Positions 1 to 64,000 of a stretch of DNA of 64,000 bases are shown here, piece by piece. The translations under genes and the position numbers were made by a program. The stretch spans positions 20,616 through 84,615 of the forward strand of contig DATKSM010000047.1 in assembly GCA_035531655.1 (NCBI GenBank), written 5' to 3'. Numbering within the stretch: the stretch's first letter is position 1; each line of letters begins with the position of its first letter. A model generated the notes under the pieces. The model made no database searches and was not told where the DNA came from. It saw only the letters and a list, made by a program, of their open reading frames with translations. This DNA comes from Solirubrobacteraceae bacterium. GTDB taxonomy: Bacteria; Actinomycetota; Thermoleophilia; Solirubrobacterales; Solirubrobacteraceae.

Positions 1-171
1 CCACATCAGCCCGTGCGAGAGCCCGAGGATGAAGGTCGCGGGCTCGGGCTTGTGGAGCGCGAAAGCGCAGACCAGCAGGGATAGATACACGCACGAGTGA
101 AAGCAGGAGACGAACTCGAGCCGCCGGAAGGTGACAACGCGCGTGAACGTTGCTTGCTCGTTCTGACTCAC
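1..171 (-). CDS. Small membrane protein, runs off window edge (DUF3817-like)
   Basis: Manual translation from GTG at 171: MSQNEQATFTRVVTFRRLEFVSCFHSCVYLSLLVCAFALHKPEPATFILGLSHGLMW; hydrophobic, GxxHG motif. Confidence 0.55.
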   Translation of the reverse strand, partial: MSQNEQATFTRVVTFRRLEFVSCFHSCVYLSLLVCAFALHKPEPATFILGLSHGLMW

Positions 172-200
172 CGTGTGCACCGTTTCCGCCGCCGCGCCAA

Positions 201-854
201 TCAGGCGCCGGCGAGCAGCGTGCCCATCTTGCGCAGGGGTGAGTCGGCCTCGGCGGGCCAGCGTTCGACCTCCGCCGGCCACCAGGCGAAGGCGTCGTGT
301 TCGTCGTCGGGTGAGACGAGCGCGCCCGGCGCCAGCCACGCCTGGCCGACGAGCATCACCATCCCGTTCGCGAGCCGGATCAACGCTTCGACCTGGAGTC
401 GCTCGGGGCTCACGCTCCACTCCTCCTCGAGCTCGCGTGCGAGCGTGTCGGTGGGGTTCTCGTCGACCTCGACTGAGCCGCCCGCCCCCAACGCCCAGCG
501 GCCCGCCCACGACGCTACCCAGGCGGCGCGCCGCCCCGCCAGCCAGCTGCCCTCCGAGTCGCGCACAACGCACAGCGCCGAAATGCTGTCGCCGGCGTCG
601 TTGCGGAGCAGGCGCATCGCCCAGCGGATCGGCTGCAGCTCGAGCCGCAGGCCGTCCGGCTTCTGCTCGAAGCTGACCATCCGCGCGGCGAGCCCGTCGT
701 AGCTCGGCGAGCCGCGATCGCGCAGCCTGCCGAGCAGACGATCGGCCTCGGCTGTGGCATCGGCGCCGGGCTCGAACGCCTCAGGCCGCCAGGCAATCTC
801 GATGTCGCCCGGATTCCAGGGTCCGCGAGCCAGTATCTCCGCTGAGAGGGCCAC
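201..854 (-). CDS. NUDIX hydrolase
   Basis: Nudix box GGSVEVDENPTDTLARELEEEW; start trimmed to GTG at 854 after the upstream gene's stop. Confidence 0.85.
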   Translation of the reverse strand: MALSAEILARGPWNPGDIEIAWRPEAFEPGADATAEADRLLGRLRDRGSPSYDGLAARMVSFEQKPDGLRLELQPIRWAMRLLRNDAGDSISALCVVRDSEGSWLAGRRAAWVASWAGRWALGAGGSVEVDENPTDTLARELEEEWSVSPERLQVEALIRLANGMVMLVGQAWLAPGALVSPDDEHDAFAWWPAEVERWPAEADSPLRKMGTLLAGA

Positions 855-868
855 TCCGACTGGCGCCG

Positions 869-2491
869 TCAGGCCTTCTTGTGCGCCGGGCACCACGGAT
901 TGGCGGGGACGCCCTTGCACGGGTTCGGCATCGTCGGCAGCTTGGGCAGTGGGTGCATCACGATCTTCGTCGCCCTCGGGTAATGGTCGGTCACGGCGCA
1001 GCCGACACCGGCGCCGAGCGCCTCGGTGTCGCAGGCCGCCTCCAGCAGGAACTGCTGGTTGCCGTCGCCCTTGCTGGTGCTGGATGTGACCGTGCCGCAC
1101 TGGGCGTTGGTGTTCTGCAGGTTGGCGGGCGAGCTCGTGAACGTTCCGTCGGCGTCGGAGTTGCCGTAGTAACAGTTGATCGGCTCGCCGCCCAGAAGCG
1201 TCAACTCGGCCGCGTCGCCGTTGGTTGGGTTGCCGAAGAAGCCGTCGTGGCTGAAGGTGTTGCCGACCAGCACGTTGCCCCAGTCGTCGTACATGCAGTT
1301 GATCGTCTCGAAGCCCAGCAGGTTGTAGTCGACCGTGCCGCCCGCGCAATTCATGCCGGCCTTGATCACGTTGGCCGGGGCGGTGCCCGTGTCCGGATAG
1401 GGCTCGAACACGACACCCCAGGCGCCGTTGTCATGGAAGTCGTTATCCATGATCGTGTCGAAGCGGCCCTCGATCGAGACGCCCGTCCCGACCGGACCGG
1501 CGGCTGCGGCGCCCGACGCGGGGACGTTCGGGTTGTTGTTGTCGTAGACGTCGTTCTTGTAGAAGATCCAGCAGGTCGGCGCGCCCGGGATCTGCGGCTT
1601 CACGCCGGCGGGGCATGCACCGTCCTGCGGCGACGGCCAGTCGCTGTTGTTCTGGGAGTTGGTGTCGAAGCCGTCCTGGTTGTTGTCGAACTTGTTGTGC
1701 TCGATCAGCATCGAGCCGCCCGCGTTGGTGCCCGAGAAGCCGAGCGCGTTGTACTCCGCTTGGCTGTTCTCGAGCGTCTGGTTGCACTGCGTGTTGCAGC
1801 CGCCGATGTAGAAGCCGGAGTCGTTGAAGTTGGAGGCGTAGTCGTGATCGAAGATGCCACCGTTGAAGTCGCTCGAGAAAACGCCGTACGTGGCCGCCGT
1901 CTTCTCGCCGTTGAAGAACGTCGAGGTCGCGGTCAGGTACGAGCCGACGAAGTCCCTGCCGTGGATGTGCCCGCCACCGGCGCCGCCGTTCCACCAGATC
2001 TCATTGCCGGTGTCGCCACTGCCGCTCGTGAAGTTGCATGTCGTCAGGTTTTGGACCCAGACGTTGTCGGCCTCCCACACCTCGATGCCGTTGAGGCCGG
2101 CTTTGCCGCCTTTGTACTTCGGCCCGTAGTTCTGAGCCGAGGGCTTCTTGCTGCAGACGGGCGTGCCGGGCTTGGTGCCGTCGATGATCACCTTATTGCG
2201 GTTCATGCCGCGCACGAACACCCGCGGCTTGTCGAGCAGGATCGCGGCCGGGACGTTCGCGTGCCCCTTGGGCGCACGGCTCGAGTTCGTCTTGTAGTCA
2301 CCGGGACCGAGGAGGATCCAGTCGCCGGGCCTGGCGGCGTTGGCCGCCACCTGGATCGTCGTGTACTGCCCGTGGACGCCCTTATAGGTGCCAACGCGCA
2401 GCACCTTGGCGGCTGCGCTGCCCGCGCACGCGGCCAGATACACCACAAACACTCCCACGACCACAAGAGAGAACCTCGAGACCTGACGCAT
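869..2491 (-). CDS. Secreted right-handed parallel beta-helix protein (pectin lyase/NosD-like fold)
   Basis: Signal peptide (..AGSAAAK); YTTIQVAANAARPGDWILLGPGDY cap motif; Asn/Gly-rich ladder repeats (NDSGFYIG, NALGFSGTN). Confidence 0.8.
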   Translation of the reverse strand: MRQVSRFSLVVVGVFVVYLAACAGSAAAKVLRVGTYKGVHGQYTTIQVAANAARPGDWILLGPGDYKTNSSRAPKGHANVPAAILLDKPRVFVRGMNRNKVIIDGTKPGTPVCSKKPSAQNYGPKYKGGKAGLNGIEVWEADNVWVQNLTTCNFTSGSGDTGNEIWWNGGAGGGHIHGRDFVGSYLTATSTFFNGEKTAATYGVFSSDFNGGIFDHDYASNFNDSGFYIGGCNTQCNQTLENSQAEYNALGFSGTNAGGSMLIEHNKFDNNQDGFDTNSQNNSDWPSPQDGACPAGVKPQIPGAPTCWIFYKNDVYDNNNPNVPASGAAAAGPVGTGVSIEGRFDTIMDNDFHDNGAWGVVFEPYPDTGTAPANVIKAGMNCAGGTVDYNLLGFETINCMYDDWGNVLVGNTFSHDGFFGNPTNGDAAELTLLGGEPINCYYGNSDADGTFTSSPANLQNTNAQCGTVTSSTSKGDGNQQFLLEAACDTEALGAGVGCAVTDHYPRATKIVMHPLPKLPTMPNPCKGVPANPWCPAHKKA

Positions 2492-2502
2492 GCTCACGCT
2501 CC

Positions 2503-2958
2503 TTACTTGATGATCATGCCCGTCGGCCCGAGCGCATACCACGGCCCGCCGAACTGCTTGATCCCGATGTTGATGACCGAGCTTTGCACGCTGTAGGCGA
2601 ACTTGTAGCTGTGCAGAGGCCAGCCTGCGTAGGTGACCTCACGCACCTTGCCCGCGTACCGGATCGTCTTCAGCAGCTTGGGTTCGAGTCCGGCGCCGGC
2701 CACCGGTTTCCCGCTCGTGGTGACCGCCGGCCAGTCGGCCGCGCAGGTCTTGATCTTCTCGCAGCGGGCGATGCTGTGCCCGCCCTTGGAGAAGATGAAC
2801 AGCGCGTATCCGCGCGCGTCGGTGATCACCGACCCCGCGAGGGTCTTGCTGACCTTGATCTTCGCGACGCCCGCCTGGGCCACGCCGGTCCCCAGAAGAC
2901 CGAAGGCGAATGCGGTGGCGAGCAACGCGCACAAGCTCTTGCGCCTCCGTCCGTGCAT
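2503..2958 (-). CDS. Secreted protein, COG4315/Lipoprotein_15 repeat type
   Basis: Signal peptide; DARGYALFIF..C..WP and VTYAGWPLH motifs. Confidence 0.75.
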   Translation of the reverse strand: MHGRRRKSLCALLATAFAFGLLGTGVAQAGVAKIKVSKTLAGSVITDARGYALFIFSKGGHSIARCEKIKTCAADWPAVTTSGKPVAGAGLEPKLLKTIRYAGKVREVTYAGWPLHSYKFAYSVQSSVINIGIKQFGGPWYALGPTGMIIK

Positions 2959-2988
2959 GGATTCGGGTAGCTTAGCCGCCCACCTGGC

Positions 2989-3219
2989 ATGAGTGACGAG
3001 CACGCCTGGAGCCGGTGGCTGCACCATGACCAGTACGGCAACCCGCTGGCGCCGAGGTACGACCGGCTCCTGTTCTTCAACGTCAGGAGCCGTCCAACGC
3101 CCACCTTTGCGCGCCTGTTGGAGTCCCGGCTGCTGACGCTCGAACGCCGCTTCCGTTGGGGCCCGGGTGGGCTGCTGTTCACAGTCAGCTACGGCCCCGA
3201 GTACACCCTCGAGCAGTAG
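2989..3219 (+). pseudogene. Short fragment resembling the N-terminal part of a Tat-exported Dyp-peroxidase-related family
   Basis: HAW..L..D.YGN...PR...LL.......LE....W...GLLFTV.Y.P.Y pattern recalled from much longer proteins; only 76 aa, no signal peptide. Confidence 0.45.
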
Positions 3220-3261
3220 CAGGGCCGCCAGGCCAGCTAGTGCCGCTGGATTGGTGCCGGG

Positions 3262-3819
3262 TCACCCGCAGATCAGACCGGTGGCTGACCGCCACAGCAC
3301 CTTTACTCGCCCGCCCGCTGTTAGTTCGGCCCGTATGTTGCCGCAGCCGTGCTTGTGAGGCGCGTAGTAATTGGCGCGGAAGAGGACAGCGCCAGATGCG
3401 GTGACAGTGAGCGCATTGATCGCCGCTAGGCCTGGGCTGCCGGGGAACAGTTGATCGAGCCGACGTTGGCTAACGAGGGTCTTCAGTGCTGACGCGGTGA
3501 CCTGGACGATCGCATCGTTATGCGCGGCGACAACCTCCCCAGTGGTCGATCGCGCCCTCAGATCCGGCTCGCTGATCGAGTCGCGATAGCCCGAATAACT
3601 GCCGTTAGTACGCAGCACAACAAGTTCCGCAAGGTGGGCATACTTGGTGCCTCCGGCGCCGCTGCCGCAGGCATAGGCGGTGAACCCGATTCCGGTCACG
3701 CCGGAGCCGCAGTCGGCTGCGAGAGGCGCCGGAAGTCGTGCCTTGGCGCCTGCGTCGGCGGGCCCAGCGGCGGCTGCGAGGAGCAGAACGGCCAGCGCAA
3801 GGAGTCGAAAGGCTGCCAT
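3262..3819 (-). CDS. Secreted hypothetical protein
   Basis: Clear signal peptide MAAFRLLALAVLLLAAAAGPADA; 4 Cys. Confidence 0.6.
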   Translation of the reverse strand: MAAFRLLALAVLLLAAAAGPADAGAKARLPAPLAADCGSGVTGIGFTAYACGSGAGGTKYAHLAELVVLRTNGSYSGYRDSISEPDLRARSTTGEVVAAHNDAIVQVTASALKTLVSQRRLDQLFPGSPGLAAINALTVTASGAVLFRANYYAPHKHGCGNIRAELTAGGRVKVLWRSATGLICG

Positions 3820-5986
3820 CTCGCGCGATCATCCCGCGTTGTTCCGACACACGCAAACGGCCCTTCCACGAAGGCAGCCTGATCGCTTGATCGAAACCGC
3901 TCGCGACGCGGTGCCGAAAGTGGCGATTGCGTTGCCGGACGGTCTCGAACATGTGCCCGGCCGAATCCGCGGCGACGCACGCCTCCGGCGAGCTGCATGC
4001 GATCGCCAAGAGCGAGCTCGCGCCACGAACGGCTTCGACCGTCCATCGATGACGGGTAACGGGGTCACCGAGTGCCGCATCGCCGGCTGCGGTTACGGCG
4101 ACGCACGAACGCTGGGACGGGCAAGCGATACCGGTCAGCCTGGTTGTGCTGATCCGCTGCGAAACGAGACGCCGGTCGCGTTGCGGATCGAAAGTGATCT
4201 CGCGGCCAAACCGATCGACTGCACTGCATTGCCGTGCGGTGGGGCAGGCGACCGATGTCAGCGTTCTGGTCTTGTCGATCTGCCGCTTTGTGATCAACGA
4301 CCCCGTCTCCGGTACGAACGTGACCTCGACTCCGCTCTTGCCGACGGCTGTGCATTGTTTCGCTGAGGGGCAACCAATACTGGTGAGAGCCGTATTGCTC
4401 TCGAGCTGAACCGAACGTGCTCGCGGACGGATCGGGTCAAAGGTCACCTCGCGTCCCCGCTTGTCGACCACGGTGCACTCGCGCGCGCTCGGACAAGCCA
4501 GCCCACCGACTGTGGTCTTGTCGATCTTGATCCCGGAGGACCCAAACGCATATCGGCGCGGCGGCTTGTATGGGTTGAATGTCGTCTCGGCGGTGTTGGG
4601 GGTCGTCGAGCAGCCTCCGCACACGGGGGTCTGGGTCGCGACGACTGTGCACTGTGTGCGCGTGGGGCAGGCGATGCCCTTGGCGGTGCCGCTCAGCAGG
4701 CCGGTCGCGTCGAGGTGGGTTTGCGAGCGCGAATCGAACAGTGCCGCGAGACTGGTGGTCTCGGGGACATAAGCAAATTGTGTGTTCGCGACGCCGACGC
4801 ATTCTCCAGGCGCCGGACAGGCGACGGCGGCGATCGGTCCGCCATCGTCGATCGGGACCGGTACCGGCGTCCCCGGGGACAGAGGCGCGAACGTGATCGC
4901 GTCTGAGTCGTTCCAGGTCGCCAGCACGCACTCATCGGCAGATGGGCATGCGATTCGCGCGCCGTTGAAGCCCTTCGGGTAATCGCCCAGAGGATCAACC
5001 GCCGCCTGTTCGAGCACCCCGGAGCCGTTGGGGTCAAAGCTCACCTCCGCTCCGCTGGCATCCATCGCCGTGCACACCGACGCGGAGGCGCAGGAGAGGG
5101 CGACGTTCCCAACCTCGCCTCGAACCACTGCCGGCCCCGCAGTGGACGACGTCGGATCGAAGGTCACGGTCGCCGTCCCATTACCGGCTAACTGTCCACC
5201 GACCACCGACAACGAGGAACCGGCACCAATGCACTCGCTCATCGTCGGGCAAACCAGCTGTGTGAGTGACACCGAGCTGGGCACGGCGATCGTCGCCACC
5301 GCCGCGAGGGATCGCGGGTCGAACGTGATCAGGGTTTGGGTCGGTGACCGCGGTGCGGTCCCGGTACCGGTGTCGCTGAGGACGCTGCACTGCGTGCTTG
5401 CTGGGCATGCCACCAGATGCTGGCCACCGAGTGTCTGTTCCGCGCTGAAGGGAGCGATCCGAGCATCGGGCGGGCCGACGGGCGAAAAGCCGATGACATG
5501 CCCCTGCTGGTCCACCGCGATACAGAGACCCGTCGAAGCGCAGGACACGGCAGCCAGTGCGTTACCCGGCGCCGGCACTTGCAGGGGGCCCCGACTGATC
5601 ACGTACCGACGCGAGGCGGACCCGGCCTGTTCTGGATCAAATGTGATCGCAGCACCTTGCCCGTCCACGGCAACACACTCTGACGCGGCCGGGCAGGCCA
5701 CACCAGTCAGGGCGCGAGTCCGATCGATTGCATACGCCGACCAGGCGCTCGGATCAGCCGGATCGAACGAGACCTCGCGCCCAGCAGAATCGACCGCCAC
5801 GCACAGCGTCGACGTCGGACACGCCAGATCGACAAGACCCGAGTCCGCCCCCGCGTTGAGAAACACCGGAGCGGACCACACCAACGCAGCACTCGCACTG
5901 GCCGGGGCAAGCCACAACACTCCCGCAGCCAGGACACCCAACAACCACGCCGGCCGACCACGGCAAAGAGCCCCATTCCCCCTCAT
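3605..5986 (-). CDS. Secreted Cys-repeat protein, probable double 7-blade beta-propeller
   Basis: Signal peptide; 14 repeats of [VIL]xC[PAS]xxxxCxx..(G)..F[DSA]P; last ~120 aa look non-coding and overlap the next gene. Confidence 0.8.
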   Translation of the reverse strand: MRGNGALCRGRPAWLLGVLAAGVLWLAPASASAALVWSAPVFLNAGADSGLVDLACPTSTLCVAVDSAGREVSFDPADPSAWSAYAIDRTRALTGVACPAASECVAVDGQGAAITFDPEQAGSASRRYVISRGPLQVPAPGNALAAVSCASTGLCIAVDQQGHVIGFSPVGPPDARIAPFSAEQTLGGQHLVACPASTQCSVLSDTGTGTAPRSPTQTLITFDPRSLAAVATIAVPSSVSLTQLVCPTMSECIGAGSSLSVVGGQLAGNGTATVTFDPTSSTAGPAVVRGEVGNVALSCASASVCTAMDASGAEVSFDPNGSGVLEQAAVDPLGDYPKGFNGARIACPSADECVLATWNDSDAITFAPLSPGTPVPVPIDDGGPIAAVACPAPGECVGVANTQFAYVPETTSLAALFDSRSQTHLDATGLLSGTAKGIACPTRTQCTVVATQTPVCGGCSTTPNTAETTFNPYKPPRRYAFGSSGIKIDKTTVGGLACPSARECTVVDKRGREVTFDPIRPRARSVQLESNTALTSIGCPSAKQCTAVGKSGVEVTFVPETGSLITKRQIDKTRTLTSVACPTARQCSAVDRFGREITFDPQRDRRLVSQRISTTRLTGIACPSQRSCVAVTAAGDAALGDPVTRHRWTVEAVRGASSLLAIACSSPEACVAADSAGHMFETVRQRNRHFRHRVASGFDQAIRLPSWKGRLRVSEQRGMIARDGSLSTPCAGRSAPRSRRWARRRRRQGTTSGASRSRLRLRRDRNRVHRLCLRQRRRRHQVCPPCGTCCAAY

Positions 5987-6061
5987 GGCCAGGCACCGTA
6001 CTTCACCCAGTCACAGGGTCCCGCCAGGTGAGTCCCGGTTTGCTCGGCCCGCAGAGGAACG

Positions 6062-6421
6062 TCAGAAGGGCGGCCGCAGTGGCGGCGGGTACTCCTGGTC
6101 ACCGCCGCCGGGACGAACGACCTCAAGCTCGCGCGCTTCCTGGGCGACGGCGTCTGTGAGTTCTTCCTCGGCCTCCTCCTGCTCGGCGTCATGGTCGCCG
6201 TCGCAGAGCACGCGAAACGCGCCAGTGACACCGCCGTCAGACTGCAGGACGATGCCGGGGAGAATCTGCTCGCCCTCCTCGAGACCGAGGCGCTCGATGT
6301 CGAAATGCGACATCCCGATGCCCCAACTGTGATGGCCGGGGTTCTCGCGGTCGTGGGCTGCAACGCCCTGCGCGAGCCGCTCCAGCAGGTATGCGATCTT
6401 GCTGCGTCCCTCTGTGGCCAT
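6062..6421 (-). CDS. Small acidic hypothetical protein
   Basis: 119 aa ORF with typical codon usage and Glu-rich C-terminus. Confidence 0.7.
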   Translation of the reverse strand: MATEGRSKIAYLLERLAQGVAAHDRENPGHHSWGIGMSHFDIERLGLEEGEQILPGIVLQSDGGVTGAFRVLCDGDHDAEQEEAEEELTDAVAQEARELEVVRPGGGDQEYPPPLRPPF

Positions 6422-6532
6422 ATGCAACTAAAGCTAGCTCACCCAGGGGCTTCCCCGTCCATTCGGCTTTGATAGCGCGCCAATTGACGAACCGCAAGAG
6501 GGCTGATCGTGGAGGGGTTACGCTCTTACTCA

Positions 6533-7309
6533 GTGATCATCGAGCGATCAATGAATGCAACGTGGCTGTCCAACACCTATCTGGTGATGGACGACGACGG
6601 GCAAACAGCGGTGATGATCGACGCCGGCGGACCAGTCGAGCCGCTGCTCGAGCTGCTCAAACGCGAGCGCTTCGCACTGACGTATGTGCTGCTCACGCAC
6701 CACCACCATGACCACGTGGCGGACCTCGAGTCGGTGGTCGCGCGACAACGGCGAGCGCAGGTGCTGATCCATCCGCTCGAGCGCGCGGCCGTGCCCGCTG
6801 CCACCGGCGACCTGATCCCGGGCGAGATCCTGACCACTGGCGGACTCACGATCGAGCCGCTGCACACCCCCGGACACACCGCCGGGATGGTCTCGCTGCT
6901 GGTGAACGGGATCGACCTCTTCAGCGGCGACACGCTCTTCAAGGGCTCGGTGGGCGGCGTGCGCGCCCCCGGCCATACGACCTACGCCGACCTCAAGAGC
7001 TCGGTGATGGACACGCTGCTTACGCTGCCGCCGCAAACGCACATCCATCCGGGACACACCGAACCGACGACAGTGGAAGCCGAGCTCGCCGAGAACCCCT
7101 TCGTGCGGATCTGGAGTGGGCGCGACCCGGAGGGCACCGCGGCGTGCACGGCACTCGGGAAACCAGCGACGCTGATATTGCTCGCAACCGACTACGACGG
7201 CGGCGGCAAAGCGTGGGTCCGCTGGCCAGACGGCAGCGACGACATCGTGCCTGGATCGCAGGTCATTGTCGCGGCCGGCGCCGGGCCGCTGCCCGGCGCC
7301 CCTGGTTAG
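6533..7309 (+). CDS. Metallo-beta-lactamase-fold hydrolase (glyoxalase II-like)
   Basis: THHHHDH, HTPGHT, FSGDTLF, HPGH motifs. Confidence 0.9.
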   Translation: MIIERSMNATWLSNTYLVMDDDGQTAVMIDAGGPVEPLLELLKRERFALTYVLLTHHHHDHVADLESVVARQRRAQVLIHPLERAAVPAATGDLIPGEILTTGGLTIEPLHTPGHTAGMVSLLVNGIDLFSGDTLFKGSVGGVRAPGHTTYADLKSSVMDTLLTLPPQTHIHPGHTEPTTVEAELAENPFVRIWSGRDPEGTAACTALGKPATLILLATDYDGGGKAWVRWPDGSDDIVPGSQVIVAAGAGPLPGAPG

Positions 7310-7335
7310 CGTCCCCGACCGTAGCGGTCTCACGG

Positions 7336-8733
7336 ATGGCCGACGACAGCAAGATCCCCAGGTCGAGAGTCCGGCGTACGGCGATGATCGGCGGGCTCGC
7401 GGCCGGGCAGGCGCTGCGCCAGGCGGGCACGATTGCGGGCAACGTCGCGCGGTCCAAGGAAGGGCGCGAGGCCGCGCTCGAGCGGCGCCACATGGAGGCG
7501 GCCGAGCAGATCGTGACCGCACTCGGCACGATGAAGGGTGCCGCGATGAAAGTCGGGCAGGTGCTGTCCTTCCTGGACACCGGTCTGGTCCCGCCGGAGC
7601 ACCGCGACGAGTTCCAGCGCAAGCTCGCGCGCCTGCGCGACGCGGCGCCGACCGTGACCTTCAAGCAGATGCGCAAGGTGATCGAGCAGGAGCTCGACGA
7701 GCCGCTCGATGAGGCGTTCGAGGAGTTCAACGACGAGCCAATCGCGGCCGCCTCGATCGGGCAGGTCTACCGGGCGCGACTACACGACGGCCGGGACGTG
7801 GCGGTCAAGGTGCAGTACCCCGGAGTCGCCGCGGCCGTGCGCGCCGACCTGCAGAACATCGGGATGATCCTGCGCCTCGCGAAACGGATCGCGCCGGGTC
7901 TCGACCCCAAGACCGTGGGCGAGGAGATCCGGCGGCGGATCGAGGAGGAGCTCGACTACGAGCTCGAGGCCCAGAACCAGCGCGCACTCGCTCGCATCCA
8001 CCGAGGGCACCCGTTCATCTTCGTGCCCGACGTGGTCACGTCCCTGTCGCGCGAGCGCGTGCTGGTGACCGAGTTCGTCGAGGGCACCGGCTTCGAGGAC
8101 GTCAGGGGCTACCCCCAGGCCGACCGTGATCGTGTGGGCGAAATCCTCTTCCGCTTCTACTTCGGCTGCATGTACCGCCACCACCAGTTCTCGGGCGACC
8201 CGCACCCCGGGAACTCGATCCTGCTGGACGACGGGCGCGTCGCATTCTTCGACTTCGGCCTGTTCAAACGGATGCCCGCCGGCTCGGTCGAGATCGAGAT
8301 GGAGGTGGCACGCGCCGTGATCGAGGGCGACAAGGACTCCGTCATGCGGCTCGGCACCGAGGTCGGCTTCTTCCCCGAGCCGGCGAAGTTCGACCCTGAC
8401 CGGGTGCTCGAACATTTCCGCGCCGCCACAGCCTGGTACACGGTCGACCAGGAGATCCAGATCACGCCCGAGTACGCGACCCAGGTCGTGATCGACATGA
8501 GTGACCCGCGCTCCGAGTACTTCGGCCAGCTGCGTCACGAGTCGGCGCCGGCGGACCACATCTTCGGGCGGCGCATGGAGGTGCTGACGCTCGCCGTGAT
8601 CGCACAGCTGCGCGCACGGGGGAACTTCAACCGGATCGCGCGCGAGTGGTATTACGGCGACCCGCCGTCGACGCCGCTGGGCGACCAGGAGGCAGCCTTC
8701 TACGCGGGCGGGCGCAGCGCCACGGCCGGCTGA
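7336..8733 (+). CDS. ABC1/AarF/UbiB family kinase
   Basis: MKGAAMKVGQ, PIAAASIGQVY, AVKVQYPG, DPHPGN, DFG motifs. Confidence 0.92.
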   Translation: MADDSKIPRSRVRRTAMIGGLAAGQALRQAGTIAGNVARSKEGREAALERRHMEAAEQIVTALGTMKGAAMKVGQVLSFLDTGLVPPEHRDEFQRKLARLRDAAPTVTFKQMRKVIEQELDEPLDEAFEEFNDEPIAAASIGQVYRARLHDGRDVAVKVQYPGVAAAVRADLQNIGMILRLAKRIAPGLDPKTVGEEIRRRIEEELDYELEAQNQRALARIHRGHPFIFVPDVVTSLSRERVLVTEFVEGTGFEDVRGYPQADRDRVGEILFRFYFGCMYRHHQFSGDPHPGNSILLDDGRVAFFDFGLFKRMPAGSVEIEMEVARAVIEGDKDSVMRLGTEVGFFPEPAKFDPDRVLEHFRAATAWYTVDQEIQITPEYATQVVIDMSDPRSEYFGQLRHESAPADHIFGRRMEVLTLAVIAQLRARGNFNRIAREWYYGDPPSTPLGDQEAAFYAGGRSATAG

Positions 8734-8772
8734 CGCAGCGCAACGACACGCGGCGCCACGGCCACCGACGCC

Positions 8773-10179
8773 TCAGACCCGCTGGATCTGCAGCAGGCTG
8801 GTGGTTCCCGGCCGCCCGCTCGGAAGCCCGGCGGTGATCGCGACGCGCTGCCCTGGTTTCACCCAGCCGAGTTCGACCACGCGCCGCGCGGAGTCGGCGA
8901 TCAACGCCTCCGTCACCTCGTGACGGCGCATCGAGGCGGCACGCACCCCCCACATCAGGCCGCAACGCCGCACCGTCTCGCGCCCTGGCGACAGGGCGTA
9001 GATCGGCACATTGGGGCGATGCGAGGCGACGAGCCGCGCCGAGCGCCCCGACAGGGTCGGCGTGATGATCGCCGCCAGATGCAGCTCGCGGGCGGCGGCG
9101 CAGGCACTGTGCGCGACCGTGTAGGCAGGGTCGCGCGCATCGCGACGAACGCGCTCATCATTCCACTTCTCGTAAGGCAGGTCCGCCTCCGTGTACTCGG
9201 CGATCGACGCCATCATCGCGACGGTCTCGACCGGGTACTGGCCGACGGCCGTCTCCTGCGAGAGCATCACCGCGTCGGTCCCGTCGAGGATCGCGTTGGC
9301 GACATCGGTCGCCTCGGCCCGCGTCGGGCGCGGCGAGGAGACCATCGAATCGAGCATCTGCGTGGCCGTGATCGAGGGGCGCGCGAGCTGACCGGCAAGC
9401 GTCAGCAGTCGCTTCTGAGCGCGTGGCACCTGCTCGATCGGCAGCTCGATCCCGAGGTCGCCGCGTGCCACCATCACGCAGTCGGCGGCGCGGATGATGT
9501 CCTCGGCGGCGACCATCGCCTGCGGCTTCTCGATCTTGGCGATCAACGGCAGGCGCGTGTGTTTGCGCACGCTCGTGATGTCCTCGGCCGTGCGAACGAA
9601 TGACAGCGCGACGAGGTCCACCCCAATCTCCTCGCCGAAGCGCAGCATCTCGAGATCCTCGGCCGGCACCGAATCCAACCCGCGGGTCGAGCCGGGGATG
9701 TTGAGGCCCTGGCGCGAGGCCACGGCGCCGCCGACCTCGACCTCTGTGTCGACCTCGCCGTCGCCGGTCCTGATCGCCGCCACCCGCAGGCGGATCTTGC
9801 CGTCCGCCAGGTAGATCACGTCGCCTGGGTCGACCGCATCGGCCAGGCCCGCCCAGCTGACCGACATACGGCGCTCATTGCCGAGCTCGTTTGAACCGCA
9901 GGTCAGCACCAGCGCGTCGCCCGGCTTCAGGTCGGCGATCTCATTCTCGATCGGGCCGACCCTCAGCTTGGGGCCGGGCAGGTCCTGCAGAATCGCGACC
10001 TGGCGGCCGGCCGCGCTGGCCGCGGCACGCACGCGCTCAGCGTTCTCCGCGTGCAGTTCGAGGTTGCCGTGCGAGAAGTTGAGGCGGGCGACGTCCATCC
10101 CGGCCTCGATCAGGCGCACGAGCACCTCGGGGTCACGGGAGGCGGGACCGATTGTGGCGACGATTTTGGTGCGGCGCAT
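8773..10179 (-). CDS. pyk: Pyruvate kinase
   Basis: RRTKIVATIGPAS, ARLNFSHG, AKIEK, MVARGDLG, ATQMLDSM, PTRAE. Confidence 0.98.
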   Translation of the reverse strand: MRRTKIVATIGPASRDPEVLVRLIEAGMDVARLNFSHGNLELHAENAERVRAAASAAGRQVAILQDLPGPKLRVGPIENEIADLKPGDALVLTCGSNELGNERRMSVSWAGLADAVDPGDVIYLADGKIRLRVAAIRTGDGEVDTEVEVGGAVASRQGLNIPGSTRGLDSVPAEDLEMLRFGEEIGVDLVALSFVRTAEDITSVRKHTRLPLIAKIEKPQAMVAAEDIIRAADCVMVARGDLGIELPIEQVPRAQKRLLTLAGQLARPSITATQMLDSMVSSPRPTRAEATDVANAILDGTDAVMLSQETAVGQYPVETVAMMASIAEYTEADLPYEKWNDERVRRDARDPAYTVAHSACAAARELHLAAIITPTLSGRSARLVASHRPNVPIYALSPGRETVRRCGLMWGVRAASMRRHEVTEALIADSARRVVELGWVKPGQRVAITAGLPSGRPGTTSLLQIQRV

Positions 10180-10251
10180 CTAGGTGCCGGCAGGATTTGT
10201 CGACCGAGACACGGGCGCTAGGCGGTTTTGATCGTCGGCACGCAAAACACC

Positions 10252-11331
10252 CTACTGAACGAGCAGACCATCCTGGATCACCACGTCGCCATCGACCGTC
10301 ACGCGACCACCCTTGCGCAGGTCGCAGATCAGGTCCCAGTGCAACGCCGAGTCGTTGGTGCCGCCGGTCTCCGGATACGAGTTGCCGAGCGCCAGATGGA
10401 CGGTGCCGGCGATCTTCTCGTCGAGCAGCGTCGAGCCGGTCGCGCGGTCGATGCCGGTGTTGGTGCCGATCCCGAGCTCGCCAAGAAACCTCGCCCCCGC
10501 ATCGATTCCGAGCGCCGCCTGCAGGTGCTCGTCGCCGACGTCCGCGCGCGCCGCCACCACCTCGCCTTGCGCGAACTTGAGCTCGACGCCCGCCACCTCG
10601 GCTCCGCGCCGGTTGGAGGGCACGTCGAAGCGAATGACGCCGGTGGCAGAGCCTTCGTGGGGGCCGGTGAAGACCTCGCCGCTCGGCATGTTGCGACGCC
10701 CGTCCGAGTTGATCCACGTCCGGCCCTCGACGTTCAGCCTCAGGTCAGTGCCGCCCGTCTCGATGTGGATCTCCCGCGCCGGAGCGAGCCGCTCGATCAC
10801 CTGCGCCTGCCGGTCGCGCAACGCGGCCCAGGCCGCGACCGGGTCGGGCCGGTCGAGGAACAGCGCCCGTTCGACGAATCCCGCGTACGCCGACTCGTCC
10901 ATGCCCGCCCGCTGCGCAAGCGCCGGCGTCGGCCAGATCGTCACACACCAGCGCCGCTGCCCGCGGGCCGCCCGCAGGCGCTTCTGGGCGCGCGCGCGCC
11001 GGGCCACCAACAGCGGATCGACGCCCGCGACAGCGTTCATGTTGGCGGGCGCGGAGATCCGCACGCTCGCATCTGCAGCCTCGTACTCGGCAAGCTGAAT
11101 CGGCGCGACGCCGTCGAGATGCAGATCACGCGCGTGCCTGTAGAAGTCGGCCTCGAGACCGCCCGGACTCAGCCGCAGCAGCGGCCACGCCTCGCGTTCG
11201 AGCAGTGCCCGGTGCAGCGCGACCGCCGGCTCGACCGCGAGCGTCGTCGTGTCGATCAGGACCTGCTGCCCGCGCTGGACCTCGAGGCACCACTCGACGA
11301 CCAGCATGGCGAACGCGTCGGCGTCGATCAC
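10252..11331 (-). CDS. Aminopeptidase, peptidase M29 (AmpS/AmpT) family
   Basis: NMPSGEVFTGP, GELGIG, LDEKIAGTVHLALG, SALHWD. Confidence 0.92.
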   Translation of the reverse strand: MIDADAFAMLVVEWCLEVQRGQQVLIDTTTLAVEPAVALHRALLEREAWPLLRLSPGGLEADFYRHARDLHLDGVAPIQLAEYEAADASVRISAPANMNAVAGVDPLLVARRARAQKRLRAARGQRRWCVTIWPTPALAQRAGMDESAYAGFVERALFLDRPDPVAAWAALRDRQAQVIERLAPAREIHIETGGTDLRLNVEGRTWINSDGRRNMPSGEVFTGPHEGSATGVIRFDVPSNRRGAEVAGVELKFAQGEVVAARADVGDEHLQAALGIDAGARFLGELGIGTNTGIDRATGSTLLDEKIAGTVHLALGNSYPETGGTNDSALHWDLICDLRKGGRVTVDGDVVIQDGLLVQ

Positions 11332-11681
11332 GGCTCCTGCAGCTCCGGGAAGTTCTCCGCGACGTGCATGCGCAGGCTGTCGCGCACGAAGCGGCGCTCC
11401 TGCGCGTCGGCCATCCGGTAGCGCCCGAGCAGCTCTTTTTGAGTATCGGTCCGGACCCCCGACACGGTCCAGCTGAGCGCCAGCCGCTCGAACAGAAGCT
11501 CGGTCGCGCGCTGCCAGGCATCCTCGCGGTCGAGGCCGCCGCCGAGCGTCTCCGCGTACTCGGCCCGCGCCTTCGGCGGCAATGATCCCCGCAGCTCGAG
11601 CTCGTTGCCCTCGGCATCGGGGTAGGTCGTAGCCGGAGCCGTGATCGCGGCGCTTGAACGCTTGCGTCGACGCTTGCCCAT
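11328..11681 (-). CDS. Hypothetical protein
   Basis: ATG start MGKRRRKR; GTGA overlap with the aminopeptidase start. Confidence 0.7.
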   Translation of the reverse strand: MGKRRRKRSSAAITAPATTYPDAEGNELELRGSLPPKARAEYAETLGGGLDREDAWQRATELLFERLALSWTVSGVRTDTQKELLGRYRMADAQERRFVRDSLRMHVAENFPELQEP

Positions 11682-11691
11682 CCCCGTCAGG

Positions 11692-12834
11692 CTAGACCGC
11701 AGCAGAGGCCGCACGCTGCAACTGCAGCTCGACATCCTCGCCCGACACCGGCTTGGCGTGCCCCGGCCAGACGACCTTCGGGCCGAGCGCCGCCAGGCGG
11801 CGGATCGATTCGCGCGCCTGGTTGGTGTCGAGATTGAAGGCCGGGTGCGGGACGTGGGCGGCGTTGCCGATGCCGGTCTCCGGGTTGAGCGTGTAGAAGC
11901 AGTCCGAGACGAGCGCGAGCCCGTCCTCGGCCCGGTAGAGGCCGATCAGTCCGGGCGCATGACCGGGAAGGTGCAGCACGCTGAAACCGGCGATCTCCTC
12001 GCCCTCCTCGACGTTCCCGGCGAGCTCGAGCGCGCCGCCATCCCAGCCGGCCAGCAGCCGCGTCAGCAGCGGCCGCGACCATGCCCGCAGCAGACCCAGG
12101 TTCCAGTAGTCGCGGTAGGGCGACGGTGACCGCGCCGCAGAGCGCTCAAGCGGGTGGCAGTAGATCGGGGCGTCGAGCCCGGCGGCGCCACCGCGATGAT
12201 CCGCGTCGGCGTGGCCCAGGACGACCCGGCGGATGCCGCCGAACCGAGCGCCCGCCGCGCGGATCGCGCCTGTCATCTGCGCGATGCCGGCGTCGAACAC
12301 GGTCACGCCACCTTCGTCCTCGATCAGATAGACGTTCATCACGCGCGGCAGGCCGCCGCGCAGAACCCAGACGCCGGCGGCGATCGCCTCGGGCTCCCCG
12401 CCGGACATGGTGTTGCGCACCCACGTACGGGTATTGACCACGGCCGCGAGACCGCGCGGCGCAGGAAGCAGCCCGAGCTGCTGCACGACCTCGGCGCCGT
12501 CCATATAGAAGCCACCGGCCACAATCTGGTCCTCACTTATCTCGAGCACATCGCAGCCGTCGATCGAGATCTGAGCTCCGTTCGGAGCGAAGTCCTGCAC
12601 ATGTCCAGGACCGAGGAACGTGCCATTGGCATGCCAGCGGACCACACACCGCTCACGCTGGGTGGTGGTGTCGAGCAGCTCGATCCGCATATCCGGGAAG
12701 GCGTCGAAGAGCTCCCCGAAGCGGACGCTGATCTGGTCGGAGGCTCCCGGAGCCCAGCAGGCCACGGCAGCATCTATGTCGCGCCTGCTCAGCGCGTCGA
12801 AGTACCGGCGGGCGATCACCGAGCTCGTTGCCAT
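11692..12834 (-). CDS. SnoaL/ester-cyclase-like domain fused to MBL-fold hydrolase
   Basis: N-terminal ARRYFDAL..AFPD..VVRW..GT; C-terminal LGHADADH, LPGHAPG, PGH. Confidence 0.85.
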   Translation of the reverse strand: MATSSVIARRYFDALSRRDIDAAVACWAPGASDQISVRFGELFDAFPDMRIELLDTTTQRERCVVRWHANGTFLGPGHVQDFAPNGAQISIDGCDVLEISEDQIVAGGFYMDGAEVVQQLGLLPAPRGLAAVVNTRTWVRNTMSGGEPEAIAAGVWVLRGGLPRVMNVYLIEDEGGVTVFDAGIAQMTGAIRAAGARFGGIRRVVLGHADADHRGGAAGLDAPIYCHPLERSAARSPSPYRDYWNLGLLRAWSRPLLTRLLAGWDGGALELAGNVEEGEEIAGFSVLHLPGHAPGLIGLYRAEDGLALVSDCFYTLNPETGIGNAAHVPHPAFNLDTNQARESIRRLAALGPKVVWPGHAKPVSGEDVELQLQRAASAAV

Positions 12835-12876
12835 CGCGGCACGCAGTCTACGGAGCGATCGCCGACGGATCCAGAT

Positions 12877-13332
12877 TCAGGTATGACGCTCGAGCATCTG
12901 TGTCTCGGCGCCGTCGACGCTGACCGTCAGCCGTCGCAGGCCGACGCCGGTGAGCAGCCATTGCGAGGCGAGCGCGACCGCATGCTGCTCGTATCCGCGA
13001 CCACGCACCTGCGGCGCCACCCACACCCGCATCGAGGCGCTCCCCTGCTCCCAGTCGAAGCCGTCCACCTCGATGCGGCCGCGGCAGTCATTCCCGCCTT
13101 GCTCGAGGATCGTCAGCTTCACGGAGCTGCCGGCCAGCCGCTCGTCCTGCGCGCGCTCGACCTCGCTCCCGAGCTGGGCGCCGGTGGGCGGCCTGCTCAG
13201 CCCGAGACGCAGGTGCAGGTCGCGATCGTCCTGATGCGCGATCAGCACCTCGGGAATGTCCCACTCGGCGATCTCGCGAAGCTCGACGAGCTCGTCGCCG
13301 AGGCGCTCTGGCAGGTCGGGGATTGTGGGCAT
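12877..13332 (-). CDS. GNAT N-acetyltransferase (RimJ/RimL-like)
   Basis: WVAPQVRGRGY acetyl-CoA binding motif. Confidence 0.8.
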   Translation of the reverse strand: MPTIPDLPERLGDELVELREIAEWDIPEVLIAHQDDRDLHLRLGLSRPPTGAQLGSEVERAQDERLAGSSVKLTILEQGGNDCRGRIEVDGFDWEQGSASMRVWVAPQVRGRGYEQHAVALASQWLLTGVGLRRLTVSVDGAETQMLERHT

Positions 13333-13361
13333 GTCTCGACTGGACCGTACCCTTTCCGGCC

Positions 13362-14078
13362 GTGGTCGCACTCGCCCACTCCGACCTGGCAGACGCCGAG
13401 CTCGCAGAGGCGCAGCTCGCCGACGCCGAGTTCGCCTACCTGGTTCGTCGCTCCGACCGCGCTCGCCGTGTTCGGGTCACCGTCGATCGCGGCGGCAACG
13501 TGGAAGTCGTGCTCCCGCGCCGCCTGCCGCAGTGTGCGGCGCAGGAGGCGGTCGTGGAGCTGCGCCCCTGGATCGAACGACGGCTCGCCGAGGTCGGCCG
13601 CCAGCGGGCAGCCGTGCTGGCGCGGGGCGACACCGTTCCCTACCTGGGTGCCAGCCTCGCGGTGGTCGGCGAGGCGGGTCGCACGCGGGTCACGCGGCGC
13701 CGAGACACGCTGGTGGTACCGGAAGGCCTCAAGCGACAGGCGGCGCTCGAGCGCTGGTACCGGCGGATGGCGCGCGAGGAGATCCGCACGCGTCTGGACC
13801 GCGCCTGCGCCGAGGCGCAGCTCAGCTACATGCGCCTGACGATCCGCGACCAGCGCACCCGCTGGGGCAGCTGCTCGCGCGCCGGCGCGATGAGCTTCAA
13901 CTGGCGGTTGCTGCTCGCCCCCGAAGCGGTGCTCGACTACGTCATCTGGCACGAGGTCTGTCACCTCGAGGTGATGGACCATTCGCCGCGCTTCTGGGCG
14001 CTGGTCGCACGCCGGTGCCCCGAGCATCGCGAGCACGCCGCGTGGCTCAAGCGCAACGCCGCCACATTGGTCATATGA
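13362..14078 (+). CDS. YgjP-like zinc metalloprotease-fold protein (DUF45)
   Basis: RDQRTRWGSCS, FNWRL, DYVIWHEVCHL, HSPRFW. Confidence 0.88.
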   Translation: MVALAHSDLADAELAEAQLADAEFAYLVRRSDRARRVRVTVDRGGNVEVVLPRRLPQCAAQEAVVELRPWIERRLAEVGRQRAAVLARGDTVPYLGASLAVVGEAGRTRVTRRRDTLVVPEGLKRQAALERWYRRMAREEIRTRLDRACAEAQLSYMRLTIRDQRTRWGSCSRAGAMSFNWRLLLAPEAVLDYVIWHEVCHLEVMDHSPRFWALVARRCPEHREHAAWLKRNAATLVI

Positions 14079-14596
14079 CGTTTGCGGCTGCGCAGATCGT
14101 CGCTGCGATTCGTGCCTGGCAGGCCGAGACTCGACAGCTTGTGGTCGCGATCGATGGACACGGCGCGGCCGGCAAGACGACGATCGCGTTCGAGGTCGCG
14201 GTCGCGCGGGAGGCCCTCATCGTGCACACCGATGACTATCTCGGCGGTGTGCACCCGACCGACGATGCGCGACCGATGGCGCAGTACTACGACTGGGAGG
14301 CGCTGCGCACGAACTCCCTCGAGCCGGCGATCGAGTGGGGCTCGCGGCTGATCTTGGTCGAGGGTGTCTCCGCGGCGGCGCCCGCGCTGGCCGACCTGAC
14401 GACGCACACGGTGTTGGTGGTAACGCCCGAACCGATCAGGTTGGAGCGTCTGCACGGCCGGGTCACGCCCGAGGAGTGGGACGTGGACTGGCTGGAGGCC
14501 GAGCGCGTCTACTTCCTCACCAGACCGGCGAGATCGTTCGACCTGATCGTGTCGGGCTCGACGGAAGGCGAGACGGAGCCTAGAATCGCAAGCTGA
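14075..14596 (+). CDS. Uridine kinase-like P-loop kinase
   Basis: VAIDGHGAAGKTT, HTDDY, ILVEG; ATGA overlap with upstream gene. Confidence 0.8.
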   Translation: MTFAAAQIVAAIRAWQAETRQLVVAIDGHGAAGKTTIAFEVAVAREALIVHTDDYLGGVHPTDDARPMAQYYDWEALRTNSLEPAIEWGSRLILVEGVSAAAPALADLTTHTVLVVTPEPIRLERLHGRVTPEEWDVDWLEAERVYFLTRPARSFDLIVSGSTEGETEPRIAS

Positions 14597-14685
14597 GATC
14601 GCGGGAGCCCACTTGGGCTGAGAGGGCGTCGGACGGCGCCGACCGTAGAACCTGATCCGGGTCATGCCGGCGGAGGGAGAGGGCA

Positions 14686-16590
14686 GTGATAGCCAGGTGG
14701 CGCGTCGGAGTCGCGGTCCTCACCGCAGCGACCCTGGTCGCGGCGTGCGGTTCCTCAGTCGGGCCCGTGTCGACGGGGTCCGTATCGACCAAGTCGCGCG
14801 TGGTCACCGCGAGCATCGGCACGCCGGTGAGCGGCGGCACGGCGTACTGGGCCGAGCAGCCCCTGTCCCCGCCCAACTACATCTTCCCGCTTGTCTCCGG
14901 CGCCTATTACTCGAATGAGAACGTCTACGAATTCCAGACGCTCATGTACCGCCCGCTGTACTGGTACGGCGACCGGGGCAGGCCCGGCGTCGACTACACG
15001 CTGTCGCTCGGCAACGCCCCTGTCTACAGCCACCACGACCGGGTCGTCACGATCAGTTTGAAGCCGGCGAAGTGGTCTGACGGCGAAGCAGTCAGCGCTC
15101 GGGACGTGATCTTCTGGATCAACCTGCTCAAGGCCAACAAAGCCGACTGGGCCTCCTATGTGCCGGGCGGCTTTCCCGACAACGTCACATCGGTTCGGGC
15201 GATCGGTGAGCGCACCGTACGCCTGTCGCTGAACCGGAGCTACAACCCGATCTGGTTCACCAACAACGAGCTGTCGCAGATCACGCCGCTGCCGATGGCG
15301 TGGGATCGGACCACCAGCGGTCATTGCGGAGGCACGACGGGGTGCCCGACCGGGACTCCAACACCCGACGTCAGCCCGGCGGGCGCGAAGACGGTCTACC
15401 GCTTCCTCAACACCCAGGCGAAGAACGTGTCCGGCTACGCGACCAGCCCGACCTGGTCGATCGTTGACGGCCCCTGGAAGCTGCAATCGCTGACCCCCTC
15501 CGGCGAGGCGACCTTCGTCCCCAACCCGAAGTACGACGGACCTGACAGACCGCATCTGGCGAGATTCGTCGAGCTTCCGTTCACGAGCGAGACGGCCGAG
15601 TTCTCGGTACTCAAGGCGGGCACAGCGACCGGTGACGGCGGCGGCTCGGCGCCGCAGATCTCGGCCGGCTACGTGCCCGACACCGATGTGCCGCAGGCGC
15701 CGGCGCTGAAGAGCCAGGGCTACCGGCTGACCGAGTTCCAGCCGTACGGCTTCGATTACTTCGAGCCGAACTTCAACAACCCGGACGTCGGAGCCGTGCT
15801 CAGGCAGAGCTATTTCCGCCAAGCGTTCCAGCACCTCGTCAACCAGCCCGGCTGGATCCACGCCTACTACGCGGGCGTCGGTGTCCCGACCTACAGCCCC
15901 CTCCCGGCGCGGCCATCGAATCCGTACGCGAACGCCCAGGCGCGCGTGAACCCGTACGCGTTCAGCGTCAGGACCTCGGCGCGGATCCTGAAAGCCCACG
16001 GCTGGTCGGTCGTGGCCAATGGCACCACCACCTGCGAGCATCCCGGCACCGATTCGGGCGAATGCGGTGCCGGCATCCCTCGCGGCAAGCAGCTGCGCTT
16101 CACACTGATGTACCCGAGCGGCATGTCCGCGACCGACGGCGCGATGGTCGACCTGCAGTCGGTCGCGCGCGAGGTCGGCATTCGGATCACGCTCAGGGAA
16201 GTCACTACCGCGACGATTGACGCGGAGATCGAGCCCTGTCGGCCGCACTCGGCGGCCTGCGGTTGGCAGCTCGGCCAATACGGGAGCGCCTGGGTGTTCG
16301 CGCCCGACCACTACCCGACTGGCGAAGAGATCTTCCAGACTGGCGCGCTCGGCAACGTCGGCAGTTACTCCGATCCTGCGATCGACAGGCTGATCGCGGC
16401 GACCACGACGACCTCGGCCGCCGGCGCCCAGCGGGCGCTCGACGCCTACGCAAACGCCGTGCGCACGGCGCTGCCCGACTTCTGGCAGCCGTCGCCGGGC
16501 ACGCTCATGAGCTTCCAGTCAAATCTCGCTGGGGCCACCCCGAACGCATACGGGTTCCTGAGTCCGGAGGAGTGGTACTTCACGAAGTGA
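14686..16590 (+). CDS. Peptide/nickel ABC transporter substrate-binding lipoprotein (family 5)
   Basis: Lipobox LVAAC; KWSDGEAVSARDV; DGPWKL. Confidence 0.9.
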   Translation: MIARWRVGVAVLTAATLVAACGSSVGPVSTGSVSTKSRVVTASIGTPVSGGTAYWAEQPLSPPNYIFPLVSGAYYSNENVYEFQTLMYRPLYWYGDRGRPGVDYTLSLGNAPVYSHHDRVVTISLKPAKWSDGEAVSARDVIFWINLLKANKADWASYVPGGFPDNVTSVRAIGERTVRLSLNRSYNPIWFTNNELSQITPLPMAWDRTTSGHCGGTTGCPTGTPTPDVSPAGAKTVYRFLNTQAKNVSGYATSPTWSIVDGPWKLQSLTPSGEATFVPNPKYDGPDRPHLARFVELPFTSETAEFSVLKAGTATGDGGGSAPQISAGYVPDTDVPQAPALKSQGYRLTEFQPYGFDYFEPNFNNPDVGAVLRQSYFRQAFQHLVNQPGWIHAYYAGVGVPTYSPLPARPSNPYANAQARVNPYAFSVRTSARILKAHGWSVVANGTTTCEHPGTDSGECGAGIPRGKQLRFTLMYPSGMSATDGAMVDLQSVAREVGIRITLREVTTATIDAEIEPCRPHSAACGWQLGQYGSAWVFAPDHYPTGEEIFQTGALGNVGSYSDPAIDRLIAATTTTSAAGAQRALDAYANAVRTALPDFWQPSPGTLMSFQSNLAGATPNAYGFLSPEEWYFTK

Positions 16591-16605
16591 ACGGCAGGTC
16601 CTGAC

Positions 16606-17592
16606 GTGACGGGCTTTCTACTCAGGCGCCTCGCCCAGGCGGTGGTCGTGCTGCTCGGGGTCACGCTGATCGTGTTCCTGCTCGAGCGGCTCACGCCCGG
16701 CAGCCTCGCACACGCGATCCTCGGGCCGCGCGCGAGCCCGCAGGCGGTTGCCGCCTTCAACGCCGCCAACGGCCTGGCACACCCGATCGTAATCCAGTAC
16801 CTCGACTTCCTCGGGCACCTCGTCCGCGGCAACCTCGGCTACTCCTACCGCCTCAACCAGGGCGTCGGTTCGCTGATCGCGCACGAGGCGCCCAACGACC
16901 TGATCCTCGTCGGCCTCGGGCTGGTTTTCGCGCTGGCGATCGCACTGCCGCTGGGGATCGCACAGGCGGTGCGCCGCAACCGTGCGCTCGACCACATCGC
17001 GACCGGCGCGGCATTGGCGCTCTACTCGATGCCGTCCTACTGGCTGGCCCTGCTCCTGATCGCGGCGCTCAGCATCGGCACGCATGTGTTCCCGCCCGAG
17101 GCGGGCCAGTCCGGCGCGACGGCCGGCATCCTCTCCGACCCCAAGGGGCTGGTGCTGCCGGTGCTGACGCTGACGCTCGTCAACGTCGCCTGGTTCAGCC
17201 GCTACATGCGCTCGGCCGCGATCGACACGCTCGCGCAGGACTATGTCCGCCTGGCCCGCGCCAAGGGCCTGCCCGAGCGCCTGGTGCTGAGCCGTCACGT
17301 GCTGCGCAACTCGCTGCTGGCCGTCGTGACGCTGCTCGGCATGTCGGTGCCGATGCTGCTCACGGCCGGGCTAGTCGTCGAGTACGTCTTCAACATCCCC
17401 GGCGTCGGCCTGAGCTACTGGGAGGCCGCGTCGAACGCCGACTACCCGGTCGAGCTCGGAGTAACCGTGATCGTCGGCCTGGCGACGGTGCTGGGGAGCC
17501 TGCTGACGGACATCTCCTACGCGATCCTCGACCCCCGCGTGCGCCCCCCTCACTCCAGCCGGGCGCCGGCCCTGCACTTTCGACGAAGATGA
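16606..17592 (+). CDS. Peptide ABC permease (OppB/DppB-like)
   Basis: GNLGYS, DYVRLARAKGL, HVLRNS, VEYVFNIPGVG, DPRVR. Confidence 0.92.
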   Translation: MTGFLLRRLAQAVVVLLGVTLIVFLLERLTPGSLAHAILGPRASPQAVAAFNAANGLAHPIVIQYLDFLGHLVRGNLGYSYRLNQGVGSLIAHEAPNDLILVGLGLVFALAIALPLGIAQAVRRNRALDHIATGAALALYSMPSYWLALLLIAALSIGTHVFPPEAGQSGATAGILSDPKGLVLPVLTLTLVNVAWFSRYMRSAAIDTLAQDYVRLARAKGLPERLVLSRHVLRNSLLAVVTLLGMSVPMLLTAGLVVEYVFNIPGVGLSYWEAASNADYPVELGVTVIVGLATVLGSLLTDISYAILDPRVRPPHSSRAPALHFRRR

Positions 17593-17609
17593 GAATGATT
17601 CTCATTATC
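17589..17609. promoter_or_regulatory. Fur/Zur-family operator
   Basis: ATGAGAAT-G-ATTCTCAT perfect 8-1-8 inverted repeat; minus strand GATAATGAGAATCATTCTC matches the 19-bp Fur consensus at 17/19. Confidence 0.7.
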
Positions 17610-17656
17610 ATTGCCTGTGGCACGGGGAAGGGGCAGGGACCACAGGCGAGCTGACC

Positions 17657-18520
17657 ATGATCCGCGAGTTCCGCCGCCACCGACTCGGCGTCGCCGGGGT
17701 GATCCTGATCGCCCTGCTGATCGCGTTCTGCTTCCTTGGGCCGCTACTCCATTCGACCGACCAGGTCCACGCGAACATCGACATCACCAACATCGGACCC
17801 AGCGGTTCGCACCTGCTCGGGACCGACGCCAACGGCTACGACATCCTCGGACGGCTGATGGTCGGCGGTCGCGACTCGCTCGAGATCGGCGTCGCCGTCG
17901 CGCTGCTCGCGACGCTGCTCGGAGCGCTGTGGGGCGCGATCGCGGGTCTCACCGGCGGCGCGCTCGACGCGCTGATGATGCGCGTGGTCGACACCCTGCT
18001 GGCACTGCCGGCGATCTTCGTGCTGATCTACCTAGCGACCGTGGTGCAGCCGACTGTTCCGCTGTTGATCGCCGTGATTTCGTTGCTCTCCTGGCTCGGG
18101 CCTGCCCGGCTAATCCGCGGCGAGACGCTGTCCCTGCGCACGCGCGAGTTCGTCGAGGCGGCGCGCGCGGCGGGCGCGAGCCGGACACGGATAATCGTGC
18201 GCCACCTGCTCCCGAACACGGTCGGGACGCTGGTCGTGAACGCGACCTTCCAAGTCGCCGACGCGATCATCCTGCTGGCGACGCTGAGCTTCCTCGGCTT
18301 CGGCCTGCAGCCACCGGCGGCCACATGGGGCGGGATGCTGTCGCAAGGCACGACCTACCTGCTTGACGGCTATTGGTGGGAGGTGTATCCGGCCGGCGTC
18401 CTGATCATGCTGACCGTGATCGCCTTCAACCTCGTCGGCGACGCGCTGCGCGAGACGGCCTTCAACCTCGTCGGCGACGCGCTGCGCGAGACGGTCGACT
18501 CGCGCGTTCGCGCGCGCTAG
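17657..18520 (+). CDS. Peptide ABC permease (OppC/DppC-like)
   Basis: HLLGTDANGYD, EFVEAARAAGA, HLLPN, LSFLGFG. Confidence 0.92.
   Translation: MIREFRRHRLGVAGVILIALLIAFCFLGPLLHSTDQVHANIDITNIGPSGSHLLGTDANGYDILGRLMVGGRDSLEIGVAVALLATLLGALWGAIAGLTGGALDALMMRVVDTLLALPAIFVLIYLATVVQPTVPLLIAVISLLSWLGPARLIRGETLSLRTREFVEAARAAGASRTRIIVRHLLPNTVGTLVVNATFQVADAIILLATLSFLGFGLQPPAATWGGMLSQGTTYLLDGYWWEVYPAGVLIMLTVIAFNLVGDALRETAFNLVGDALRETVDSRVRAR
18422..18493 (+). repeat. Perfect 36-bp tandem duplication (AFNLVGDALRET x2)
   Basis: gccttcaacctcgtcggcgacgcgctgcgcgagacg occurs twice in tandem. Confidence 0.95.
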
Positions 18521-18951
18521 ACGGGCTCGGAGGGCGGCAGATCATCGGGCAGCGGCACCGTCTGCGGCGTGCCCGGCTCGGCCTCGTCCCAGTCGTTGAA
18601 GGCCTCGGCGTCGCGGGGCTCGTGCTCGCGGTCGACATAGCCGCCGAGCGCCAGCAGCCGCAGGTCAGCGGCGCCGCGGTTGACGAGCTGGCGGCGCACC
18701 GGCGGTGCAACGCGGACGACGTCACCGACCACGTACTCCTGCGGCTCGCCTTCCACGATCAGCGTGAGCGTGCCTTCGAGGACGATGTAGACCTCCTCCT
18801 GCCGCCCATGCCGGTGAATGCGGTTGCGCTGACCGGGCTCGAGCACGATCACGTTGATGCCAAACGAGCTGACCCCGAGCTGGGCGCGCAGGCGTGCGAA
18901 GCGCTGGTCCGGGGCCTGATCCAGCCGAGCTGCCGTGACTCCCTCCGGCAT
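18517..18951 (-). CDS. Cupin domain protein
   Basis: HRHGRQEEVYIVLEG, GDVVRVAP. Confidence 0.85.
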   Translation of the reverse strand: MPEGVTAARLDQAPDQRFARLRAQLGVSSFGINVIVLEPGQRNRIHRHGRQEEVYIVLEGTLTLIVEGEPQEYVVGDVVRVAPPVRRQLVNRGAADLRLLALGGYVDREHEPRDAEAFNDWDEAEPGTPQTVPLPDDLPPSEPV

Positions 18952-20283
<1,332 letters not shown>

Positions 20284-20372
20284 GGCAATCCTCTCAAGCT
20301 CATCGTCTGGTCGCTGGGACCCAGGACACCTCTGCAGGAGGTTAGTACCCAGTCGCGTTCAGCCGTCCCGGT

Positions 20373-20969
20373 TCACACCTGCTCCGTGCCCGCCGGCCCT
20401 CCCTCGTAGCGGCTCTCGGTGGCGGCCCGCTGGCCCTGGTAGTGACTGCCGAGGCCGGGACTTCCGTAGGGCTTCTGCGCCGGCTTGTCCAGCGTCATGA
20501 ACGACAGCTGGGCGATCGGCAGATCGGGGTAGAGCCGGATCGGGACACGCGTCAGGTTGTTGAGTTCGAGCGTCAGCGTGCCCTCGAAGCCCGGGTCGCA
20601 GAAGCCGGCGGTCGCGTGCACGATCAGCCCGAGTCGTCCGAGGCTCGACTTGCCCTCGATGCGCGCGACGATGTCATCGGGGATCTTCACCCACTCCAGC
20701 GTGCGACCGAGACAGAACTCGCCCGGGTGGATCACGAACGGCTCACCCGCCGGCACGACGACCTCCTCGGTCAGATTCGCCGGCGGGTCGCGCAGGTCGA
20801 TCGCAGTCGCGCGGTGGTTGTGGAACACGCGGAACGAATCACCGAGCCGCAGGTCGATGCTCGCCGGCTGCACCAGCTTCGGATCCCATGGGTCGATCCG
20901 GATCCGGCCCTCCTCGACCAAACGGAGAATGGTGCCGTCAGACAGGACTGAGGTGGGCGCAAGCGTCAT
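20373..20969 (-). CDS. dcd: dCTP deaminase
   Basis: QPASIDLRL, EGKSSLGRLGL, ATAGFCDPGFEG, YQGQ. Confidence 0.96.
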   Translation of the reverse strand: MTLAPTSVLSDGTILRLVEEGRIRIDPWDPKLVQPASIDLRLGDSFRVFHNHRATAIDLRDPPANLTEEVVVPAGEPFVIHPGEFCLGRTLEWVKIPDDIVARIEGKSSLGRLGLIVHATAGFCDPGFEGTLTLELNNLTRVPIRLYPDLPIAQLSFMTLDKPAQKPYGSPGLGSHYQGQRAATESRYEGGPAGTEQV

Positions 20970-20987
20970 CGGCGCAGGAGTTTGGCA

Positions 20988-23423
20988 TCAGTGACGCAGG
21001 CGCGTGCCCTCGGGGTCGTACAGCGGCTCGGCGGCGACCTCGCCCGCGACCCACTCGCCGAAGATGTCGAGCTCGACTGAGGAGCCGACGTCAACCTCGG
21101 GCGGCAGGTAGGCATAGGCGATCGAGCGCTCGACCGCGTAGCCGTAGCCGGCGCTGGTCACGCGGCCGACAACCTCGCCACCGACGCGCACCGGCTCGTT
21201 CCCGAGTGCCACGGAGCGTGGGTCGCCGAGCGTGATGCAGCGCAGGCGCCGGGCGACCGGCCGCTCGCGCAACGCGTCTGCGCCGTTGAAGTCCTTGTCG
21301 CCGGCCACGCAGAAGTCGAGGCCCGCCTCGAAGGGGCTGTCGTCCGCAGTGATGTCCGAGGACCAGGCGCGATAGCCCTTCTCGAGCCGCAGCGACTCGA
21401 TCGCGCGGTAGCCGCCGGCGATGAGGCCGAGCGGTTCGCCCGAATCCCAGAGCGTCCGCCAAAGGCCGAGGCCGTATTCGCTCGGGCAGTAGAGCTCCCA
21501 GCCGAACTCCCCGACGTAGGTCACGCGCAGCGCGCGCACGGGCACGTCGCCGACGGTCAGCTCGCGCATGCGCATGTAGCCGAAGTCGAGGGGATCGGGC
21601 GTAAGCGGCGCCAAGGTGTCCTTCGCGCGCGGGCCCCACAGGCCGAAGCAGGCCCAGCGCGAGGTCACGTCGCTCAGGCTGACCGAGCCGTCGTCCGGCA
21701 GATGGCGGCTGATCCAGGCCGCGTCGTGCTGGCCGAAGGCGGTGCCGGTGACGATCTGGAACAGCTCCGGTGCCACCCGCGCGACAGTGAAGTCGCACTC
21801 GATGCCGCCGTGGCGGTTCAGCATCTGGGTATAGGTGATCTGGCCGACATCGCGCGCGACGCGGTTGTCGCAGAGGCGCTCGAGCAGTTCGGCCGCCCCT
21901 GGTCCCGAAACCTCGAGCTTGCTGAAGGAGGACTCGTCGAACAGGCCGGCGCGCTCGCGTGTGCCAAGCGCCTCGGCACCGATCGCCGCCGACCAGTGCG
22001 TGCCCGCCCAGCCGCGCGGCCGCAGGTCCGGGTCGCCGTCGCCGGCGTTCGACTCATACCAGTTGACCCGCTCCCAGCCGGATTTCTCGCCGAAAGCGCC
22101 GCCGTGCTCGGCGTGCCATGCGTACGCGGGCGGGAGTCGCAGCGGCCGGCCCGCGAGCCGCTCGTGGCCGGGGTAGCGGATGTCGTAGTAGGTCTCGTAG
22201 ACCTCTGTGGTGCGTTTGAGCGTGTAGCTCGGCGAGCGGTACTGCGGCCCGAAGCGGCGGATGTCCATCTCCCAGACGTCGAGCCCCGGCTCGCCGGCGA
22301 GGATCCATTCGGCGATCAGCTTGCCCATGCCGCCGGCACCCGCCAGCCCGTGCGCGCAGAAGCCGGCGGCGACGAACAGGCCGTGCACATCGCTCTCACC
22401 CAGGCAGAACTCGTTGTCGGGGGTGAATGCCTCGGGTCCGTTGATCAGCCGCGTGACCTTCACGTCCTCCATCAGCGGCACACGCTTGCGGGAGTTCTCG
22501 GCGATCTCCTCGAAGCGCGGCCAATCCTCTTCGAGCAGGCGGCCGTTGAAGTCGGCCGGGATCCGGTCGACGAGGCTGCTATCGAGCGACCACGGCGCGC
22601 TTCCGCGCTCGTAACCGCCCATCACGAGACCGGCTCCCTCCTCGCGGAAGTAGATCAGCAGGTCGGGGTCGCGCAGCGTCGGCAGGTGCACGATCTCGCC
22701 GTCGGCGTTGCGCTCGCGCTCGCGGAACGGCTGCGTCACCAGGTACTCGTGCGCGAACGGCACGATTGGGACGCGAACTCCCGCCAGGCGACCGATCTCC
22801 GCCGCGTACATGCCGCCGGCGTTGACGACGACCTCGGCCTGCACCGGGCCCCACTCGGTCTGCACGCCGCGAACCCGGCCGTCGGCGACGTCGATCCCGG
22901 TCACGCGCGTATGCGTGAAGATCCGCACACCGCCCTCGCGCGCGCCCTCGGCCAGCGCGTAAGTCAGCTGGGAGGGGTCGAGGTAGCCGTCGGTCGCGAG
23001 GTATGACGCGCAGCGCACGCCGTCGCTCACCATCAGCGGGAACAGTTCGCGCGCCTCGTCGGCGTTGATCAGCTCGAGCGGCAGCCCGAAGGTGCGCGCC
23101 CACGCGACTTGCCTGAGCACCTCCTGTTCGCGCTCGGGCGTGCAGGCCAAACGGATTCCCCCGCACTCGACCCAGCCGCAGTCGAGCGTGCGGTAGAGCG
23201 CCACCGAGTCCATCATCATCCGTGTCAGCGACACGCTGCCGCGCAGTTGCCCGACGAGTCCGGCTGAGTGGAAGGTCGAGCCGCTGGTCAGCTCGTTGCG
23301 GTCGAGCAGGATCACATCGCGCTCGCCGAGCTGCGCGAGGTGGTACGCGATCGAGGTGCCGCCGACGCCGCCGCCGATGATCACGATCCTCGCGCGGTCC
23401 GGCACTTCACGGAGACGCGGCAT
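20988..23423 (-). CDS. GcvT-family FAD/THF-dependent oxidoreductase (dimethylglycine/sarcosine dehydrogenase-like)
   Basis: GGGVGG FAD motif, GSTFHSAG, NGPEAFTPD, GWER, YVGEFGWE, LRLEKGY. Confidence 0.93.
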   Translation of the reverse strand: MPRLREVPDRARIVIIGGGVGGTSIAYHLAQLGERDVILLDRNELTSGSTFHSAGLVGQLRGSVSLTRMMMDSVALYRTLDCGWVECGGIRLACTPEREQEVLRQVAWARTFGLPLELINADEARELFPLMVSDGVRCASYLATDGYLDPSQLTYALAEGAREGGVRIFTHTRVTGIDVADGRVRGVQTEWGPVQAEVVVNAGGMYAAEIGRLAGVRVPIVPFAHEYLVTQPFRERERNADGEIVHLPTLRDPDLLIYFREEGAGLVMGGYERGSAPWSLDSSLVDRIPADFNGRLLEEDWPRFEEIAENSRKRVPLMEDVKVTRLINGPEAFTPDNEFCLGESDVHGLFVAAGFCAHGLAGAGGMGKLIAEWILAGEPGLDVWEMDIRRFGPQYRSPSYTLKRTTEVYETYYDIRYPGHERLAGRPLRLPPAYAWHAEHGGAFGEKSGWERVNWYESNAGDGDPDLRPRGWAGTHWSAAIGAEALGTRERAGLFDESSFSKLEVSGPGAAELLERLCDNRVARDVGQITYTQMLNRHGGIECDFTVARVAPELFQIVTGTAFGQHDAAWISRHLPDDGSVSLSDVTSRWACFGLWGPRAKDTLAPLTPDPLDFGYMRMRELTVGDVPVRALRVTYVGEFGWELYCPSEYGLGLWRTLWDSGEPLGLIAGGYRAIESLRLEKGYRAWSSDITADDSPFEAGLDFCVAGDKDFNGADALRERPVARRLRCITLGDPRSVALGNEPVRVGGEVVGRVTSAGYGYAVERSIAYAYLPPEVDVGSSVELDIFGEWVAGEVAAEPLYDPEGTRLRH

Positions 23424-24300
23424 GCAACAGCTCCTCAATGTCTCGTGGATCCGCGGCGGCGCGCTCGAGCCGCTCGAAGTGCTCGTCCGCATACGCGGTG
23501 AAGTCAAAGTCGAGCTGAGAGATCAGTCCCTGGAGGACTCCCCAGGCACCCTCGCGGGCGTCGGAGACGAGCCGGAAAAGACGCAGGGCGGAGAGCCGGC
23601 AAAGCGCAGCCGGCTCTCCGAAATAAGCCTCCAGCAGGCGTCGCTCGGCGTGTTCGTCGAAATCGTTGCTGACCGCGAGGTTTCCGAGGTCGAAGTAGCG
23701 GTGGCCCAGCCCTGCGTACTCCCAGTCGACGAGCTGCACGTGTGAATCGGTCTGGATCAGATTGCCGGGCAAGAGGTCGTTGTGACATGGCACCGGCTCG
23801 GTCAGTGGCAGCACCGCGGCGATCCGGTCCACGAGCGCCTGCGCCTTCCCGTAGGCCGGAGGGAGCGCGACACCACGTTCGGCGACGGTCACAGCGTAGA
23901 GGCGCAGCAGGTCGGGGATCCAGAAGCGTGTCGGCAGCGCGAGGGCGCTGTCATGGAAGACCCTCAGGGCGCGTGCGACCTGACCCGGGTCGGCACGCAG
24001 GCGCGCGGGGTCGACAGTCGTGCCGGGCACGAACGCGGTGACCAGGCACTCGGCGTCGGCGTGGAGCAGCTGCGGTCCGATCCCCAGGTTCGCGGCCCGC
24101 TCGGCCGCGAGCCGCTCAGAGGCGCGGTCGATCCCGAGCAGCCCGGTGTCCTGGCCGGGCAACCGTAGGACGCAGTCGCGCCCGCCGAGGCGCAGGCGGT
24201 AGTTGCGGTTGGTGATGCCACCGCTCAGCGCCACCGGCAGACCGCCGGCGGGGCCCAGCTCCCCCTCGAGCCGTCGCACCAGCTCGCTCAGGTCGGACAA
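23407..24300 (-). CDS. Choline/ethanolamine kinase family phosphotransferase
   Basis: GGITNRNY, Brenner motif CHNDLLPGN, choline kinase motif VDWEYAG. Confidence 0.9.
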   Translation of the reverse strand: MSDLSELVRRLEGELGPAGGLPVALSGGITNRNYRLRLGGRDCVLRLPGQDTGLLGIDRASERLAAERAANLGIGPQLLHADAECLVTAFVPGTTVDPARLRADPGQVARALRVFHDSALALPTRFWIPDLLRLYAVTVAERGVALPPAYGKAQALVDRIAAVLPLTEPVPCHNDLLPGNLIQTDSHVQLVDWEYAGLGHRYFDLGNLAVSNDFDEHAERRLLEAYFGEPAALCRLSALRLFRLVSDAREGAWGVLQGLISQLDFDFTAYADEHFERLERAAADPRDIEELLHAASP

Positions 24301-24322
24301 GCCACGGCCCGGGTCTGGCGCT

Positions 24323-24346
24323 TAAGGCCCGGCTCATATACCTTCA
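24323..24346. promoter_or_regulatory. Candidate GntR/FadR operator 1
   Basis: TAAGG-cccggctcatata-CCTTCA (AAGG-N13-CCTT) between divergent kinase and glnA4-like genes; same pattern at 26588. Confidence 0.55.
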
Positions 24347-24399
24347 TGTGCGCAATCACACAGAGGTGTGGAGCGTTCGTCAAGGGGAAGGTGGCCGTC

Positions 24400-25728
24400 G
24401 TGGAGCTCGAAGCTCTCAGAGCGGGTGTAGACGCGGGTGAAATCGAGACCGTGGTCCTGGCGCTGACCGACATGCAGGGACGCCTCCAGGGCAAGCGTCT
24501 GACCGCCCGGTACTTCCTGGACGAGGTGCTGGGCCACGGCGCCGAAGGCTGCAACTACCTGCTCGCGGTCGACGTCGAGATGAACACCGTGGACGGCTAT
24601 GCGATGTCCTCCTGGGAGAAGGGCTACGGCGACTTCGTGATGCGGCCCGACCTGGCGACGCTGCGGATGATGCCGTGGGAGACGGCGACGGCGATGTGCC
24701 TGGCCGACCTGGCCTGGGCGGACGGCGGCGACGTGGTCGCATCGCCGCGCCAGATCCTGCGGAAGCAACTCGCGCGGCTCGCGGAGCGCGGCTGGACGGC
24801 CAACGCGTCGACCGAGCTCGAATTCCTCGTCTTCCGCAACAGCTACGAGCAGGCGTCGAAGCAGGGGTACCGCGAACTCGATCCCGCGAACGCCTACAAC
24901 GTCGACTATTCGTTGCTCGGGACCGCGCGCGTCGAGCCGTTGATCCGGCGGCTTCGCAACTCGATGACGGCGGCCGAACTGGAGGTCGAGAACTCCAAGG
25001 GCGAGTGCAACTTCGGCCAGCACGAGATCAATTTTCGCTACTCGGACGCGCTGCGCTGCGCCGACAGCCACACGATCTACAAGAACGGCGCCAAGGAGAT
25101 CGCCGCCCAGGAGGGCATGGCGATCAGCTTCATGGCCAAGTTCAACGAGCGCGAGGGCAACTCGTGCCACATTCACTTCTCACTCGCCGACACCGAGGGG
25201 CCGCTGTTTCACCGCGACCAGCTCATGTTCGACGCGTTCCTGGCTGGTCAGCTCGAGTATGCGCGCGAGCTGACCCTGCTGCTGGCGCCGAACATCAACT
25301 CCTACAAGCGCTTCGCGGTCGGTTCGTTCGCGCCGACGACGGTGGCCTGGGGCCACGACAACCGTACGTGCGCGTTCCGGGTCGTAGGCCACGGCGGCGC
25401 ACTGCGCTTCGAGAACCGCTCCGGCGGTGCCGACCTCAACCCATACCTGGCGCTGTCAGCGCTGATCGCGGCCGGCCTGGAGGGCGTCGAGCGCCGCCTC
25501 GAGCTCGAGCCGGCGTTCGAGGGCAACGCCTACGAGGCCACCGATAAGCCGCGGCTGCCGTCGACGCTGCGAGACGCGCGCGACCTGTTCGCGACCAGCA
25601 CCGTCGCGCGGGCGGCCTTCGGCGGAGAGGTGGTGGCCCACTACCTCAACGCGGCTGACGTCGAGCTTGCGGCCTTCGACGCCGCCGTGACCGACTGGGA
25701 ACGCGTCCGCGGCTTCGAGCGGCTATGA
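24400..25728 (+). CDS. glnA4: Glutamine synthetase-like gamma-glutamyl-amine ligase (GlnA4 type)
   Basis: DMQGRLQGKR, GCNYLLAVD, SSWEKGYGDF, KGECNFGQHE, GNSCHIHFSL, DNRT; neighbours match the actinobacterial glnA4 cluster. Confidence 0.85.
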   Translation: MELEALRAGVDAGEIETVVLALTDMQGRLQGKRLTARYFLDEVLGHGAEGCNYLLAVDVEMNTVDGYAMSSWEKGYGDFVMRPDLATLRMMPWETATAMCLADLAWADGGDVVASPRQILRKQLARLAERGWTANASTELEFLVFRNSYEQASKQGYRELDPANAYNVDYSLLGTARVEPLIRRLRNSMTAAELEVENSKGECNFGQHEINFRYSDALRCADSHTIYKNGAKEIAAQEGMAISFMAKFNEREGNSCHIHFSLADTEGPLFHRDQLMFDAFLAGQLEYARELTLLLAPNINSYKRFAVGSFAPTTVAWGHDNRTCAFRVVGHGGALRFENRSGGADLNPYLALSALIAAGLEGVERRLELEPAFEGNAYEATDKPRLPSTLRDARDLFATSTVARAAFGGEVVAHYLNAADVELAAFDAAVTDWERVRGFERL

Positions 25729-25738
25729 GCCCGCGGCG

Positions 25739-26524
25739 ATGAGCGTTTCGAGCGACGGCGGCCGGACGCTCGCAGCGGGTGGCGGCACGCTCGCAGCGGG
25801 TGGCGGCACGCTCGAAGCGGCGACGCTCGAGACGATCTTTGCTCCCGTGCGGTCGCAGACCGCGTTCGAGGAGGCGGTGGACCGGATCGGGACCGCGATC
25901 CGGCTGGGACTGCTGCCGCCGGGCACACGCCTGCCGGCTGAGCGGGAGCTGTGCGCAAAGCTGGGGATCGCGCGCTCGACGCTGCGTCAGGCGCTGGTCG
26001 CGCTCGGACAGAGCGGCCACCTGCGCGCGATCCGGGGACGGGGCGGCGGCACGTTCGTCGTCGACGACCTGCCGCCGGCAGCGCCGCCGCCCGACGACGT
26101 GCTCGACCGCTGGCGGGCGATGTGGGACCACAGGATCGCGCTCGAGGTCGGCGTGGCCGTGCTGGCGTGCAGGCGCGCGCGGCCGGGAGCCTTGCGTGGG
26201 CTCGCGGAACTGCTGACCGCGATGGAGGTATCCCTGCACGACTTCACCACCTACCGGCAGCTCGACGTGCGCTTCCACATCGGGCTCGCAGAGACGACCG
26301 AGAACCCGAGGCTGATCACGGTCGCGACCGAGGTGCAGGGCAACGCGACCCGGCTGATCGCGCTGATTGCGCACCCAGCGGAGGTGTTGAGCTCTTCCAA
26401 TGTGCAGCACCGGCGGATCCTCGCAGCGGTCTCGAGCGGCGATGAGGGTGCAACCGCACGAGAGGTCGCCGAGCACCTGCGCGGGACCGAGCACATCCTC
26501 GCCGGCCTGCTCCCACGGGGCTGA
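25739..26524 (+). CDS. GntR/FadR family transcriptional regulator
   Basis: RLPAERELC..LGIARSTLRQAL..GRGGGTFV wHTH; FCD domain DVRFH. Confidence 0.92.
   Translation: MSVSSDGGRTLAAGGGTLAAGGGTLEAATLETIFAPVRSQTAFEEAVDRIGTAIRLGLLPPGTRLPAERELCAKLGIARSTLRQALVALGQSGHLRAIRGRGGGTFVVDDLPPAAPPPDDVLDRWRAMWDHRIALEVGVAVLACRRARPGALRGLAELLTAMEVSLHDFTTYRQLDVRFHIGLAETTENPRLITVATEVQGNATRLIALIAHPAEVLSSSNVQHRRILAAVSSGDEGATAREVAEHLRGTEHILAGLLPRG
25766..25820 (+). repeat. 21-bp tandem repeat (about 2.6 copies, TLAAGGG)
   Basis: acgctcgcagcgggtggcggc twice plus a partial third copy. Confidence 0.9.
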
Positions 26525-26549
26525 CGGCGGCGACTTTGCCCGCGGACCC

Positions 26550-26611
26550 TTGACTTGGCCCGGTCGCTTGCGTCAGGATCGCCAACCTAAGGGCCGACTA
26601 TCAAGCCTTTA
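26550..26611 (+). promoter_or_regulatory. Promoter TTGACT-N18-CAGGAT followed by candidate operator 2
   Basis: -35 at 26550, -10 at 26574; TAAGG-gccgactatcaag-CCTTTA at 26588-26611. Confidence 0.55.
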
Positions 26612-26654
26612 GCGCGCAGCGGGACCAATCAATGAACCATACAGGGGGAGCAGC

Positions 26655-28247
26655 ATGGTGACCGAGACGTTGTCGGCGGACGAACAACGACTGGCTGAGC
26701 TTGGGTATAAGCAGGAGCTGAAGCGCGGCTGGAGTTCGTTCTCCAACTTCGCGATTTCGTTCTCGATCATCTCGGTGCTGTCCGGCTGCTTCACCACATA
26801 CGGCCAAGCCTTCAACAACGGCGGCCCAGTAGCCATCTCGATCGGCTGGCCGGTGATCAGTGTGCTGATCATGTGCGTCGCGTTCTCGATGTCGGAGCTC
26901 GCGTCCGCGATGCCCACCGCCGGCGGGATCTACTACTGGGCATCGAAGCTCGGCGGAGCGGGGTGGGGCTGGTTCACGGGCTGGTTCAACCTGATCGGCC
27001 TCCTCGCGGTCGTGGCCTCCGTCGACTACGGCGCCGCGAACTTCCTCTCGGCGCTGCTGGGCGATTTCAAAGTCAACTTCATCATTAACTTCACCTCGTC
27101 CAACACCCACTACTACGACCATACGGTCTTCGCGCTGTTCCTCTTGATCCTGATCCTCCACGGACTGATCAACGTGTTCTCAAGCCACCTTGTGTCGCTC
27201 TTCAACGGCGTTTCCGTGTGGTGGCACGTCGCGGGCGTCGCCGTCATCGTGATCGTGCTAATCGTCGTGCCGAGCCATCACGAGAGCATCGGCTGGGTGT
27301 TCGGCCATCGCATCAACAACAGCGGCTTCGGCAGCCACATGTACTGGTACTACATCCTGCCCGTTGGCTTCCTGTTGACCATGTACACAATCACCGGGTA
27401 TGACGCTTCCGCGCACGTCTCGGAGGAGACGCACGGTGCGGCGGATTCTGCCCCCAAGGGCATCTGGCGCTCGGTGTTCTACTCGGCGGTAGTTGGCTAC
27501 ATCCTGCTGCTCGCGCTCACCTTCGCCGTCCAGAAGTCCGCGCTGAAGGGCCAGGCACTGACGACCTACGCAATCCCGCTGCTGTCTGCGCTCGGATCGT
27601 TCTCGTCCAAGTCGATCCTCTTCATTTCGACCATCGGACAGCTCTTCTGCGGCATGGCGTGTGTGACCAGCGCATCGCGCATGACATTTGCATTCTCACG
27701 CGACGGCGCCATTCCCGGCCACCGGCTGTGGCGTCAGCTCGGCCAGAACAGGACTCCTACGTATGCGGTCCTATTCGTCGTGTTGATGGCCGCGATTGTC
27801 ACCGTTCCGGCGTACTTCCCGAACAGCAGTGGCATCACGGTTGCATTCACGGCGGTGGTGTCGATCTCGGTGATCGGTCTCTACATCGCCTACGCAATCC
27901 CGGTCTACCTGCGCTGGCGGATGGGCGACGCGTTTCAGCCGGGTCCGTGGACGCTCGGCAAGAAGTACAAGTGGGTGAACCTGATCGCCGTAGTCTGGGT
28001 GGCGCTCTGCGTGATCATCTTCTGCCTGCCAGTCGTCCCGAGCGGCGTGTTCTTCAAGCACGGCTTCAGCTGGAACACAGCCAACTATGCGCCGCTGGTG
28101 ACGATCGGCGTGATGCTCGTGGTGACGATCTGGTATCTCATCTCGGCGCGCAAGACGTTCAAGGGTCCTGTCAGGACGATCGACGACGCCGCATTCCACG
28201 AACTGGATGGGCTGGAGCCGATTGCTCCAGGACCATCGTCCCCATGA
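26655..28247 (+). CDS. APC-family amino acid/amine permease
   Basis: LGYKQELKR, ELASAMPTAGGIYYW, GYDASAHVSEET, AFSRDG; about 12 TM; RBS GGGGGAG. Confidence 0.93.
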   Translation: MVTETLSADEQRLAELGYKQELKRGWSSFSNFAISFSIISVLSGCFTTYGQAFNNGGPVAISIGWPVISVLIMCVAFSMSELASAMPTAGGIYYWASKLGGAGWGWFTGWFNLIGLLAVVASVDYGAANFLSALLGDFKVNFIINFTSSNTHYYDHTVFALFLLILILHGLINVFSSHLVSLFNGVSVWWHVAGVAVIVIVLIVVPSHHESIGWVFGHRINNSGFGSHMYWYYILPVGFLLTMYTITGYDASAHVSEETHGAADSAPKGIWRSVFYSAVVGYILLLALTFAVQKSALKGQALTTYAIPLLSALGSFSSKSILFISTIGQLFCGMACVTSASRMTFAFSRDGAIPGHRLWRQLGQNRTPTYAVLFVVLMAAIVTVPAYFPNSSGITVAFTAVVSISVIGLYIAYAIPVYLRWRMGDAFQPGPWTLGKKYKWVNLIAVVWVALCVIIFCLPVVPSGVFFKHGFSWNTANYAPLVTIGVMLVVTIWYLISARKTFKGPVRTIDDAAFHELDGLEPIAPGPSSP

Positions 28248-28286
28248 TTGCGGCCCACTGATGCGGCCTCGGTAAGAAAGGCCCAC

Positions 28287-29651
28287 ATGACGGAAGTGCT
28301 GACGGTCCTCGAGCCGGCTACGGAAGCCGTGCTCGAGGAGGTCCCGTGTGCAGGGATCGACGAGGTCGACGAGGCCGTGGGGAGAGCCCGTGCTGCGCTC
28401 GGTGCGTGGCGCGGGCTCGCGCCCGGCGCGCGAGCGGCGCAGCTGCGCGCGCTCGCCGACAAGGTCGAGGAGCACCTCGACGAGCTGACGCTGCTGGAGG
28501 CGCGCAACGCCGGCAAGCCAATTGCCTCCGCCCGCGGCGAGATGGGGATGGTGGTTGACACCTTCCGCTACTACGCGGGCGCGCCGGAGCGACCGATGGG
28601 CGACACGATCCCGGTCGCCGGCGGGCAGGCGTTCACTGTCCGCGAGCCACTCGGTGTGGTCGGCCTGATCGTTCCCTGGAACTTTCCGCTGACGATCGCC
28701 GCCTGGAAGCTCGGGCCGGCGCTCGCGGCCGGCAACACGGTGGTGCTCAAGCCGGCCGATCTGACGCCGCTGACGGCACTGCGCTTCGAACAGCTTGCGC
28801 TTGAGGCGGGGATCGCCCCGGGCGTTGTGAACGTCACCGCCGGCCACGGGATCGTGGCGGGCGCCCGGCTCGTGGAGCACCCGGATGTCGCCAAGATCGC
28901 GTTCACCGGCTCGACAGAGGTTGGGCGCTCGATCGCGGCCACGGCTGCGGCGACGCTGAAGCGCGTGACACTCGAGCTCGGCGGCAAGTCCGCGAACATC
29001 GTCTTCGCCGACGCCGATCTCGAGAAGGCGGCCGCGGCCGCGCCGTGGGCCGTGTTCGACAATGCCGGCCAGGACTGCTGCGCGCGCTCACGGCTGCTGG
29101 TGCAAGCTTCGGTGATGGACCGCTTCCTTTCGCTGATGCAGCCGCACGTCGAGGGTTTCAAGGTCGGCGATCCACTCGACCCGGACTCCGACATGGGGCC
29201 GCTGATCTCGGCCAAGCAGCGTGACCACGTGGCCTCGTTCGTTGACGCGGACGCTGAAGTTGCGTACCGCGGCAGTGCGCCCGAGGGGCCCGGCTTCTGG
29301 TTCCCGCCGACGGTGCTCGCGCCGGCGGATCCGAACAGTCGTGCCGTACGGGAGGAGATCTTCGGGCCGGTCGTGGCGGTGATCCCGTTCCGCGACGAGG
29401 GCGAGGCGGTGCGGATCGCCAACGACACGATCTACGGTCTTTCTGGTTCCATCTGGACCCTGGACGGCGCGCGCGCGCTGCGCGTCGCGCGCGCCGTGGA
29501 CAGCGGTGTGCTCTCGATCAACTCGAACTCGTCGGTGCGTGTGAGCACCCCGTTCGGCGGCTTCAAGCAATCCGGCTACGGCCGCGAACTCGGCCCCCAC
29601 GCAACCGACGCATACACGGAGACCAAGACCATCTACTACGCAACCACATGA
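28287..29651 (+). CDS. Aldehyde dehydrogenase
   Basis: IVPWNFP, FTGSTEVG, LELGGKS, NAGQDC, EEIFGP, PFGGFKQSG. Confidence 0.95.
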   Translation: MTEVLTVLEPATEAVLEEVPCAGIDEVDEAVGRARAALGAWRGLAPGARAAQLRALADKVEEHLDELTLLEARNAGKPIASARGEMGMVVDTFRYYAGAPERPMGDTIPVAGGQAFTVREPLGVVGLIVPWNFPLTIAAWKLGPALAAGNTVVLKPADLTPLTALRFEQLALEAGIAPGVVNVTAGHGIVAGARLVEHPDVAKIAFTGSTEVGRSIAATAAATLKRVTLELGGKSANIVFADADLEKAAAAAPWAVFDNAGQDCCARSRLLVQASVMDRFLSLMQPHVEGFKVGDPLDPDSDMGPLISAKQRDHVASFVDADAEVAYRGSAPEGPGFWFPPTVLAPADPNSRAVREEIFGPVVAVIPFRDEGEAVRIANDTIYGLSGSIWTLDGARALRVARAVDSGVLSINSNSSVRVSTPFGGFKQSGYGRELGPHATDAYTETKTIYYATT

Positions 29652-30391
29652 ATCGCTTACAAGACAAAGTCGCAGTGATCACCGGCGCCGCCGGTGGGAT
29701 CGGCCTGGCCACCGCCGAGCTGTTCTCGGCAGAGGGCGCCCGTGTCGTGGGTGTCGATCTGCGTGAGCACGAGGTCGGCGAGCTCTCGCTCCAGGGCGAC
29801 CTCACCGACGAAGCGGCCGTGATCGAGCTGTACCGGACCGTGCGCGAGAAGTTCGGGACGATCGACGTGCTTTTCAATAACGCCGGCATCTCACCGACCG
29901 ACGATGACTCCGTGCTGAAGACCGAGCTGGAGGTCTGGCAGCGCGTGCAGGACGCGAACCTCAAGAGCGTGTTCCTCTGCTGCAAGTACGGGATCCCGCA
30001 CTTGCTCGAAACCGGCGGTGGCTCGGTCATCAACACCGCCTCCTTCGTCGCGGTGATGGGCGCCGCCACCTCGCAGATCTCTTACACGGCCTCCAAGGGG
30101 GGTGTGCTGGCGATGTCTCGCGAGCTCGGCGTCGAGTTCGCCAAGAGCGGCGTGCGCGTCAACGCACTCTGCCCCGGACCGGTGAGCACACCGCTGTTGA
30201 TCGAGCTTTTCGCCAAGGATCCCGAACGTGCGGCGCGGCGACTCGTGCACGTGCCGATGGGACGCTTCGGCGAAGCCCACGAGATAGCCAAGGCGGTGCT
30301 ATTCCTCGCCAGTGACGACTCGTCGTTCATGACGGCGTCCTCGCTGCTGGTCGACGGCGGGATCAACGGGGCGTACACGACCCCGCTGTAG
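29648..30391 (+). CDS. Short-chain dehydrogenase/reductase
   Basis: TGAAGGIG, NNAG, YTASK, PG motifs. Confidence 0.93.
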   Translation: MNRLQDKVAVITGAAGGIGLATAELFSAEGARVVGVDLREHEVGELSLQGDLTDEAAVIELYRTVREKFGTIDVLFNNAGISPTDDDSVLKTELEVWQRVQDANLKSVFLCCKYGIPHLLETGGGSVINTASFVAVMGAATSQISYTASKGGVLAMSRELGVEFAKSGVRVNALCPGPVSTPLLIELFAKDPERAARRLVHVPMGRFGEAHEIAKAVLFLASDDSSFMTASSLLVDGGINGAYTTPL

Positions 30392-30436
30392 CGCCCGCGG
30401 CCAGAAGCTTTCGGGCCTGGTCCAAGTCTGCTACTC

Positions 30437-30476
30437 GTTCGGCCGCGATCTCCTACTGTGACGGTCGCGGCCGAAC
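30437..30476. terminator. 12-bp perfect hairpin (terminator or operator)
   Basis: GTTCGGCCGCGA-N16-TCGCGGCCGAAC between the SDR gene and the GT-C operon. Confidence 0.5.
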
Positions 30477-30497
30477 CGTCTAAAACTCCCTGAACGC

Positions 30498-32189
30498 ATG
30501 ACTGCCGTAAGCCGCTCGCGGACCCGATCGCTCAACCTCTCGCTCTTCCGGGGCGGGCGCTTCTACGTGTGGCTGACGCTGCTCGCACTCGCGCTGAGCG
30601 CGCTCTCGCTGCTGTTTCCCTCGACCCCCAGCTATGACCCCTATTCGTGGCTGATCTGGGGGCGGGAGATCTTCCACGGACAGCTGCACATCGCGGGCGG
30701 CTCGAGTTGGAAGCCGCTGCCGGTGATCTTCACGACGGTGTTTGCGCTGTTCGGTTCCGCACAGCCGAACCTGTGGCTGGTCGTCGCGCGGGCGGGTGCC
30801 GTGGTGACGGCGCTGATGTCCGTCAGGCTCACCGTGCGGATCACGTGGAGCCTGGTCTCGCAGAGCAGAGTCGGCGCGCTGCGCCGAGGTGAATCGTGGC
30901 TGGGCCGAACGGTGGCCGTCGCGCCCGCGGTACTGGCCGGCGCAGCCGTCCTGATCTGCACGACCTTCACCAGGGGTTACCCGGTCAACATGATGCTCGG
31001 CTACTCGGAGGGCGTGATGACGGCAGCCTTCCTGATCGCCGTCGAACGCGCCTGGGACGGCCACCATCGCCAGGCGTTCGCGCTCGGCATCATTCCCTGT
31101 CTCGACCGACCGGAGGTCTGGCTCTTGTGGGGCCTCTACGGCCTCTGGCTGATGCGGCGGGAGCGCGGCGCCCGACTGCTGGTGATCGGACTCGGGATCC
31201 TGATGCTGGCGCTCTGGGTCGTGCCGCAGGAGCTCGGCGGCGGCCACGGCGGCATCCTCGGGCTGGCGACGCACGCCCAGCACAACCGCTCCCGCAAGAG
31301 CGCCGCAAACACGTCCTTCCCGTTCTGGAACGAGCTCGCCTACACGCTCTGGCCGCTTATAGTGGAGCGGCTCGAGTTCGCCTCGCTGCTACTGACCGGC
31401 TATACCGCGTATCTGCTGGTGCGCGCGCGGCGCCGGCTGGGAAGCTGGCGCGGCGCCGTGGAGCACTATCCGGCGGCGGTCGCAGCCGCCCTGGCGGGGA
31501 TGTTCGGCTTCGTCTGGTGGCTCGGTATCGCGGTCGAGACCGAGGCAGGGTTTGCCGGCAACCCGCGCTACGCCGTGATCGGCGTGATGCTCGTCGGCGT
31601 CAGTGGCTGCGCCGCCTACGGCTGGGCCTGCGTGGGTCTCGCCACGCTCGTCGCCAGGGTCTGGGGACGCATACGGCGGCGTTCGGGCAACGGTCGGGCG
31701 ACGGTCTCGAACAGGTCGATGACCTGGCTGGCGGCGGCGGCCACGCTCGTGCTGCTCGTCGTGTTCGCGCTGGTGCCGGACCGCTTCACGAACCGGATGC
31801 CGACGATCAGTTCGATCCGCTATGCGCTGCGCTACCAGGCGCGCCTGCGCGAGGAGTTCGCCGCGCTGATCCGGCACGCGGGCGGCACCCAGAAGGTGAT
31901 GGGCTGTGGCAGCATGATGGCCAACAACTACCAGGTGACGATGCTCGCTTGGGACCTTGATGTTCCGATCTATTTCGTCCAGGCGCTGCCGCGGAAGTTC
32001 TCGACTGCTCAAGGCCCGAACGTCGTCTTCCAGGATGCAACGAGCACGGGTGCGAAGCCGTTTCCGTCGGATCTTCAGATGCAGACATGGGAACAGGCCT
32101 GGAAGCACAAGAACGGCTCGCAGTACAAGGTCGTCAAGACCGATCCGGTCACGCTCTATATGGACTGCTCCTTGTACAGCAAGACATGA
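30498..32189 (+). CDS. Polytopic membrane protein, GT-C-fold glycosyltransferase-like
   Basis: Many TM segments; acidic first loop PSYDPYSW, YSE, RPE and PRY motifs. Confidence 0.65.
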   Translation: MTAVSRSRTRSLNLSLFRGGRFYVWLTLLALALSALSLLFPSTPSYDPYSWLIWGREIFHGQLHIAGGSSWKPLPVIFTTVFALFGSAQPNLWLVVARAGAVVTALMSVRLTVRITWSLVSQSRVGALRRGESWLGRTVAVAPAVLAGAAVLICTTFTRGYPVNMMLGYSEGVMTAAFLIAVERAWDGHHRQAFALGIIPCLDRPEVWLLWGLYGLWLMRRERGARLLVIGLGILMLALWVVPQELGGGHGGILGLATHAQHNRSRKSAANTSFPFWNELAYTLWPLIVERLEFASLLLTGYTAYLLVRARRRLGSWRGAVEHYPAAVAAALAGMFGFVWWLGIAVETEAGFAGNPRYAVIGVMLVGVSGCAAYGWACVGLATLVARVWGRIRRRSGNGRATVSNRSMTWLAAAATLVLLVVFALVPDRFTNRMPTISSIRYALRYQARLREEFAALIRHAGGTQKVMGCGSMMANNYQVTMLAWDLDVPIYFVQALPRKFSTAQGPNVVFQDATSTGAKPFPSDLQMQTWEQAWKHKNGSQYKVVKTDPVTLYMDCSLYSKT

Positions 32190-32284
32190 GCAGCGGCAGG
32201 CTTTAGCTCACCTTGAATCGCAAGCGATCGGAGGATCGGTCCACTCAGCGTTTGCCGTGGTCGATCCACTACCCTGCCACGCAT

Positions 32285-32701
32285 ATGTCCCTCGCGAAGG
32301 TCGCGGTGGTCTGCGGGTTGACGGCGCTTCTGATCAGCGCCTGCGGCATCCAAGCCAAGCCCGGGGCAGGCACCGCTCATCTCAGTCACTATGCAGGCTT
32401 CCGCGGCGTCGTGGACGATCCTCGGATTCCGCAGGTCAAGTGCCTGAAGAGCGACAAGCTGCCATATCGCAAGTACTACGCCGACGGCGTCCAGCATCTG
32501 CCTGCGATCCAGGTCGGCGCGCGCACGCAGGGGCCAACGATGATCTTCTACCCGACCGACGGCGTCGCCCAGGGCTTGCAGATCATGGGCCAGGAGACGG
32601 GCGCCGAGGTGATCGGCGCTCTGCTCGTCTACCCGAATCGTGCTCGTGCCAGCGAGCTGACCGAGGTCGAAGCCTGCGCGGCGATCGGCGTCAAGGGCTG
32701 A
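32285..32701 (+). CDS. Lipoprotein of unknown function
   Basis: Lipobox LISAC; paired Cys. Confidence 0.7.
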   Translation: MSLAKVAVVCGLTALLISACGIQAKPGAGTAHLSHYAGFRGVVDDPRIPQVKCLKSDKLPYRKYYADGVQHLPAIQVGARTQGPTMIFYPTDGVAQGLQIMGQETGAEVIGALLVYPNRARASELTEVEACAAIGVKG

Positions 32702-32713
32702 GGTTTCAGGAAT

Positions 32714-34333
32714 ATGGCCGCGACAACCACCAGCGACAAGCTCACAGTCCCTGAGACGAAGGATTCGGGCTTCATCCCCGACTACGAGTTCCCGCTGCCC
32801 GGCTTCATCAGGCAGCTGCCAGCGTGGTCCCGAGTCGCGCTGATCATCTTCATCCTGGTCGTCGCCTCGCTCGTCCTCCGTACGCGGTCGGTCGGCCAGC
32901 AGTACTGGATGGACGAGGCGATCACCGTCGGGATCTCATCCCACCACCTCTCGGCGATCCCGGGAATCATGCGCCAGGACGGGTCGCCGCCGCTTTTCTA
33001 CCTGCTGCTGCATTTTTGGATGCTGATGGTCGGCAATGGCGAGGCCGCGACACACTGGCTGTCTGAGATCTTCGCCGTACTGACGATTCCGATCGGCTAC
33101 TGGGGCGGCCTAAAACTCGCCGGCAAGCGCGCGGGCCTGATCACCGCGGCGCTGATGGCCTCCAGCGCGTTCCTCGACTACTACAGCCAGGAAACACGCA
33201 TGTACGCGCTGATGTCGCTGCTCGGCCTGTTCGGCACGATCGGCTTCGTCCGCGGCTTCGTGTTCCGCGAGCGGCGCTACGTGATCCTCTTCTCGCTTGC
33301 CGAGGCGGCAATGCTGTACACGCACAACTGGGCGCTCTTCTTCGGTGCCGGGTCGGTGCTGTCGCTGGTCGTGCTCTACCGCATCAGCGGCGACGAGATC
33401 CGCCTGAACCTGATTCGCGACGCAATCTACGCCTACGTCGGCGCCGCGATCCTGTTCGTACCGTGGCTTCCGAATTTCATCTTCCAGTCGCTGCACACGG
33501 CGGCCCCCTGGAACACGTCGCCGCGGTTCGGTGCGCCAGTTCAGATCGCCCAGAGTGTGTACGGGGGCGCAACGGTCGCCGCGATCCTGGTCATCGGCGC
33601 AGCTGTGGGCTATACGGGCTTCTTCAGGAAGGCGGAGCGCGCCAGCGCCGAGGCCAAGATCGCCCTGATCCTGTTCACACTCGTCCTCTTCACGCTCCTG
33701 CTCGGCTGGATCGCGTCGCAGATCACGCCGGCCTGGAACCCGCGGTACTTCGCACCGATCGTCCCGGCGATCATCATGTTCACCGCGATTGGGATGTCAC
33801 GGGCGGGTGTGGTCGGCCCGCTCACCTTGGCGGTCGCGCTGATCTTCCTGGCGCGCGCCGATACCTACGCACCTCAACACAAGAGCGACATGCAGGACAT
33901 CGGTGGCGAGATGGGCCCGCTGATGCACAAGGGGGATCTTGTGATCGTCGGCCAGCCCGAACAGACGCCGCTGGCCTACTACTACTTACCCGGTGGACTC
34001 CGATTCTCCAGCACGATCGGGCCGGTGAGGGATCCGACCTTTGTGAACTGGATCAACGCTCTGTCGCGCTACCGTGCCGCGAATCCCGCCAAGGTCCTGC
34101 CGCCGATGCTGAACAAGGTGAAGCCTGGCCAGCAGGTGCTGTACATCCGGCCGCTCACAGAGGGCGTGATCGGGTGGAAGGCGCCGTGGACCTCCGAGAT
34201 CCGGACCCGCTCAGCTCAGTGGGGCAAGATCCTCTCCGACGACAAGCAACTCACCGTCGAGGCGTGGGCGCCCCACAATTACCGTGGCGCCTGCTGCGTC
34301 GCGGACTCCGCCATTCTCTACGTCAAGAAGTAG
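32714..34333 (+). CDS. GT-C glycosyltransferase (GT39/PMT-like)
   Basis: YWMDEA, DGSPPLFYLLLH, YSQETRMYAL, PRYF; RBS AGGA. Confidence 0.88.
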   Translation: MAATTTSDKLTVPETKDSGFIPDYEFPLPGFIRQLPAWSRVALIIFILVVASLVLRTRSVGQQYWMDEAITVGISSHHLSAIPGIMRQDGSPPLFYLLLHFWMLMVGNGEAATHWLSEIFAVLTIPIGYWGGLKLAGKRAGLITAALMASSAFLDYYSQETRMYALMSLLGLFGTIGFVRGFVFRERRYVILFSLAEAAMLYTHNWALFFGAGSVLSLVVLYRISGDEIRLNLIRDAIYAYVGAAILFVPWLPNFIFQSLHTAAPWNTSPRFGAPVQIAQSVYGGATVAAILVIGAAVGYTGFFRKAERASAEAKIALILFTLVLFTLLLGWIASQITPAWNPRYFAPIVPAIIMFTAIGMSRAGVVGPLTLAVALIFLARADTYAPQHKSDMQDIGGEMGPLMHKGDLVIVGQPEQTPLAYYYLPGGLRFSSTIGPVRDPTFVNWINALSRYRAANPAKVLPPMLNKVKPGQQVLYIRPLTEGVIGWKAPWTSEIRTRSAQWGKILSDDKQLTVEAWAPHNYRGACCVADSAILYVKK

Positions 34334-34342
34334 GTTTGATAC

Positions 34343-35866
34343 GTGCCTGAAAGCTCGGTTCCAGCGGCCCGGGCCGCAGCGCCCAACCGCGGCGTGGACA
34401 TCACCACAGATCACCCCGTCGTCGTGATCGGCGGCGGCCCGGCCGGTCTCACGGCCGGCTACCTGCTCGCAAAGCAGGGCAAGCCCGTGGTGGTCCTCGA
34501 GTCGACGGACATGCTCGGCGGCATCGCGCGGACGGAGGTTCGTGACGGTTATCGATTCGACCTCGGCGGCCATCGCTTCTTCACCAAGGCCAAGGAGGTG
34601 GACGCGCTCTGGCACGAGATCATGAAGGAGGAGTTCCTCAAGCGGCCGCGCCAGAGCCGGATCTATTGGAACGACAAGTTCCTCGAGTACCCGCTCGAGG
34701 GCATGGACGTGATCAGGCAACTCGGCGCGCTCGAGCTGACCCGCTGTGGTCTCTCCTACCTGTGGGCGGCCGTCAAGCCCAAGGGCCGCGAGGACACTTT
34801 CGAGCAGTGGGTCTCGAACCGCTTCGGCAAGCGCCTCTACAACCACTTCTTCAAGACCTACACGGAGAAGCTCTGGGGCGTTCCCACCAACGAGATCCGC
34901 GCCGAGTGGGCCGCCCAGCGGATCAAGGGCCTGTCCTTCTTCAGCGCCGCCAAGGCCGCGTTCTTCGGCAACCGGGGGAACATCAAGTCGCTGATCTCCG
35001 AGTTCAACTACCCGCGCTTCGGCCCCGGCCAGATGTGGGAGGAGATGGCGAAGGAGATCAGGGCCCACGGCGGCGAGATCCGCATGAATTCGCCCGTCAC
35101 CAAGCTGAAGACGGACGGCAACGGTCGCGTCGTGGAGGTCGTCGCGGGTGACCAAGCGCTGACCCCCTCCCATGTGATCTCGTCGCTCCCGCTGCGCACA
35201 ACGGTCGGCATCGCCGATCCGGAGGCCCCCGGTGAGGTGCGCGACGCCGCTCGCGGGCTGCGCTATCGCGAGTTCCTGACCGTGCTGCTGGTGATGGAGG
35301 GCGAGGACCTCTTCCCCGACAACTGGATCTACATCCACCAACCCGGCGTAACCGTGCTTCGCATCCAGAACTTCAAGTCGTGGAGCCCATGGATGGTTCC
35401 CAACGACGAGGACGCCTCGATCGGCATGGAGTACTTCTGCTTCGAGGGCGACGAGCTCTGGAACATGGACGATGACGACCTCGTCAAGATGGCCGGCCAG
35501 GAGATCGAGAAGCTTCACCTCGCCCAGGCGTCGAGCGTGAAGTTCGGCTTCGTCGCGCGCGTCAACAAGGCCTACCCGATCTATGACGAGAAGTACGCCG
35601 AGCGCGTCGCCACGATCCGCAACTGGCTGCAGAACGACATGACGAACCTCGCCCAGGTCGGCCGCAACGGCCTGCACCGCTACAACAACTCCGACCACTC
35701 GATGCTGACCGCGATGCGTGCCGTCGACAACATCCTGCTCGGCACCAACCACGACATCTGGTCGGTGAACGTCGAGAGCGTCTATCACGAAGAGATCCAC
35801 GACAACGAGAACCCATACGCGAACGACCCCGAGCCGCCCGCGATGGACAACCCGCTGGACTCCTAG
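34343..35866 (+). CDS. FAD-dependent oxidoreductase, UDP-galactopyranose mutase-like family
   Basis: GGGPAG, DLGGHRFF, YTEKLWG, AYP, GRNGLHRYNNSDHS. Confidence 0.8.
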   Translation: MPESSVPAARAAAPNRGVDITTDHPVVVIGGGPAGLTAGYLLAKQGKPVVVLESTDMLGGIARTEVRDGYRFDLGGHRFFTKAKEVDALWHEIMKEEFLKRPRQSRIYWNDKFLEYPLEGMDVIRQLGALELTRCGLSYLWAAVKPKGREDTFEQWVSNRFGKRLYNHFFKTYTEKLWGVPTNEIRAEWAAQRIKGLSFFSAAKAAFFGNRGNIKSLISEFNYPRFGPGQMWEEMAKEIRAHGGEIRMNSPVTKLKTDGNGRVVEVVAGDQALTPSHVISSLPLRTTVGIADPEAPGEVRDAARGLRYREFLTVLLVMEGEDLFPDNWIYIHQPGVTVLRIQNFKSWSPWMVPNDEDASIGMEYFCFEGDELWNMDDDDLVKMAGQEIEKLHLAQASSVKFGFVARVNKAYPIYDEKYAERVATIRNWLQNDMTNLAQVGRNGLHRYNNSDHSMLTAMRAVDNILLGTNHDIWSVNVESVYHEEIHDNENPYANDPEPPAMDNPLDS

Positions 35867-35883
35867 AACCCACCACACATCCG

Positions 35884-36357
35884 ATGCGCCGTCTCCTCGC
35901 GCTCTCACTCCTGATCTCATCGCTGGCCTTCGGTTGCGCCGCCGGGCTGACAGCTCCGGCTGCGCTTGCGGCCGGCTCCACCTCGACGGCCGCCCCGACC
36001 ACGCCGGCGACGACCACGCCGGCCACGACCACGCCCGGCTTTGGGTTGTCGAATGCGCAGCAGAACGCGGTCACCCCCACCACCAACAACGTCGCCCCGG
36101 CCACGACGACCTCCGGCAGCGGCGGTCTCTCCGGAGCCGACGCGTTCATCATCGGGATCGTCGGCGTGGGGGTGCTGTTCGGCATCGCTTTCTTCGTGTG
36201 GCGCGATGCGCGCAGTCACGCCGCACGCGTCGGCCACGGCACCGAGTCCGAGTCGATGTTCGGCAAGCGCGCGCACGCCGGCTCCAAGGCTCCGCCCAAA
36301 GCGCGCAAGCTCACGGCGGCTGAGCGCAAGCGGCGCAAGCGCGGCCGCGCGCGCTGA
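35884..36357 (+). CDS. Secreted Thr/Pro-rich protein with C-terminal TM helix and basic tail
   Basis: Signal peptide, PTTPATTTPATTTP, one TM, tail ERKRRKRGRAR. Confidence 0.8.
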   Translation: MRRLLALSLLISSLAFGCAAGLTAPAALAAGSTSTAAPTTPATTTPATTTPGFGLSNAQQNAVTPTTNNVAPATTTSGSGGLSGADAFIIGIVGVGVLFGIAFFVWRDARSHAARVGHGTESESMFGKRAHAGSKAPPKARKLTAAERKRRKRGRAR

Positions 36358-36394
36358 AGTCTCGCTCGTTGATGGCTCTGTCTGTGTGACGCCT

Positions 36395-36449
36395 GCTCAT
36401 GGGCGGTTCGCGCCCCGGGCTGCGCGAGGGGCTCGAACCGCCCATCAGC
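36395..36449. repeat. 22-bp inverted repeat (long hairpin) between convergent genes
   Basis: gctcatgggcggttcgcgcccc ... ggggctcgaaccgcccatcagc, 20/22 complementary. Confidence 0.8.
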
Positions 36450-36520
36450 CGACGTCTGACATTCCGCCTCGCGCGCGCCTCCAGCGTGCGAGCCGAAAGC
36501 TAGATCCGCCGCGCGCGTCG

Positions 36521-36760
36521 TCAGACGAGAGTCAGCTCGGAGGTCGCGACGGTCGTCACAGAGTCATCGGGAAGCGGGGACAGCCGGACCTGCTGCTCGC
36601 CGGCACCGGCTTCGTCGAGAACGAGCGAGACCCCCTCCTCCAAGCTCTCGCGTAGCTCGTCGAGCGTGTCGCCTGTGGCGAAGACCCCTGGATACTCGTC
36701 GACGGTGGCCCAGAAGGCCTGATCCTCGAAGCGGACCCGAACGTGGACAGTCTGCGTCAT
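36521..36760 (-). CDS. hicB: HicB-family antitoxin (no DNA-binding domain)
   Basis: FWATVDEYPGVFATGDTLDELRESLEE; 79 aa. Confidence 0.85.
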   Translation of the reverse strand: MTQTVHVRVRFEDQAFWATVDEYPGVFATGDTLDELRESLEEGVSLVLDEAGAGEQQVRLSPLPDDSVTTVATSELTLV

Positions 36761-36784
36761 TATTGATTCATCCTAGGTAGTGGG

Positions 36785-37042
36785 TCAACGATCCAGCCCG
36801 CGATCGGGCTGAAGCCGCGCGCCGAGGCCCCCGGAGTGCCCCCGGCCATCCAGTTTGGTCTCGCGCCGAAGCTGCGCTTCGAAGCCCTTGGAGTAAGCCC
36901 TGCGATGGTTGTCGGGCAGCGTAACCGGACGCCTGCCCGACCTGGTCATCTTCACCTGATGCTTGCCACCGGCCTGCTGTCTCCAGCCGTCGGTCCTCAG
37001 CAACTTGATCCATTGCGCCTGAGTCTTCGGCATCGCACTCAC
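36785..37042 (-). CDS. hicA: HicA-family toxin
   Basis: IKLLRTDGW..GGKHQVKMT..RPVTLP..H....KG pattern; immediately upstream of hicB. Confidence 0.8.
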   Translation of the reverse strand: MSAMPKTQAQWIKLLRTDGWRQQAGGKHQVKMTRSGRRPVTLPDNHRRAYSKGFEAQLRRETKLDGRGHSGGLGARLQPDRGLDR

Positions 37043-37548
37043 GCCTGGTCGGCGAGTCGCGCCAAGCGCTGCCGGGCTCGGGTCAGTTGACGGGCGACGG
37101 TTCGCCGAGTCTCGCCGGTCACGGAGGCAATCTCCTCGTACTCGTAACCGAAGCCGTGCAGTAGGACCACGCGCTGCTGGCGGAGCGGGAGGCGACGGAT
37201 CTCCGCGAGACGCTCCCGCAACTCGAGCGTCTGCTCCGGGCAGGACTCGGCGGCGCGGTAGTCGGCGAGGCGAATGGGCGCAGCCACCTCGGCGAGCGAG
37301 GCGGCGACCCGGTCGCGGTGCAGCAGGCGCAGAACCTCACGCGTGGCGGCGGTCGAGAGCCAGCCGAGCTCGCTGCCGGGGGCGACCCCCTGACGGTGCG
37401 CGAGAAGCAGGCCCCAGGCGGTCTGGCAGGCGTCCTCGATCACGCACTCCGGCGCCTGCAGATTGACGCTGACGATGCGCACCAGCTGGGGCTGCAGCTC
37501 CGAGTAGAGCACGTCCATGTGTCGCTCGGGATCGACGGTGTTGATCAT
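37039..37548 (-). CDS. ECF-type RNA polymerase sigma factor
   Basis: Region 2 EDACQTAW..GWLSTAATR; region 4 LPLRQQRVVLL..GYEYEEIA..TVARQLTRAR; RBS GGAG. Confidence 0.82.
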   Translation of the reverse strand: MINTVDPERHMDVLYSELQPQLVRIVSVNLQAPECVIEDACQTAWGLLLAHRQGVAPGSELGWLSTAATREVLRLLHRDRVAASLAEVAAPIRLADYRAAESCPEQTLELRERLAEIRRLPLRQQRVVLLHGFGYEYEEIASVTGETRRTVARQLTRARQRLARLADQA

Positions 37549-37563
37549 CCCAATCTCCAATTG

Positions 37564-37634
37564 AGTCTAATTTGACACAAACTAACCTAGCAAGTGTCGC
37601 TGCCGATTGCTAGATTGGCACTCTTATTTAGCTT
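37564..37634. promoter_or_regulatory. Divergent mirror-image promoters
   Basis: AT-rich; CTAGCAA-N13-TTGCTAG; minus TTGCTA-N18-TAGACT, plus TTGCTA-N16-TAGCTT. Confidence 0.5.
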
Positions 37635-37652
37635 CAATCTGACAGGAGTGCA

Positions 37653-37943
37653 ATGCCCATCTACCTCGCAGACGTCAGCGCGAGCCCCGACCCGACAGGC
37701 CTGCCCGGCAGCCACATCCTTCAGCAGATCGTCAACGGAGCCGATGCGTGGGCGCTCGCGATCACGCTCGTCGGTACCTTCGTTGGCGCCGCGGTGTGGG
37801 CGGTCGCGTCGCACACAAACAGCCACCATTACGCCGGCAAGGGGCGTATGGGTGCGCTCGTGTCGGCCGGGTCGGCGCTTGTCATCGGCGCCGCTCCCGG
37901 CCTCGTCAACTTCTTCGCGCACCTGGGAGCCACGGCCAAGTGA
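37653..37943 (+). CDS. Pilin/VirB2-like small membrane protein (DUF6112-like)
   Basis: 96 aa, two hydrophobic helices, PDPTGLPG motif, RBS AGGAG; first gene of the T4SS operon. Confidence 0.75.
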   Translation: MPIYLADVSASPDPTGLPGSHILQQIVNGADAWALAITLVGTFVGAAVWAVASHTNSHHYAGKGRMGALVSAGSALVIGAAPGLVNFFAHLGATAK

Positions 37944-39220
37944 GCACGCTCGGAGCGTTCACGGGCGCGCTCGACAGCATCGGCGCCGGGGATCCGCTCG
38001 GTGGGATCGCCAAGAGCGCGGCCGACAGCGTCGCGGGCTTCGGGCTCGGCGAGATTTCCTCCTATGTGCTCGACGGCACCAAGGCAGCCTTGCAGGAAGT
38101 GGCCTCAATGATCGGCGCCGCCACCGCCCCGAACCTGCAAAGCACCTGGTTCTCCTCGACCTACTGGCGAGTCGCAGCGCTGGCGGCGATGCTGACCCTG
38201 CCGTTCCTGTTCGCGGCTGCGGTGCAGGCGCTGGCGCGCTCCGACCTGGCGCTGCTGGCGAAGGCCGTGTTCGGTTACCTGCCGCTCTCGCTGCTCGGCG
38301 TCGGCCTCGCAGCGCCGCTGACGATGCTGCTTCTGGCCGCCACCGATCAGATGTCGGCTGCGGTCGCCGCGACCGCGACCAACAGCGGAGCGCAGTTCCT
38401 CGACAAGGCTGCCCTGGTGGCCGGCGACGCGTCGGCGATCCAGGGCTCGCCGTTCTTCGCGGTCGTGATCGGGCTGTTCGCAGTGATGGCCGCGTTGGCC
38501 CTCGCCGTCGAGCTGCTGATCAGGGCGGCCGCTGTCTACGTGGTCGTTCTTATGTTGCCGCTCGCGTTCGCGGCGATGGTCTGGCCGGCCCGCCGGATCT
38601 TGGCGGTGCGCATGGTCGAGCTGCTGGTCTCACTGATCCTCTCGAAGTTCGTGATCGTGGCTGTCCTGTCGCTCGCCGCCGCTGCTTTTCAAGGCGGGCA
38701 GCCCGGGCTATCGGAGTTGCTGACGGCGATGGCGCTGCTGCTGCTCTCGACCCTCGCGCCCTGGACATTGATGCGGATCCTGCCGTTCACCGAGCTGGCA
38801 GCGGGTGCCGCCGGCGTGATCCGCCAAGAGCTGCCGCACTCGCGCGACCTGGCGTCCAAATTCGCCTCTAACTCTGCGAGCGCAGCCGGGTCAGCGATGG
38901 AGCTGCCCTCGCGTATGCGCAGCCAGGCGCGCCAGACCGAGGTCGGGTTCGACGGCGACTCGAGTGGGCCGGTGGCCGGCTCGCCAGCACCGGCGTTCGA
39001 CGACCCGACCAGGCCGCATCCCACCAACTCGAGCGGATCGGAGTCGACACCAGGTTCAGCTGCAGCAGAAGCCACACCGGCGCCATCGGGCACAGATGAG
39101 CGCCCACCGTACGTCCCGCCGGAACTCTGGCAGCGCGAGGAGCCGCTGGAGCTCGGCCCCGAGCTCGGCGCCGGACCGTTCGGCCGACCGGAGCCCCGCG
39201 GCACCGAGGACTCCAAGTGA
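37940..39220 (+). CDS. TrbL/VirB6-like polytopic membrane protein
   Basis: Multiple TM, ELLIRAAAVYV..PLAFA..WP..LILSKFVI; low-complexity C-tail; GTGA overlap. Confidence 0.75.
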   Translation: MSTLGAFTGALDSIGAGDPLGGIAKSAADSVAGFGLGEISSYVLDGTKAALQEVASMIGAATAPNLQSTWFSSTYWRVAALAAMLTLPFLFAAAVQALARSDLALLAKAVFGYLPLSLLGVGLAAPLTMLLLAATDQMSAAVAATATNSGAQFLDKAALVAGDASAIQGSPFFAVVIGLFAVMAALALAVELLIRAAAVYVVVLMLPLAFAAMVWPARRILAVRMVELLVSLILSKFVIVAVLSLAAAAFQGGQPGLSELLTAMALLLLSTLAPWTLMRILPFTELAAGAAGVIRQELPHSRDLASKFASNSASAAGSAMELPSRMRSQARQTEVGFDGDSSGPVAGSPAPAFDDPTRPHPTNSSGSESTPGSAAAEATPAPSGTDERPPYVPPELWQREEPLELGPELGAGPFGRPEPRGTEDSK

Positions 39221-40683
39221 GCGAGGAGCGACTCTCCTACCGCTTCGGGCCGCTGGAGCGCCGCGGACTGCTCGGTCCGCTGCGCCTGGGCCAGGCCGTC
39301 GCCGTCGGCGCGGCGCTCGCGCTCGGCGTCGCGCTGCTCGACCGCATCGGTGGTGGCGGCGGCGTCGCAGCGGCAATCCTGTTGCTCGTGATCGCGGTGA
39401 CGCTCGCGACGGTGCCGGTCGCGGGCCGCACTGTCGAGCAGTGGACCCCGGTCGCCGGCGCCTTCCTCGCCCGCGACGCCACCGGACGACGCCGCTTCCG
39501 CTCGAAGATCCCGACGAGCGGTTCCACAGCCGCAGACTCGCCGGCACTCGAGCTGCCCCACCCGCTGACCGACGTCAGGCTCGTGAGTGTCGAGCACAAC
39601 GGTCGCGTCCTGGGGGCGCTGTCGGAGCGCCGCGGGCGGCTGCTGACGGCCGTGCTCGCCTGCCGCGCTGTCTCCTTCGCGCTGCTCGACCCTGAGGTGC
39701 AGGAGCGGCGCCTGGCGCAGTGGGGGACGGTCCTGGTCACGGCCGCCAATGCGCCGATCCGGCGGCTGCAGTGGATCGAACGCACCGCGCCGGCACAGGG
39801 TGACGAGCTTGCGCGATGGCTCCACACCGCGCGCGATCCAGCGCTGACGCCGCGGGGGACGCCGATCGTCGAGTCCTATCTCGAACTGATTGGGCAGAGC
39901 ACGCAGGTCACCCACGACCACGAGATCCTGCTCGCCATCCAACTCGACGTCTCGCGGCTGCACGGTAGCTCCGAGCTGGTACCTGAACAGGTGATCGAGC
40001 AGGTCGGTCACGTCGCCCGCGGGCTCGAGGTCGCGGAGATCAAGGTGCTCGGAGCGCTGAGCGCGGGCCAGCTGGCCCGCGCCTTGAGGACGGGCTTCGA
40101 CCCTTACGCAGGCGGCGAACTGGCGGCGCTCGACGCCGTATACGGAGCCCGCGACGGACTCGCGCACCACGATGCCGCCCCTACGGGCGCGGTCGAGACC
40201 TGGGAGCACTACCGCTGCGATGGCGCGTTTCATGCCACGTACTGGATCAGCGGCTGGCCGAAGGTGGGCGTGTCGCCGATGTTCATGGACGCGCTGCTCG
40301 CGGACTCCGGCACCGTGCGGACCGTGGCCGTGACGTTCGAACCGGTGTCACCGGAACGATCGGCGCGCGAGGTCGAGGCGGCGATCACGCAGGACCGCGC
40401 CGACAGCGAACTGCGGCGCCGCTTCGGACAGTCTGAGACGGCTCGCCAACGCCAGGCCCAGGAGGCGGCCGCCCGGCGCGAGGCCGAGCTCGCGGCGGGT
40501 CACGGCGAGGTGCGCCTCGCCGGCTTCGTGACGGTCAGCGGTCGCGACGAAGGCGAACTGCGACGCGCATGCGCCGAAATCCACCGGCACGCGGCACGGG
40601 CGCGGCTGGAGCTCCGGTGCATGTACGGCCAGCAGGCTGAGGCATTCAGCTTCACGCTGCCGCTCGCGAGAGGACTCCGGTGA
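39217..40683 (+). CDS. SCO6880-like conjugation protein (PrgI/VirB3-like N-terminus plus VirB4 N-terminal-like region)
   Basis: YRFGPLERRGLLG, two TM, YWISGWP, QAEAFSFTLPLARG. Confidence 0.8.
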   Translation: MSEERLSYRFGPLERRGLLGPLRLGQAVAVGAALALGVALLDRIGGGGGVAAAILLLVIAVTLATVPVAGRTVEQWTPVAGAFLARDATGRRRFRSKIPTSGSTAADSPALELPHPLTDVRLVSVEHNGRVLGALSERRGRLLTAVLACRAVSFALLDPEVQERRLAQWGTVLVTAANAPIRRLQWIERTAPAQGDELARWLHTARDPALTPRGTPIVESYLELIGQSTQVTHDHEILLAIQLDVSRLHGSSELVPEQVIEQVGHVARGLEVAEIKVLGALSAGQLARALRTGFDPYAGGELAALDAVYGARDGLAHHDAAPTGAVETWEHYRCDGAFHATYWISGWPKVGVSPMFMDALLADSGTVRTVAVTFEPVSPERSAREVEAAITQDRADSELRRRFGQSETARQRQAQEAAARREAELAAGHGEVRLAGFVTVSGRDEGELRRACAEIHRHAARARLELRCMYGQQAEAFSFTLPLARGLR

Positions 40684-41918
40684 GCGCCGCCCGCCCCGCC
40701 CATCGCGTCACGACGCGGCACGCACAGGCGATCTATCCGTTCACGGCCGGTGGCGGACTCGGAGGCCGCGGCGCGTTCATCGGGCGCGACGCCAGCGGCG
40801 GCGCGTTCTGCTTCGACCCGTGGGTGCTCTACGACGAGGGCGTCCTCGACGACCCCAATGCGATCGTGATCGGCAAGCTCGGTCAGGGCAAGAGCGCGCT
40901 GGTCAAGACGTTGCTGTGGCGCATGCTGCTGTTCGGGCGCCGGGCGTTCGTGCTCGACGTCAAGCGCGAATACGGGCCGCTCTGCCGAGCGCTCGGGGTG
41001 CGGCCGATCTCGTTGGCGCCCGGCAACGGCGTCCGGCTCAACCCGCTTTCGGCGCGGCCCGAGGAGCACGCCCAGATCGACCTGCTGCGGGCGATCGCGA
41101 CGACGACGATCGGCGAGCCGTTGCAGCTGGTTGAGGCCGCGGCACTGCGCGAGGCCTTGCGCACGGTCAGGGGTTGCGAGCCGGAGCCGACGCTGCCGCA
41201 GATTGCCGCGGTCATGTTCGACCCGCCGGCCGAGATGACGGCTCGCCTGCAGACCACCCCCGAGACGCTCGCCGCGGATTCGCGACGTGCGGCGCTCGCG
41301 GTGCAGGACCTCTGCGAGGGTCCGCTCAAGGGGATCTTCGACGGCCCGACGAGTCCCGGGCTCGATCTCCAAGCGCGGCTGCTCGTGCTCGACCTGCACG
41401 CGGTCCGCGATTCGCCGGCGGTCGGGATCCTGATGGCCTGCGCCACCGCCTGGATGAGCGCCCAGCTAGCGCGCACAGCCGAGAACCCCGGGCGCGAGCG
41501 GTTGATGAACGTGGCCGACGAGTCATGGAAGATCATCCAACACACCGGCCTCGGCGAGTGGTTCCAGTCGAACTTCAAGCTCGCACGGCAATTCGGCGTG
41601 TTGAACCTCGTCGTGCTGCACAAGCTCGGGGACCTGCAGGCAGCCGGCGATGCCGGCTCACGTGCCGCCCGCATCGCCGAGGGGCTGATCGCGGATGCCT
41701 CCACGCGAATCATCTACCACCAGGACGAGAGTCAGATACGACTCACGCGCGAGCTGCTCGGGCTATCGGTCACCGAGGCGCAACTGCTGACGCAGCTCAC
41801 GCCCGGACAGGCGCTGTGGCGCGTCGGCTCGCGTTCCTTCGTGGTTCAGCACTACCGCTCGCGGCTCGAGCAGCAGCTGACCAACACGGATACGGGCATG
41901 CGGATCGATGCACGGTGA
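40680..41918 (+). CDS. VirB4-like ATPase
   Basis: Walker A GKLGQGKS, LDVKREY, LNPL, Walker B NVADESW, KLARQFG. Confidence 0.88.
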   Translation: MSAARPAHRVTTRHAQAIYPFTAGGGLGGRGAFIGRDASGGAFCFDPWVLYDEGVLDDPNAIVIGKLGQGKSALVKTLLWRMLLFGRRAFVLDVKREYGPLCRALGVRPISLAPGNGVRLNPLSARPEEHAQIDLLRAIATTTIGEPLQLVEAAALREALRTVRGCEPEPTLPQIAAVMFDPPAEMTARLQTTPETLAADSRRAALAVQDLCEGPLKGIFDGPTSPGLDLQARLLVLDLHAVRDSPAVGILMACATAWMSAQLARTAENPGRERLMNVADESWKIIQHTGLGEWFQSNFKLARQFGVLNLVVLHKLGDLQAAGDAGSRAARIAEGLIADASTRIIYHQDESQIRLTRELLGLSVTEAQLLTQLTPGQALWRVGSRSFVVQHYRSRLEQQLTNTDTGMRIDAR

Positions 41919-43362
41919 ACTCGTGCCCCTGATCGCGCTGACGCTGGCGGCGGTGCTGTTCGCGTCCACGCGCGCGCGCTCAGGGCAGCGTGGTGATGAC
42001 ACCGGCGCGCGCTGGGCGTCGCGGCGTGAGCTGGCGGTTCTGGTCAGGCGCGTCGGCAGCGCCGGCCGGCCAGCGGGCCGGCTGGCCTTGGGATACCACG
42101 GTGGACGCCTGCTGCGCGCCGAGCACAGGCACGCGCTGGTCGCGTTCGGGCCGCCACAGTCGGGGAAGTCAGCGGGCCTGGCGATCCCGGCGCTGCTCGA
42201 ATGGCAGGGGCCGGCGGTCGCCTCATCGATCAAGACCGACCTGCTCTCAGCGACCTTGGCGCGCCGTCGCCAGCTCGGGGCGGTGTTCGTGTTCGACCCC
42301 TTTGAGCTCTCGGGCGTCGCGGGCCACACCTGGTCGCCGCTGCGCGGAGCCGCGACCTGGGATGGAGCGCTCGAGGTCGCCTGGCGGCTGGCGTCGGCCG
42401 GTGAGCTGGATCAGCGCGGTGTCGAGGGTGGGGACTTCTGGGCGATCGCCGCCGAGCAGCGGCTGGCACCGCTGCTGTACGCGGCGGCACAGACAGGCGG
42501 CAGCATCGAGCAGGTCGTGGCGTGGACGTACGGGCAGGGCACGCGTGCACTCGACGCCGCGCTGGACGGTTTGCTCGCGCGCGCCCCGACCGAACAGGAC
42601 CAGCTCGATGCGCGCGCCGCGTACGAGGCCGTGCGCGCGTTCGAGGCGCAGGCCGACCGGACCCGCAGCTCGATCGAGGCGACGGCGCAGGCACTGCTGC
42701 GCGCCTACCGGTTCACGCGCGTCGCCCGATCGGCGCACGGCTGCGAGATCACGGCCGAGCGCTTGCTCGCCGCCAACTCGACGCTCTACCTGATCGGTGA
42801 CGCCAAGGCATCGAAGCTGTTGCGCCCGATCTTCCTGGCGCTGCTGTCCGAGGTCATCGACACGGCCTATGCGCTCGCGAACAGCCATGGCGGGCGACTC
42901 GAGCAGCCTCTGCTCGTCTGCCTCGACGAGGCCGGCAATGTCGCGCCGCTCCCGAACCTGGCCGAGATCGCCTCGACAGCCCCGAGCCACAACATCCAGC
43001 TGATCTCGATCTTCCACGATCTCGCGCAGGCCCGCAGCCGTTACCGGCAACAGGCCGAGACCGTCGTCAACAGCCACCGCGCGCGCATGCTATTGCCCGG
43101 TGTCGCCGACCTCGAGACCCTGCGCTACTTCTCCGGGCTGGTCGGTGAGCAGGAGCAGCGCGAGCTGACGCGGACGAGCGGCCGCGGCGGAACGACGCGC
43201 TCATACGGGCGCCGGCGTACGCCGCTGATCTCCCCAGAGGCGCTCCGGCAACTGCCCGAGGGGCACGCGCTGCTGCTGTACGGGCGCCTCGCGCCGGTGC
43301 GCGTGCGGTTGCGAACCTGGTTCGCCAACCGGCGGCTACGACGGCTGGCCGCCGCGGCATGA
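41908..43362 (+). CDS. VirD4/TraG-like coupling protein
   Basis: N-terminal TM, ARWAS, Walker A GPPQSGKS, SSIKTDL, Walker B LDEAGN. Confidence 0.9.
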   Translation: MHGELVPLIALTLAAVLFASTRARSGQRGDDTGARWASRRELAVLVRRVGSAGRPAGRLALGYHGGRLLRAEHRHALVAFGPPQSGKSAGLAIPALLEWQGPAVASSIKTDLLSATLARRRQLGAVFVFDPFELSGVAGHTWSPLRGAATWDGALEVAWRLASAGELDQRGVEGGDFWAIAAEQRLAPLLYAAAQTGGSIEQVVAWTYGQGTRALDAALDGLLARAPTEQDQLDARAAYEAVRAFEAQADRTRSSIEATAQALLRAYRFTRVARSAHGCEITAERLLAANSTLYLIGDAKASKLLRPIFLALLSEVIDTAYALANSHGGRLEQPLLVCLDEAGNVAPLPNLAEIASTAPSHNIQLISIFHDLAQARSRYRQQAETVVNSHRARMLLPGVADLETLRYFSGLVGEQEQRELTRTSGRGGTTRSYGRRRTPLISPEALRQLPEGHALLLYGRLAPVRVRLRTWFANRRLRRLAAAA

Positions 43363-43381
43363 GACCACCGCCCGACGCAGC

Positions 43382-43744
43382 ATGAGACCGCCCGTCGAAG
43401 ATTCACAACTCTGCCGCGAGTGGTTCGAGGACCTGTGGCTTGACGTCTGCCGGTTGCGGGAGCGCTACACGCTGCCGGTGCGCGGCCGGTGGTGGGAGAA
43501 CCCGATCCAGGTCGAGGCGCTGGCGGCGCTCGCCGCCTGGGTGGAGCGCTACGACAGCGGCGAGTGGGACGATCCGCCGGGCAAGCTGGCGCTGCTTTAC
43601 GACCTGGAAAGGGTGGCTGCAATGCTGCGCGATGGCAACGACCCGTTCTACCCCGGCCGTGACCGGCCGGAGTTCGACCGCTTCCTCGCCGCGATCCACG
43701 CCGGCACCCAAACCGACTCAGGCGACGCAGGCTCAACCTCGTAA
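43382..43744 (+). CDS. DUF4913-like protein
   Basis: RWWENPIQVEALAALAAW motif; lies directly after the coupling protein. Confidence 0.55.
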   Translation: MRPPVEDSQLCREWFEDLWLDVCRLRERYTLPVRGRWWENPIQVEALAALAAWVERYDSGEWDDPPGKLALLYDLERVAAMLRDGNDPFYPGRDRPEFDRFLAAIHAGTQTDSGDAGSTS

Positions 43745-43754
43745 GGAGCAGGAA

Positions 43755-45152
43755 ATGGCGCTTTCAAGACATCGGGCCCATGGCAGGCACCGGCCGCAGA
43801 CGGCCGCTGCGGTTCATCACGGCGACGAGGGGGCACAACTACCGCTGGGATGCCTGCTTGATCACGGGCTGGGCGAGCAGATGACTTACGAGATGCTCAC
43901 CAACGAGCTGCTGCTCGACGGTCAGGCGCGGCTGAACCTGGCGACCTTCGTAACCACCTGGATGCCGTCGATGGCGGCGCGGATGATGGACGACACCGCC
44001 GACAAGAACATGATCGACAAGGACGAGTACCCGCAGACGGCGGAGCTCGAAGCGCGCTGCGTCAACATCATCGCCGAGCTCTGGCATGCCGATGAATGCG
44101 AGCACGCGACCGGCTGCTCGACCACCGGCTCGAGCGAGGCGGCGATGCTGGCCGGTCTCGCGCTGAAGTGGCGCTGGCGTGAGCGCGTACGAGCAGCCGG
44201 CAAGCCGGTCGATCGCCCCAACCTCGTGACGGGCACCAACGTCCAGGTTTGCTGGGAGAAGTTCATGCGCTACTGGGACGTTGAGCCGCGCCTGGTGCCG
44301 ATGGAAGGCGACCGCTTTCACCTCAGCGCCGACGAGGCCGTGGCCCGCTGTGACGAGAACACGATCGGAGTCGTTGGCGTGCTCGGCTCGACCTTCGACG
44401 GCAGCTACGAGCCGATCAAGGAGATCGCCGGCGCACTCGACGACCTGCAGGCGCGCACCGGGCTCGACGTGCCGCTGCACGTCGACGCCGCCTCGGGCGG
44501 GTTCGTCGCACCGTTCCTACAACCCGATCTCGAGTGGGACTTCCGGATCCGCCGCGTGCAGTCGATCAACGCCTCGGGCCACAAGTACGGGCTCGTGTAC
44601 CCCGGCGTCGGCTGGGCGATCTGGCGCGACCAGGAGGCGCTGCCCAAGGACCTGATCTTCAATGTCAACTACCTCGGCGGGAACATGCCGACGTTCGCGC
44701 TCAACTTCTCGCGACCGGGCAGCGAGGTGATCGCCCAGTACTTCATGTTCACCAGCCTCGGCCACCAGGGCTACCGGCGGGTGTTGCAGAACGCGCAGGA
44801 CGTCGCCCTGCGGCTCTCATCCGGGATCGCCGAACTCGGCCCCTACCGCCTGCTGACCAAGGGCGACGAGCTGCCCGTGTTCGCATTCACGCTCAACGAC
44901 GACGTCACCAACTACTCGGTTTACGACGTCTCCGCCCACATGCGCCAGCGCGGCTGGCTCATCCCCGCATACACGTTCCCGGAGAACCGCGAGGACCTGA
45001 ACGTGCTGCGCATCGTCGTGCGCGCCGGCATGACGCTCGACATGGCTGACCTGCTGCTCGAGCACATCAAAGAGGAGACCGACGCGCTCGAGTCGCTCGA
45101 CGGGCCGCTGCCGCACACCACGCGAGGCCCGCTGAAGGCCTTCGCACACTGA
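43755..45152 (+). CDS. gadB: Glutamate decarboxylase
   Basis: LNLATFVTTWM, NMIDKDEYPQT, HVDAASGG, SGHKYG (PLP Lys); RBS AAGGAG. Confidence 0.95.
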   Translation: MALSRHRAHGRHRPQTAAAVHHGDEGAQLPLGCLLDHGLGEQMTYEMLTNELLLDGQARLNLATFVTTWMPSMAARMMDDTADKNMIDKDEYPQTAELEARCVNIIAELWHADECEHATGCSTTGSSEAAMLAGLALKWRWRERVRAAGKPVDRPNLVTGTNVQVCWEKFMRYWDVEPRLVPMEGDRFHLSADEAVARCDENTIGVVGVLGSTFDGSYEPIKEIAGALDDLQARTGLDVPLHVDAASGGFVAPFLQPDLEWDFRIRRVQSINASGHKYGLVYPGVGWAIWRDQEALPKDLIFNVNYLGGNMPTFALNFSRPGSEVIAQYFMFTSLGHQGYRRVLQNAQDVALRLSSGIAELGPYRLLTKGDELPVFAFTLNDDVTNYSVYDVSAHMRQRGWLIPAYTFPENREDLNVLRIVVRAGMTLDMADLLLEHIKEETDALESLDGPLPHTTRGPLKAFAH

Positions 45153-45172
45153 AGTGTCGTGACACTGAGTCG

Positions 45173-45622
45173 TCAGGCGCCGCGAGCCGTGTCAGAGCGG
45201 ATCGCGACGCCGATCGCGGCGCCGGCGGCCTCGATCGCGGCGAGCGTTGACGCCTCGAGCACGAACTGCAGGTCGAGGATGCGCAGCTCGAACAGGTCGA
45301 GTCGATTGGAGCCGACGACGGCATGACAGGGCACGCCCGACTGGCGGGCGCTGGTCGCCACCTCGGACAGGAGGGTGCCCGTGAGGCCGTGGCGGTCCAG
45401 GCAACCCATGCCGGTGATCACCGCGCGGGCGGCGCGGATCTCGGGCACTGGCGGGGCCTGCCCGCCTCCGTCGACGTCCGGTGACACCCGGGCCGGCTGC
45501 CCGCTGGCAGCCAGCCCGCGCCACAGCGCCTCCGCGACCGACCGAGCCGTGAACGCCCTGCTGAAGTCCTCAGGCGCGATCAGCACCTCGGTTGGGACGC
45601 CAATTGCGACGTGACTTGCCAT
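45173..45622 (-). CDS. Truncated or degenerate glycerate kinase-like protein
   Basis: VLIAPEDF..A..VAEAL..G, DGG, VITGMGCLD..GVPCHAVVG resemble both ends of GlxK; only 149 aa. Confidence 0.6.
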   Translation of the reverse strand: MASHVAIGVPTEVLIAPEDFSRAFTARSVAEALWRGLAASGQPARVSPDVDGGGQAPPVPEIRAARAVITGMGCLDRHGLTGTLLSEVATSARQSGVPCHAVVGSNRLDLFELRILDLQFVLEASTLAAIEAAGAAIGVAIRSDTARGA

Positions 45623-45645
45623 GGGCGGCATCCTGTCAGGCACAG

Positions 45646-46647
45646 ATGGCCGAGCACACGACGATCGAAGTCGCAGGTCACGAGCTCCGCGTCTCGAACC
45701 CGGGGAAGGTCTTCTTCCCGGAGCTCGGGGTAACCAAGCTCGACCTCGTGAACTACTACCTCGAAGTGGCCGACGCCGCGCTGAACCATCTGCGCAACCG
45801 GCCCACCGTGCTGAAGCGGTTCGTCAACGGCGCCGACAAGGAGCCGTTCTTCCAGAAGCGTGTGCCGGAAACGGCGCCGGAATGGATCGAGACGGCGACG
45901 ATCTCCTTCCCGAGCGGCCGCACGGCGCGCGAGCTCCTGCCCAACGATGCCGCACACCTGATCTGGGGCGTGAACCTCGGTGTGATCGACTGGAACCCAT
46001 GGCCCGTACGCGCGCCCGATCTCGACCACCCGGACGAGCTGCGGGTCGACCTCGACCCGACACCGGAGGCGAGCTTCGCCGACGTCCGCCGCGTCGCGCT
46101 CTGCGCGGGTGAGGTGCTGCGGGAGCGCGGCCTCACCGGCTTTCCGAAGACCAGCGGCTCGCGTGGGATCCATATCAACGTCCGCATCGAGCCGGAGCAC
46201 GACTTCACGGTCGTACGCAGGGCAGCGCTGGCTCTGGCCCGCGAGGTCGAGCGCCGCATGCCCGAGGACGCCACCAGCAAGTGGTGGAAGGAGGAGCGGC
46301 ACGGGGTCTTCATCGACTACAACCAGAACGCGCGCGACCGCACCGTGGCCTCGGCCTACAGTGTGCGGCCGACACCCGATGCGCGTGTGTCGACCCCGCT
46401 CGACTGGGACGAGGTCGCGGACGTCGAGCCCGAGGAGCTGCGGATCGACACCGTCCCCGCGCGACTGCGGGCGAAGGGCGATCCCAGCGCGGCGATCGAC
46501 GCCCATGCGGGCTCGCTGGCGGGTCTGCTCGAGCTCGTCGAGCGCGACGAACAGGCAGGGCTGGGCGACGGCGCATGGCCACCGCAGTTCCCCAAGCAGC
46601 CCGGCGAGCCCAAGCGGGTGCAGCCGAGCAGAGCAAAGCCCGACTAA
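45646..46647 (+). CDS. LigD-type primase-polymerase domain protein (Prim-PolC-like)
   Basis: SNPGKVFFP, FFQK, DELRVDLDP, KTSGSRGIH, FIDYNQN, AYSVR. Confidence 0.92.
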   Translation: MAEHTTIEVAGHELRVSNPGKVFFPELGVTKLDLVNYYLEVADAALNHLRNRPTVLKRFVNGADKEPFFQKRVPETAPEWIETATISFPSGRTARELLPNDAAHLIWGVNLGVIDWNPWPVRAPDLDHPDELRVDLDPTPEASFADVRRVALCAGEVLRERGLTGFPKTSGSRGIHINVRIEPEHDFTVVRRAALALAREVERRMPEDATSKWWKEERHGVFIDYNQNARDRTVASAYSVRPTPDARVSTPLDWDEVADVEPEELRIDTVPARLRAKGDPSAAIDAHAGSLAGLLELVERDEQAGLGDGAWPPQFPKQPGEPKRVQPSRAKPD

Positions 46648-47594
46648 GCCTGCATCTGGTCGAGCGTGCAGTCGCGCGGGGGCTTGTCGTCTCGCCAGCG
46701 CAGTAGCTTGGTGCCGTGGCGGATGCGGCCGCCGCTCGATTGGTCGAAGCTGACCTCGACGACCAGCTCGGGCCGTAGCTCGATCCATTCGAGCTCCTTC
46801 TCGCTCTTCCAGCGGCTCGCGTCGCCGTGGCCGCGGGCCCCGGTCTCGTACGGGACCAGACGCTCCCGCAGAGCCCGCTTCTCCGCCGGCTTGATGCCGG
46901 AGCAGTGGCCGACGACCCGCAGCTCGCCGCCCTGATCGTAGAGGCCAAGGATCAGCGAGCCGACGGTGCCGGCCTCCTTGCCAGGGCGGTAGCCGGCGAC
47001 GACCGCGTCGAGCGTGCGTGTGCGCTTGACCTTGACCATGGTGGTGCGCTTACCGGGGGCGTAGGCGGCGGTCAGATCCTTAGCGACGACACCCTCCGCC
47101 AGGCGCAGCCACGACTCCGCGTCGGCCGCAGTGTGCGCGACCGGAGCGAGCGCAATCCCCGGTAACTCGAGCAGCTCGAGCCGGCGGCGGCGCTCGGCGA
47201 ACGGGAGCCCGAGCAGCACATCGTCGTCGAGGGCGAGCAGGTCGAAGGCGATATATCGCGCCGGCGTCTGCTGCGCGAGCAGCTCTATACGCGACGCGGC
47301 AGGGTGGATTCGCTGGGAGAGCGCGTCGAAGTCCTCGGGCTCGCCAGAGCCCGGATCGGCGTCGATCACGATCTCACCGTCGAGCACGTACCGGCCGACG
47401 GGGAAGCGAAGCTCGGGGAAGTAGCGCTGGAGTGGCTTGGTCCCGCGCGACTGCAGCAGCAGCTGCTCGCCGTCGACGAAGGCGAGCGCACGGAAGCCGT
47501 CGTACTTGGGCTCGTAGGCCCACTCTTCACCGACTGGCAGCTCCGGTTTGCCGCGGGCCAGCTGCGGTTCGATCGGCGGTTGCAGGGGCAACAT
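46644..47594 (-). CDS. ligC: ATP-dependent DNA ligase (LigC-like)
   Basis: EPKYDGFR, LDGEIV, AFDLL, EGVVAK, GSLILGLY, RWRDDK. Confidence 0.9.
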   Translation of the reverse strand: MLPLQPPIEPQLARGKPELPVGEEWAYEPKYDGFRALAFVDGEQLLLQSRGTKPLQRYFPELRFPVGRYVLDGEIVIDADPGSGEPEDFDALSQRIHPAASRIELLAQQTPARYIAFDLLALDDDVLLGLPFAERRRRLELLELPGIALAPVAHTAADAESWLRLAEGVVAKDLTAAYAPGKRTTMVKVKRTRTLDAVVAGYRPGKEAGTVGSLILGLYDQGGELRVVGHCSGIKPAEKRALRERLVPYETGARGHGDASRWKSEKELEWIELRPELVVEVSFDQSSGGRIRHGTKLLRWRDDKPPRDCTLDQMQA

Positions 47595-47631
47595 CGGCGT
47601 TGATCCTAATAGGGACTACGATCAGCAGCCC

Positions 47632-48375
47632 ATGGCATCCCAGGCATCAGCGTCGGTCCCGCCCGCGCCGCCGCACGCGACCGACGCCGAGGAGGAGTAT
47701 CTCCAGACGCTCTTCTGGCTGTTCGAAGCGGGACTGCCGATGACGGCGGCGAACCTCTCCCGGGCGATGCGCCTGTCGGCGCCGACGGTGTCGGAGATGG
47801 TCGGCAGACTCGAGCGCGACGGCTACATCAACCGCGATTCCGACCGCTCGATCAGCTTCACCGAGTCTGGTCGCGCCGACGCCGAGCGGATCGTCAGTCG
47901 TCACCGCATGATCGAGCGCTTCCTGACAGATGAGGTCGGCGTGCCGTGGGACGAGGTGCATGAGGAGGCCGAGCACCTCGAGCACGCGATGACACCCCGC
48001 TTCGAGGCGTACGTCCGCAGCAGCGTCGGCGATGCGCTCACCTGTCCGCACGGTCATCCGATCCGTGTCGGGGAGCGCGTCGACGGCGTGCCGCTCGCCG
48101 ACTGCGCGATCGGCGCCCAGGTCACGGTCCTGCGGCTCGAGAACGAGGCCGAGGACATCCTCCACTACCTCAAGCGCAGCGGGATCGCGCCCGGCCTCAG
48201 CGGCGAGATCACCGCCAAGGACGACACGGAGATCACCGTCACGGGCCCCGGCGGTCCCGCGACCGTGACGATCAGCGTGGCCGAGACGGTCTCGGTCACG
48301 GCCGACCCGTCACCGCCGCAGCGAATCGCCCTGCCGGAGCAGCTGGTGCTCGGCCAGGGTCGCTACGGCCGCTAG
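47632..48375 (+). CDS. DtxR/MntR-family metal-dependent regulator with FeoA domain
   Basis: EEYL, SAPTVSEMVGRL, RHRMIERFL, EAEHLEH, CPHGHPI. Confidence 0.92.
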   Translation: MASQASASVPPAPPHATDAEEEYLQTLFWLFEAGLPMTAANLSRAMRLSAPTVSEMVGRLERDGYINRDSDRSISFTESGRADAERIVSRHRMIERFLTDEVGVPWDEVHEEAEHLEHAMTPRFEAYVRSSVGDALTCPHGHPIRVGERVDGVPLADCAIGAQVTVLRLENEAEDILHYLKRSGIAPGLSGEITAKDDTEITVTGPGGPATVTISVAETVSVTADPSPPQRIALPEQLVLGQGRYGR

Positions 48376-48386
48376 CGACTGACGAC

Positions 48387-49328
48387 CTACTCCTCCTCAG
48401 CGCCGCTCCAGCTCCGGACAGCGGCGGACCTGTCGCTGGCGAGCCGCATGGAGTTGATCTGCTCGCCAATCACGCCCGTGATCGTTATCTGTACGCCCAC
48501 GATCACAAGCACTCCCGCTAGGAACAGCAGGGGGTGACCGCCGATCGCGTGGTGCCCGACAAACTTGTAGATCGCCAGGTACACGCCGAGCAGGCCACCC
48601 GCCAGGGCAAGCAGCAGTCCCGTGTAACCGAAGAAGTGGAGCGGGCTCTCGCGGAAGCGAGTCACGAACAGGACGGTCACGAAATCGAACCCGCCGCGGA
48701 CGAAACGGGACGCGCCGATCTTCGATCGACCGTAACGTCTGGCGCGATGTTGCACGCGTACCTCGGTCGCGCGGAAGCCGGTCGACTCCAGCAGCGGGAC
48801 GACGAAGCGAAAGAGGCCGCCATACAGGTTGAGAGACCTGATCGCCTCTGCCCGGAATGCCTTCAACCCGCACCCATGATCGTGCAGCTTCGCGATCGTC
48901 ATGCGGTTCACCATCGAGTTGAAGAACTTCGAGCTCTGACGCTTTACGAACGGGTCTTGGCGATCCTGCTTCCAGCCGGAGACGACGTCGTACCCGGCGT
49001 CGATCTGTTCCAACAGCTTCGGTATCTCCGCTGGAACGTCCTGTAGATCCGCGTCGATGGTGACGATCACGTCGCCTCTGGCGACGTTCACTCCGGCCAT
49101 GATCGCGGGGGTACGGCCGAAGTTCCGCCGCAGCTCCAGGACGCGTACACATGTCGTCGAGTCAGCCGCCCACGGAGCGAGTACCTGCTGGGTATCGTCG
49201 GTGCTGCCGTCGTCGACGACGATGACCTCGAAGTCCTCGAACGTTGGTGCGAGTGCCTCTCTGATCTCGTCAAGCAGCTGCGGGAGGCTCTCGCCCTCGT
49301 TGTACGACGGCACGATCACGGAAATCAT
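48387..49328 (-). CDS. GT2 polyprenol-phosphate glycosyltransferase (ArnC/GtrB-like)
   Basis: VPSYNE, DDGSTD, RRNFG, DADLQD, two C-terminal TM. Confidence 0.92.
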   Translation of the reverse strand: MISVIVPSYNEGESLPQLLDEIREALAPTFEDFEVIVVDDGSTDDTQQVLAPWAADSTTCVRVLELRRNFGRTPAIMAGVNVARGDVIVTIDADLQDVPAEIPKLLEQIDAGYDVVSGWKQDRQDPFVKRQSSKFFNSMVNRMTIAKLHDHGCGLKAFRAEAIRSLNLYGGLFRFVVPLLESTGFRATEVRVQHRARRYGRSKIGASRFVRGGFDFVTVLFVTRFRESPLHFFGYTGLLLALAGGLLGVYLAIYKFVGHHAIGGHPLLFLAGVLVIVGVQITITGVIGEQINSMRLASDRSAAVRSWSGAEEE

Positions 49329-50314
49329 CGCAAGGCCAGGCTTTCCCGGCTGTTGGTCGCGATCCACTCGAACTCACGCTCAAGGCCGGCTCGAAGCCCT
49401 ACGCAGGGCGCAAACCCGAGCACAGACCTGGCACGGCTCGTGTCGGCGGCGGTGTCGCGAACGTCGCCCCACTCGCTGGGCTGATAGGAGATCCGAAGGT
49501 TTCCCCCGGATAGTTCTTGGACCACCTCGATCGCTTCCCGAAGCGACGCGGGAGACCCACCGCCCAGATTGAACAGGCGATCAGCCGCCAGCGGCGCGGA
49601 CGCGGCGGCCCGCGTCGCCGCCACGATGTCACTGACGTACGAGAAGTCGCGCGTCTGGGCCCCATCTCCGAAGACCGTGAATTCAGTTCCTCTGAGCGCC
49701 GCGGAGCAGAGTCTGTTGAACGCCATGTCCGGCCGCTGCCGCGGACCGTAGACGGTGAAATACCGGAGGCCGACGACGTCCAAGCCAAAGGTGTCGTGGT
49801 AGACCCGGCAGAGAGACTCCATGGCCGCCTTGGTCTGGCCATACGGCGAGCGCGGGCGCAGCACGGCGTCCTCGGGCGTAGGTCTGATATCGGCGTCGCC
49901 GTAGACCGAGGAGGAAGACGCGTAGACGAACCGCGCACCGGGCGCCCGTGTACGAACCGCCTCGAGCAGTTGCTGCGTGGCCACAAGGTTGTTGCGGACA
50001 TATTGCTCGTAGCGGTCGCCCCAGCTGCTCCGCACGCCGGGCTCCGCGGCCAGGTGATAAACGACATCCGAATCCTGGACCAGGGCTCCGAGGTCGGTCG
50101 TCGACAGGTCGCCCCGCACAAAGCCGAAGGAATCCCAGTCGGTCAGCGCGCGGGCGTTGCGGACCTTCTGCGCGCGACCGTAGTTGTCCGTGAAGCAGTC
50201 GATCCCCGAAACTGCGACCCCGTCAGCCAGCAGCGCCTCAGCCAGGTGTGAGCCGATGAACCCCGCGACGCCTGTGATCAGCGCACGGTGCGTATGACCG
50301 AGCGGCTGCCCCAT
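49325..50314 (-). CDS. NAD-dependent nucleotide-sugar epimerase (UDP-glucuronate 4-epimerase-like)
   Basis: TGVAGFIG, HLAAEPGVR, ASSSSVYG, YGQTK, YFTVYGPRQRPDMA. Confidence 0.9.
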   Translation of the reverse strand: MGQPLGHTHRALITGVAGFIGSHLAEALLADGVAVSGIDCFTDNYGRAQKVRNARALTDWDSFGFVRGDLSTTDLGALVQDSDVVYHLAAEPGVRSSWGDRYEQYVRNNLVATQQLLEAVRTRAPGARFVYASSSSVYGDADIRPTPEDAVLRPRSPYGQTKAAMESLCRVYHDTFGLDVVGLRYFTVYGPRQRPDMAFNRLCSAALRGTEFTVFGDGAQTRDFSYVSDIVAATRAAASAPLAADRLFNLGGGSPASLREAIEVVQELSGGNLRISYQPSEWGDVRDTAADTSRARSVLGFAPCVGLRAGLEREFEWIATNSRESLALR

Positions 50315-50408
50315 GGCATCGAGTGAACCACACTCCACTACGAAGCCGGACCTGGTCATGCGGCGCGCGACCACTCGCGCCCGCAATGACCATTGGTCGC
50401 CCGCAGGA

Positions 50409-51536
50409 TCAGGCGACGTCGGCGGTCGCCGAGGTGACCGCGCGGTAGGCGTCGGCCAGGCGCGACACGCCCTCCTCGATCTCCGCGGGGGTCACACCAG
50501 AGTAGGCGAGACGGAGCGAGGACTCGTAACCCTCGAGCACGAAGTCGCTGCCCTTGACGAACTGGACCCCGCGCTCGGCGGCGGCGGTGAACAGCGCGCC
50601 AACATCCGTGCCTCGCGGCAGCTCGACCCACATGAAGTAGCCGCCCTCCGGCGCGAGGAACCGAGCCTCGGGCAGCTCACGCCGCAGCGCCGCTGAAAGC
50701 GCATCGACGCGCTCGTGCAGAGCGGCCTTGACCGTCTCGATCGACCTGTCGAGCGCTCCCGAGCGGGCGAACTGATTCACGATTCCCTGAGCGACCATAT
50801 TCGGCGAGATATAGGCGCTGGTCGCGAGCTTCTCGATCCGGGCGATCACGGGGCGAGGTCCAACCAGATAGCCGACCCGTATGCCGGGCGCGACGGTTTT
50901 GGAGAACGACGACGCGTAGACGACGTTCTCCGGATCGATCGAGACCATCGTCGGGAGCCGCTCACCGCTGAATCGCAACTCCACGTAGGGGTCGTCCTCA
51001 AACACGACGAAGCCGTGCTCGCGGCTGAGCTCGAGCAGGCGCTCGCGCTTGGCGAGTGAGAGCGTGTGCCCAGCGGGATTCTGGAAGTTGGGGATGATGT
51101 GGGCGAGCTTCGGCCGCGCCCCTGCGAGCAGCACACGCTCGAGCGCCGCCACGTCAATGCCGTCAGACTCGAGCTCGATCATCCGTATGTCGGCGCCGCG
51201 GTTACGCAGTGACAGCAGGGTGCGGTCGTACGTCGGCTGCTCGACGATCACGGTGTCACCCTCGCTGAGGAGTGAGTCGAACAGGAACGCGTCGGCCTGC
51301 ATGGAGCCGTTTGTGACGATCACGTTCTCCGGCGCGACCCCGTGCTTGTCGGCAATCCACTCGCGCAGCGGTAGGTAGCCGACTGAGGTGCCATAGGCGG
51401 TGAGGCCGCCGGGGTCGGCCGTGAAGGCAGCGTGCGCGGCTGCTTTCAGTCCCTCGACGTCGACGATGTCGAGCGACGGTGCCCCGCGCGCGAACGAGAT
51501 CGCCTTGGCGGAGGTCGTGGCGCTGGCCGGGGTCAT
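50409..51536 (-). CDS. PLP-dependent aminotransferase class I (LysN-like)
   Basis: [31 protein letters not shown]. Confidence 0.9.
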
Positions 51537-52408
51537 GGCCTCAGCTTAGCCATCGCGATCTCGGCCACCTGTGTGGGTGTGCGGCCGACCTCGACACCCT
51601 TCGCCTCCAGCGCGGCAGCCTTCGCCGCGGCCCCGCCGGAGGAGCCGGAAACGATCGCGCCGGCATGCCCCATCTGCTTGCCGGGGGGTGCGGTGAAGCC
51701 GGCGATGTAACCGACGACAGGCTTGGTGACATGCTCGCCGATGAAGTCGGCCGCGCGCTCCTCGGCGTCGCCGCCGATCTCACCGCACATCACGATCAGC
51801 TCGGTCTGCGGGTCGTCCTGGAACAGCCCGAGCACGTCGATGAAGTCGGTGCCCGGCACGGGGTCGCCGCCGATCCCGACGATCGTCGAGTTGCCGAACC
51901 CCTGCTGCGCGAGCTCGTTGCCCACCTGGTAGGTGAGCGTGCCCGAGCGTGAGACCACGCCGACGTTGCCCTCCTTGAAGAACGCTGCGGGAATGATGCC
52001 GACGTTCGCCTTGCCGGGCGAGAGGATGCCCGGGCAGTTCGGCCCGATCAGGCGGGAGCGCCCATTCTTCTTGATTATCTGGAACGCGCGCAGCTCGTCA
52101 TGGGCGGGGATTCCCTCGGTGATCGCGATGATCAGCTCGATCCCGGCGTCCTCCGCCTCGAGGATCGAGTCGGCGGCGAACCGCGGCGGCACGAAGATCA
52201 TCGCCGTGTTAGCGCCCTGCTTGTCGACAGCCTCGTGGATCGTGTTGAAGACCGGGATGCCGTTGACGTTCTGACCGCCTTTGCCGGGGGTGACGCCGGC
52301 GACGACGCTGGTGCCGTAGTCACGGTTGCGCAGCGTGTGGAAAGTGCCCTCTGCGCCGGTGATGCCGGTCGTGACCAGGCGCGTGTGCTCGTCGACGAGG
52401 ATGCTCAT
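51533..52408 (-). CDS. sucD: Succinyl-CoA synthetase alpha subunit
   Basis: [28 protein letters not shown]. Confidence 0.98.
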
Positions 52409-53568
52409 CGCGGGGACGTCGGTTGGGCTGCGGCTGCGAGTTCGACGACCTTCTGGGCGGCGCCGTCCATCGTCGCCTCCGCATACACACCGGGCAGGTT
52501 GGCCTCAGCCAGCAGCGCACGACCCTCCTTGTCATTGGTGCCGTCGAGCCGTACCACAAACGGGACCTGTGGCTTGATCAGGTCGAACGCCTCGATCAAG
52601 CCGCGGGCGACCTCGTCACAGCGGGTGATACCGCCGAAGATGTTGAACAGCACGGCCGTCACCTTCGGATCCGAGAGGATCACCTCGACGGCGCTGACGA
52701 TCGCGTCCGACTTGGAACCGCCGCCCGCGTCGAGGAAGTTCGCGGGCTCCCCGCCGGCGCCCTTGACGACATCGAGCGTCGACATCACGAGCCCGGCGCC
52801 GTTGCCGAGGACGCCGATGTTGCCGTCGAGCTTGACGTAGGTGAGGCCGCGCTCGTGCGCCATCCGCTCCTGCGGATCCTCGGCGGAGAGGTCGCGCAGC
52901 TCCGCGTTGTCGGGGTGGCGGAACAATGAGTTGTTGTCGAGCGTGACCTTCGCGTCGAGCGCCTTGACCTGGCGCTCAGGCGTGACGATCAGCGGGTTGA
53001 CCTCGACCAGCGTCGCCTCCTCGGCGACGAACGCGTTGTACAGCTTCGTGAGCAGCGCACCGATCGGACGCACGACATCGGCGTCGACCCCGGCCTCGTA
53101 GGCGAGCCGGCGCCCATGAAAGTCCTGAAAGCCGAGCAGCGGGTCGACGTGCAGACGCGCAAGCGCATCGGGGTCCTCCGCCGCCACGGCCTCAATGTCC
53201 ATGCCGCCCCTGGTCGAGAGCAGCACCAGCGGCGCCTTGGCGCTGCGGTCGAAGACGACCGACGCGTAGTACTCCGACGCGATCTCCGAGGCGCCCTCGA
53301 TCCAGAGCTCATAGACCGTCAGCCCGCGGATGTCCATGCCGAGGATCGCGTCCGCATACTGGCGCGCCTCGTCCCTGTCGTTGGCGATCTTGATGCCGCC
53401 AAGCTTGCCGCGACCACCGATCTGTACCTGCGCCTTGACCGCGCACGGATAGCCGATTTCCTCCGCGGCCGCCACCGCCTCCTCCACTGTGCGCGCGGGC
53501 AAGCCCTGAGGCACCGGGACGCCATGACGGGCGAACAAAAGCTTTCCCTGATATTCGAGCAGGTCCAT
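52405..53568 (-). CDS. sucC: Succinyl-CoA synthetase beta subunit
   Basis: [30 protein letters not shown]. Confidence 0.98.
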
Positions 53569-53636
53569 ACCCCGCAATCTACGGGAAAGCCGTGAGCACA
53601 GCCGCCACGCCTCAAAAATGGCATCATGGCCGCTCC

Positions 53637-54317
53637 ATGGCCATTCCCAAGCAGATCAATTTCGTCACCTTCGACGTTTACGGGACCCTGATCGACTGGG
53701 AGGCCGGCGCAGTCGACGCATTCACCCGCGAGGCTGAACGCGACGGCTTCACGCTCGATCCGGCCGAGATCATCCCGCTCTTCCACTCGGTCCAGCAGCA
53801 GATCCAGGCGGGCTCGTACGAGCTCTATGCCGAGGTGCTGCGCCGCACGGCCGTCCAGATCGCAAAGGATGTCGGCTGGCCCCTGGAGCCGTCGCGCTCG
53901 GGCTTCCTGCCCGATTCGGTGCAGCGCTGGCCGGCGTTCAAGGAGACCAACCCGGTGCTCCAGAAGCTCGCCAAGAAGCACAGTCTCGGGCTGATCTCCA
54001 ACATCGACGACAAGCTCCTGGGGCTGACGCGGCGACACATCCCGCTGGACTTCGACCTGGTCGTCACCGCCCAGCAGGTCCGCTCCTACAAACCGGATCC
54101 CGCGCACTTCACCGAGTGCGAGCGCCGGATCGGCGGCAAGAAGGGCTGGGTTCATGTCGCCGCGAGCTACTACCACGACATCGAGCCGTGCATCAAGAAG
54201 CGGATCCCGGTGATCTGGGTCAACCGCCACGGCGAAGTACTCGAGGCCAGTCAGAAGAAGCCCGACGCGGAAGTCAAGTCGCTGCGTGAAGCGGCGAAGC
54301 TGATCGACGTCTCCTGA
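53637..54317 (+). CDS. HAD-family hydrolase (2-haloacid dehalogenase type II-like)
   Basis: FDVYGTLIDW, SNID, YKP, HVAASYYHD. Confidence 0.9.
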   Translation: MAIPKQINFVTFDVYGTLIDWEAGAVDAFTREAERDGFTLDPAEIIPLFHSVQQQIQAGSYELYAEVLRRTAVQIAKDVGWPLEPSRSGFLPDSVQRWPAFKETNPVLQKLAKKHSLGLISNIDDKLLGLTRRHIPLDFDLVVTAQQVRSYKPDPAHFTECERRIGGKKGWVHVAASYYHDIEPCIKKRIPVIWVNRHGEVLEASQKKPDAEVKSLREAAKLIDVS

Positions 54318-54360
54318 CCCGCCCCGCATCCGCAGGCTGACCCAGCTCTACGCCGGACTG

Positions 54361-54951
54361 GTGCTGTACGGCGTCAGCGACGCGATGATGCTGCTCGGCG
54401 GGCTCGGCGTCGACCCTTGGGACGTGTTTCACCAGGGGCTCTCGCGCCGCATCGGGCTGGGCGTCGGGACCTGGGCGCTGATCGTCGGGGCCGCCGTGCT
54501 AATGCTGTGGCTGCCGCTGCGCCAGCGTCCCGGCCTCGGCACGGTCAGCAATGCGCTGGTCATCGGCCCCGTGATCGATCTGATGCTCGTGGTCTTCCCC
54601 GCCCCAGACGGGCTACTGCTGCGGTACATGCTCATGGTCGGCGGGGTTTTCCTCAACGGGGTCGCGACCGGCGCCTACATCGGCGCCGGACTGGGACCGG
54701 GGCCGCGTGACGGCCTGATGATCGGTTGGGCCGCCCGCGGTCATTCGATCCGGGTCGTTCGCACATGCATAGAGCTGACGGTGCTCGCCTGCGGATGGGC
54801 GCTCGGCGGCACCGTCGGCATCGGGACGGTCCTGTATGCCATCTCGATCGGGCCGGTGGCGCACGTCCTCGTCCCGCGCTTCACGATCGCGGGGCGCGAC
54901 CACGCGGCCGCGTCCGAAGCGGTCGCCGCGCCGACAGATCTAGAGCCTTGA
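54361..54951 (+). CDS. YczE/YitT-like membrane protein
   Basis: LGVDPWDVFHQG, PGLGT, GPGPRDGLM, GGTVGIGT; true start uncertain. Confidence 0.85.
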   Translation: MLYGVSDAMMLLGGLGVDPWDVFHQGLSRRIGLGVGTWALIVGAAVLMLWLPLRQRPGLGTVSNALVIGPVIDLMLVVFPAPDGLLLRYMLMVGGVFLNGVATGAYIGAGLGPGPRDGLMIGWAARGHSIRVVRTCIELTVLACGWALGGTVGIGTVLYAISIGPVAHVLVPRFTIAGRDHAAASEAVAAPTDLEP

Positions 54952-54956
54952 TGGCA

Positions 54957-55742
54957 CTAAAGCGACGCGAGGTTGCGCTCGTGAACGCGCTTCTGGGTGG
55001 CGGAGCGCCGCCCATCCGGAAGCATCACGTCCGCTCCTGCCGTGAGGCCGTTCAGATACGCGAGGTCCTCGGCGAGGATCTCGAGGGCGCGCTCGTTCGT
55101 GAGCGGAGCTCCGTGTCCGGGGACCACGGTCGCTGAGCGGTTCACAAGCGGCGAGAGACGGAAGAGCGTCTCCCGGTACGCCTCGAATGAGCCGCCGCTC
55201 TCCTGCGAGATCATCGGGATCTCCACCGGCGAGAGATAGTCGCCGCAGATCAGTGTCTCCGCCCACGGAACCCAGAAGGCGACGCCGTCGCCGGTGTGGC
55301 CCGCGACGGGGTGGACCTCGAGCTCGTTCACGGTCTTCGATCCAATCGAGATCCGCCCGGGCGTCGGGAGCGCCTGGATCTCCCCGAGGCCAAGCCGCCG
55401 ACGCCCCTCGACATACCAGTCGGCGTCGAACTCCCGCAGCCGCCGCTGCGGCTCACCGAGCTCAGTGCTCAACCGCTTCGCGGTGCTCTCCCCAACTCCA
55501 AGCGAACGCTCGGGGAAGGCGAGTTTGCCGAGTAGGTGGTCCCAGTCACCGTGCGTAGCGAGCAGGCCGCTGACCGGGAAGCCCGCCTGCTCGAACAGCG
55601 CCGGGAGCGCGTCGAGCTCGTCCGGCAAGATCGGCGAGTCGATCACGAAGCCTTCGTCACCCGAACGCACGGCCGTGCACGTCGTCTGCCAGACGCCGGA
55701 GACGACGACGATCACGTCTTCATGAACGGCGAGCGCGCGCAA
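54957..55742 (-). CDS. MBL-fold metallo-hydrolase
   Basis: THGDWDH, GHT, CGD, VPGHG. Confidence 0.88.
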   Translation of the reverse strand: MRALAVHEDVIVVVSGVWQTTCTAVRSGDEGFVIDSPILPDELDALPALFEQAGFPVSGLLATHGDWDHLLGKLAFPERSLGVGESTAKRLSTELGEPQRRLREFDADWYVEGRRRLGLGEIQALPTPGRISIGSKTVNELEVHPVAGHTGDGVAFWVPWAETLICGDYLSPVEIPMISQESGGSFEAYRETLFRLSPLVNRSATVVPGHGAPLTNERALEILAEDLAYLNGLTAGADVMLPDGRRSATQKRVHERNLASL

Positions 55743-57545
55743 TCACTCAGAGGAGATCACGGCGAGCGCGTCACCGGTGGACACAGCGGCACCCACGGCG
55801 ACCGACAGTTGCACGATCACGCCTGACTTGTGGGCGGTGATCTCGTTCTCCATCTTCATTGCCTCGATCACGCAGATCAGCGCGCCCTCCTGCACCGTCT
55901 GGCCCTGTTCGACCGCGACCTTGAAGACGGTGCCCTGCAGTGGTGAGGTCAGTGTGTCGCCGCTGTGCCCATTGGCACCGGGGGCCGCTCGGGCGGAGCG
56001 CCTGGGCGCCTGCCGAGGGGCGGCGCCGTCGGTGCCAGCACCTGTAGCCGCGCCACCGGACTGAGCCCCGCCCGCCCCGGTGGCGGCGGGACCTGAGACC
56101 TTGACCTCGAAGCGCTTGCCGGAAACCTCCACCGTGTACTCATGCTCGAGCTTCGGCGCCTCGCCCTCGGCCGGCTTCTCCGCTTTTCCGAACGCGAGCG
56201 TCTTGAGCCACGCACGATCCTCGATCAGGTCACGGCACGTCTCGGCACGGGCCCACTGCTCGGTCTGAAGGATCGCGGTATGGAACGGCAAGAGCGTCTT
56301 GAGCTCGCCGATCTCATACTCTGAAAGCGCCCGCACCATCCGGCGCGTCGCGGCCTCACGATCGGTGTCCCAGACGATCAGCTTCGCGATCATCGGGTCA
56401 TACATCGGGCTGACGTTAGAACCGGGGCCGACCCCGGAGTCGACGCGCACACCTGGCCCGGCCGGCTCGCGGTAGGCGCCGATCCGGCCCGGCGCGGGCG
56501 CGAAGTTCTTCGAGGCGTCCTCGGCGTTGATGCGGCACTCGATCGCATGACCGCGCAACACCACATCCTCCTGAAAGATCGACAACGGCTCCCCTGCCGC
56601 CACCCGGATGCCCTCCTTGACGATGTCGACCCCGGTCACCATCTCCGTCACGCAGTGCTCGACCTGCACGCGGGTGTTCATCTCCAAGAAGAAGTACTCG
56701 CCGTCCTGCAGAAGCCCCTCGATCGTCCCCGCCCCCGAATAGTTGACCGCCAGCGCGGCGTCTTTGCCGATCCGGCCGATCCGCTCCCGTAGCTCCGGGG
56801 AGACCGCCGGGGCCGGGGCCTCCTCGATCAGCTTCTGATGCCGGCGCTGCAAAGAGCAGTCCCGCTCCCCCAGATGGATCACGTGACCGTGCTTATCGGC
56901 CAGGATCTGCACCTCCACATGCCGCGGGTCCGGGAGATAACGCTCCAGATACACCGTCGGATCGGAGAAGAACTTCTCACCCTCTCGCGCCGCACCCTCA
57001 AACGCATCCTCGAGCTCCGCCTCGCTCAACGCGACCCGGAAGCCCTTACCGCCGCCGCCACCGGCAGCCTTGACCGCCACTGGGTAGCCGATCTGCTCAT
57101 CGATGATCGCCCGCGCGTCCTCCACGGTCGCGACCGGCGAGGTCGTGCCCGGCACGATCGGCACCCCCGCCCCGGCCATCAACTCACGCGCACGCGTCTT
57201 CGAACCCATCGCCTCGATCGCCGATGCGGAAGGGCCGATGAACGTGATCCCGCGCTCCTCCAGCATCGCCGCGAACCCGGCGTTCTCCGCGAGGAACCCA
57301 TAACCCGGATGCACCGCCTCCGCACCGGAGCGCTCAACAGCATCCAGCAGCCTCTCCACATTCAGGTAACTCTTCGCCGCAGGACCCGGCCCCAACAGGA
57401 ACGCCTCATCGGCCCGCCTGACATGCGCCGCGTCACGATCGAGCTCCGAATAGACCGCGACCGTCGAGACCCCCAGCTCCTCGCACGCGCGGATGATGCG
57501 CACCGCGATCTCGCCACGGTTCGCGATCAGGATCTTCGTGAACAT
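55743..57545 (-). CDS. Acyl-CoA carboxylase alpha subunit (biotin carboxylase + BCCP)
   Basis: LIANRGEIA, HPGYGFLAEN, GGGGKG, EMNTRVQVEH, biotin motif EAMKM. Confidence 0.96.
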   Translation of the reverse strand: MFTKILIANRGEIAVRIIRACEELGVSTVAVYSELDRDAAHVRRADEAFLLGPGPAAKSYLNVERLLDAVERSGAEAVHPGYGFLAENAGFAAMLEERGITFIGPSASAIEAMGSKTRARELMAGAGVPIVPGTTSPVATVEDARAIIDEQIGYPVAVKAAGGGGGKGFRVALSEAELEDAFEGAAREGEKFFSDPTVYLERYLPDPRHVEVQILADKHGHVIHLGERDCSLQRRHQKLIEEAPAPAVSPELRERIGRIGKDAALAVNYSGAGTIEGLLQDGEYFFLEMNTRVQVEHCVTEMVTGVDIVKEGIRVAAGEPLSIFQEDVVLRGHAIECRINAEDASKNFAPAPGRIGAYREPAGPGVRVDSGVGPGSNVSPMYDPMIAKLIVWDTDREAATRRMVRALSEYEIGELKTLLPFHTAILQTEQWARAETCRDLIEDRAWLKTLAFGKAEKPAEGEAPKLEHEYTVEVSGKRFEVKVSGPAATGAGGAQSGGAATGAGTDGAAPRQAPRRSARAAPGANGHSGDTLTSPLQGTVFKVAVEQGQTVQEGALICVIEAMKMENEITAHKSGVIVQLSVAVGAAVSTGDALAVISSE

Positions 57546-57620
57546 GCGGCGGGGGACTTTAGAACGTTCGTGCTGCGATATGCCGACGACTCCCCCCGCG
57601 CCCGTCCTAATATTCCCCGC

Positions 57621-58883
57621 GTGACCACGCTTCCGGAGGCGCATCCGGGCCAATCGCGCCGCTGGAACATGGAGGCGATCAAGGCCAGCCTGACCAGCGC
57701 GTCAAGGGTCCGCTACACGCTCTATCTCTACCTGGCGTCGCGCTTGCTGTTCCTGGCGATCGCGGCGATCGCGATCGCAGTGGTCCGGATCGGGGCGCCT
57801 CACACGGGGCTCGGCAGCGGCGCCGGGACGCTCGTGACGCATCCGTCGCTCGGCAGCGAGATGTCCAATTGGGACGGCTACTGGTACCTGCAGACCGCGG
57901 CCCACTGGTATGGCCACAGGATCTGGCCACACGCCGGACAGTACGAGACGCTCGGCTTCATGCCGCTGTATCCGATGCTGATATGGCTCGTCGCCCATGT
58001 CACCCAGATCGGCAACCTCGGCGCCGGTATCGCGATCTCGCTGATCAGCGGCTGCGTCGCGACCGTCCTGATCGGCCAGCTCGCCGAGGAATGGTGGGGT
58101 GAAGCCCGCGCCCGCCGGGCGATCCTGTTCTGGTGCTTCTTCCCCGGCACCGTCGTGTTCTCGATGGTCTACACCGAGGGTTTGCAGCTCTCACTCGTCG
58201 CCGGCGCGATGATCCTGCTGCGGCGCAAGCGCTGGTTGGGCGCGGGCCTGCTGTGCGCATTCACGACCGCCCTCGCCCCGGTCTCGCTGGCCGCGGTCCC
58301 GATGTGCGCCGTCGCCGCATGGCAGGAGATCCGCGCGCGCGGCTGGGACGACCGGGAGGCGCGCAGGGCCCTGATCGCACCGATCCTCGCGCCGATCGGT
58401 GCGATCGGCTTCGGTATCTTCCTGTGGTTCTGGACCGGGACGCCCTTTGCCGATTACAGGGCGCAACACAACGCGTGGTCGGAGTCGACCACCCCGCTCG
58501 CGATCCCGCGCGTGTTCGGCTCGCTGATCCACCAGATGTTCATTTCCGGCGTCGGCAGTCACGGCCCGGGCGGAATCGACCTCAACGGCATCCTCGGACT
58601 GCTCGGCACCGCGTTCCTGTTCTTCGGGCTGAAGCTGCTCTGGGAGCACCGGCGGCGCATGCCACTGACTGCCTGGGTGTGGACGATCTGCGTCTCCGTG
58701 CTGGCACTGACCTCAGCCAAGACACCGCCGAACCCACGGCTGCTGATCCTGGCCTTCCCGGTCGTGATGGCGGTCGGGGCGGTGCTGACCGAGCGCGGTT
58801 ACAGGCGAGCGCTCACATACGGCTTGGTCGCAACGCTCGTGATGACGCCGCTGACCTACGTCGGCATGTGGCTGCGCCCGTGA
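57621..58883 (+). CDS. GT-C glycosyltransferase (PIG-V/Gpi18-like)
   Basis: NWDGYWY, FMPLYP, YTE, PRL..AFP; TAATAT 7 nt before GTG. Confidence 0.8.
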   Translation: MTTLPEAHPGQSRRWNMEAIKASLTSASRVRYTLYLYLASRLLFLAIAAIAIAVVRIGAPHTGLGSGAGTLVTHPSLGSEMSNWDGYWYLQTAAHWYGHRIWPHAGQYETLGFMPLYPMLIWLVAHVTQIGNLGAGIAISLISGCVATVLIGQLAEEWWGEARARRAILFWCFFPGTVVFSMVYTEGLQLSLVAGAMILLRRKRWLGAGLLCAFTTALAPVSLAAVPMCAVAAWQEIRARGWDDREARRALIAPILAPIGAIGFGIFLWFWTGTPFADYRAQHNAWSESTTPLAIPRVFGSLIHQMFISGVGSHGPGGIDLNGILGLLGTAFLFFGLKLLWEHRRRMPLTAWVWTICVSVLALTSAKTPPNPRLLILAFPVVMAVGAVLTERGYRRALTYGLVATLVMTPLTYVGMWLRP

Positions 58884-58892
58884 GCGCCGAGC

Positions 58893-60452
58893 TCAGCGGT
58901 AGTAAAGGCTCACGTTAATCGGCGACGCCCACCCGAACGTACGCAGGGTGCTGTTCGGGTAAAGCTGCGCAAAACCCCGTTCCAGCTGCCGGTAGCGCGT
59001 GAGGTTCGTGCGTGATCGAGCGGTCCCGTGCGCCTGCCCCTCATGGGTGCCGATCAGCCACACTCGCGGGCATTCTCTCGCGATGCGGGGTGGGCGGGCA
59101 CGGATCGCATCGAGCGTGCCGTAGCCGTACACCTCGACGAACGGCCTGACGTGGGTCCAGGCGACACTCGGCAGGATCGGCCGCAGGCTCGGCGCCGGAT
59201 TCCCCCGCGGCTGGCCCAGCTCCCGCAGGTAGTAGTCGAATGGCTCGCGCCCGTCCTGCGGATAGAAGGCGACGCAGGCCGGCTGAGCGGCAGGTGTGGC
59301 GGCAACCACGTAGGCGGTCACCTCGTTCCAGGGCTCGGATGAGACGCCGTAGCTGGGCAGCAGCTGCGCGAGGCGCAGCACCAGCAGCGCAGCACACAGC
59401 CACAGTCCAAGGCTCGGCGCCAACCCCGCCTGCAGCAGCATCCAGGCCAGCAACAGTGCCAGAGCCGGCATCACCAGGATCGTGATGCGCGACAGCTCGA
59501 TCGGCTCGCCCGCGGCGTACAGCACGAGCGCGACCACCGACGGCACCACCGCCCAGGAAAGGACCAGCAGCAGCGGCCCGGACCGCAGTCGACGGCCCGC
59601 CGGCAGCGCGGCGCGTGCGGCCAGCACGATCGCAGCTACGACGGCCACAGCTGTCACGGCCTCCGTCACGAGCGTGGTCGAGGTGTAATGGAGGTTCGGT
59701 GGCATGCCGGCCGAAAGCAGCGTCACCCCCGCCTGCTGCGCGATCGGCCAGCTGATCGGCATCACCCAGAAGAGCTGCCCGGAGCCGCGCTGCGCAGCGA
59801 GCACGAGTAGTGGCACGCATAGCATGAGCACCAGCGCCAGGCAGCCGATCACGAGCCGTGCGCGTACCCGGAAGACGAGCAGCAGCGCCACTTGCGCCGG
59901 GATCAGCAGCGCCACGTCGTAGCCGACGTACAGCGCCGCCAGCGTGGTCAGCACGTATGCGGAGATCGCACTCCTGGACGGCCGGTCATGTGCGGGCGTC
60001 TGCAGGATTGCCGCGAGCGCCAGGAACGAGCCCACGCTCAACGTCACCAGCAGCGCATAACCGCGGGCGTCCTGGCCCCAGAACACGAGCGGCAGGCTGA
60101 TCACGGTGAGCAGGCCCGCCGCATACGCCAGGCGCCTGTCGGCGAAAAGACGCAAGGCGATCGCCGCCACCAAACCTCCCGTCACCGCGTTCGCCACCAC
60201 CGACGGCAGCCGCAGCACCCACGCCGCGTGCCCGAACCAGGCGATCACGACATGCATCAGCAGGTAGTAGGCGATCATGTTGCCGCCGTCGTGCTCGACC
60301 GCGTGCCGCAGCGCGGAACCGTGCTGAGAGGCAATCGCGAAGGTCGAGCCCTCGTCGAGCCAGAGGCTGCGGGTGTCGAGCCCGATCGCCGTCACGGCAG
60401 CGCCAGCGGCCACCGCGATCGCGATCGGGAGCAGGTCGGTCAGCCGCTTCAC
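58893..60452 (-). CDS. GT-C glycosyltransferase (GT39-like)
   Basis: SLWLDEG, YYLLMH, LRLPS, QDARGYAL. Confidence 0.85.
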   Translation of the reverse strand: MKRLTDLLPIAIAVAAGAAVTAIGLDTRSLWLDEGSTFAIASQHGSALRHAVEHDGGNMIAYYLLMHVVIAWFGHAAWVLRLPSVVANAVTGGLVAAIALRLFADRRLAYAAGLLTVISLPLVFWGQDARGYALLVTLSVGSFLALAAILQTPAHDRPSRSAISAYVLTTLAALYVGYDVALLIPAQVALLLVFRVRARLVIGCLALVLMLCVPLLVLAAQRGSGQLFWVMPISWPIAQQAGVTLLSAGMPPNLHYTSTTLVTEAVTAVAVVAAIVLAARAALPAGRRLRSGPLLLVLSWAVVPSVVALVLYAAGEPIELSRITILVMPALALLLAWMLLQAGLAPSLGLWLCAALLVLRLAQLLPSYGVSSEPWNEVTAYVVAATPAAQPACVAFYPQDGREPFDYYLRELGQPRGNPAPSLRPILPSVAWTHVRPFVEVYGYGTLDAIRARPPRIARECPRVWLIGTHEGQAHGTARSRTNLTRYRQLERGFAQLYPNSTLRTFGWASPINVSLYYR

Positions 60453-60496
60453 CGGCGTGAAGCTAGCGGGAGATGCGGATCAGCGGGAGAAGCGAA

Positions 60497-61840
60497 TCAG
60501 CGGCCTGAGCGGATCATCCCGGCGCCGACCGTGTCGTTGGTCGACTCGTCGATCAGGATGAAGCTGCCGGTCGTGCGATTCCGCGAGTACGGATCGACGA
60601 CCAGCGGCGTACTGCTGCGCAGATGGACGCGGCCGATCTCGTTGAGCCGCAGCTCGGTCGCGTCGGGATCGCGGTCGAGCGAATTCACGTCGACGCGGTA
60701 CTCGAGCTTGTCGATCACAGCGCGCGCCGAGCGCGTCGTGTGGTTGATCACGTAGCGCCCGCCGGGCTGCATCGGCGACTCGCTCATCCAGCAGACCATC
60801 GCCTCGAAGTCGCGCGCAACGGTCGGCGCCTCGTCGGCGTCGACGATCATGTCGCCGCGCGAGATGTCGATCTCGTCCTCGAGTCGCAGCGTCACCGCCA
60901 TCGTCGGGAAGGCGACGTCGAGCTCACCGTCATAGGTGTCGATCGTCCTGATCTTGGTCCGGCGGCCGCTCGGCAGCACAACCACCTCGCTGCCCGGGCG
61001 GATCACGCCGGCGGCGAGTTGGCCCGCATAGCCGCGATAGTCGTGGTGCTCATCGTTCATCGGCCGGATCACCCACTGGACCGGGAAACGGACGTCGTCC
61101 ATGTCACGATCGGTCGCGATCACCACGTGCTCAAGGTGGTAGAGCAGGGACGAGCCCTGATACCAGGGCATCTCCGCCGAGCGCTCGACGACGTTGTCGC
61201 CCTTCAGCGCCGAGATCGGGATGAACTGGATGTCGGGCAGTGCCAGGCGCGTCGCCCAATCGGTGAAGTCGGCGACGATCTCGTCGAAGACGCCCTCCGC
61301 GTAGTCGACGAGGTCCATCTTGTTGACGGCAACGACCATGTGCGGTATCCGCAGCAGCGAAGCGATGAAGGCGTGCCGGCGGGTCTGCTCGCTGACGCCG
61401 TGGCGGGCGTCGATCAGCACGATCGAGACGTCGGCTGTCGAAGCGCCGGTGACCATGTTGCGCGTGTACTGCTCGTGCCCCGGGGTGTCGGCGATGATGA
61501 ACTTGCGCCCGCCTCTGAAGCCCTCGGGCGGATCGAGCGTCGCGGCGCCGTTGCCGTTGACGCCGGCGATTGCCGCGGCGCCGGCGGCGGCGCCGGTCTG
61601 GAAATAGCGGTAGGCGACGTCGATCGTGATCCCCTGCTCGCGCTCGGCACGCAGGCCATCGGTCAGCAGCGCCAGGTTGAGATACCCGTCACCGCGACGC
61701 TCGGAGGTCTCGGCGACGTGCTCGAGCTGGTCCTCGAGGATCGACTTGGTGTCGTGCAGCAACCGCCCGATCAGCGTCGACTTGCCGTCGTCGACAGATC
61801 CGGCCGTGGCGAGCCGCAGCAGCTCACTGGAGGGCTTCAT
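60497..61840 (-). CDS. cysN: Sulfate adenylyltransferase subunit 1
   Basis: GSVDDGKST, EREQGITIDVAYRYF, DTPGH, NKMD; no APS kinase domain. Confidence 0.97.
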   Translation of the reverse strand: MKPSSELLRLATAGSVDDGKSTLIGRLLHDTKSILEDQLEHVAETSERRGDGYLNLALLTDGLRAEREQGITIDVAYRYFQTGAAAGAAAIAGVNGNGAATLDPPEGFRGGRKFIIADTPGHEQYTRNMVTGASTADVSIVLIDARHGVSEQTRRHAFIASLLRIPHMVVAVNKMDLVDYAEGVFDEIVADFTDWATRLALPDIQFIPISALKGDNVVERSAEMPWYQGSSLLYHLEHVVIATDRDMDDVRFPVQWVIRPMNDEHHDYRGYAGQLAAGVIRPGSEVVVLPSGRRTKIRTIDTYDGELDVAFPTMAVTLRLEDEIDISRGDMIVDADEAPTVARDFEAMVCWMSESPMQPGGRYVINHTTRSARAVIDKLEYRVDVNSLDRDPDATELRLNEIGRVHLRSSTPLVVDPYSRNRTTGSFILIDESTNDTVGAGMIRSGR

Positions 61841-61843
61841 GGA

Positions 61844-62800
61844 TTAGAAGTAGCCCTCGCGCTTGCGGTCTTCCATGGCCGCCTCGGTCACGCGGTCGTC
61901 GGCCCGGGTCTCGCCGCGCTCGGTTATGCGCGTGGCAGCGATCTCTGCGACGACGTCGGTCAGCGTCACGGCGGTCGAGCGCACAGCGCCGGTACATGTC
62001 ATGTCGCCGACCGTGCGGTAGCGGACCGAGGCCTCGAACGGGACCTCGCCGTCCATCAACTGGATATGCGGGTTGAGCGCGTAGAGCATGTGGTCGCGCT
62101 CGAACACCTCGCGCGTGTGCGCGTAGTAGATCGTGGGGACCTCGAGCTGCTCCTGGGCGATGTACTGCCAGACGTCCATCTCCGTCCAGTTCGAGATCGG
62201 GAAGACGCGGACGTGCTCGCCCTTGTGGATGCGGCCGTTGTAGAGCGACCACAGCTCGGGCCGCTGGTTCTTGGGATCCCACTGGCCGAAGTCATCGCGG
62301 AAGGAGAACACGCGCTCCTTGGCGCGGGCGCGCTCCTCGTCACGGCGGGCGCCACCGAAGGCTGCGTCGAAGCCGTGCTCGGCGAGCGCGTCCAACAGCG
62401 TCACGGTCTGCAGGCGGTTGCGCGAGGCGCGCGGGCCGGTCTCCTCGCGTGCGCGGCCGGCATCGATCGAGTCCTGAACGTTGGCGACGATCAAACGCTC
62501 TCCCAACTGCTCGACGAGCTGGTCGCGGAACCCAAGCACCTCAGGGAAGTTGTGACCGGTGTCGACGTGCATCACCGGGAACGGGAAGCGTCCGGGGCGG
62601 AACGCCTTCTCGGCAAGGCGCATCAGCACGATCGAGTCCTTGCCGCCGCTGAACAGCAGCACCGGCCGCTCGAACTGGGCGGCGACCTCCCGCATGATGA
62701 AGATCGACTCAGCTTCGAGCGTCTGCAGGTGCGAGAGCTCGTATTTGGGGCTTTCGGTCACGTCGGGTTCAGCCTGGGCAGTCACTGTCGCGGTTTGCAC
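61844..62800 (-). CDS. cysD: Sulfate adenylyltransferase subunit 2
   Basis: LEAESI, FSGGKDS, GGARRDEE, KNQRPELW, MEDRKREGYF. Confidence 0.97.
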   Translation of the reverse strand: MQTATVTAQAEPDVTESPKYELSHLQTLEAESIFIMREVAAQFERPVLLFSGGKDSIVLMRLAEKAFRPGRFPFPVMHVDTGHNFPEVLGFRDQLVEQLGERLIVANVQDSIDAGRAREETGPRASRNRLQTVTLLDALAEHGFDAAFGGARRDEERARAKERVFSFRDDFGQWDPKNQRPELWSLYNGRIHKGEHVRVFPISNWTEMDVWQYIAQEQLEVPTIYYAHTREVFERDHMLYALNPHIQLMDGEVPFEASVRYRTVGDMTCTGAVRSTAVTLTDVVAEIAATRITERGETRADDRVTEAAMEDRKREGYF

Positions 62801-62806
62801 GGTCGC

Positions 62807-63430
62807 CTACAGATGGATTCCGCACTCGGTCTTGTCGTCTCCCGCCCAGCGACCGTCGCGGCCGCTGCCGGGGAGCGTGCACGGGGCACAACCGATCGAA
62901 TCGTAGCCGTGGTCGTGCAGTTCGTTGTATGGCAGGTCGTGTTTGAAGATGTACGCCCAGACGTCCTTGCCGGTCCAGTCGGCCAGCGGGTTCAGCTTCC
63001 AGATGTCGCGCTTGGAGTCGCGCTCGAGCTTGGCCGACACCGCGCGCGTGGGTGACTGCTCACGCCGGATTCCCGTAACCCACGCCTCGACGCCTGAGAG
63101 GGCCTGCTCGAGCCCGTCGACCTTGGCCTGACCGCAGCAGTTGTCCTTGGTCCAGGGAGCGCCCGTGCTCGACGCGTCGATCACCTCGATGTCCAGGCCG
63201 AAGCGCTCCTCGAACCGCTTCCAGGTCGCGAGCGTCTCCGGGAACAGCACACCGGTGTCGATCGTGAACAGCTTCGCCTCGGGCGTGATCTCGCTCAGCA
63301 TGTGCGCGAGCACCGTCTCCTCCTTCTGGAAGGAGCAGGCGGTCTTCAGCCGTGGATGGAAATGCTCGACGCCGTAGGCGAGCACTTCCTGAGCGGTGGC
63401 GCGCTCAAGATCAGGGGTGGTGGTGGCCAC
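62807..63430 (-). CDS. cysH: APS reductase ([4Fe-4S] type CysH)
   Basis: IDTG, CC and SIGCAPC cluster ligands, GRW, ECGIH. Confidence 0.93.
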   Translation of the reverse strand: MATTTPDLERATAQEVLAYGVEHFHPRLKTACSFQKEETVLAHMLSEITPEAKLFTIDTGVLFPETLATWKRFEERFGLDIEVIDASSTGAPWTKDNCCGQAKVDGLEQALSGVEAWVTGIRREQSPTRAVSAKLERDSKRDIWKLNPLADWTGKDVWAYIFKHDLPYNELHDHGYDSIGCAPCTLPGSGRDGRWAGDDKTECGIHL

Positions 63431-63470
63431 TACGGAAGTTCAGGATACCGGTCGAAATGGTTGAAGCTGC

Positions 63471-64000
63471 CTATACGGCGCATTCGCCCTCACCGCGCTC
63501 GACGTGAAACGGCTGGTTCTTCGACCAGTCGATGAAGTAGTTGATGTTCTCCAGGGAGAACTCGATCGGCATCGAGAGGTCCTTTACGCGCTGCTCGAAC
63601 GCAGCCGTGCCAACGCGCGCAGCGAACGCGTTGAACTCCTCACCCGGCCCGCGGTCTGACTCGTAGAAGCGGATCCAGCGCTCGACGGCGTCCGGAACGC
63701 GCTTGGCCGGCAGACGGCTCTTGAGCCGGTCGCCGAAGCGCACCGCGCCGTTCTCATAGGACCCGCCGATGTGCGGAATGTAGGCCGGAATCGTGTGCTC
63801 GCCGACCTTCATCGAGGCGCCGTAGAAGCCAATCGTCGCGAGGTGGTGCTGGCTGCAGCCGTTGGGGCAGCCGCTCATTTTGATGTGGATCCTGCGTGTC
63901 AGCGGATCGGTGATGTCCATCTCGAGCAGGCGCTCCTGGACGGCGCGGTTGAGCCCCATCGAGCTGGTGATCCCGAGCTTGCACGAGTCCGTGCCGGGGC
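63471..64000 (-). CDS. Nitrite/sulfite reductase, C-terminal part (runs off window)
   Basis: PGTDSCKLG and KMSGCPNGC siroheme/Fe-S motifs; upstream of cysHDN. Confidence 0.92.
   Translation of the reverse strand, partial: PGTDSCKLGITSSMGLNRAVQERLLEMDITDPLTRRIHIKMSGCPNGCSQHHLATIGFYGASMKVGEHTIPAYIPHIGGSYENGAVRFGDRLKSRLPAKRVPDAVERWIRFYESDRGPGEEFNAFAARVGTAAFEQRVKDLSMPIEFSLENINYFIDWSKNQPFHVERGEGECAV

Follow-up and report, generated by a model that had tools for sequence, protein, structure and literature searches.

Why should a gene set of the kind used to gamma-glutamylate ethanolamine lie divergent from an overlapping pair of genes for a small-molecule kinase and a folate-binding flavoprotein? 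The locus sits in a window of 64,000 nucleotides, the whole stretch of DNA analysed here, whose host is a soil actinobacterium, a Solirubrobacteraceae/Conexibacter-like MAG (G000, 76% complete). Profile searches recovered all seven genes named in a sequence-only reading (Table 1). The plus strand carries the GlnA4-type set, in which the permease, aldehyde dehydrogenase (ALDH) and short-chain dehydrogenase (SDR) genes abut or overlap; the kinase and dimethylglycine dehydrogenase (DMGDH)-like genes overlap each other on the minus strand. A literature search found no published description of this kinase/flavoenzyme pair. From gene context, the basis of the functional assignments throughout the locus, we propose that the locus is a single unit for the catabolism of amino alcohols of the ethanolamine type, with the divergent pair as a front end for N-methylated ethanolamines; with the full phospho-base route included, we judge this proposal evenly balanced between right and wrong. 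Joining the known gamma-glutamyl ethanolamine genes to an uncharacterised kinase and a folate-dependent demethylase in one conserved unit probably adds N-methylated ethanolamines as food, by a route so far undescribed.

Table 1. Features of the locus, in window coordinates.
Feature	Position	Strand	Basis
DMGDH-like flavoprotein (FAD domain + folate-binding GcvT domain), 811 aa	20988-23423	-	DAO + FAO_M + GCV_T + GCV_T_C
Choline/ethanolamine-kinase-family small-molecule kinase, 297 aa	23407-24300	-	PF01633, PF01636
Palindrome TAAGG-N13-CCTTCA, candidate operator, divergent kinase/GS intergenic region	24323-24346		pattern search
GS-like gamma-glutamyl-amine ligase (putative, GlnA4-type)	24346 (or GTG 24400)-25728	+	PF00120 302 bits
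GntR-family regulator + FCD effector domain	25739-26524	+	PF00392 51 bits, PF07729 70 bits
Second palindrome copy TAAGG-N13-CCTTTA, upstream of permease gene	26588-26611		pattern search
APC-superfamily permease (amino acid/choline transporter type)	26655-28247	+	PF13520 178 bits; best TIGR00907 304 bits
Aldehyde dehydrogenase (ALDH)	28248-29651	+	PF00171 540 bits
Short-chain dehydrogenase (SDR)	29648-30391	+	PF13561 202 bits; NF004713 411 bits

The GS-like protein has the glutamine synthetase catalytic domain yet is not a true glutamine synthetase, scoring below cut-off against the GlnA equivalog (191 bits, cut-off 429), type III GS (230 bits, cut-off 470) and PuuA (192 bits, cut-off 650). Its true start is probably the GTG, and its nearest solved structures are 5dm3 and 11zs, at about 415 bits each over nearly the full length. 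The adjoining GntR, permease, ALDH and SDR genes are those of the Streptomyces GlnA4 cluster as given in the Fig. 2 legend of PMC6529630, where the GntR regulator (etuRI) holds the same position. Family scores and neighbours together suggest a GlnA4-type ligase acting on ethanolamine. The TIGR00907 match of the permease falls below cut-off, as does the best NCBIfam match of the ALDH (aminobutyraldehyde-dehydrogenase-like, 462 bits); the SDR, whose gene shares 4 nt with the end of the ALDH gene, passes NF004713 (cut-off 404).

The kinase scores 72.9 bits against PF01633 (cut-off 29) and 75.5 bits against PF01636, and conserves the Brenner motif (H173-D175-N180) and the DxEY motif (D192-x-E194-Y195). 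In NCBIfam it matches GntI-like (191 bits, below cut-off), and in the PDB it matches 3dxq at 123 bits and LicA at 56.7 bits, a weak alignment whose register is supported by that to 3dxq. Three of the four choline-pocket aromatics are kept (equivalents of LicA Y197, W254 and Y268). At the position of LicA Trp251 our kinase has Glu250, and at that of LicA Glu213 a Ser, so that the pocket is not the full quaternary-ammonium cage of a choline kinase proper. The Glu is strongly conserved in the kinase orthogroup, and a sister kinase type (KIN2, and the kinases of loci L176 and L177) keeps W-x-x-W. Because a quaternary amine is not oxidisable by a flavin amine dehydrogenase, and because this conserved Glu replaces the cage Trp, choline itself, whose derivatives the sequence-only reading had entertained as substrates, is an unlikely candidate for the pair.

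The flavoenzyme comprises DAO (223 bits), FAO_M (65 bits), GCV_T (253 bits) and GCV_T_C (70 bits) domains, and its 811 residues compare with about 810-870 in its family. Its likely start, ATG 23423, lies behind a GAGGAG Shine-Dalgarno sequence and gives an overlap of 17 nt with the kinase gene, which stops at 23407; for the longest ORF, which opens at TTG 23507, that overlap would be 101 nt. Searches of the PDB returned 1pj5 at 513 bits and rat DMGDH (4pab) at 501 bits. Alignment to 1pj5 and 3gsi, the latter differing in sequence at Asp552, showed that the equivalents of dimethylglycine oxidase (DMGO) His48 (flavinylation), His225 and Tyr259 (the His/Tyr dyad) and Asp552 (folate site) are kept. 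The flavinylation motif is HSAG, the dehydrogenase type (PMC5082570), not HAPG, and the FAD domain is closer to the mammalian dehydrogenase than to DMGO (250 vs 169 bits). A paralogue with 35-38% identity is encoded in a separate operon, beside genes for ETF-beta, ETF-alpha and an Fe-S oxidoreductase, in genomes both with and without the kinase pair; the kinase-linked flavoenzyme forms an orthogroup distinct from this ETF-linked paralogue of the same genus. Gene context argues for a substrate other than dimethylglycine or sarcosine.

Lack of synteny between the pair and glnA4 in relatives had been set beforehand as a possible refutation. A neighbourhood survey showed the pair to be syntenic with the glnA4-like set far beyond the genus, in Solirubrobacterales, Thermoleophilaceae, Gaiellaceae, Rubrobacteraceae and unplaced metagenome contigs; the arrangement is seen again in a majority of 80 species-representative loci as well as in metagenome contigs, which is far from chance. 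In 64 of the 80 loci at most 400 nt separate the DMGDH-like and kinase genes, most of the others sitting on truncated contigs, and a GS gene is found within 10 kb of the pair in 49 and not within that distance in 31. Gene orders vary and interleave: the pair may be placed between ALDH and C26-GS (L122), follow a C26 gene on one strand (C26-kinase-DMGDH, L119) or form part of a fully co-directional kinase-DMGDH-GntR-GS-ALDH-SDR array (L176, L177). The linkage thus outlasts several rearrangements, across classes and phyla. In a set of 41 related genomes, orthologues of kinase and flavoenzyme share the same 14 genomes besides G000, with fragments of both in a fifteenth (G024); among the other 25, neither gene is present in 20, and five have only distant paralogues, of both proteins in G005 and of just the flavoenzyme in G002, G009, G010 and G020. 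The flavoenzyme was never found without the kinase in the sampled genomes.

Both divergent operons may also share an operator. The palindrome has four matches in the window against 0.52 expected, and AAGG-N13-CCTT (up to one mismatch) occurs within 260 nt upstream of the kinase gene in 45/80 loci, which are related genomes and not independent, against 0.2 per kb over the loci overall. Loci without an adjoining GS operon have it there too, and the copy upstream of the permease gene recurs in the same place in L046, L054, L055, L057 and L058. This shared candidate operator is probably the site through which the GntR/FCD regulator governs the two divergent operons and that of the permease.

Fusions connect the kinase with transporters, phosphatases and the flavoenzyme. 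EutH-kinase fusions form two clusters, an APC-kinase fusion has two full-length members, a HAD phosphatase-kinase fusion has 20 cluster members (at least 10 full length), and a single DMGDH-kinase fusion was found (P0124); several of the fusions are known from one sequence each and might be products of misassembly or faulty gene calling. In one Rubrobacteraceae locus the order is kinase-EutH-DMGDH (EutH 630 bits, cut-off 575), which with the EutH- and APC-kinase fusions points to the class of substrate proposed here. In L139-L141 the DMGDH-like gene directly follows the HAD fusion, and in two Gemmatimonadota loci the kinase-DMGDH pair directly follows a HisN-like phosphatase gene. Fusions and phosphatase positions favour an order in which import and then phosphorylation come first, the phospho-base is next demethylated and then dephosphorylated, and gamma-glutamylation to glycine comes last. 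The transporter-kinase and phosphatase-kinase fusions in particular lend support to the order, suggested from sequence alone, of phosphorylation and demethylation before glutamylation.

The same reading had taken the gamma-glutamyl hydrolase to be absent. This is true of the window, in which no peptidase C26 or FGase gene was found, but not of the genome: the search for a PuuD-like peptidase C26 returned one full-length, PuuD-type gene on another contig (G000:C7:17391-18044; 196.6-196.7 bits, PF07722 profile positions 1-219), unlinked to the cluster and overlapping a glycerophosphodiesterase gene. A C26 orthologue lies within the cluster in 24 related species (24/49 loci holding a GS gene), the unlinked protein being 53-60% identical to most in-cluster copies and 34-47% to the most distant. 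A hydrolase-less variant pathway is therefore not what the locus encodes. The C26 gene of G000 faces a convergent gene for threonine ammonia-lyase (399 bits, cut-off 379), as it does in four relatives, and in many loci the same Thr/Ser dehydratase gene is found 3' of the SDR gene or divergent from the kinase gene.

Most likely, the kinase and DMGDH-like dehydrogenase, whose genes are translationally coupled, act as a front end through which N-methylated ethanolamines, monomethyl- and perhaps dimethyl-, enter the gamma-glutamyl route. An imported N-methylated base would be phosphorylated by the kinase; the flavoenzyme would act on the phospho-base, oxidising its N-methyl group and handing that carbon over to tetrahydrofolate, with the phosphate taking the part that the carboxylate of dimethylglycine plays as anionic handle; and a phosphatase would then free ethanolamine for glutamylation. 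The GS-like ligase would form gamma-glutamyl-ethanolamide, SDR and ALDH would oxidise this to gamma-glutamyl-glycine, and the C26 hydrolase encoded elsewhere would release glycine and glutamate. Glycine and methylene-THF could give serine, which the recurring Thr/Ser dehydratase may convert to pyruvate. Points against the phospho-base steps are that no residues discriminating phosphate from carboxylate were identifiable in the flavoenzyme, where those known from dimethylglycine enzymes are all kept; that no phosphatase gene was found in the window or in most Solirubrobacterales loci; and that phosphorylation followed by dephosphorylation costs one ATP besides that of glutamylation. More tentatively, the pair may represent an undescribed "phospho-base demethylation" route, in which N-methyl- and N,N-dimethyl-ethanolamine are phosphorylated and then demethylated by a new phospho-ester-specific, THF-dependent flavin dehydrogenase, dedicated phosphatases return ethanolamine, and kinase subtypes (Glu-x-x-Trp, Trp-x-x-Trp) and two flavoenzyme paralogues split the methylation states. 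If true, this route would mirror, in the catabolic direction, the phosphoethanolamine N-methyltransferase pathway.

The GS-like ligase requires a free primary amine, and the hydroxyl stays available to the SDR; the simplest chemistry for supplying the ligase would be demethylation of the free bases, from dimethyl- through monomethyl-ethanolamine to ethanolamine. The kinase would then have another purpose, trapping imported ethanolamine as phosphoethanolamine for a phospho-lyase or for envelope/lipid synthesis. Most loci indeed have no visible phosphatase gene. We nevertheless consider this unlikely: it leaves unexplained the translational coupling and strict co-occurrence of kinase and flavoenzyme, the position of the phosphatase-kinase fusion just ahead of the flavoenzyme gene, and the paired paralogues kinase2-DMGDH2, and for its phospho-lyase variant no ethanolamine-phosphate phospho-lyase candidate was found in the loci. 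A class-III aminotransferase adjoining the kinase in Chloroflexota, considered for that role, scores as a GABA transaminase above cut-off. The 500-513 bits against DMGO and DMGDH and the conserved catalytic residues would also suit an ordinary sarcosine/dimethylglycine dehydrogenase, clustered because both routes end in glycine, with the kinase an unrelated salvage enzyme. In G021 and G023 no other GcvT-type demethylase was found besides the kinase-linked flavoenzyme, the sole large GcvT-domain demethylase there, so that in these genomes it could simply have that function; serine dehydratase, too, reportedly belongs to classical glycine-betaine catabolic regulons such as the Pseudomonas GbdR regulon. 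What makes this explanation doubtful overall, and in our view rather improbable, is that many genomes carry beside the kinase-linked enzyme the ETF-linked paralogue, a better fit for the role, together with the unbroken pairing with the kinase in the sampled genomes and the fusions described above.

The flavoenzyme could instead oxidise phosphoethanolamine, or N-methyl-phosphoethanolamine, on the ethyl side, giving phosphoglycolaldehyde and ammonia or methylamine, with phosphatase and ALDH finishing the route. DAO-family enzymes set a precedent by turning N-methyl-2-aminoethylphosphonate into phosphonoacetaldehyde (PMC10590968), and the HAD hydrolases fused to the kinase would fit; however, the complete GcvT module and the kept folate-site Asp point to one-carbon capture, which that reaction does not yield, and the precedent enzymes PbfC and PbfD are without a GcvT domain, making this very unlikely. 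That two independent modules are neighbours by chance, as the 31 loci without a nearby GS gene might suggest, is hardly credible given a linkage that persists through rearrangements, classes and phyla, including co-directional single operons and C26-kinase-DMGDH operons, and given the same palindrome before the kinase and permease genes.

The preferred reading, a phosphorylating and demethylating front end to a gamma-glutamyl route, can be set beside known systems. In Streptomyces coelicolor, SCO1610-SCO1615 form an ethanolamine utilisation cluster with the gamma-glutamylethanolamide synthetase GlnA4 and a GntR regulator, and the predicted route runs from ethanolamine through gamma-glutamyl-ethanolamide and gamma-glutamyl-glycine to glycine (PMC6529630). 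Common to that cluster and the window are the GS-like ligase, GntR, ALDH, SDR and, in other Streptomyces, an amino-acid-type permease; as described in the same paper, the cluster also includes a glutamine-amidotransferase-like hydrolase, and neither a kinase nor a GcvT flavoenzyme is part of it. In the window's genome, in contrast, the hydrolase gene is unlinked, beside the glycerophosphodiesterase and Thr/Ser dehydratase genes. The GS-like protein of Chromohalobacter salexigens (5dm3) comes from an in-silico-predicted ethanolamine glutamylation route cited in that paper. This organism belongs to a different phylum from the window's host. To our knowledge, its system has a transporter of another type, and we know of no kinase-demethylase pair reported for it. 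PbfC and PbfD of aminoethylphosphonate catabolism are likewise DAO-family enzymes that extend an amine pathway to N-methyl 2-aminoethyl phosph(on)ate, but their cleavage is on the ethyl side and sets methylamine free, and they have neither a folate domain nor a partner kinase (PMC10590968). Arthrobacter globiformis DMGO (1pj5) and mammalian DMGDH (4pab, 5l46) have the same four domains and catalytic residues as our flavoenzyme, whose type, unlike theirs, is always paired with a kinase. Streptococcus pneumoniae LicA (4r77) and the uncharacterised kinase 3dxq share the fold family and catalytic motifs of our kinase, and LicA differs in its pocket, with Trp251 where ours has the conserved Glu and Glu213 where ours has Ser. 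The Puu pathway of Escherichia coli (PuuA, PuuB/C, PuuD) gamma-glutamylates putrescine, oxidises the far end and hydrolyses the product with a C26 peptidase; its logic is that proposed for our locus, with a different substrate and different oxidation enzymes.

The window lies in a high-GC metagenome-assembled genome (G000; 2.16 Mb, 76% complete), and its proteins carry Solirubrobacteraceae or Conexibacteraceae names in public sources. The gene map was drawn from a GC3-guided reading of ORFs combined with profile searches (see the table). The plus-strand operon begins ~100 nt from the start of the choline/ethanolamine-kinase-family gene, and its APC permease, aldehyde dehydrogenase (ALDH) and SDR genes abut or overlap. 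On the minus strand, the likely start of the DMGDH-like flavoenzyme, ATG 23423, has a GAGGAG Shine-Dalgarno sequence in front and gives a 17-nt overlap with the kinase stop. The genes 3′ of the flavoenzyme gene (dcd, citrate synthase, cupin) are housekeeping genes outside the unit. The dCTP deaminase gene (20373-20969) starts 18 nt past the flavoenzyme stop and may be cotranscribed with it, since 18 nt leave no room for a terminator; because this spacing ranges from ~20 nt to ~3 kb in relatives, the closeness is probably incidental. Beyond the SDR gene lie two large polytopic membrane proteins (30498-32189 and 32714-34333), syntenic within the genus, for which we found no Pfam or NCBIfam match.

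Genes and palindromic sites of the proposed ethanolamine unit in the window
Feature	Position	Strand	Remarks
Flavoenzyme gene	20988-23423	minus	811 aa; DAO, FAO_M, GCV_T, GCV_T_C; dimethylglycine oxidase/dehydrogenase architecture
Kinase gene	23407-24300	minus	choline/ethanolamine kinase family
Palindrome TAAGG-N13-CCTTYA, copy 1	24323-24346		kinase/GS intergenic region
GS-like ligase gene	24346-25728	plus	real start probably GTG 24400
GntR/FCD regulator gene	25739-26524	plus	
Palindrome TAAGG-N13-CCTTYA, copy 2	26588-26611		5′ of permease gene
APC permease gene	26655-28247	plus	
ALDH gene	28248-29651	plus	
SDR gene	29648-30391	plus	

We were particularly interested in whether the kinase/flavoenzyme pair keeps company with the GlnA4-type core elsewhere, a synteny on which the sequence-only reading had staked its interpretation. 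Our survey covered 18 regions from relatives plus 80 species-representative loci that a kinase profile retrieved. Within the latter, the flavoenzyme gene lies <400 nt from the kinase gene in 64 loci, the exceptions being mostly truncated contigs, and 49 of the 80 have a GS gene <10 kb from the kinase gene. Gene order varies widely. In Thermoleophilaceae, SDR-ALDH-C26-GS-APC (C26 being a PuuD-like peptidase C26 hydrolase) and kinase-flavoenzyme point away from each other, and GntR lies farther out; in one locus of Gaiellaceae, the pair is placed between ALDH and C26-GS; locus L119 has C26-kinase-flavoenzyme on a single strand; and two metagenome contigs (L176, L177) show an entirely codirectional kinase-flavoenzyme-GntR-GS-ALDH-SDR arrangement. 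Among 41 related genomes, kinase and flavoenzyme orthologues also occur in the same 14 in addition to G000. The linkage of pair and core thus outlasts rearrangement, and the pair belongs to the unit.

The palindrome of the table has four matches in the window at ≤1 mismatch, against 0.52 expected. In 45/80 loci, some with a nonadjacent GS operon, its core AAGG-N13-CCTT precedes the kinase gene by ≤260 nt, compared to 0.2 per kb overall; these counts are not independent because the genomes are related. Thermoleophilaceae carry a related form, AGGT-N13-ACCT. The pattern fits a single regulator that would act on all three promoters, the local GntR/FCD protein being the simplest candidate.

Four Chloroflexota/Dormibacterota loci (L108, L110, L124, L125) show the kinase, flavoenzyme and APC permease genes adjoining a putrescine-type operon with a PotD-like ABC transporter, an aminobutyraldehyde dehydrogenase and a GABA transaminase. 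No GS-like gene is present in these loci, so the demethylated product must have another fate in them. A class-III aminotransferase beside the kinase was considered as an ethanolamine-phosphate phospho-lyase and rejected, as it scores above the GABA-transaminase cutoff; its place beside the aminobutyraldehyde dehydrogenase and the PotD-type transporter assigns it to the neighboring putrescine operon.

As for the core itself, its gene content equals that of the Streptomyces glnA4 surroundings (SDR, ALDH, glnA4, GntR regulator, transporter and glutamine amidotransferase [PMC6529630]), except for the hydrolase. The GS-like protein fails the NCBIfam cutoffs for true GS, and its closest solved structures are 11zs and 5dm3 (415 bits). 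Of these, 5dm3 is a GS-like protein from Chromohalobacter salexigens, the organism for which an ethanolamine glutamylation route was first predicted. The sequence-only reading had described the hydrolase as absent, which is correct for the window, where we found no C26 gene, and incorrect for the genome: a genome search retrieved one full-length peptidase C26 gene on contig C7. A glycerophosphodiester phosphodiesterase gene (PF03009, 87 bits) lies upstream and overlaps its start, and the two genes converge with one for threonine ammonia-lyase (TIGR01127, 399 bits versus a cutoff of 379; region L127:8623-11409). Given that in 24 related species the C26 orthologue (mostly 53-60% identical) is flanked by the ALDH and GS genes, we infer that the clade of the window relocated the gene and kept the step. 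Neither a formylglutamate-amidohydrolase-type hydrolase (PF05013) in G000 nor the canonical ethanolamine ammonia-lyase EutB in the five genomes searched was found.

The threonine/serine dehydratase recurs beside these genes. In G000 and four relatives (G004, G018, G021, G023) it converges on the C26 gene, a pairing accompanied by the phosphodiesterase in G000 and G004 only. It also follows SDR as the final gene in L074 and, judging from tblastn positions, in L066, L068, L071, L078 and L105. At least nine loci show it divergent from the kinase gene, two (L148, L178) have it beside both permease and C26, and one (L152) beside the permease gene. This recurrence would fit assimilation of glycine and methylene-THF via serine, presumably by a serine hydroxymethyltransferase step, to pyruvate. 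Glycerol-kinase-like and glycerol-3-phosphate-oxidase-like genes in some loci, together with the glycerophosphodiesterase beside C26 in G000, point to phospholipid head groups as the natural source of substrate.

The kinase pocket bears on which amine enters the pathway. Alignment shows intact catalytic motifs; of the four aromatic side chains that form the cage for the choline head group in LicA, three are kept. In place of LicA Trp251, however, the kinase has Glu, preceded by Arg, both of which are kept except in the most divergent sequence aligned, and the rim residue Glu213 is replaced by Ser. A carboxylate in the pocket would suit a proton-bearing amine better than a quaternary ammonium, making choline itself an unlikely substrate. 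A sister kinase type keeps W-x-x-W where kinase1 has R-E-x-x-W; in L038, L040 and L064, a kinase2 of the W-x-x-W type occurs in the tandem order flavoenzyme2-kinase2-kinase1-flavoenzyme1, and the kinases of L175-L179 are of this type as well. We speculate that the subtypes may reflect different methylation states. The family is large (6263 representative clusters at 50% identity, E ≤ 0.001), and an ESM Atlas search with the kinase returned generic names only.

Aligned with dimethylglycine oxidase, the flavoenzyme retains the flavinylated His of the oxidase, its His/Tyr dyad and the Asp of its folate site. The FAD domain of the flavoenzyme is closer to the mammalian dehydrogenase (DMGDH) than to the bacterial oxidase, and it has Ala where the latter has a Pro linked to oxygen reactivity (PMC5082570). 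Together, these features make an ETF-linked, THF-dependent N-demethylase the most likely assignment. Such an enzyme might simply serve sarcosine or dimethylglycine, a role it may have in G021 and G023, where it is the sole large GcvT-type demethylase. A better candidate for that role is a second DMGDH-like orthogroup, 35-38% identical, whose gene shares a conserved operon with those for ETF-beta, ETF-alpha and an Fe-S/CCG-domain oxidoreductase (L133-L138, from G007, G016, G008, G019, G015 and G012) and which is present with or without the kinase pair, depending on the genome. This paralogue probably acts as the usual dehydrogenase for sarcosine/dimethylglycine and has an electron path of its own. 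Contig C115 of G000 carries a methylated-amine island (L126:1257-15804) with a trimethylamine N-oxide demethylase (NF053776, 1156 bits versus a cutoff of 1100), subunits resembling SoxA and SoxB, a LysR regulator and a type-III-GS-like (GmaS-like) ligase, indicative of a separate folate-linked C1-amine metabolism in this organism.

Fusion proteins, whose gene context was taken from a metagenome scan, are the most informative new evidence on step order. Two separate clusters consist of kinase fusions to EutH, the ethanolamine facilitator, and two full-length members combine the kinase with an APC permease; in addition, a Rubrobacteraceae locus reads kinase-EutH-flavoenzyme. These arrangements suggest that the kinase acts on an imported compound. 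A 20-member cluster (at least ten full-length members of 522 aa, on several contigs) joins a HAD phosphatase to the kinase (fusion protein P0290), and on metagenome contigs L139-L141 this fusion gene lies directly 5′ of the DMGDH-like flavoenzyme gene. In two Gemmatimonadota loci, the position of the fusion is taken by a HisN-like phosphatase (such as L118:9151-9996) closest to histidinol-phosphatase, an enzyme whose substrate is an amino-alcohol phosphate. Some fusions are known as singletons only, and that of flavoenzyme and kinase is a single case (P0124); the window itself contains no phosphatase gene. Fusions and phosphatase positions favor an order of import, phosphorylation, demethylation of the phospho-ester, dephosphorylation and the gamma-glutamyl route. 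The transporter-kinase and phosphatase-kinase fusions support the earlier proposal that phosphorylation and demethylation precede glutamylation. The gene set described by the sequence-only reading is confirmed, and its interpretation is borne out in part: the integration of the pair and this step order are supported, the absence of the hydrolase holds for the window alone, and choline is improbable as a substrate.

Membrane lipids release ethanolamine, its N-methyl derivatives and choline in bulk in soil. To our knowledge, their use by the abundant yet poorly cultured Thermoleophilia and Rubrobacteria (Actinomycetota), Chloroflexota and Gemmatimonadota is largely uncharted. The literature searched contained no relevant description of the kinase/demethylase pair or of N-methylethanolamine catabolism, which does not prove that none exists. 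If correct, the proposed pathway would extend the dimethylglycine-dehydrogenase family by an enzyme activity new to it, give the widespread "choline kinase-like" bacterial family its first physiological role and use phosphate as a second chemical handle, in series with the gamma-glutamyl handle, in one pathway. The phosphate would offer the flavoenzyme an anionic group, as the carboxylate does in dimethylglycine. Precedent for DAO-family enzymes accepting N-methyl-2-aminoethyl phosph(on)ate comes from PbfC and PbfD (PMC10590968), which, unlike the flavoenzyme, cut the other C-N bond and have no folate domain. The core is a cluster already described, that of the gamma-glutamyl route for ethanolamine; new here are the survey of operator sites, the paralogue linked to ETF, the recurrence of a dehydratase in the unit, the new location of the hydrolase gene and the fusions that speak to step order.

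What the first reader, a model, noticed from the sequence alone, without database searches (positions are those of the whole stretch)
37653..43744. Intact minimal T4SS-like operon with no mobility genes: possible domesticated DNA-transfer or secretion machine
Seen: six co-oriented genes (pilin-like, VirB6-like, SCO6880-like, VirB4-like ATPase, VirD4-like coupling protein, DUF4913-like). Reading frames and Walker A/B motifs are intact, and junctions are coupled (GTGA overlaps at 37940, 39217, 40680). The window has no relaxase, integrase/excisionase, replication gene, VirB1/NlpC-P60 cell-wall hydrolase, tRNA or att repeat. The operon runs into gadB only 10 bp downstream and composition looks chromosomal. 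Known: actinobacterial T4SS-type ICEs normally carry a relaxase, an integrase and a peptidoglycan hydrolase. Inference: this could be a host-retained module for chromosomal DNA exchange, DNA uptake or protein translocation rather than a mobile element.
Basis: partly seen in the sequence, partly recalled or inferred. Interest (0 to 1): 0.82.

Follow-up and report, generated by a model that had tools for sequence, protein, structure and literature searches.

The report
Host-fixed relaxase-less type IV secretion operon
A soil Conexibacter-like actinobacterium keeps a small, intact relative of the bacterial DNA-transfer (type IV secretion) machine at one fixed chromosomal site, as do more than 80 related species, so it is a host-owned machine of unknown cargo and a further example of a kind already known from Streptomyces.

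Summary
The six co-oriented genes are real and intact. They are DUF6112, a polytopic SCO6881-like protein, an SCO6880-family protein, a 412-aa VirB4-type ATPase, a VirD4 coupling protein and a small conserved protein.

- **Distribution:** an SCO6880 ortholog is in 35 of 36 genomes of the genus. It was not found in sister genera or in other families of the order.
- **Synteny:** 81 of 82 relative loci keep the collinear six-gene set, with a divergent ECF sigma gene upstream.
- **Selection:** dN/dS is 0.03-0.26, like the flanking housekeeping genes, and dS matches the flanks.
- **Phylogeny:** cluster and flank trees share their supported clades.
- **Relaxases:** TrwC is patchy (10 of 41 genomes). 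The window's own assembly has three, on other short contigs.

New here: the SCO6880 protein is a membrane hairpin plus the VirB4 N-terminal domain (Z 23 to R388 TrwK). VirB4 is therefore split across two overlapping genes.

The closest precedent is Streptomyces cmdABCDEF. This scan has also noted at least 14 similar relaxase-less operons in other genomes. The cargo is unknown. Conexibacter sp. S30A1 is a cultured host in which to test it. It is a new member of a known kind.

The parts
37039..37560 (-). Divergent ECF-type sigma-70 family factor, a conserved divergent neighbour and candidate regulator of the operon
   Evidence: Sigma70_r4_2 and Sigma70_ECF. TIGR02937 scores 40-48 bits in this protein and its orthologs, which also show region 2. 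It lies divergently within 600 bp upstream of DUF6112 in 59 of 60 further species loci and was matched in 19 of the first 20. A regulatory role is inferred.
37561..37652 (.). Divergent promoter region with conserved motifs, including the inverted repeat CTAGCA-N13-TGCTAG (arms 37584-37593 and 37607-37616)
   Evidence: Inverted repeat found. An alignment of 84 genus intergenic regions keeps AATTGAGACTAA.TTG, CTA.CA...G.TAG and TCAATT.GA. No consensus sigma-70 promoter was found here. An operator or promoter role is inferred.
37653..37943 (+). DUF6112 small membrane protein (96 aa, two predicted membrane helices)
   Evidence: PF19607, 40 bits. Helices at residues 30-48 and 67-85. dN/dS 0.03. First gene of the module also on an Iamia plasmid.
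37940..39220 (+). Polytopic membrane protein in the SCO6881 / VirB6 position (426 aa, five predicted membrane helices)
   Evidence: Weak SCO6881_fam hit. Helices. The model is poor (pLDDT 61). TrwI/VirB6 chains rank 2-5 but only at E about 0.09. The plasmid gene in the same position is annotated 'type IV secretion system protein'.
39217..40683 (+). SCO6880-family protein: membrane hairpin plus VirB4 N-terminal domain (first half of a split VirB4)
   Evidence: NF042935, 302 bits. Helices at residues 24-42 and 50-68, no Walker A. Model pLDDT 82. Residues 112-488 align to TrwK/VirB4 residues 15-383 with Z 23.3, rmsd 3.4 over 331 residues. Foldseek E 4e-10.
40680..41918 (+). VirB4 C-terminal ATPase domain as a separate 412-aa protein (second half of the split VirB4)
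   Evidence: TIGR00929 positions 439-729 only. P-loop_TraG and AAA_10. Walker A GKLGQGKS. The D-E pair is invariant across 14 homologs. dN/dS 0.05.
41908..43362 (+). VirD4-type coupling protein (T4CP)
   Evidence: T4SS-DNA_transf 130 bits, TraG-D_C 73 bits, TrwB_AAD_bind 44 bits. Walker A GPPQSGKS and one N-terminal membrane helix. D340 is invariant and E341 nearly so. dN/dS 0.09.
43382..43744 (+). Small soluble conserved protein (p120) that always follows the coupling protein in this genus
   Evidence: Present in 83 of 83 loci. 31 invariant columns include W14, C23, W37-W38 and D64-P-P-G-K-L69. No Pfam hit at E<=1. Atlas look-alike clusters have 11-24% DUF4913 members. dN/dS 0.26.
43755..45152 (+). 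Glutamate decarboxylase gadB: downstream neighbour and boundary, not part of the module
   Evidence: TIGR01788, 623 bits. It lies downstream on the same strand in 55 of 60 loci, but the gap ranges from 15 to 6052 bp. In relatives the larger gaps hold P450, hydrolase, alpha-galactosidase and sulfotransferase genes.

Best explanation
This is a host-owned membrane translocation machine derived from a type IV secretion system. It is not a mobile element or the remnant of one. An ancestor of this Conexibacter-like genus (Solirubrobacterales, Thermoleophilia) acquired the core of an actinobacterial plasmid/ICE transfer module. The genus then kept six genes at one chromosomal site under purifying selection, without the relaxase, the cell-wall hydrolase and the accessory genes seen in mobile relatives.

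Inferred mechanism:
- The SCO6880 protein (membrane hairpin plus VirB4 N-terminal domain) and the downstream ATPase (VirB4 C-terminal domain) together rebuild a VirB4 motor.
- This motor docks on a membrane platform made of the polytopic VirB6-position protein and the two-helix DUF6112 protein.
- The VirD4 coupling protein selects a cytoplasmic substrate and feeds it to the channel.
- The small protein p120 is probably a coupling-protein accessory.
- Expression is probably set by the divergent ECF-type sigma factor through the conserved palindromic promoter region.

Shown here: gene identities, the split VirB4 fold, fixed position, vertical descent, selection, and the lack of a linked or co-distributed relaxase. 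Inferred: assembly, export direction, regulation and cargo.

I consider a non-self-transfer role for the host the most likely one, as reported for Streptomyces Cmd. That role would be export of a protein or nucleoprotein, or an envelope or division function.
For: Identity of the parts: families; SCO6880 residues 112-488 match the TrwK/VirB4 N-terminal domain, Z 23.3; ATPase motifs intact and invariant.

Fixed position:
- The SCO6880 ortholog is in 35 of 36 genus genomes; the one without is 62% complete. It was found in 0 of 24 genomes of other families of the order and 0 of 6 in sister genera.
- Identical synteny (membrane protein, GT39-like, amine oxidase, ECF sigma, six genes, gadB, ligase, IdeR) holds in 20 of 20 loci. 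Two more loci and 59 of 60 further species loci keep the six-gene set with the divergent sigma gene.
- Variable gaps hold metabolic genes, not mobility genes.

Selection and descent:
- dN/dS against the closest relative is 0.03-0.09 for DUF6112, SCO6880, VirB4 and VirD4. It is 0.26 for SCO6881-like and p120, compared with 0.09 for gadB and 0.18 for amine oxidase.
- dS is about 0.3 for most cluster genes and for gadB; the full range across cluster and flank genes is 0.16-0.31.
- Cluster and flank trees share all well-supported clades, and pairwise distances correlate with r=0.76.
- The genus is monophyletic at 100/100 on a long stem.
- Genes are intact in 76-83 of 83 loci.

Relaxase not co-distributed: TrwC in 10 of 41 and PF03432 in 4 of 41 genus genomes. 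TrwC was not found in G063 (one contig), G023 or G206, and PF03432 not in G063 or G023.

Mobile relatives carry what is missing here:
- An Iamia plasmid has the same gene order plus a MobF relaxase and a D-Ala-D-Ala carboxypeptidase.
- Loci from another actinobacterial family have TrwC 3 kb upstream.
- A same-class relative has an ArdC-like gene and M23 peptidases within about 10 kb.

Precedent: Streptomyces cmdABCDEF is chromosomal, conserved and homologous to plasmid SLP2 transfer genes. It is needed for normal sporulation and chromosome segregation but not for plasmid transfer (PMC2782261). Transposon mutagenesis supports this (PMC6585502).

Weak hint of expression: contigs from a soil metatranscriptome library, 91-96% identical, cover several genes and two gene junctions.
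Against: - No function has been measured.
- The coupling protein is the part that normally recruits relaxase-DNA complexes, and it is kept under strong selection. That fits DNA transfer at least as well as protein export.
- In the cultured relative Conexibacter sp. S30A1, several coupling-protein-plus-TrwC pairs exist with no VirB4 of their own. This suggests the resident machine may still serve conjugation.
- The window's own assembly has three TrwC genes on short contigs of unknown context.
- The assembly is only 76% complete.
- No VirB8-like, adhesin or hydrolase component was identified, so the machine may not span the wall by itself.
- About 10% of relatives show SCO6880 or VirD4 split into two matches. 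These could be real decay or long-read assembly errors.
- Only TrwC and PF03432 relaxases were surveyed widely. The Replic_Relax search was uninformative, and MOBV, MOBH, MOBT and MOBC families were not searched.
- dS is close to saturation for most genus pairs, so the dN/dS values rest mainly on the two closest comparisons.
Confidence: 0.62

Rival explanations
1. Resident mating channel used in trans. The operon is a host-encoded mating-pair-formation and translocation apparatus. DNA-processing modules elsewhere in the chromosome, made of a coupling protein plus a TrwC relaxase-helicase, plug into it. The result would be mobilisation of small elements or Hfr-like chromosomal transfer.
For: Conexibacter sp. 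S30A1 (closed 3.46 Mb chromosome) has only one SCO6880-type VirB4, in the conserved operon. It also has at least four adjacent pairs of a roughly 500-aa T4CP and a roughly 910-aa TrwC+AAA_30 protein. One pair sits directly among transporter genes. Those T4CPs are 33-34% identical to the operon's VirD4 over about 400 residues, so they belong to the same subfamily. The operon keeps its own T4CP under strong selection. The window's assembly has three TrwC genes and no second VirB4 or full T4CP.
Against: The operon is equally conserved in genomes where no TrwC or PF03432 relaxase was found, including a single-contig genome. Relaxase modules therefore cannot explain its maintenance. No cell-wall hydrolase or adhesin is linked. 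In Streptomyces, the cmd cluster did not affect plasmid transfer (PMC2782261). One genome of the genus also has full ICEs with canonical 865-902-aa VirB4 proteins, so relaxases there need not use the resident machine.
Confidence: 0.22
2. Ordinary decaying remnant of an integrated conjugative element that has lost its relaxase, integrase and hydrolase and is on its way to deletion.
For: No mobility genes in the window. Relatives on plasmids and ICE-like loci carry them. A minority of relatives have interrupted SCO6880 or VirD4 matches. One relative has a 3.8-kb insertion with a tyrosine integrase between VirB4 and VirD4, and one lacks the first three genes.
Against: The six genes sit at the same site in 81 of 82 relative loci whose proteins are only about 60% identical to the window's. 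dN/dS is as low as or lower than in neighbouring housekeeping genes. ATPase motifs are invariant. Start/stop overlaps are preserved. Remnants do not persist intact across such divergence.
Confidence: 0.04
3. DNA-uptake (competence) machine, analogous to the ComB type IV system of Helicobacter.
For: Relaxase-less, chromosomal and conserved. NHEJ genes (LigD polymerase domain and ATP-dependent ligase) lie 2-4 kb downstream in this window.
Against: As established knowledge, uptake systems of the ComB type lack a coupling protein; I did not test this here. This operon keeps a VirD4 with intact NTPase motifs under strong selection. The LigD polymerase gene is matched in only 13 of 60 relatives. No ComEC-like or DprA-like gene was seen among the scanned neighbours.
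Confidence: 0.05

Closest known systems
Streptomyces coelicolor cmdABCDEF (SCO4126-4131) with the adjacent transglycosylase gene tgdA (SCO4132)
   Same: A chromosomal, genus-wide conserved, co-transcribed six-gene operon derived from actinobacterial plasmid transfer genes. It has an SCO6881-like protein, an SCO6880-like protein, a short VirB4-type ATPase and a T4CP-like protein, and no relaxase (PMC2782261). In the loci I take to be cmd, the last three of these lie in the window's order. Those loci come from large-genome family f30, where all 11 sampled genomes have a match.
   Different: Only 26-35% identical to the window's proteins, and the ATPase tree does not make them sisters. This is therefore a separate fixation, not an ortholog. 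cmd has a lytic transglycosylase next to it (PMC6585502), and none was found here. The cmd phenotypes concern aerial hyphae and spores. To my knowledge this lineage does not form them; I did not check that here.
SCO6880/DUF6112-type transfer modules of actinobacterial conjugative plasmids and T4SS-type ICEs (for example Iamia sp. SCSIO 61187 plasmid NZ_CP050950; SLP2 of Streptomyces)
   Same: Same gene order: DUF6112, VirB6-position protein, SCO6880 family, ATP-binding protein, TraM-recognition-domain T4CP, small protein. The ATPase has homologs on 240 actinobacterial plasmids.
   Different: The plasmid carries a MobF relaxase, a D-Ala-D-Ala carboxypeptidase, an AAA ATPase, an extra gene between DUF6112 and the VirB6-position gene, and an HTH gene. 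Identity is below 40%. The window's copy is chromosomal, fixed and vertically inherited.
Relaxase-poor chromosomal T4SS of Patescibacteria (PMC12102498)
   Same: A monophyletic, chromosomal, lineage-wide T4SS of monoderm type, mostly without a relaxase and read as co-opted for a non-conjugative role. Where relaxases occur they are often next to a T4CP rather than VirB4.
   Different: A different phylum and VirB4 lineage. Those systems have a full-length VirB4 and VirB2-like pilins. No sequence comparison was made here.
R388 TrwK/VirB4 and mycobacterial EccE (ESX type VII secretion)
   Same: The SCO6880 model matches the TrwK N-terminal domain (Z 23.3). With its membrane hairpin included, it also matches EccE of the ESX-3 translocon (Z 17.4 over 268 residues). 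A weak EccE sequence hit was also seen.
   Different: TrwK is a single chain with the ATPase domain attached, whereas here the two domains are separate genes. Sequence identity is 10-15%. No other ESX component is present.

Membership tests
Self-transmissible T4SS-type ICE or conjugative plasmid of Actinobacteria | VirB4-type ATPase and T4CP | tested here: met
   VirB4 is split into an SCO6880 protein and an ATPase.
Self-transmissible T4SS-type ICE or conjugative plasmid of Actinobacteria | Linked relaxase (MOB) gene | tested here: not met
   None among the scanned genes of the window. Only 1 of 60 relatives has a TrwC-like match within 10 kb. TrwC is in 10 of 41 and PF03432 in 4 of 41 genus genomes. 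Other MOB classes were not searched.
Self-transmissible T4SS-type ICE or conjugative plasmid of Actinobacteria | Integrase with att sites or a tRNA target, or a replication gene | tested here: not met
   No tRNA. No integrase or replication domain in the flanking genes. No integrase match on contig C47. att repeats were not searched for explicitly.
Self-transmissible T4SS-type ICE or conjugative plasmid of Actinobacteria | Linked peptidoglycan hydrolase | tested here: not met
   No NlpC/P60 or M23 match on C47. SLT-type transglycosylases were checked only through the Pfam scans of neighbours.
Self-transmissible T4SS-type ICE or conjugative plasmid of Actinobacteria | Patchy, strain-specific distribution and variable insertion site | tested here: not met
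   Present in 35 of 36 genus genomes. Same site in 81 of 82 relative loci.
Cmd-type chromosomal T4SS-like operon (Streptomyces cmdABCDEF) | Gene set and order: small membrane proteins, SCO6881-like, SCO6880-like, short VirB4 ATPase, T4CP-like | tested here: met
   for SCO6880-like, ATPase and T4CP-like in that order, plus PMC2782261 for the SCO6881-like cmdD.
Cmd-type chromosomal T4SS-like operon (Streptomyces cmdABCDEF) | Chromosomal, lineage-wide, no relaxase | tested here: met
Cmd-type chromosomal T4SS-like operon (Streptomyces cmdABCDEF) | Orthology (common descent of the chromosomal copy) | tested here: not met
   26-35% identity. The tree places the genus apart from the cmdB-like row, but deep branches are unresolved.
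Cmd-type chromosomal T4SS-like operon (Streptomyces cmdABCDEF) | Mutant phenotype in development and chromosome segregation; no role in plasmid transfer | not testable with these tools
   Needs genetics in a cultured relative such as Conexibacter sp. S30A1.
NCBIfam SCO6880 family (NF042935) | Score over the curated cut-off across the full length | tested here: met
   302 bits against a cut-off of 60, model positions 3-476 of 477.
VirB4/CagE family (TIGR00929) | Full-length match over the cut-off in one protein | tested here: not met
   The ATPase scores 60 bits against a cut-off of 643 and covers only positions 439-729. The N-terminal domain is supplied by the preceding gene according to fold.
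VirB6/TrwI family | Polytopic membrane protein with the VirB6 fold | tested here: inconclusive
   Five predicted helices. Model pLDDT 61. TrwI chains rank 2-5 but at E about 0.09.
Pfam DUF4913 (PF16259), for the last gene | Pfam match | tested here: not met
   No hit at E<=1 for the window protein or its S30A1 ortholog. The Atlas look-alikes are only a lead.

The most novel reading that the evidence does not exclude
The fixed, relaxase-less operon is a 'public' conjugation channel. In Conexibacter-like bacteria, minimal DNA-processing modules made only of a coupling protein and a TrwC relaxase-helicase, scattered in the chromosome, dock onto the host-owned split-VirB4 machine. They would drive mobilisation or Hfr-like chromosomal exchange. 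The mating apparatus would then be a core host trait, and only the DNA-processing part would be mobile.
Probability: 0.2. Interest if true: 0.75.

Novelty: new member of a known kind. Interest (0 to 1): 0.5.

Why it matters
Relaxase-less SCO6880-type type IV secretion operons now appear fixed in the chromosomes of several actinobacterial lineages:
- Streptomyces cmd.
- An unnamed family in which 12 of 13 sampled genomes carry one.
- The Acidimicrobiia cases noted earlier in this scan.
- This Thermoleophilia genus, with more than 80 species.

Their job has been unknown since 2009.

This case adds three useful things:
- **Clean comparative evidence for host ownership:** fixed position, vertical descent and purifying selection.
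- **A structural reading:** VirB4 is split, and its N-terminal half, with a membrane hairpin, also resembles EccE of type VII secretion. That links two secretion families.
- **A cultured strain with a closed genome:** Conexibacter sp. S30A1 carries the operon together with channel-less coupling-protein/relaxase pairs. Conjugation in trans and a non-conjugative role can therefore be told apart by ordinary genetics.

Tried and rejected
- **Complex prediction of VirD4 (residues 55-484) with p120:** verdict 'no answer', score 0.00. This says nothing either way.
- **The search for related loci with the diverse SCO6880 alignment:** failed for lack of a conserved stretch. The ATPase alignment worked.
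- **Fold of the SCO6881-like protein:** low confidence with no significant PDB match, so the VirB6 assignment stays open.
- **Pfam search for DUF4913 in p120:** nothing at E<=1.
- **Replic_Relax (PF13814) search:** no hit anywhere, controls included, so it is uninformative.
- **Search for an 'empty site' in sister genera:** the amine oxidase and gadB genes are 346 kb apart in one and incomplete in the others. Gain and loss cannot be told apart this way.
- **Promoter scan:** no sigma-70 consensus promoter between the sigma gene and DUF6112 and no convincing terminator inside the operon. The one 'terminator-like' hit at 37601-37620 is part of the conserved palindrome.
- **Laying soil runs on the region:** only contigs could be laid. 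They cannot show transcript ends, strand or level, and DNA may be present in the RNA library.
- **Synteny across the other family with near-universal presence:** the module and two upstream genes are collinear across three genera, but the outer flanks are not. I did not pursue this.
- **Earlier-findings look-up by sequence:** found nothing.

Full report
**What is there**

The region 37653-43744 holds six co-oriented ORFs with high third-position GC:
- 37653-37943 is a DUF6112 protein.
- 37940-39220 is a polytopic protein with a weak SCO6881_fam match and five predicted membrane helices.
- 39217-40683 is an SCO6880-family protein (302 bits).
- 40680-41918 is a 412-aa P-loop ATPase that matches only the C-terminal half of VirB4 models.
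- 41908-43362 is a VirD4-type coupling protein.
- 43382-43744 is a 120-aa soluble protein with no family.

Walker A motifs are present. The acidic pair that follows them is invariant or nearly so across homologs.

The window has no tRNA. The neighbours scanned are all metabolic or regulatory:
- Upstream: permease, aldehyde dehydrogenase, SDR, two membrane proteins, a GT39-like protein, an amine oxidase and an ECF-type sigma factor.
- Downstream: gadB, LigD polymerase domain, DNA ligase, IdeR, sugar-modifying enzymes and sucCD.

**Where it comes from**

The window is part of a 102-kb contig of a 2.16-Mb metagenome-assembled genome that is 76% complete. Named relatives found with the ATPase are soil Solirubrobacterales, Solirubrobacteraceae or Conexibacteraceae genomes. 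One is a cultured strain with a closed chromosome, Conexibacter sp. S30A1, at 84% ATPase identity.

**Distribution and position**

An SCO6880 ortholog (55-95% identity) is in 35 of 36 genomes sampled from the same genus. The one without is 62% complete. It is in none of 24 genomes from other families of the order. It is also in none of 6 genomes from sister genera of the same family.

I fetched 20 kb around the gene in 20 genus genomes. Every one has the same arrangement: membrane protein, GT39-like, amine oxidase, a variable stretch, divergent sigma factor, the six genes, a variable stretch, gadB, ligase, IdeR. The variable stretches hold P450, hydrolase, alpha-galactosidase, sulfotransferase, glycerate kinase and molybdoenzyme genes, not mobility genes. 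Two further complete genomes keep the sigma gene and the six genes in the same order.

Among 60 more species-level loci with full 10-kb flanks, 59 have the collinear six genes with the divergent sigma gene. Of the 60, 55 have gadB downstream and 55 have the amine oxidase gene. Only one has a TrwC-like match within 10 kb. Over all 83 loci, each gene is present as a single long match in 76-83 cases.

**Descent and selection**

Against the closest relative (95% SCO6880 identity), dN/dS values are as follows:

| Gene | dN/dS |
|---|---|
| DUF6112 | 0.03 |
| SCO6881-like | 0.26 |
| SCO6880 | 0.08 |
| VirB4 ATPase | 0.05 |
| VirD4 | 0.09 |
| p120 | 0.26 |
| gadB (flank) | 0.09 |
| amine oxidase (flank) | 0.18 |

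dS is about 0.3 for most cluster genes and for gadB, and ranges from 0.16 to 0.31 across all cluster and flank genes compared. That fits one shared history.

A concatenated tree of four cluster proteins and a tree of the two flank proteins share every well-supported clade, and their pairwise distances correlate (r=0.76). In an ATPase tree with outsiders, the genus is one clade (100/100) on a long stem. The nearest outsiders are only 44-48% identical.

The simplest reading is one acquisition at the base of the genus, followed by vertical inheritance under purifying selection. Gain and loss could not be separated by an empty-site test, because synteny does not extend to sister genera.

**Relaxases**

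The window has no relaxase. The assembly does: three TrwC genes on contigs of 8.1, 4.7 and 3.7 kb, whose context cannot be read. There is no second VirB4 or full coupling protein in the assembly.

Across the genus, TrwC is in 10 of 41 genomes and the PF03432 relaxase in 4 of 41. In the single-contig genome G063 and the 4-contig G023 neither was found, and no TrwC was found in G206, which is 100% complete. A relaxase is therefore not part of what is conserved. Other MOB classes were not surveyed, and the Replic_Relax search was uninformative.

**A lead from the cultured strain**

S30A1 has five TrwC matches and seven coupling-protein matches but only one SCO6880-type VirB4, the one in the conserved operon. 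Four TrwC genes sit next to or near a coupling-protein gene. Pfam confirms two such pairs: a T4CP of about 500 aa followed by a TrwC+AAA_30 protein of about 910 aa. One pair lies directly among transporter genes.

Their coupling proteins are 33-34% identical to the operon's VirD4. These pairs have no channel of their own, which raises the rival idea that the resident machine serves them in trans. Another genus genome carries ordinary ICE-like sets with canonical 865-902-aa VirB4 proteins.

**Structure**

With a 22-sequence alignment, the SCO6880 protein folds confidently (pLDDT 82, pTM 0.81). Its top 14 Foldseek matches are all TrwK/VirB4 of plasmid R388 (E 4e-10). The structural aligner places model residues 112-488 on TrwK residues 15-383, the N-terminal domain (Z 23.3, rmsd 3.4 over 331 residues).

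The protein has two N-terminal membrane helices and no Walker A motif. The next gene supplies the ATPase domain. VirB4 is therefore split into two translationally coupled genes, and the same gene pair recurs throughout the family.

The second-best fold match is EccE of the mycobacterial ESX-3 translocon, hairpin included (Z 17.4). This explains the weak EccE sequence hits.

The SCO6881-like model is poor. VirB6/TrwI chains appear among its top hits only at E about 0.09. p120 is strongly conserved within the genus, but its partner could not be tested, because the complex job returned no answer.

**Mobile relatives and precedent**

The ATPase has homologs below 40% identity on 240 actinobacterial plasmids. 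A 34-kb Iamia plasmid shows the same order: DUF6112, an extra gene, a 'type IV secretion system protein', SCO6880 family, ATP-binding protein, HTH, TraM-recognition-domain protein and a small protein. It also carries a MobF relaxase and a D-Ala-D-Ala carboxypeptidase. Other relatives have TrwC 3 kb upstream, an ArdC-like gene after VirD4, or M23 peptidases within about 10 kb. The window's operon is thus a pared-down core.

The published precedent is Streptomyces cmdABCDEF (PMC2782261):
- It is chromosomal, conserved among Streptomyces and co-transcribed.
- It is homologous to SLP2 plasmid transfer genes.
- Mutants are defective in sporulation and chromosome segregation and overproduce actinorhodin.
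- Plasmid transfer is unaffected.

An independent transposon screen and the neighbouring transglycosylase gene tgdA give the same phenotype (PMC6585502). In my phylum sample, all 11 genomes of the large-genome family carry a match. Eight of them have one at about 180 bits, which I take to be cmdC. The window's proteins are only 26-35% identical to the proteins of those loci.

Another unnamed family carries the gene in 12 of 13 genomes. Patescibacteria offer a parallel case of a lineage-wide T4SS that mostly lacks a relaxase (PMC12102498). This scan's own notes list at least 14 similar relaxase-less operons in other genomes.

**Regulation and expression**

The sigma/DUF6112 intergenic region (62-237 bp) keeps several motifs across 84 genomes. 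Among them is the inverted repeat CTAGCA-N13-TGCTAG, whose arms lie at 37584-37616 in the window. No sigma-70 consensus promoter is found there. The sigma factor is a divergent ECF type. Control of the operon by it is an inference.

Contigs from one soil metatranscriptome library, 91-96% identical, cover SCO6880, VirD4, and the SCO6880/ATPase and VirD4/p120 junctions. This is a weak hint only.

**Verdict**

The host-retained reading is supported. The function remains open between a Cmd-like non-conjugative role, which I favour, and a resident conjugation channel used in trans. This is a new member of a known but poorly understood kind.

**Unpublished genomes**

The tallies include G025 and/or G030, and the tally includes G065 and G112. 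No locus from these genomes was used in the synteny, selection, tree or structure analyses, and no conclusion depends on them.

Noticed in passing
window 39217-40683 (model m2324fccad77a): The SCO6880 protein matches the VirB4 N-terminal domain and also EccE of the ESX-3 type VII translocon, including the membrane hairpin (Z 17.4 over 268 residues). EccE and the VirB4 N-terminal domain may therefore share ancestry. I did not find this stated in the papers searched.
   Followed up: partly
L192:7714-12076 and L193:7322-11758 (Conexibacter sp. S30A1): Compact adjacent pairs of a coupling protein and a TrwC+AAA_30 relaxase-helicase with no VirB4 nearby. The genome has at least four such pairs and a single SCO6880-type VirB4.
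   Followed up: partly
L043:4816-7950 (genus genome G029): A roughly 3.8-kb insertion between the VirB4 and VirD4 genes carries a tyrosine integrase and a 572-aa protein of no family. A small mobile element has apparently landed inside the operon.
   Followed up: partly
L165 (CAVPVI010000005.1): This relative keeps VirB4, VirD4, p120 and gadB. It has no match to DUF6112, SCO6881-like, SCO6880, the sigma gene or the upstream synteny within 10 kb. It is either a rearrangement or a partial loss.
   Followed up: no
L096, L097, L098 (an unnamed actinobacterial family, three genera): 12 of 13 sampled genomes of this family carry one SCO6880-type module. The module and two upstream genes are collinear across three genera at 71-81% identity. 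This is possibly another independent chromosomal fixation.
   Followed up: partly
window 36521-37042, minus strand: Two small genes follow the sigma gene. The 79-aa one has sub-threshold UPF0150/HicB-like hits (24-26 bits). Both are conserved only in the closest relative.
   Followed up: partly
own genome contigs C115:30915-31046, C115:52359-52472 and C32:18104-18405: Short fragments (36-44 aa, 60-69% identical) match the C-terminus of the S30A1 pair-type coupling protein and the N-terminus of its TrwC. They may be scars of lost T4CP-relaxase modules.
   Followed up: no
L101:14149-15096 (same-class relative): An ArdC-like anti-restriction/metalloprotease gene directly follows VirD4. This is a conjugation hallmark that the window's operon lacks.
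   Followed up: no
window 45592-47594: A LigD polymerase-domain gene and a convergent ATP-dependent DNA ligase gene (an NHEJ pair) lie just downstream of gadB. The ligase is syntenic in 40 of 60 relatives and the polymerase gene in 13 of 60.
   Followed up: no
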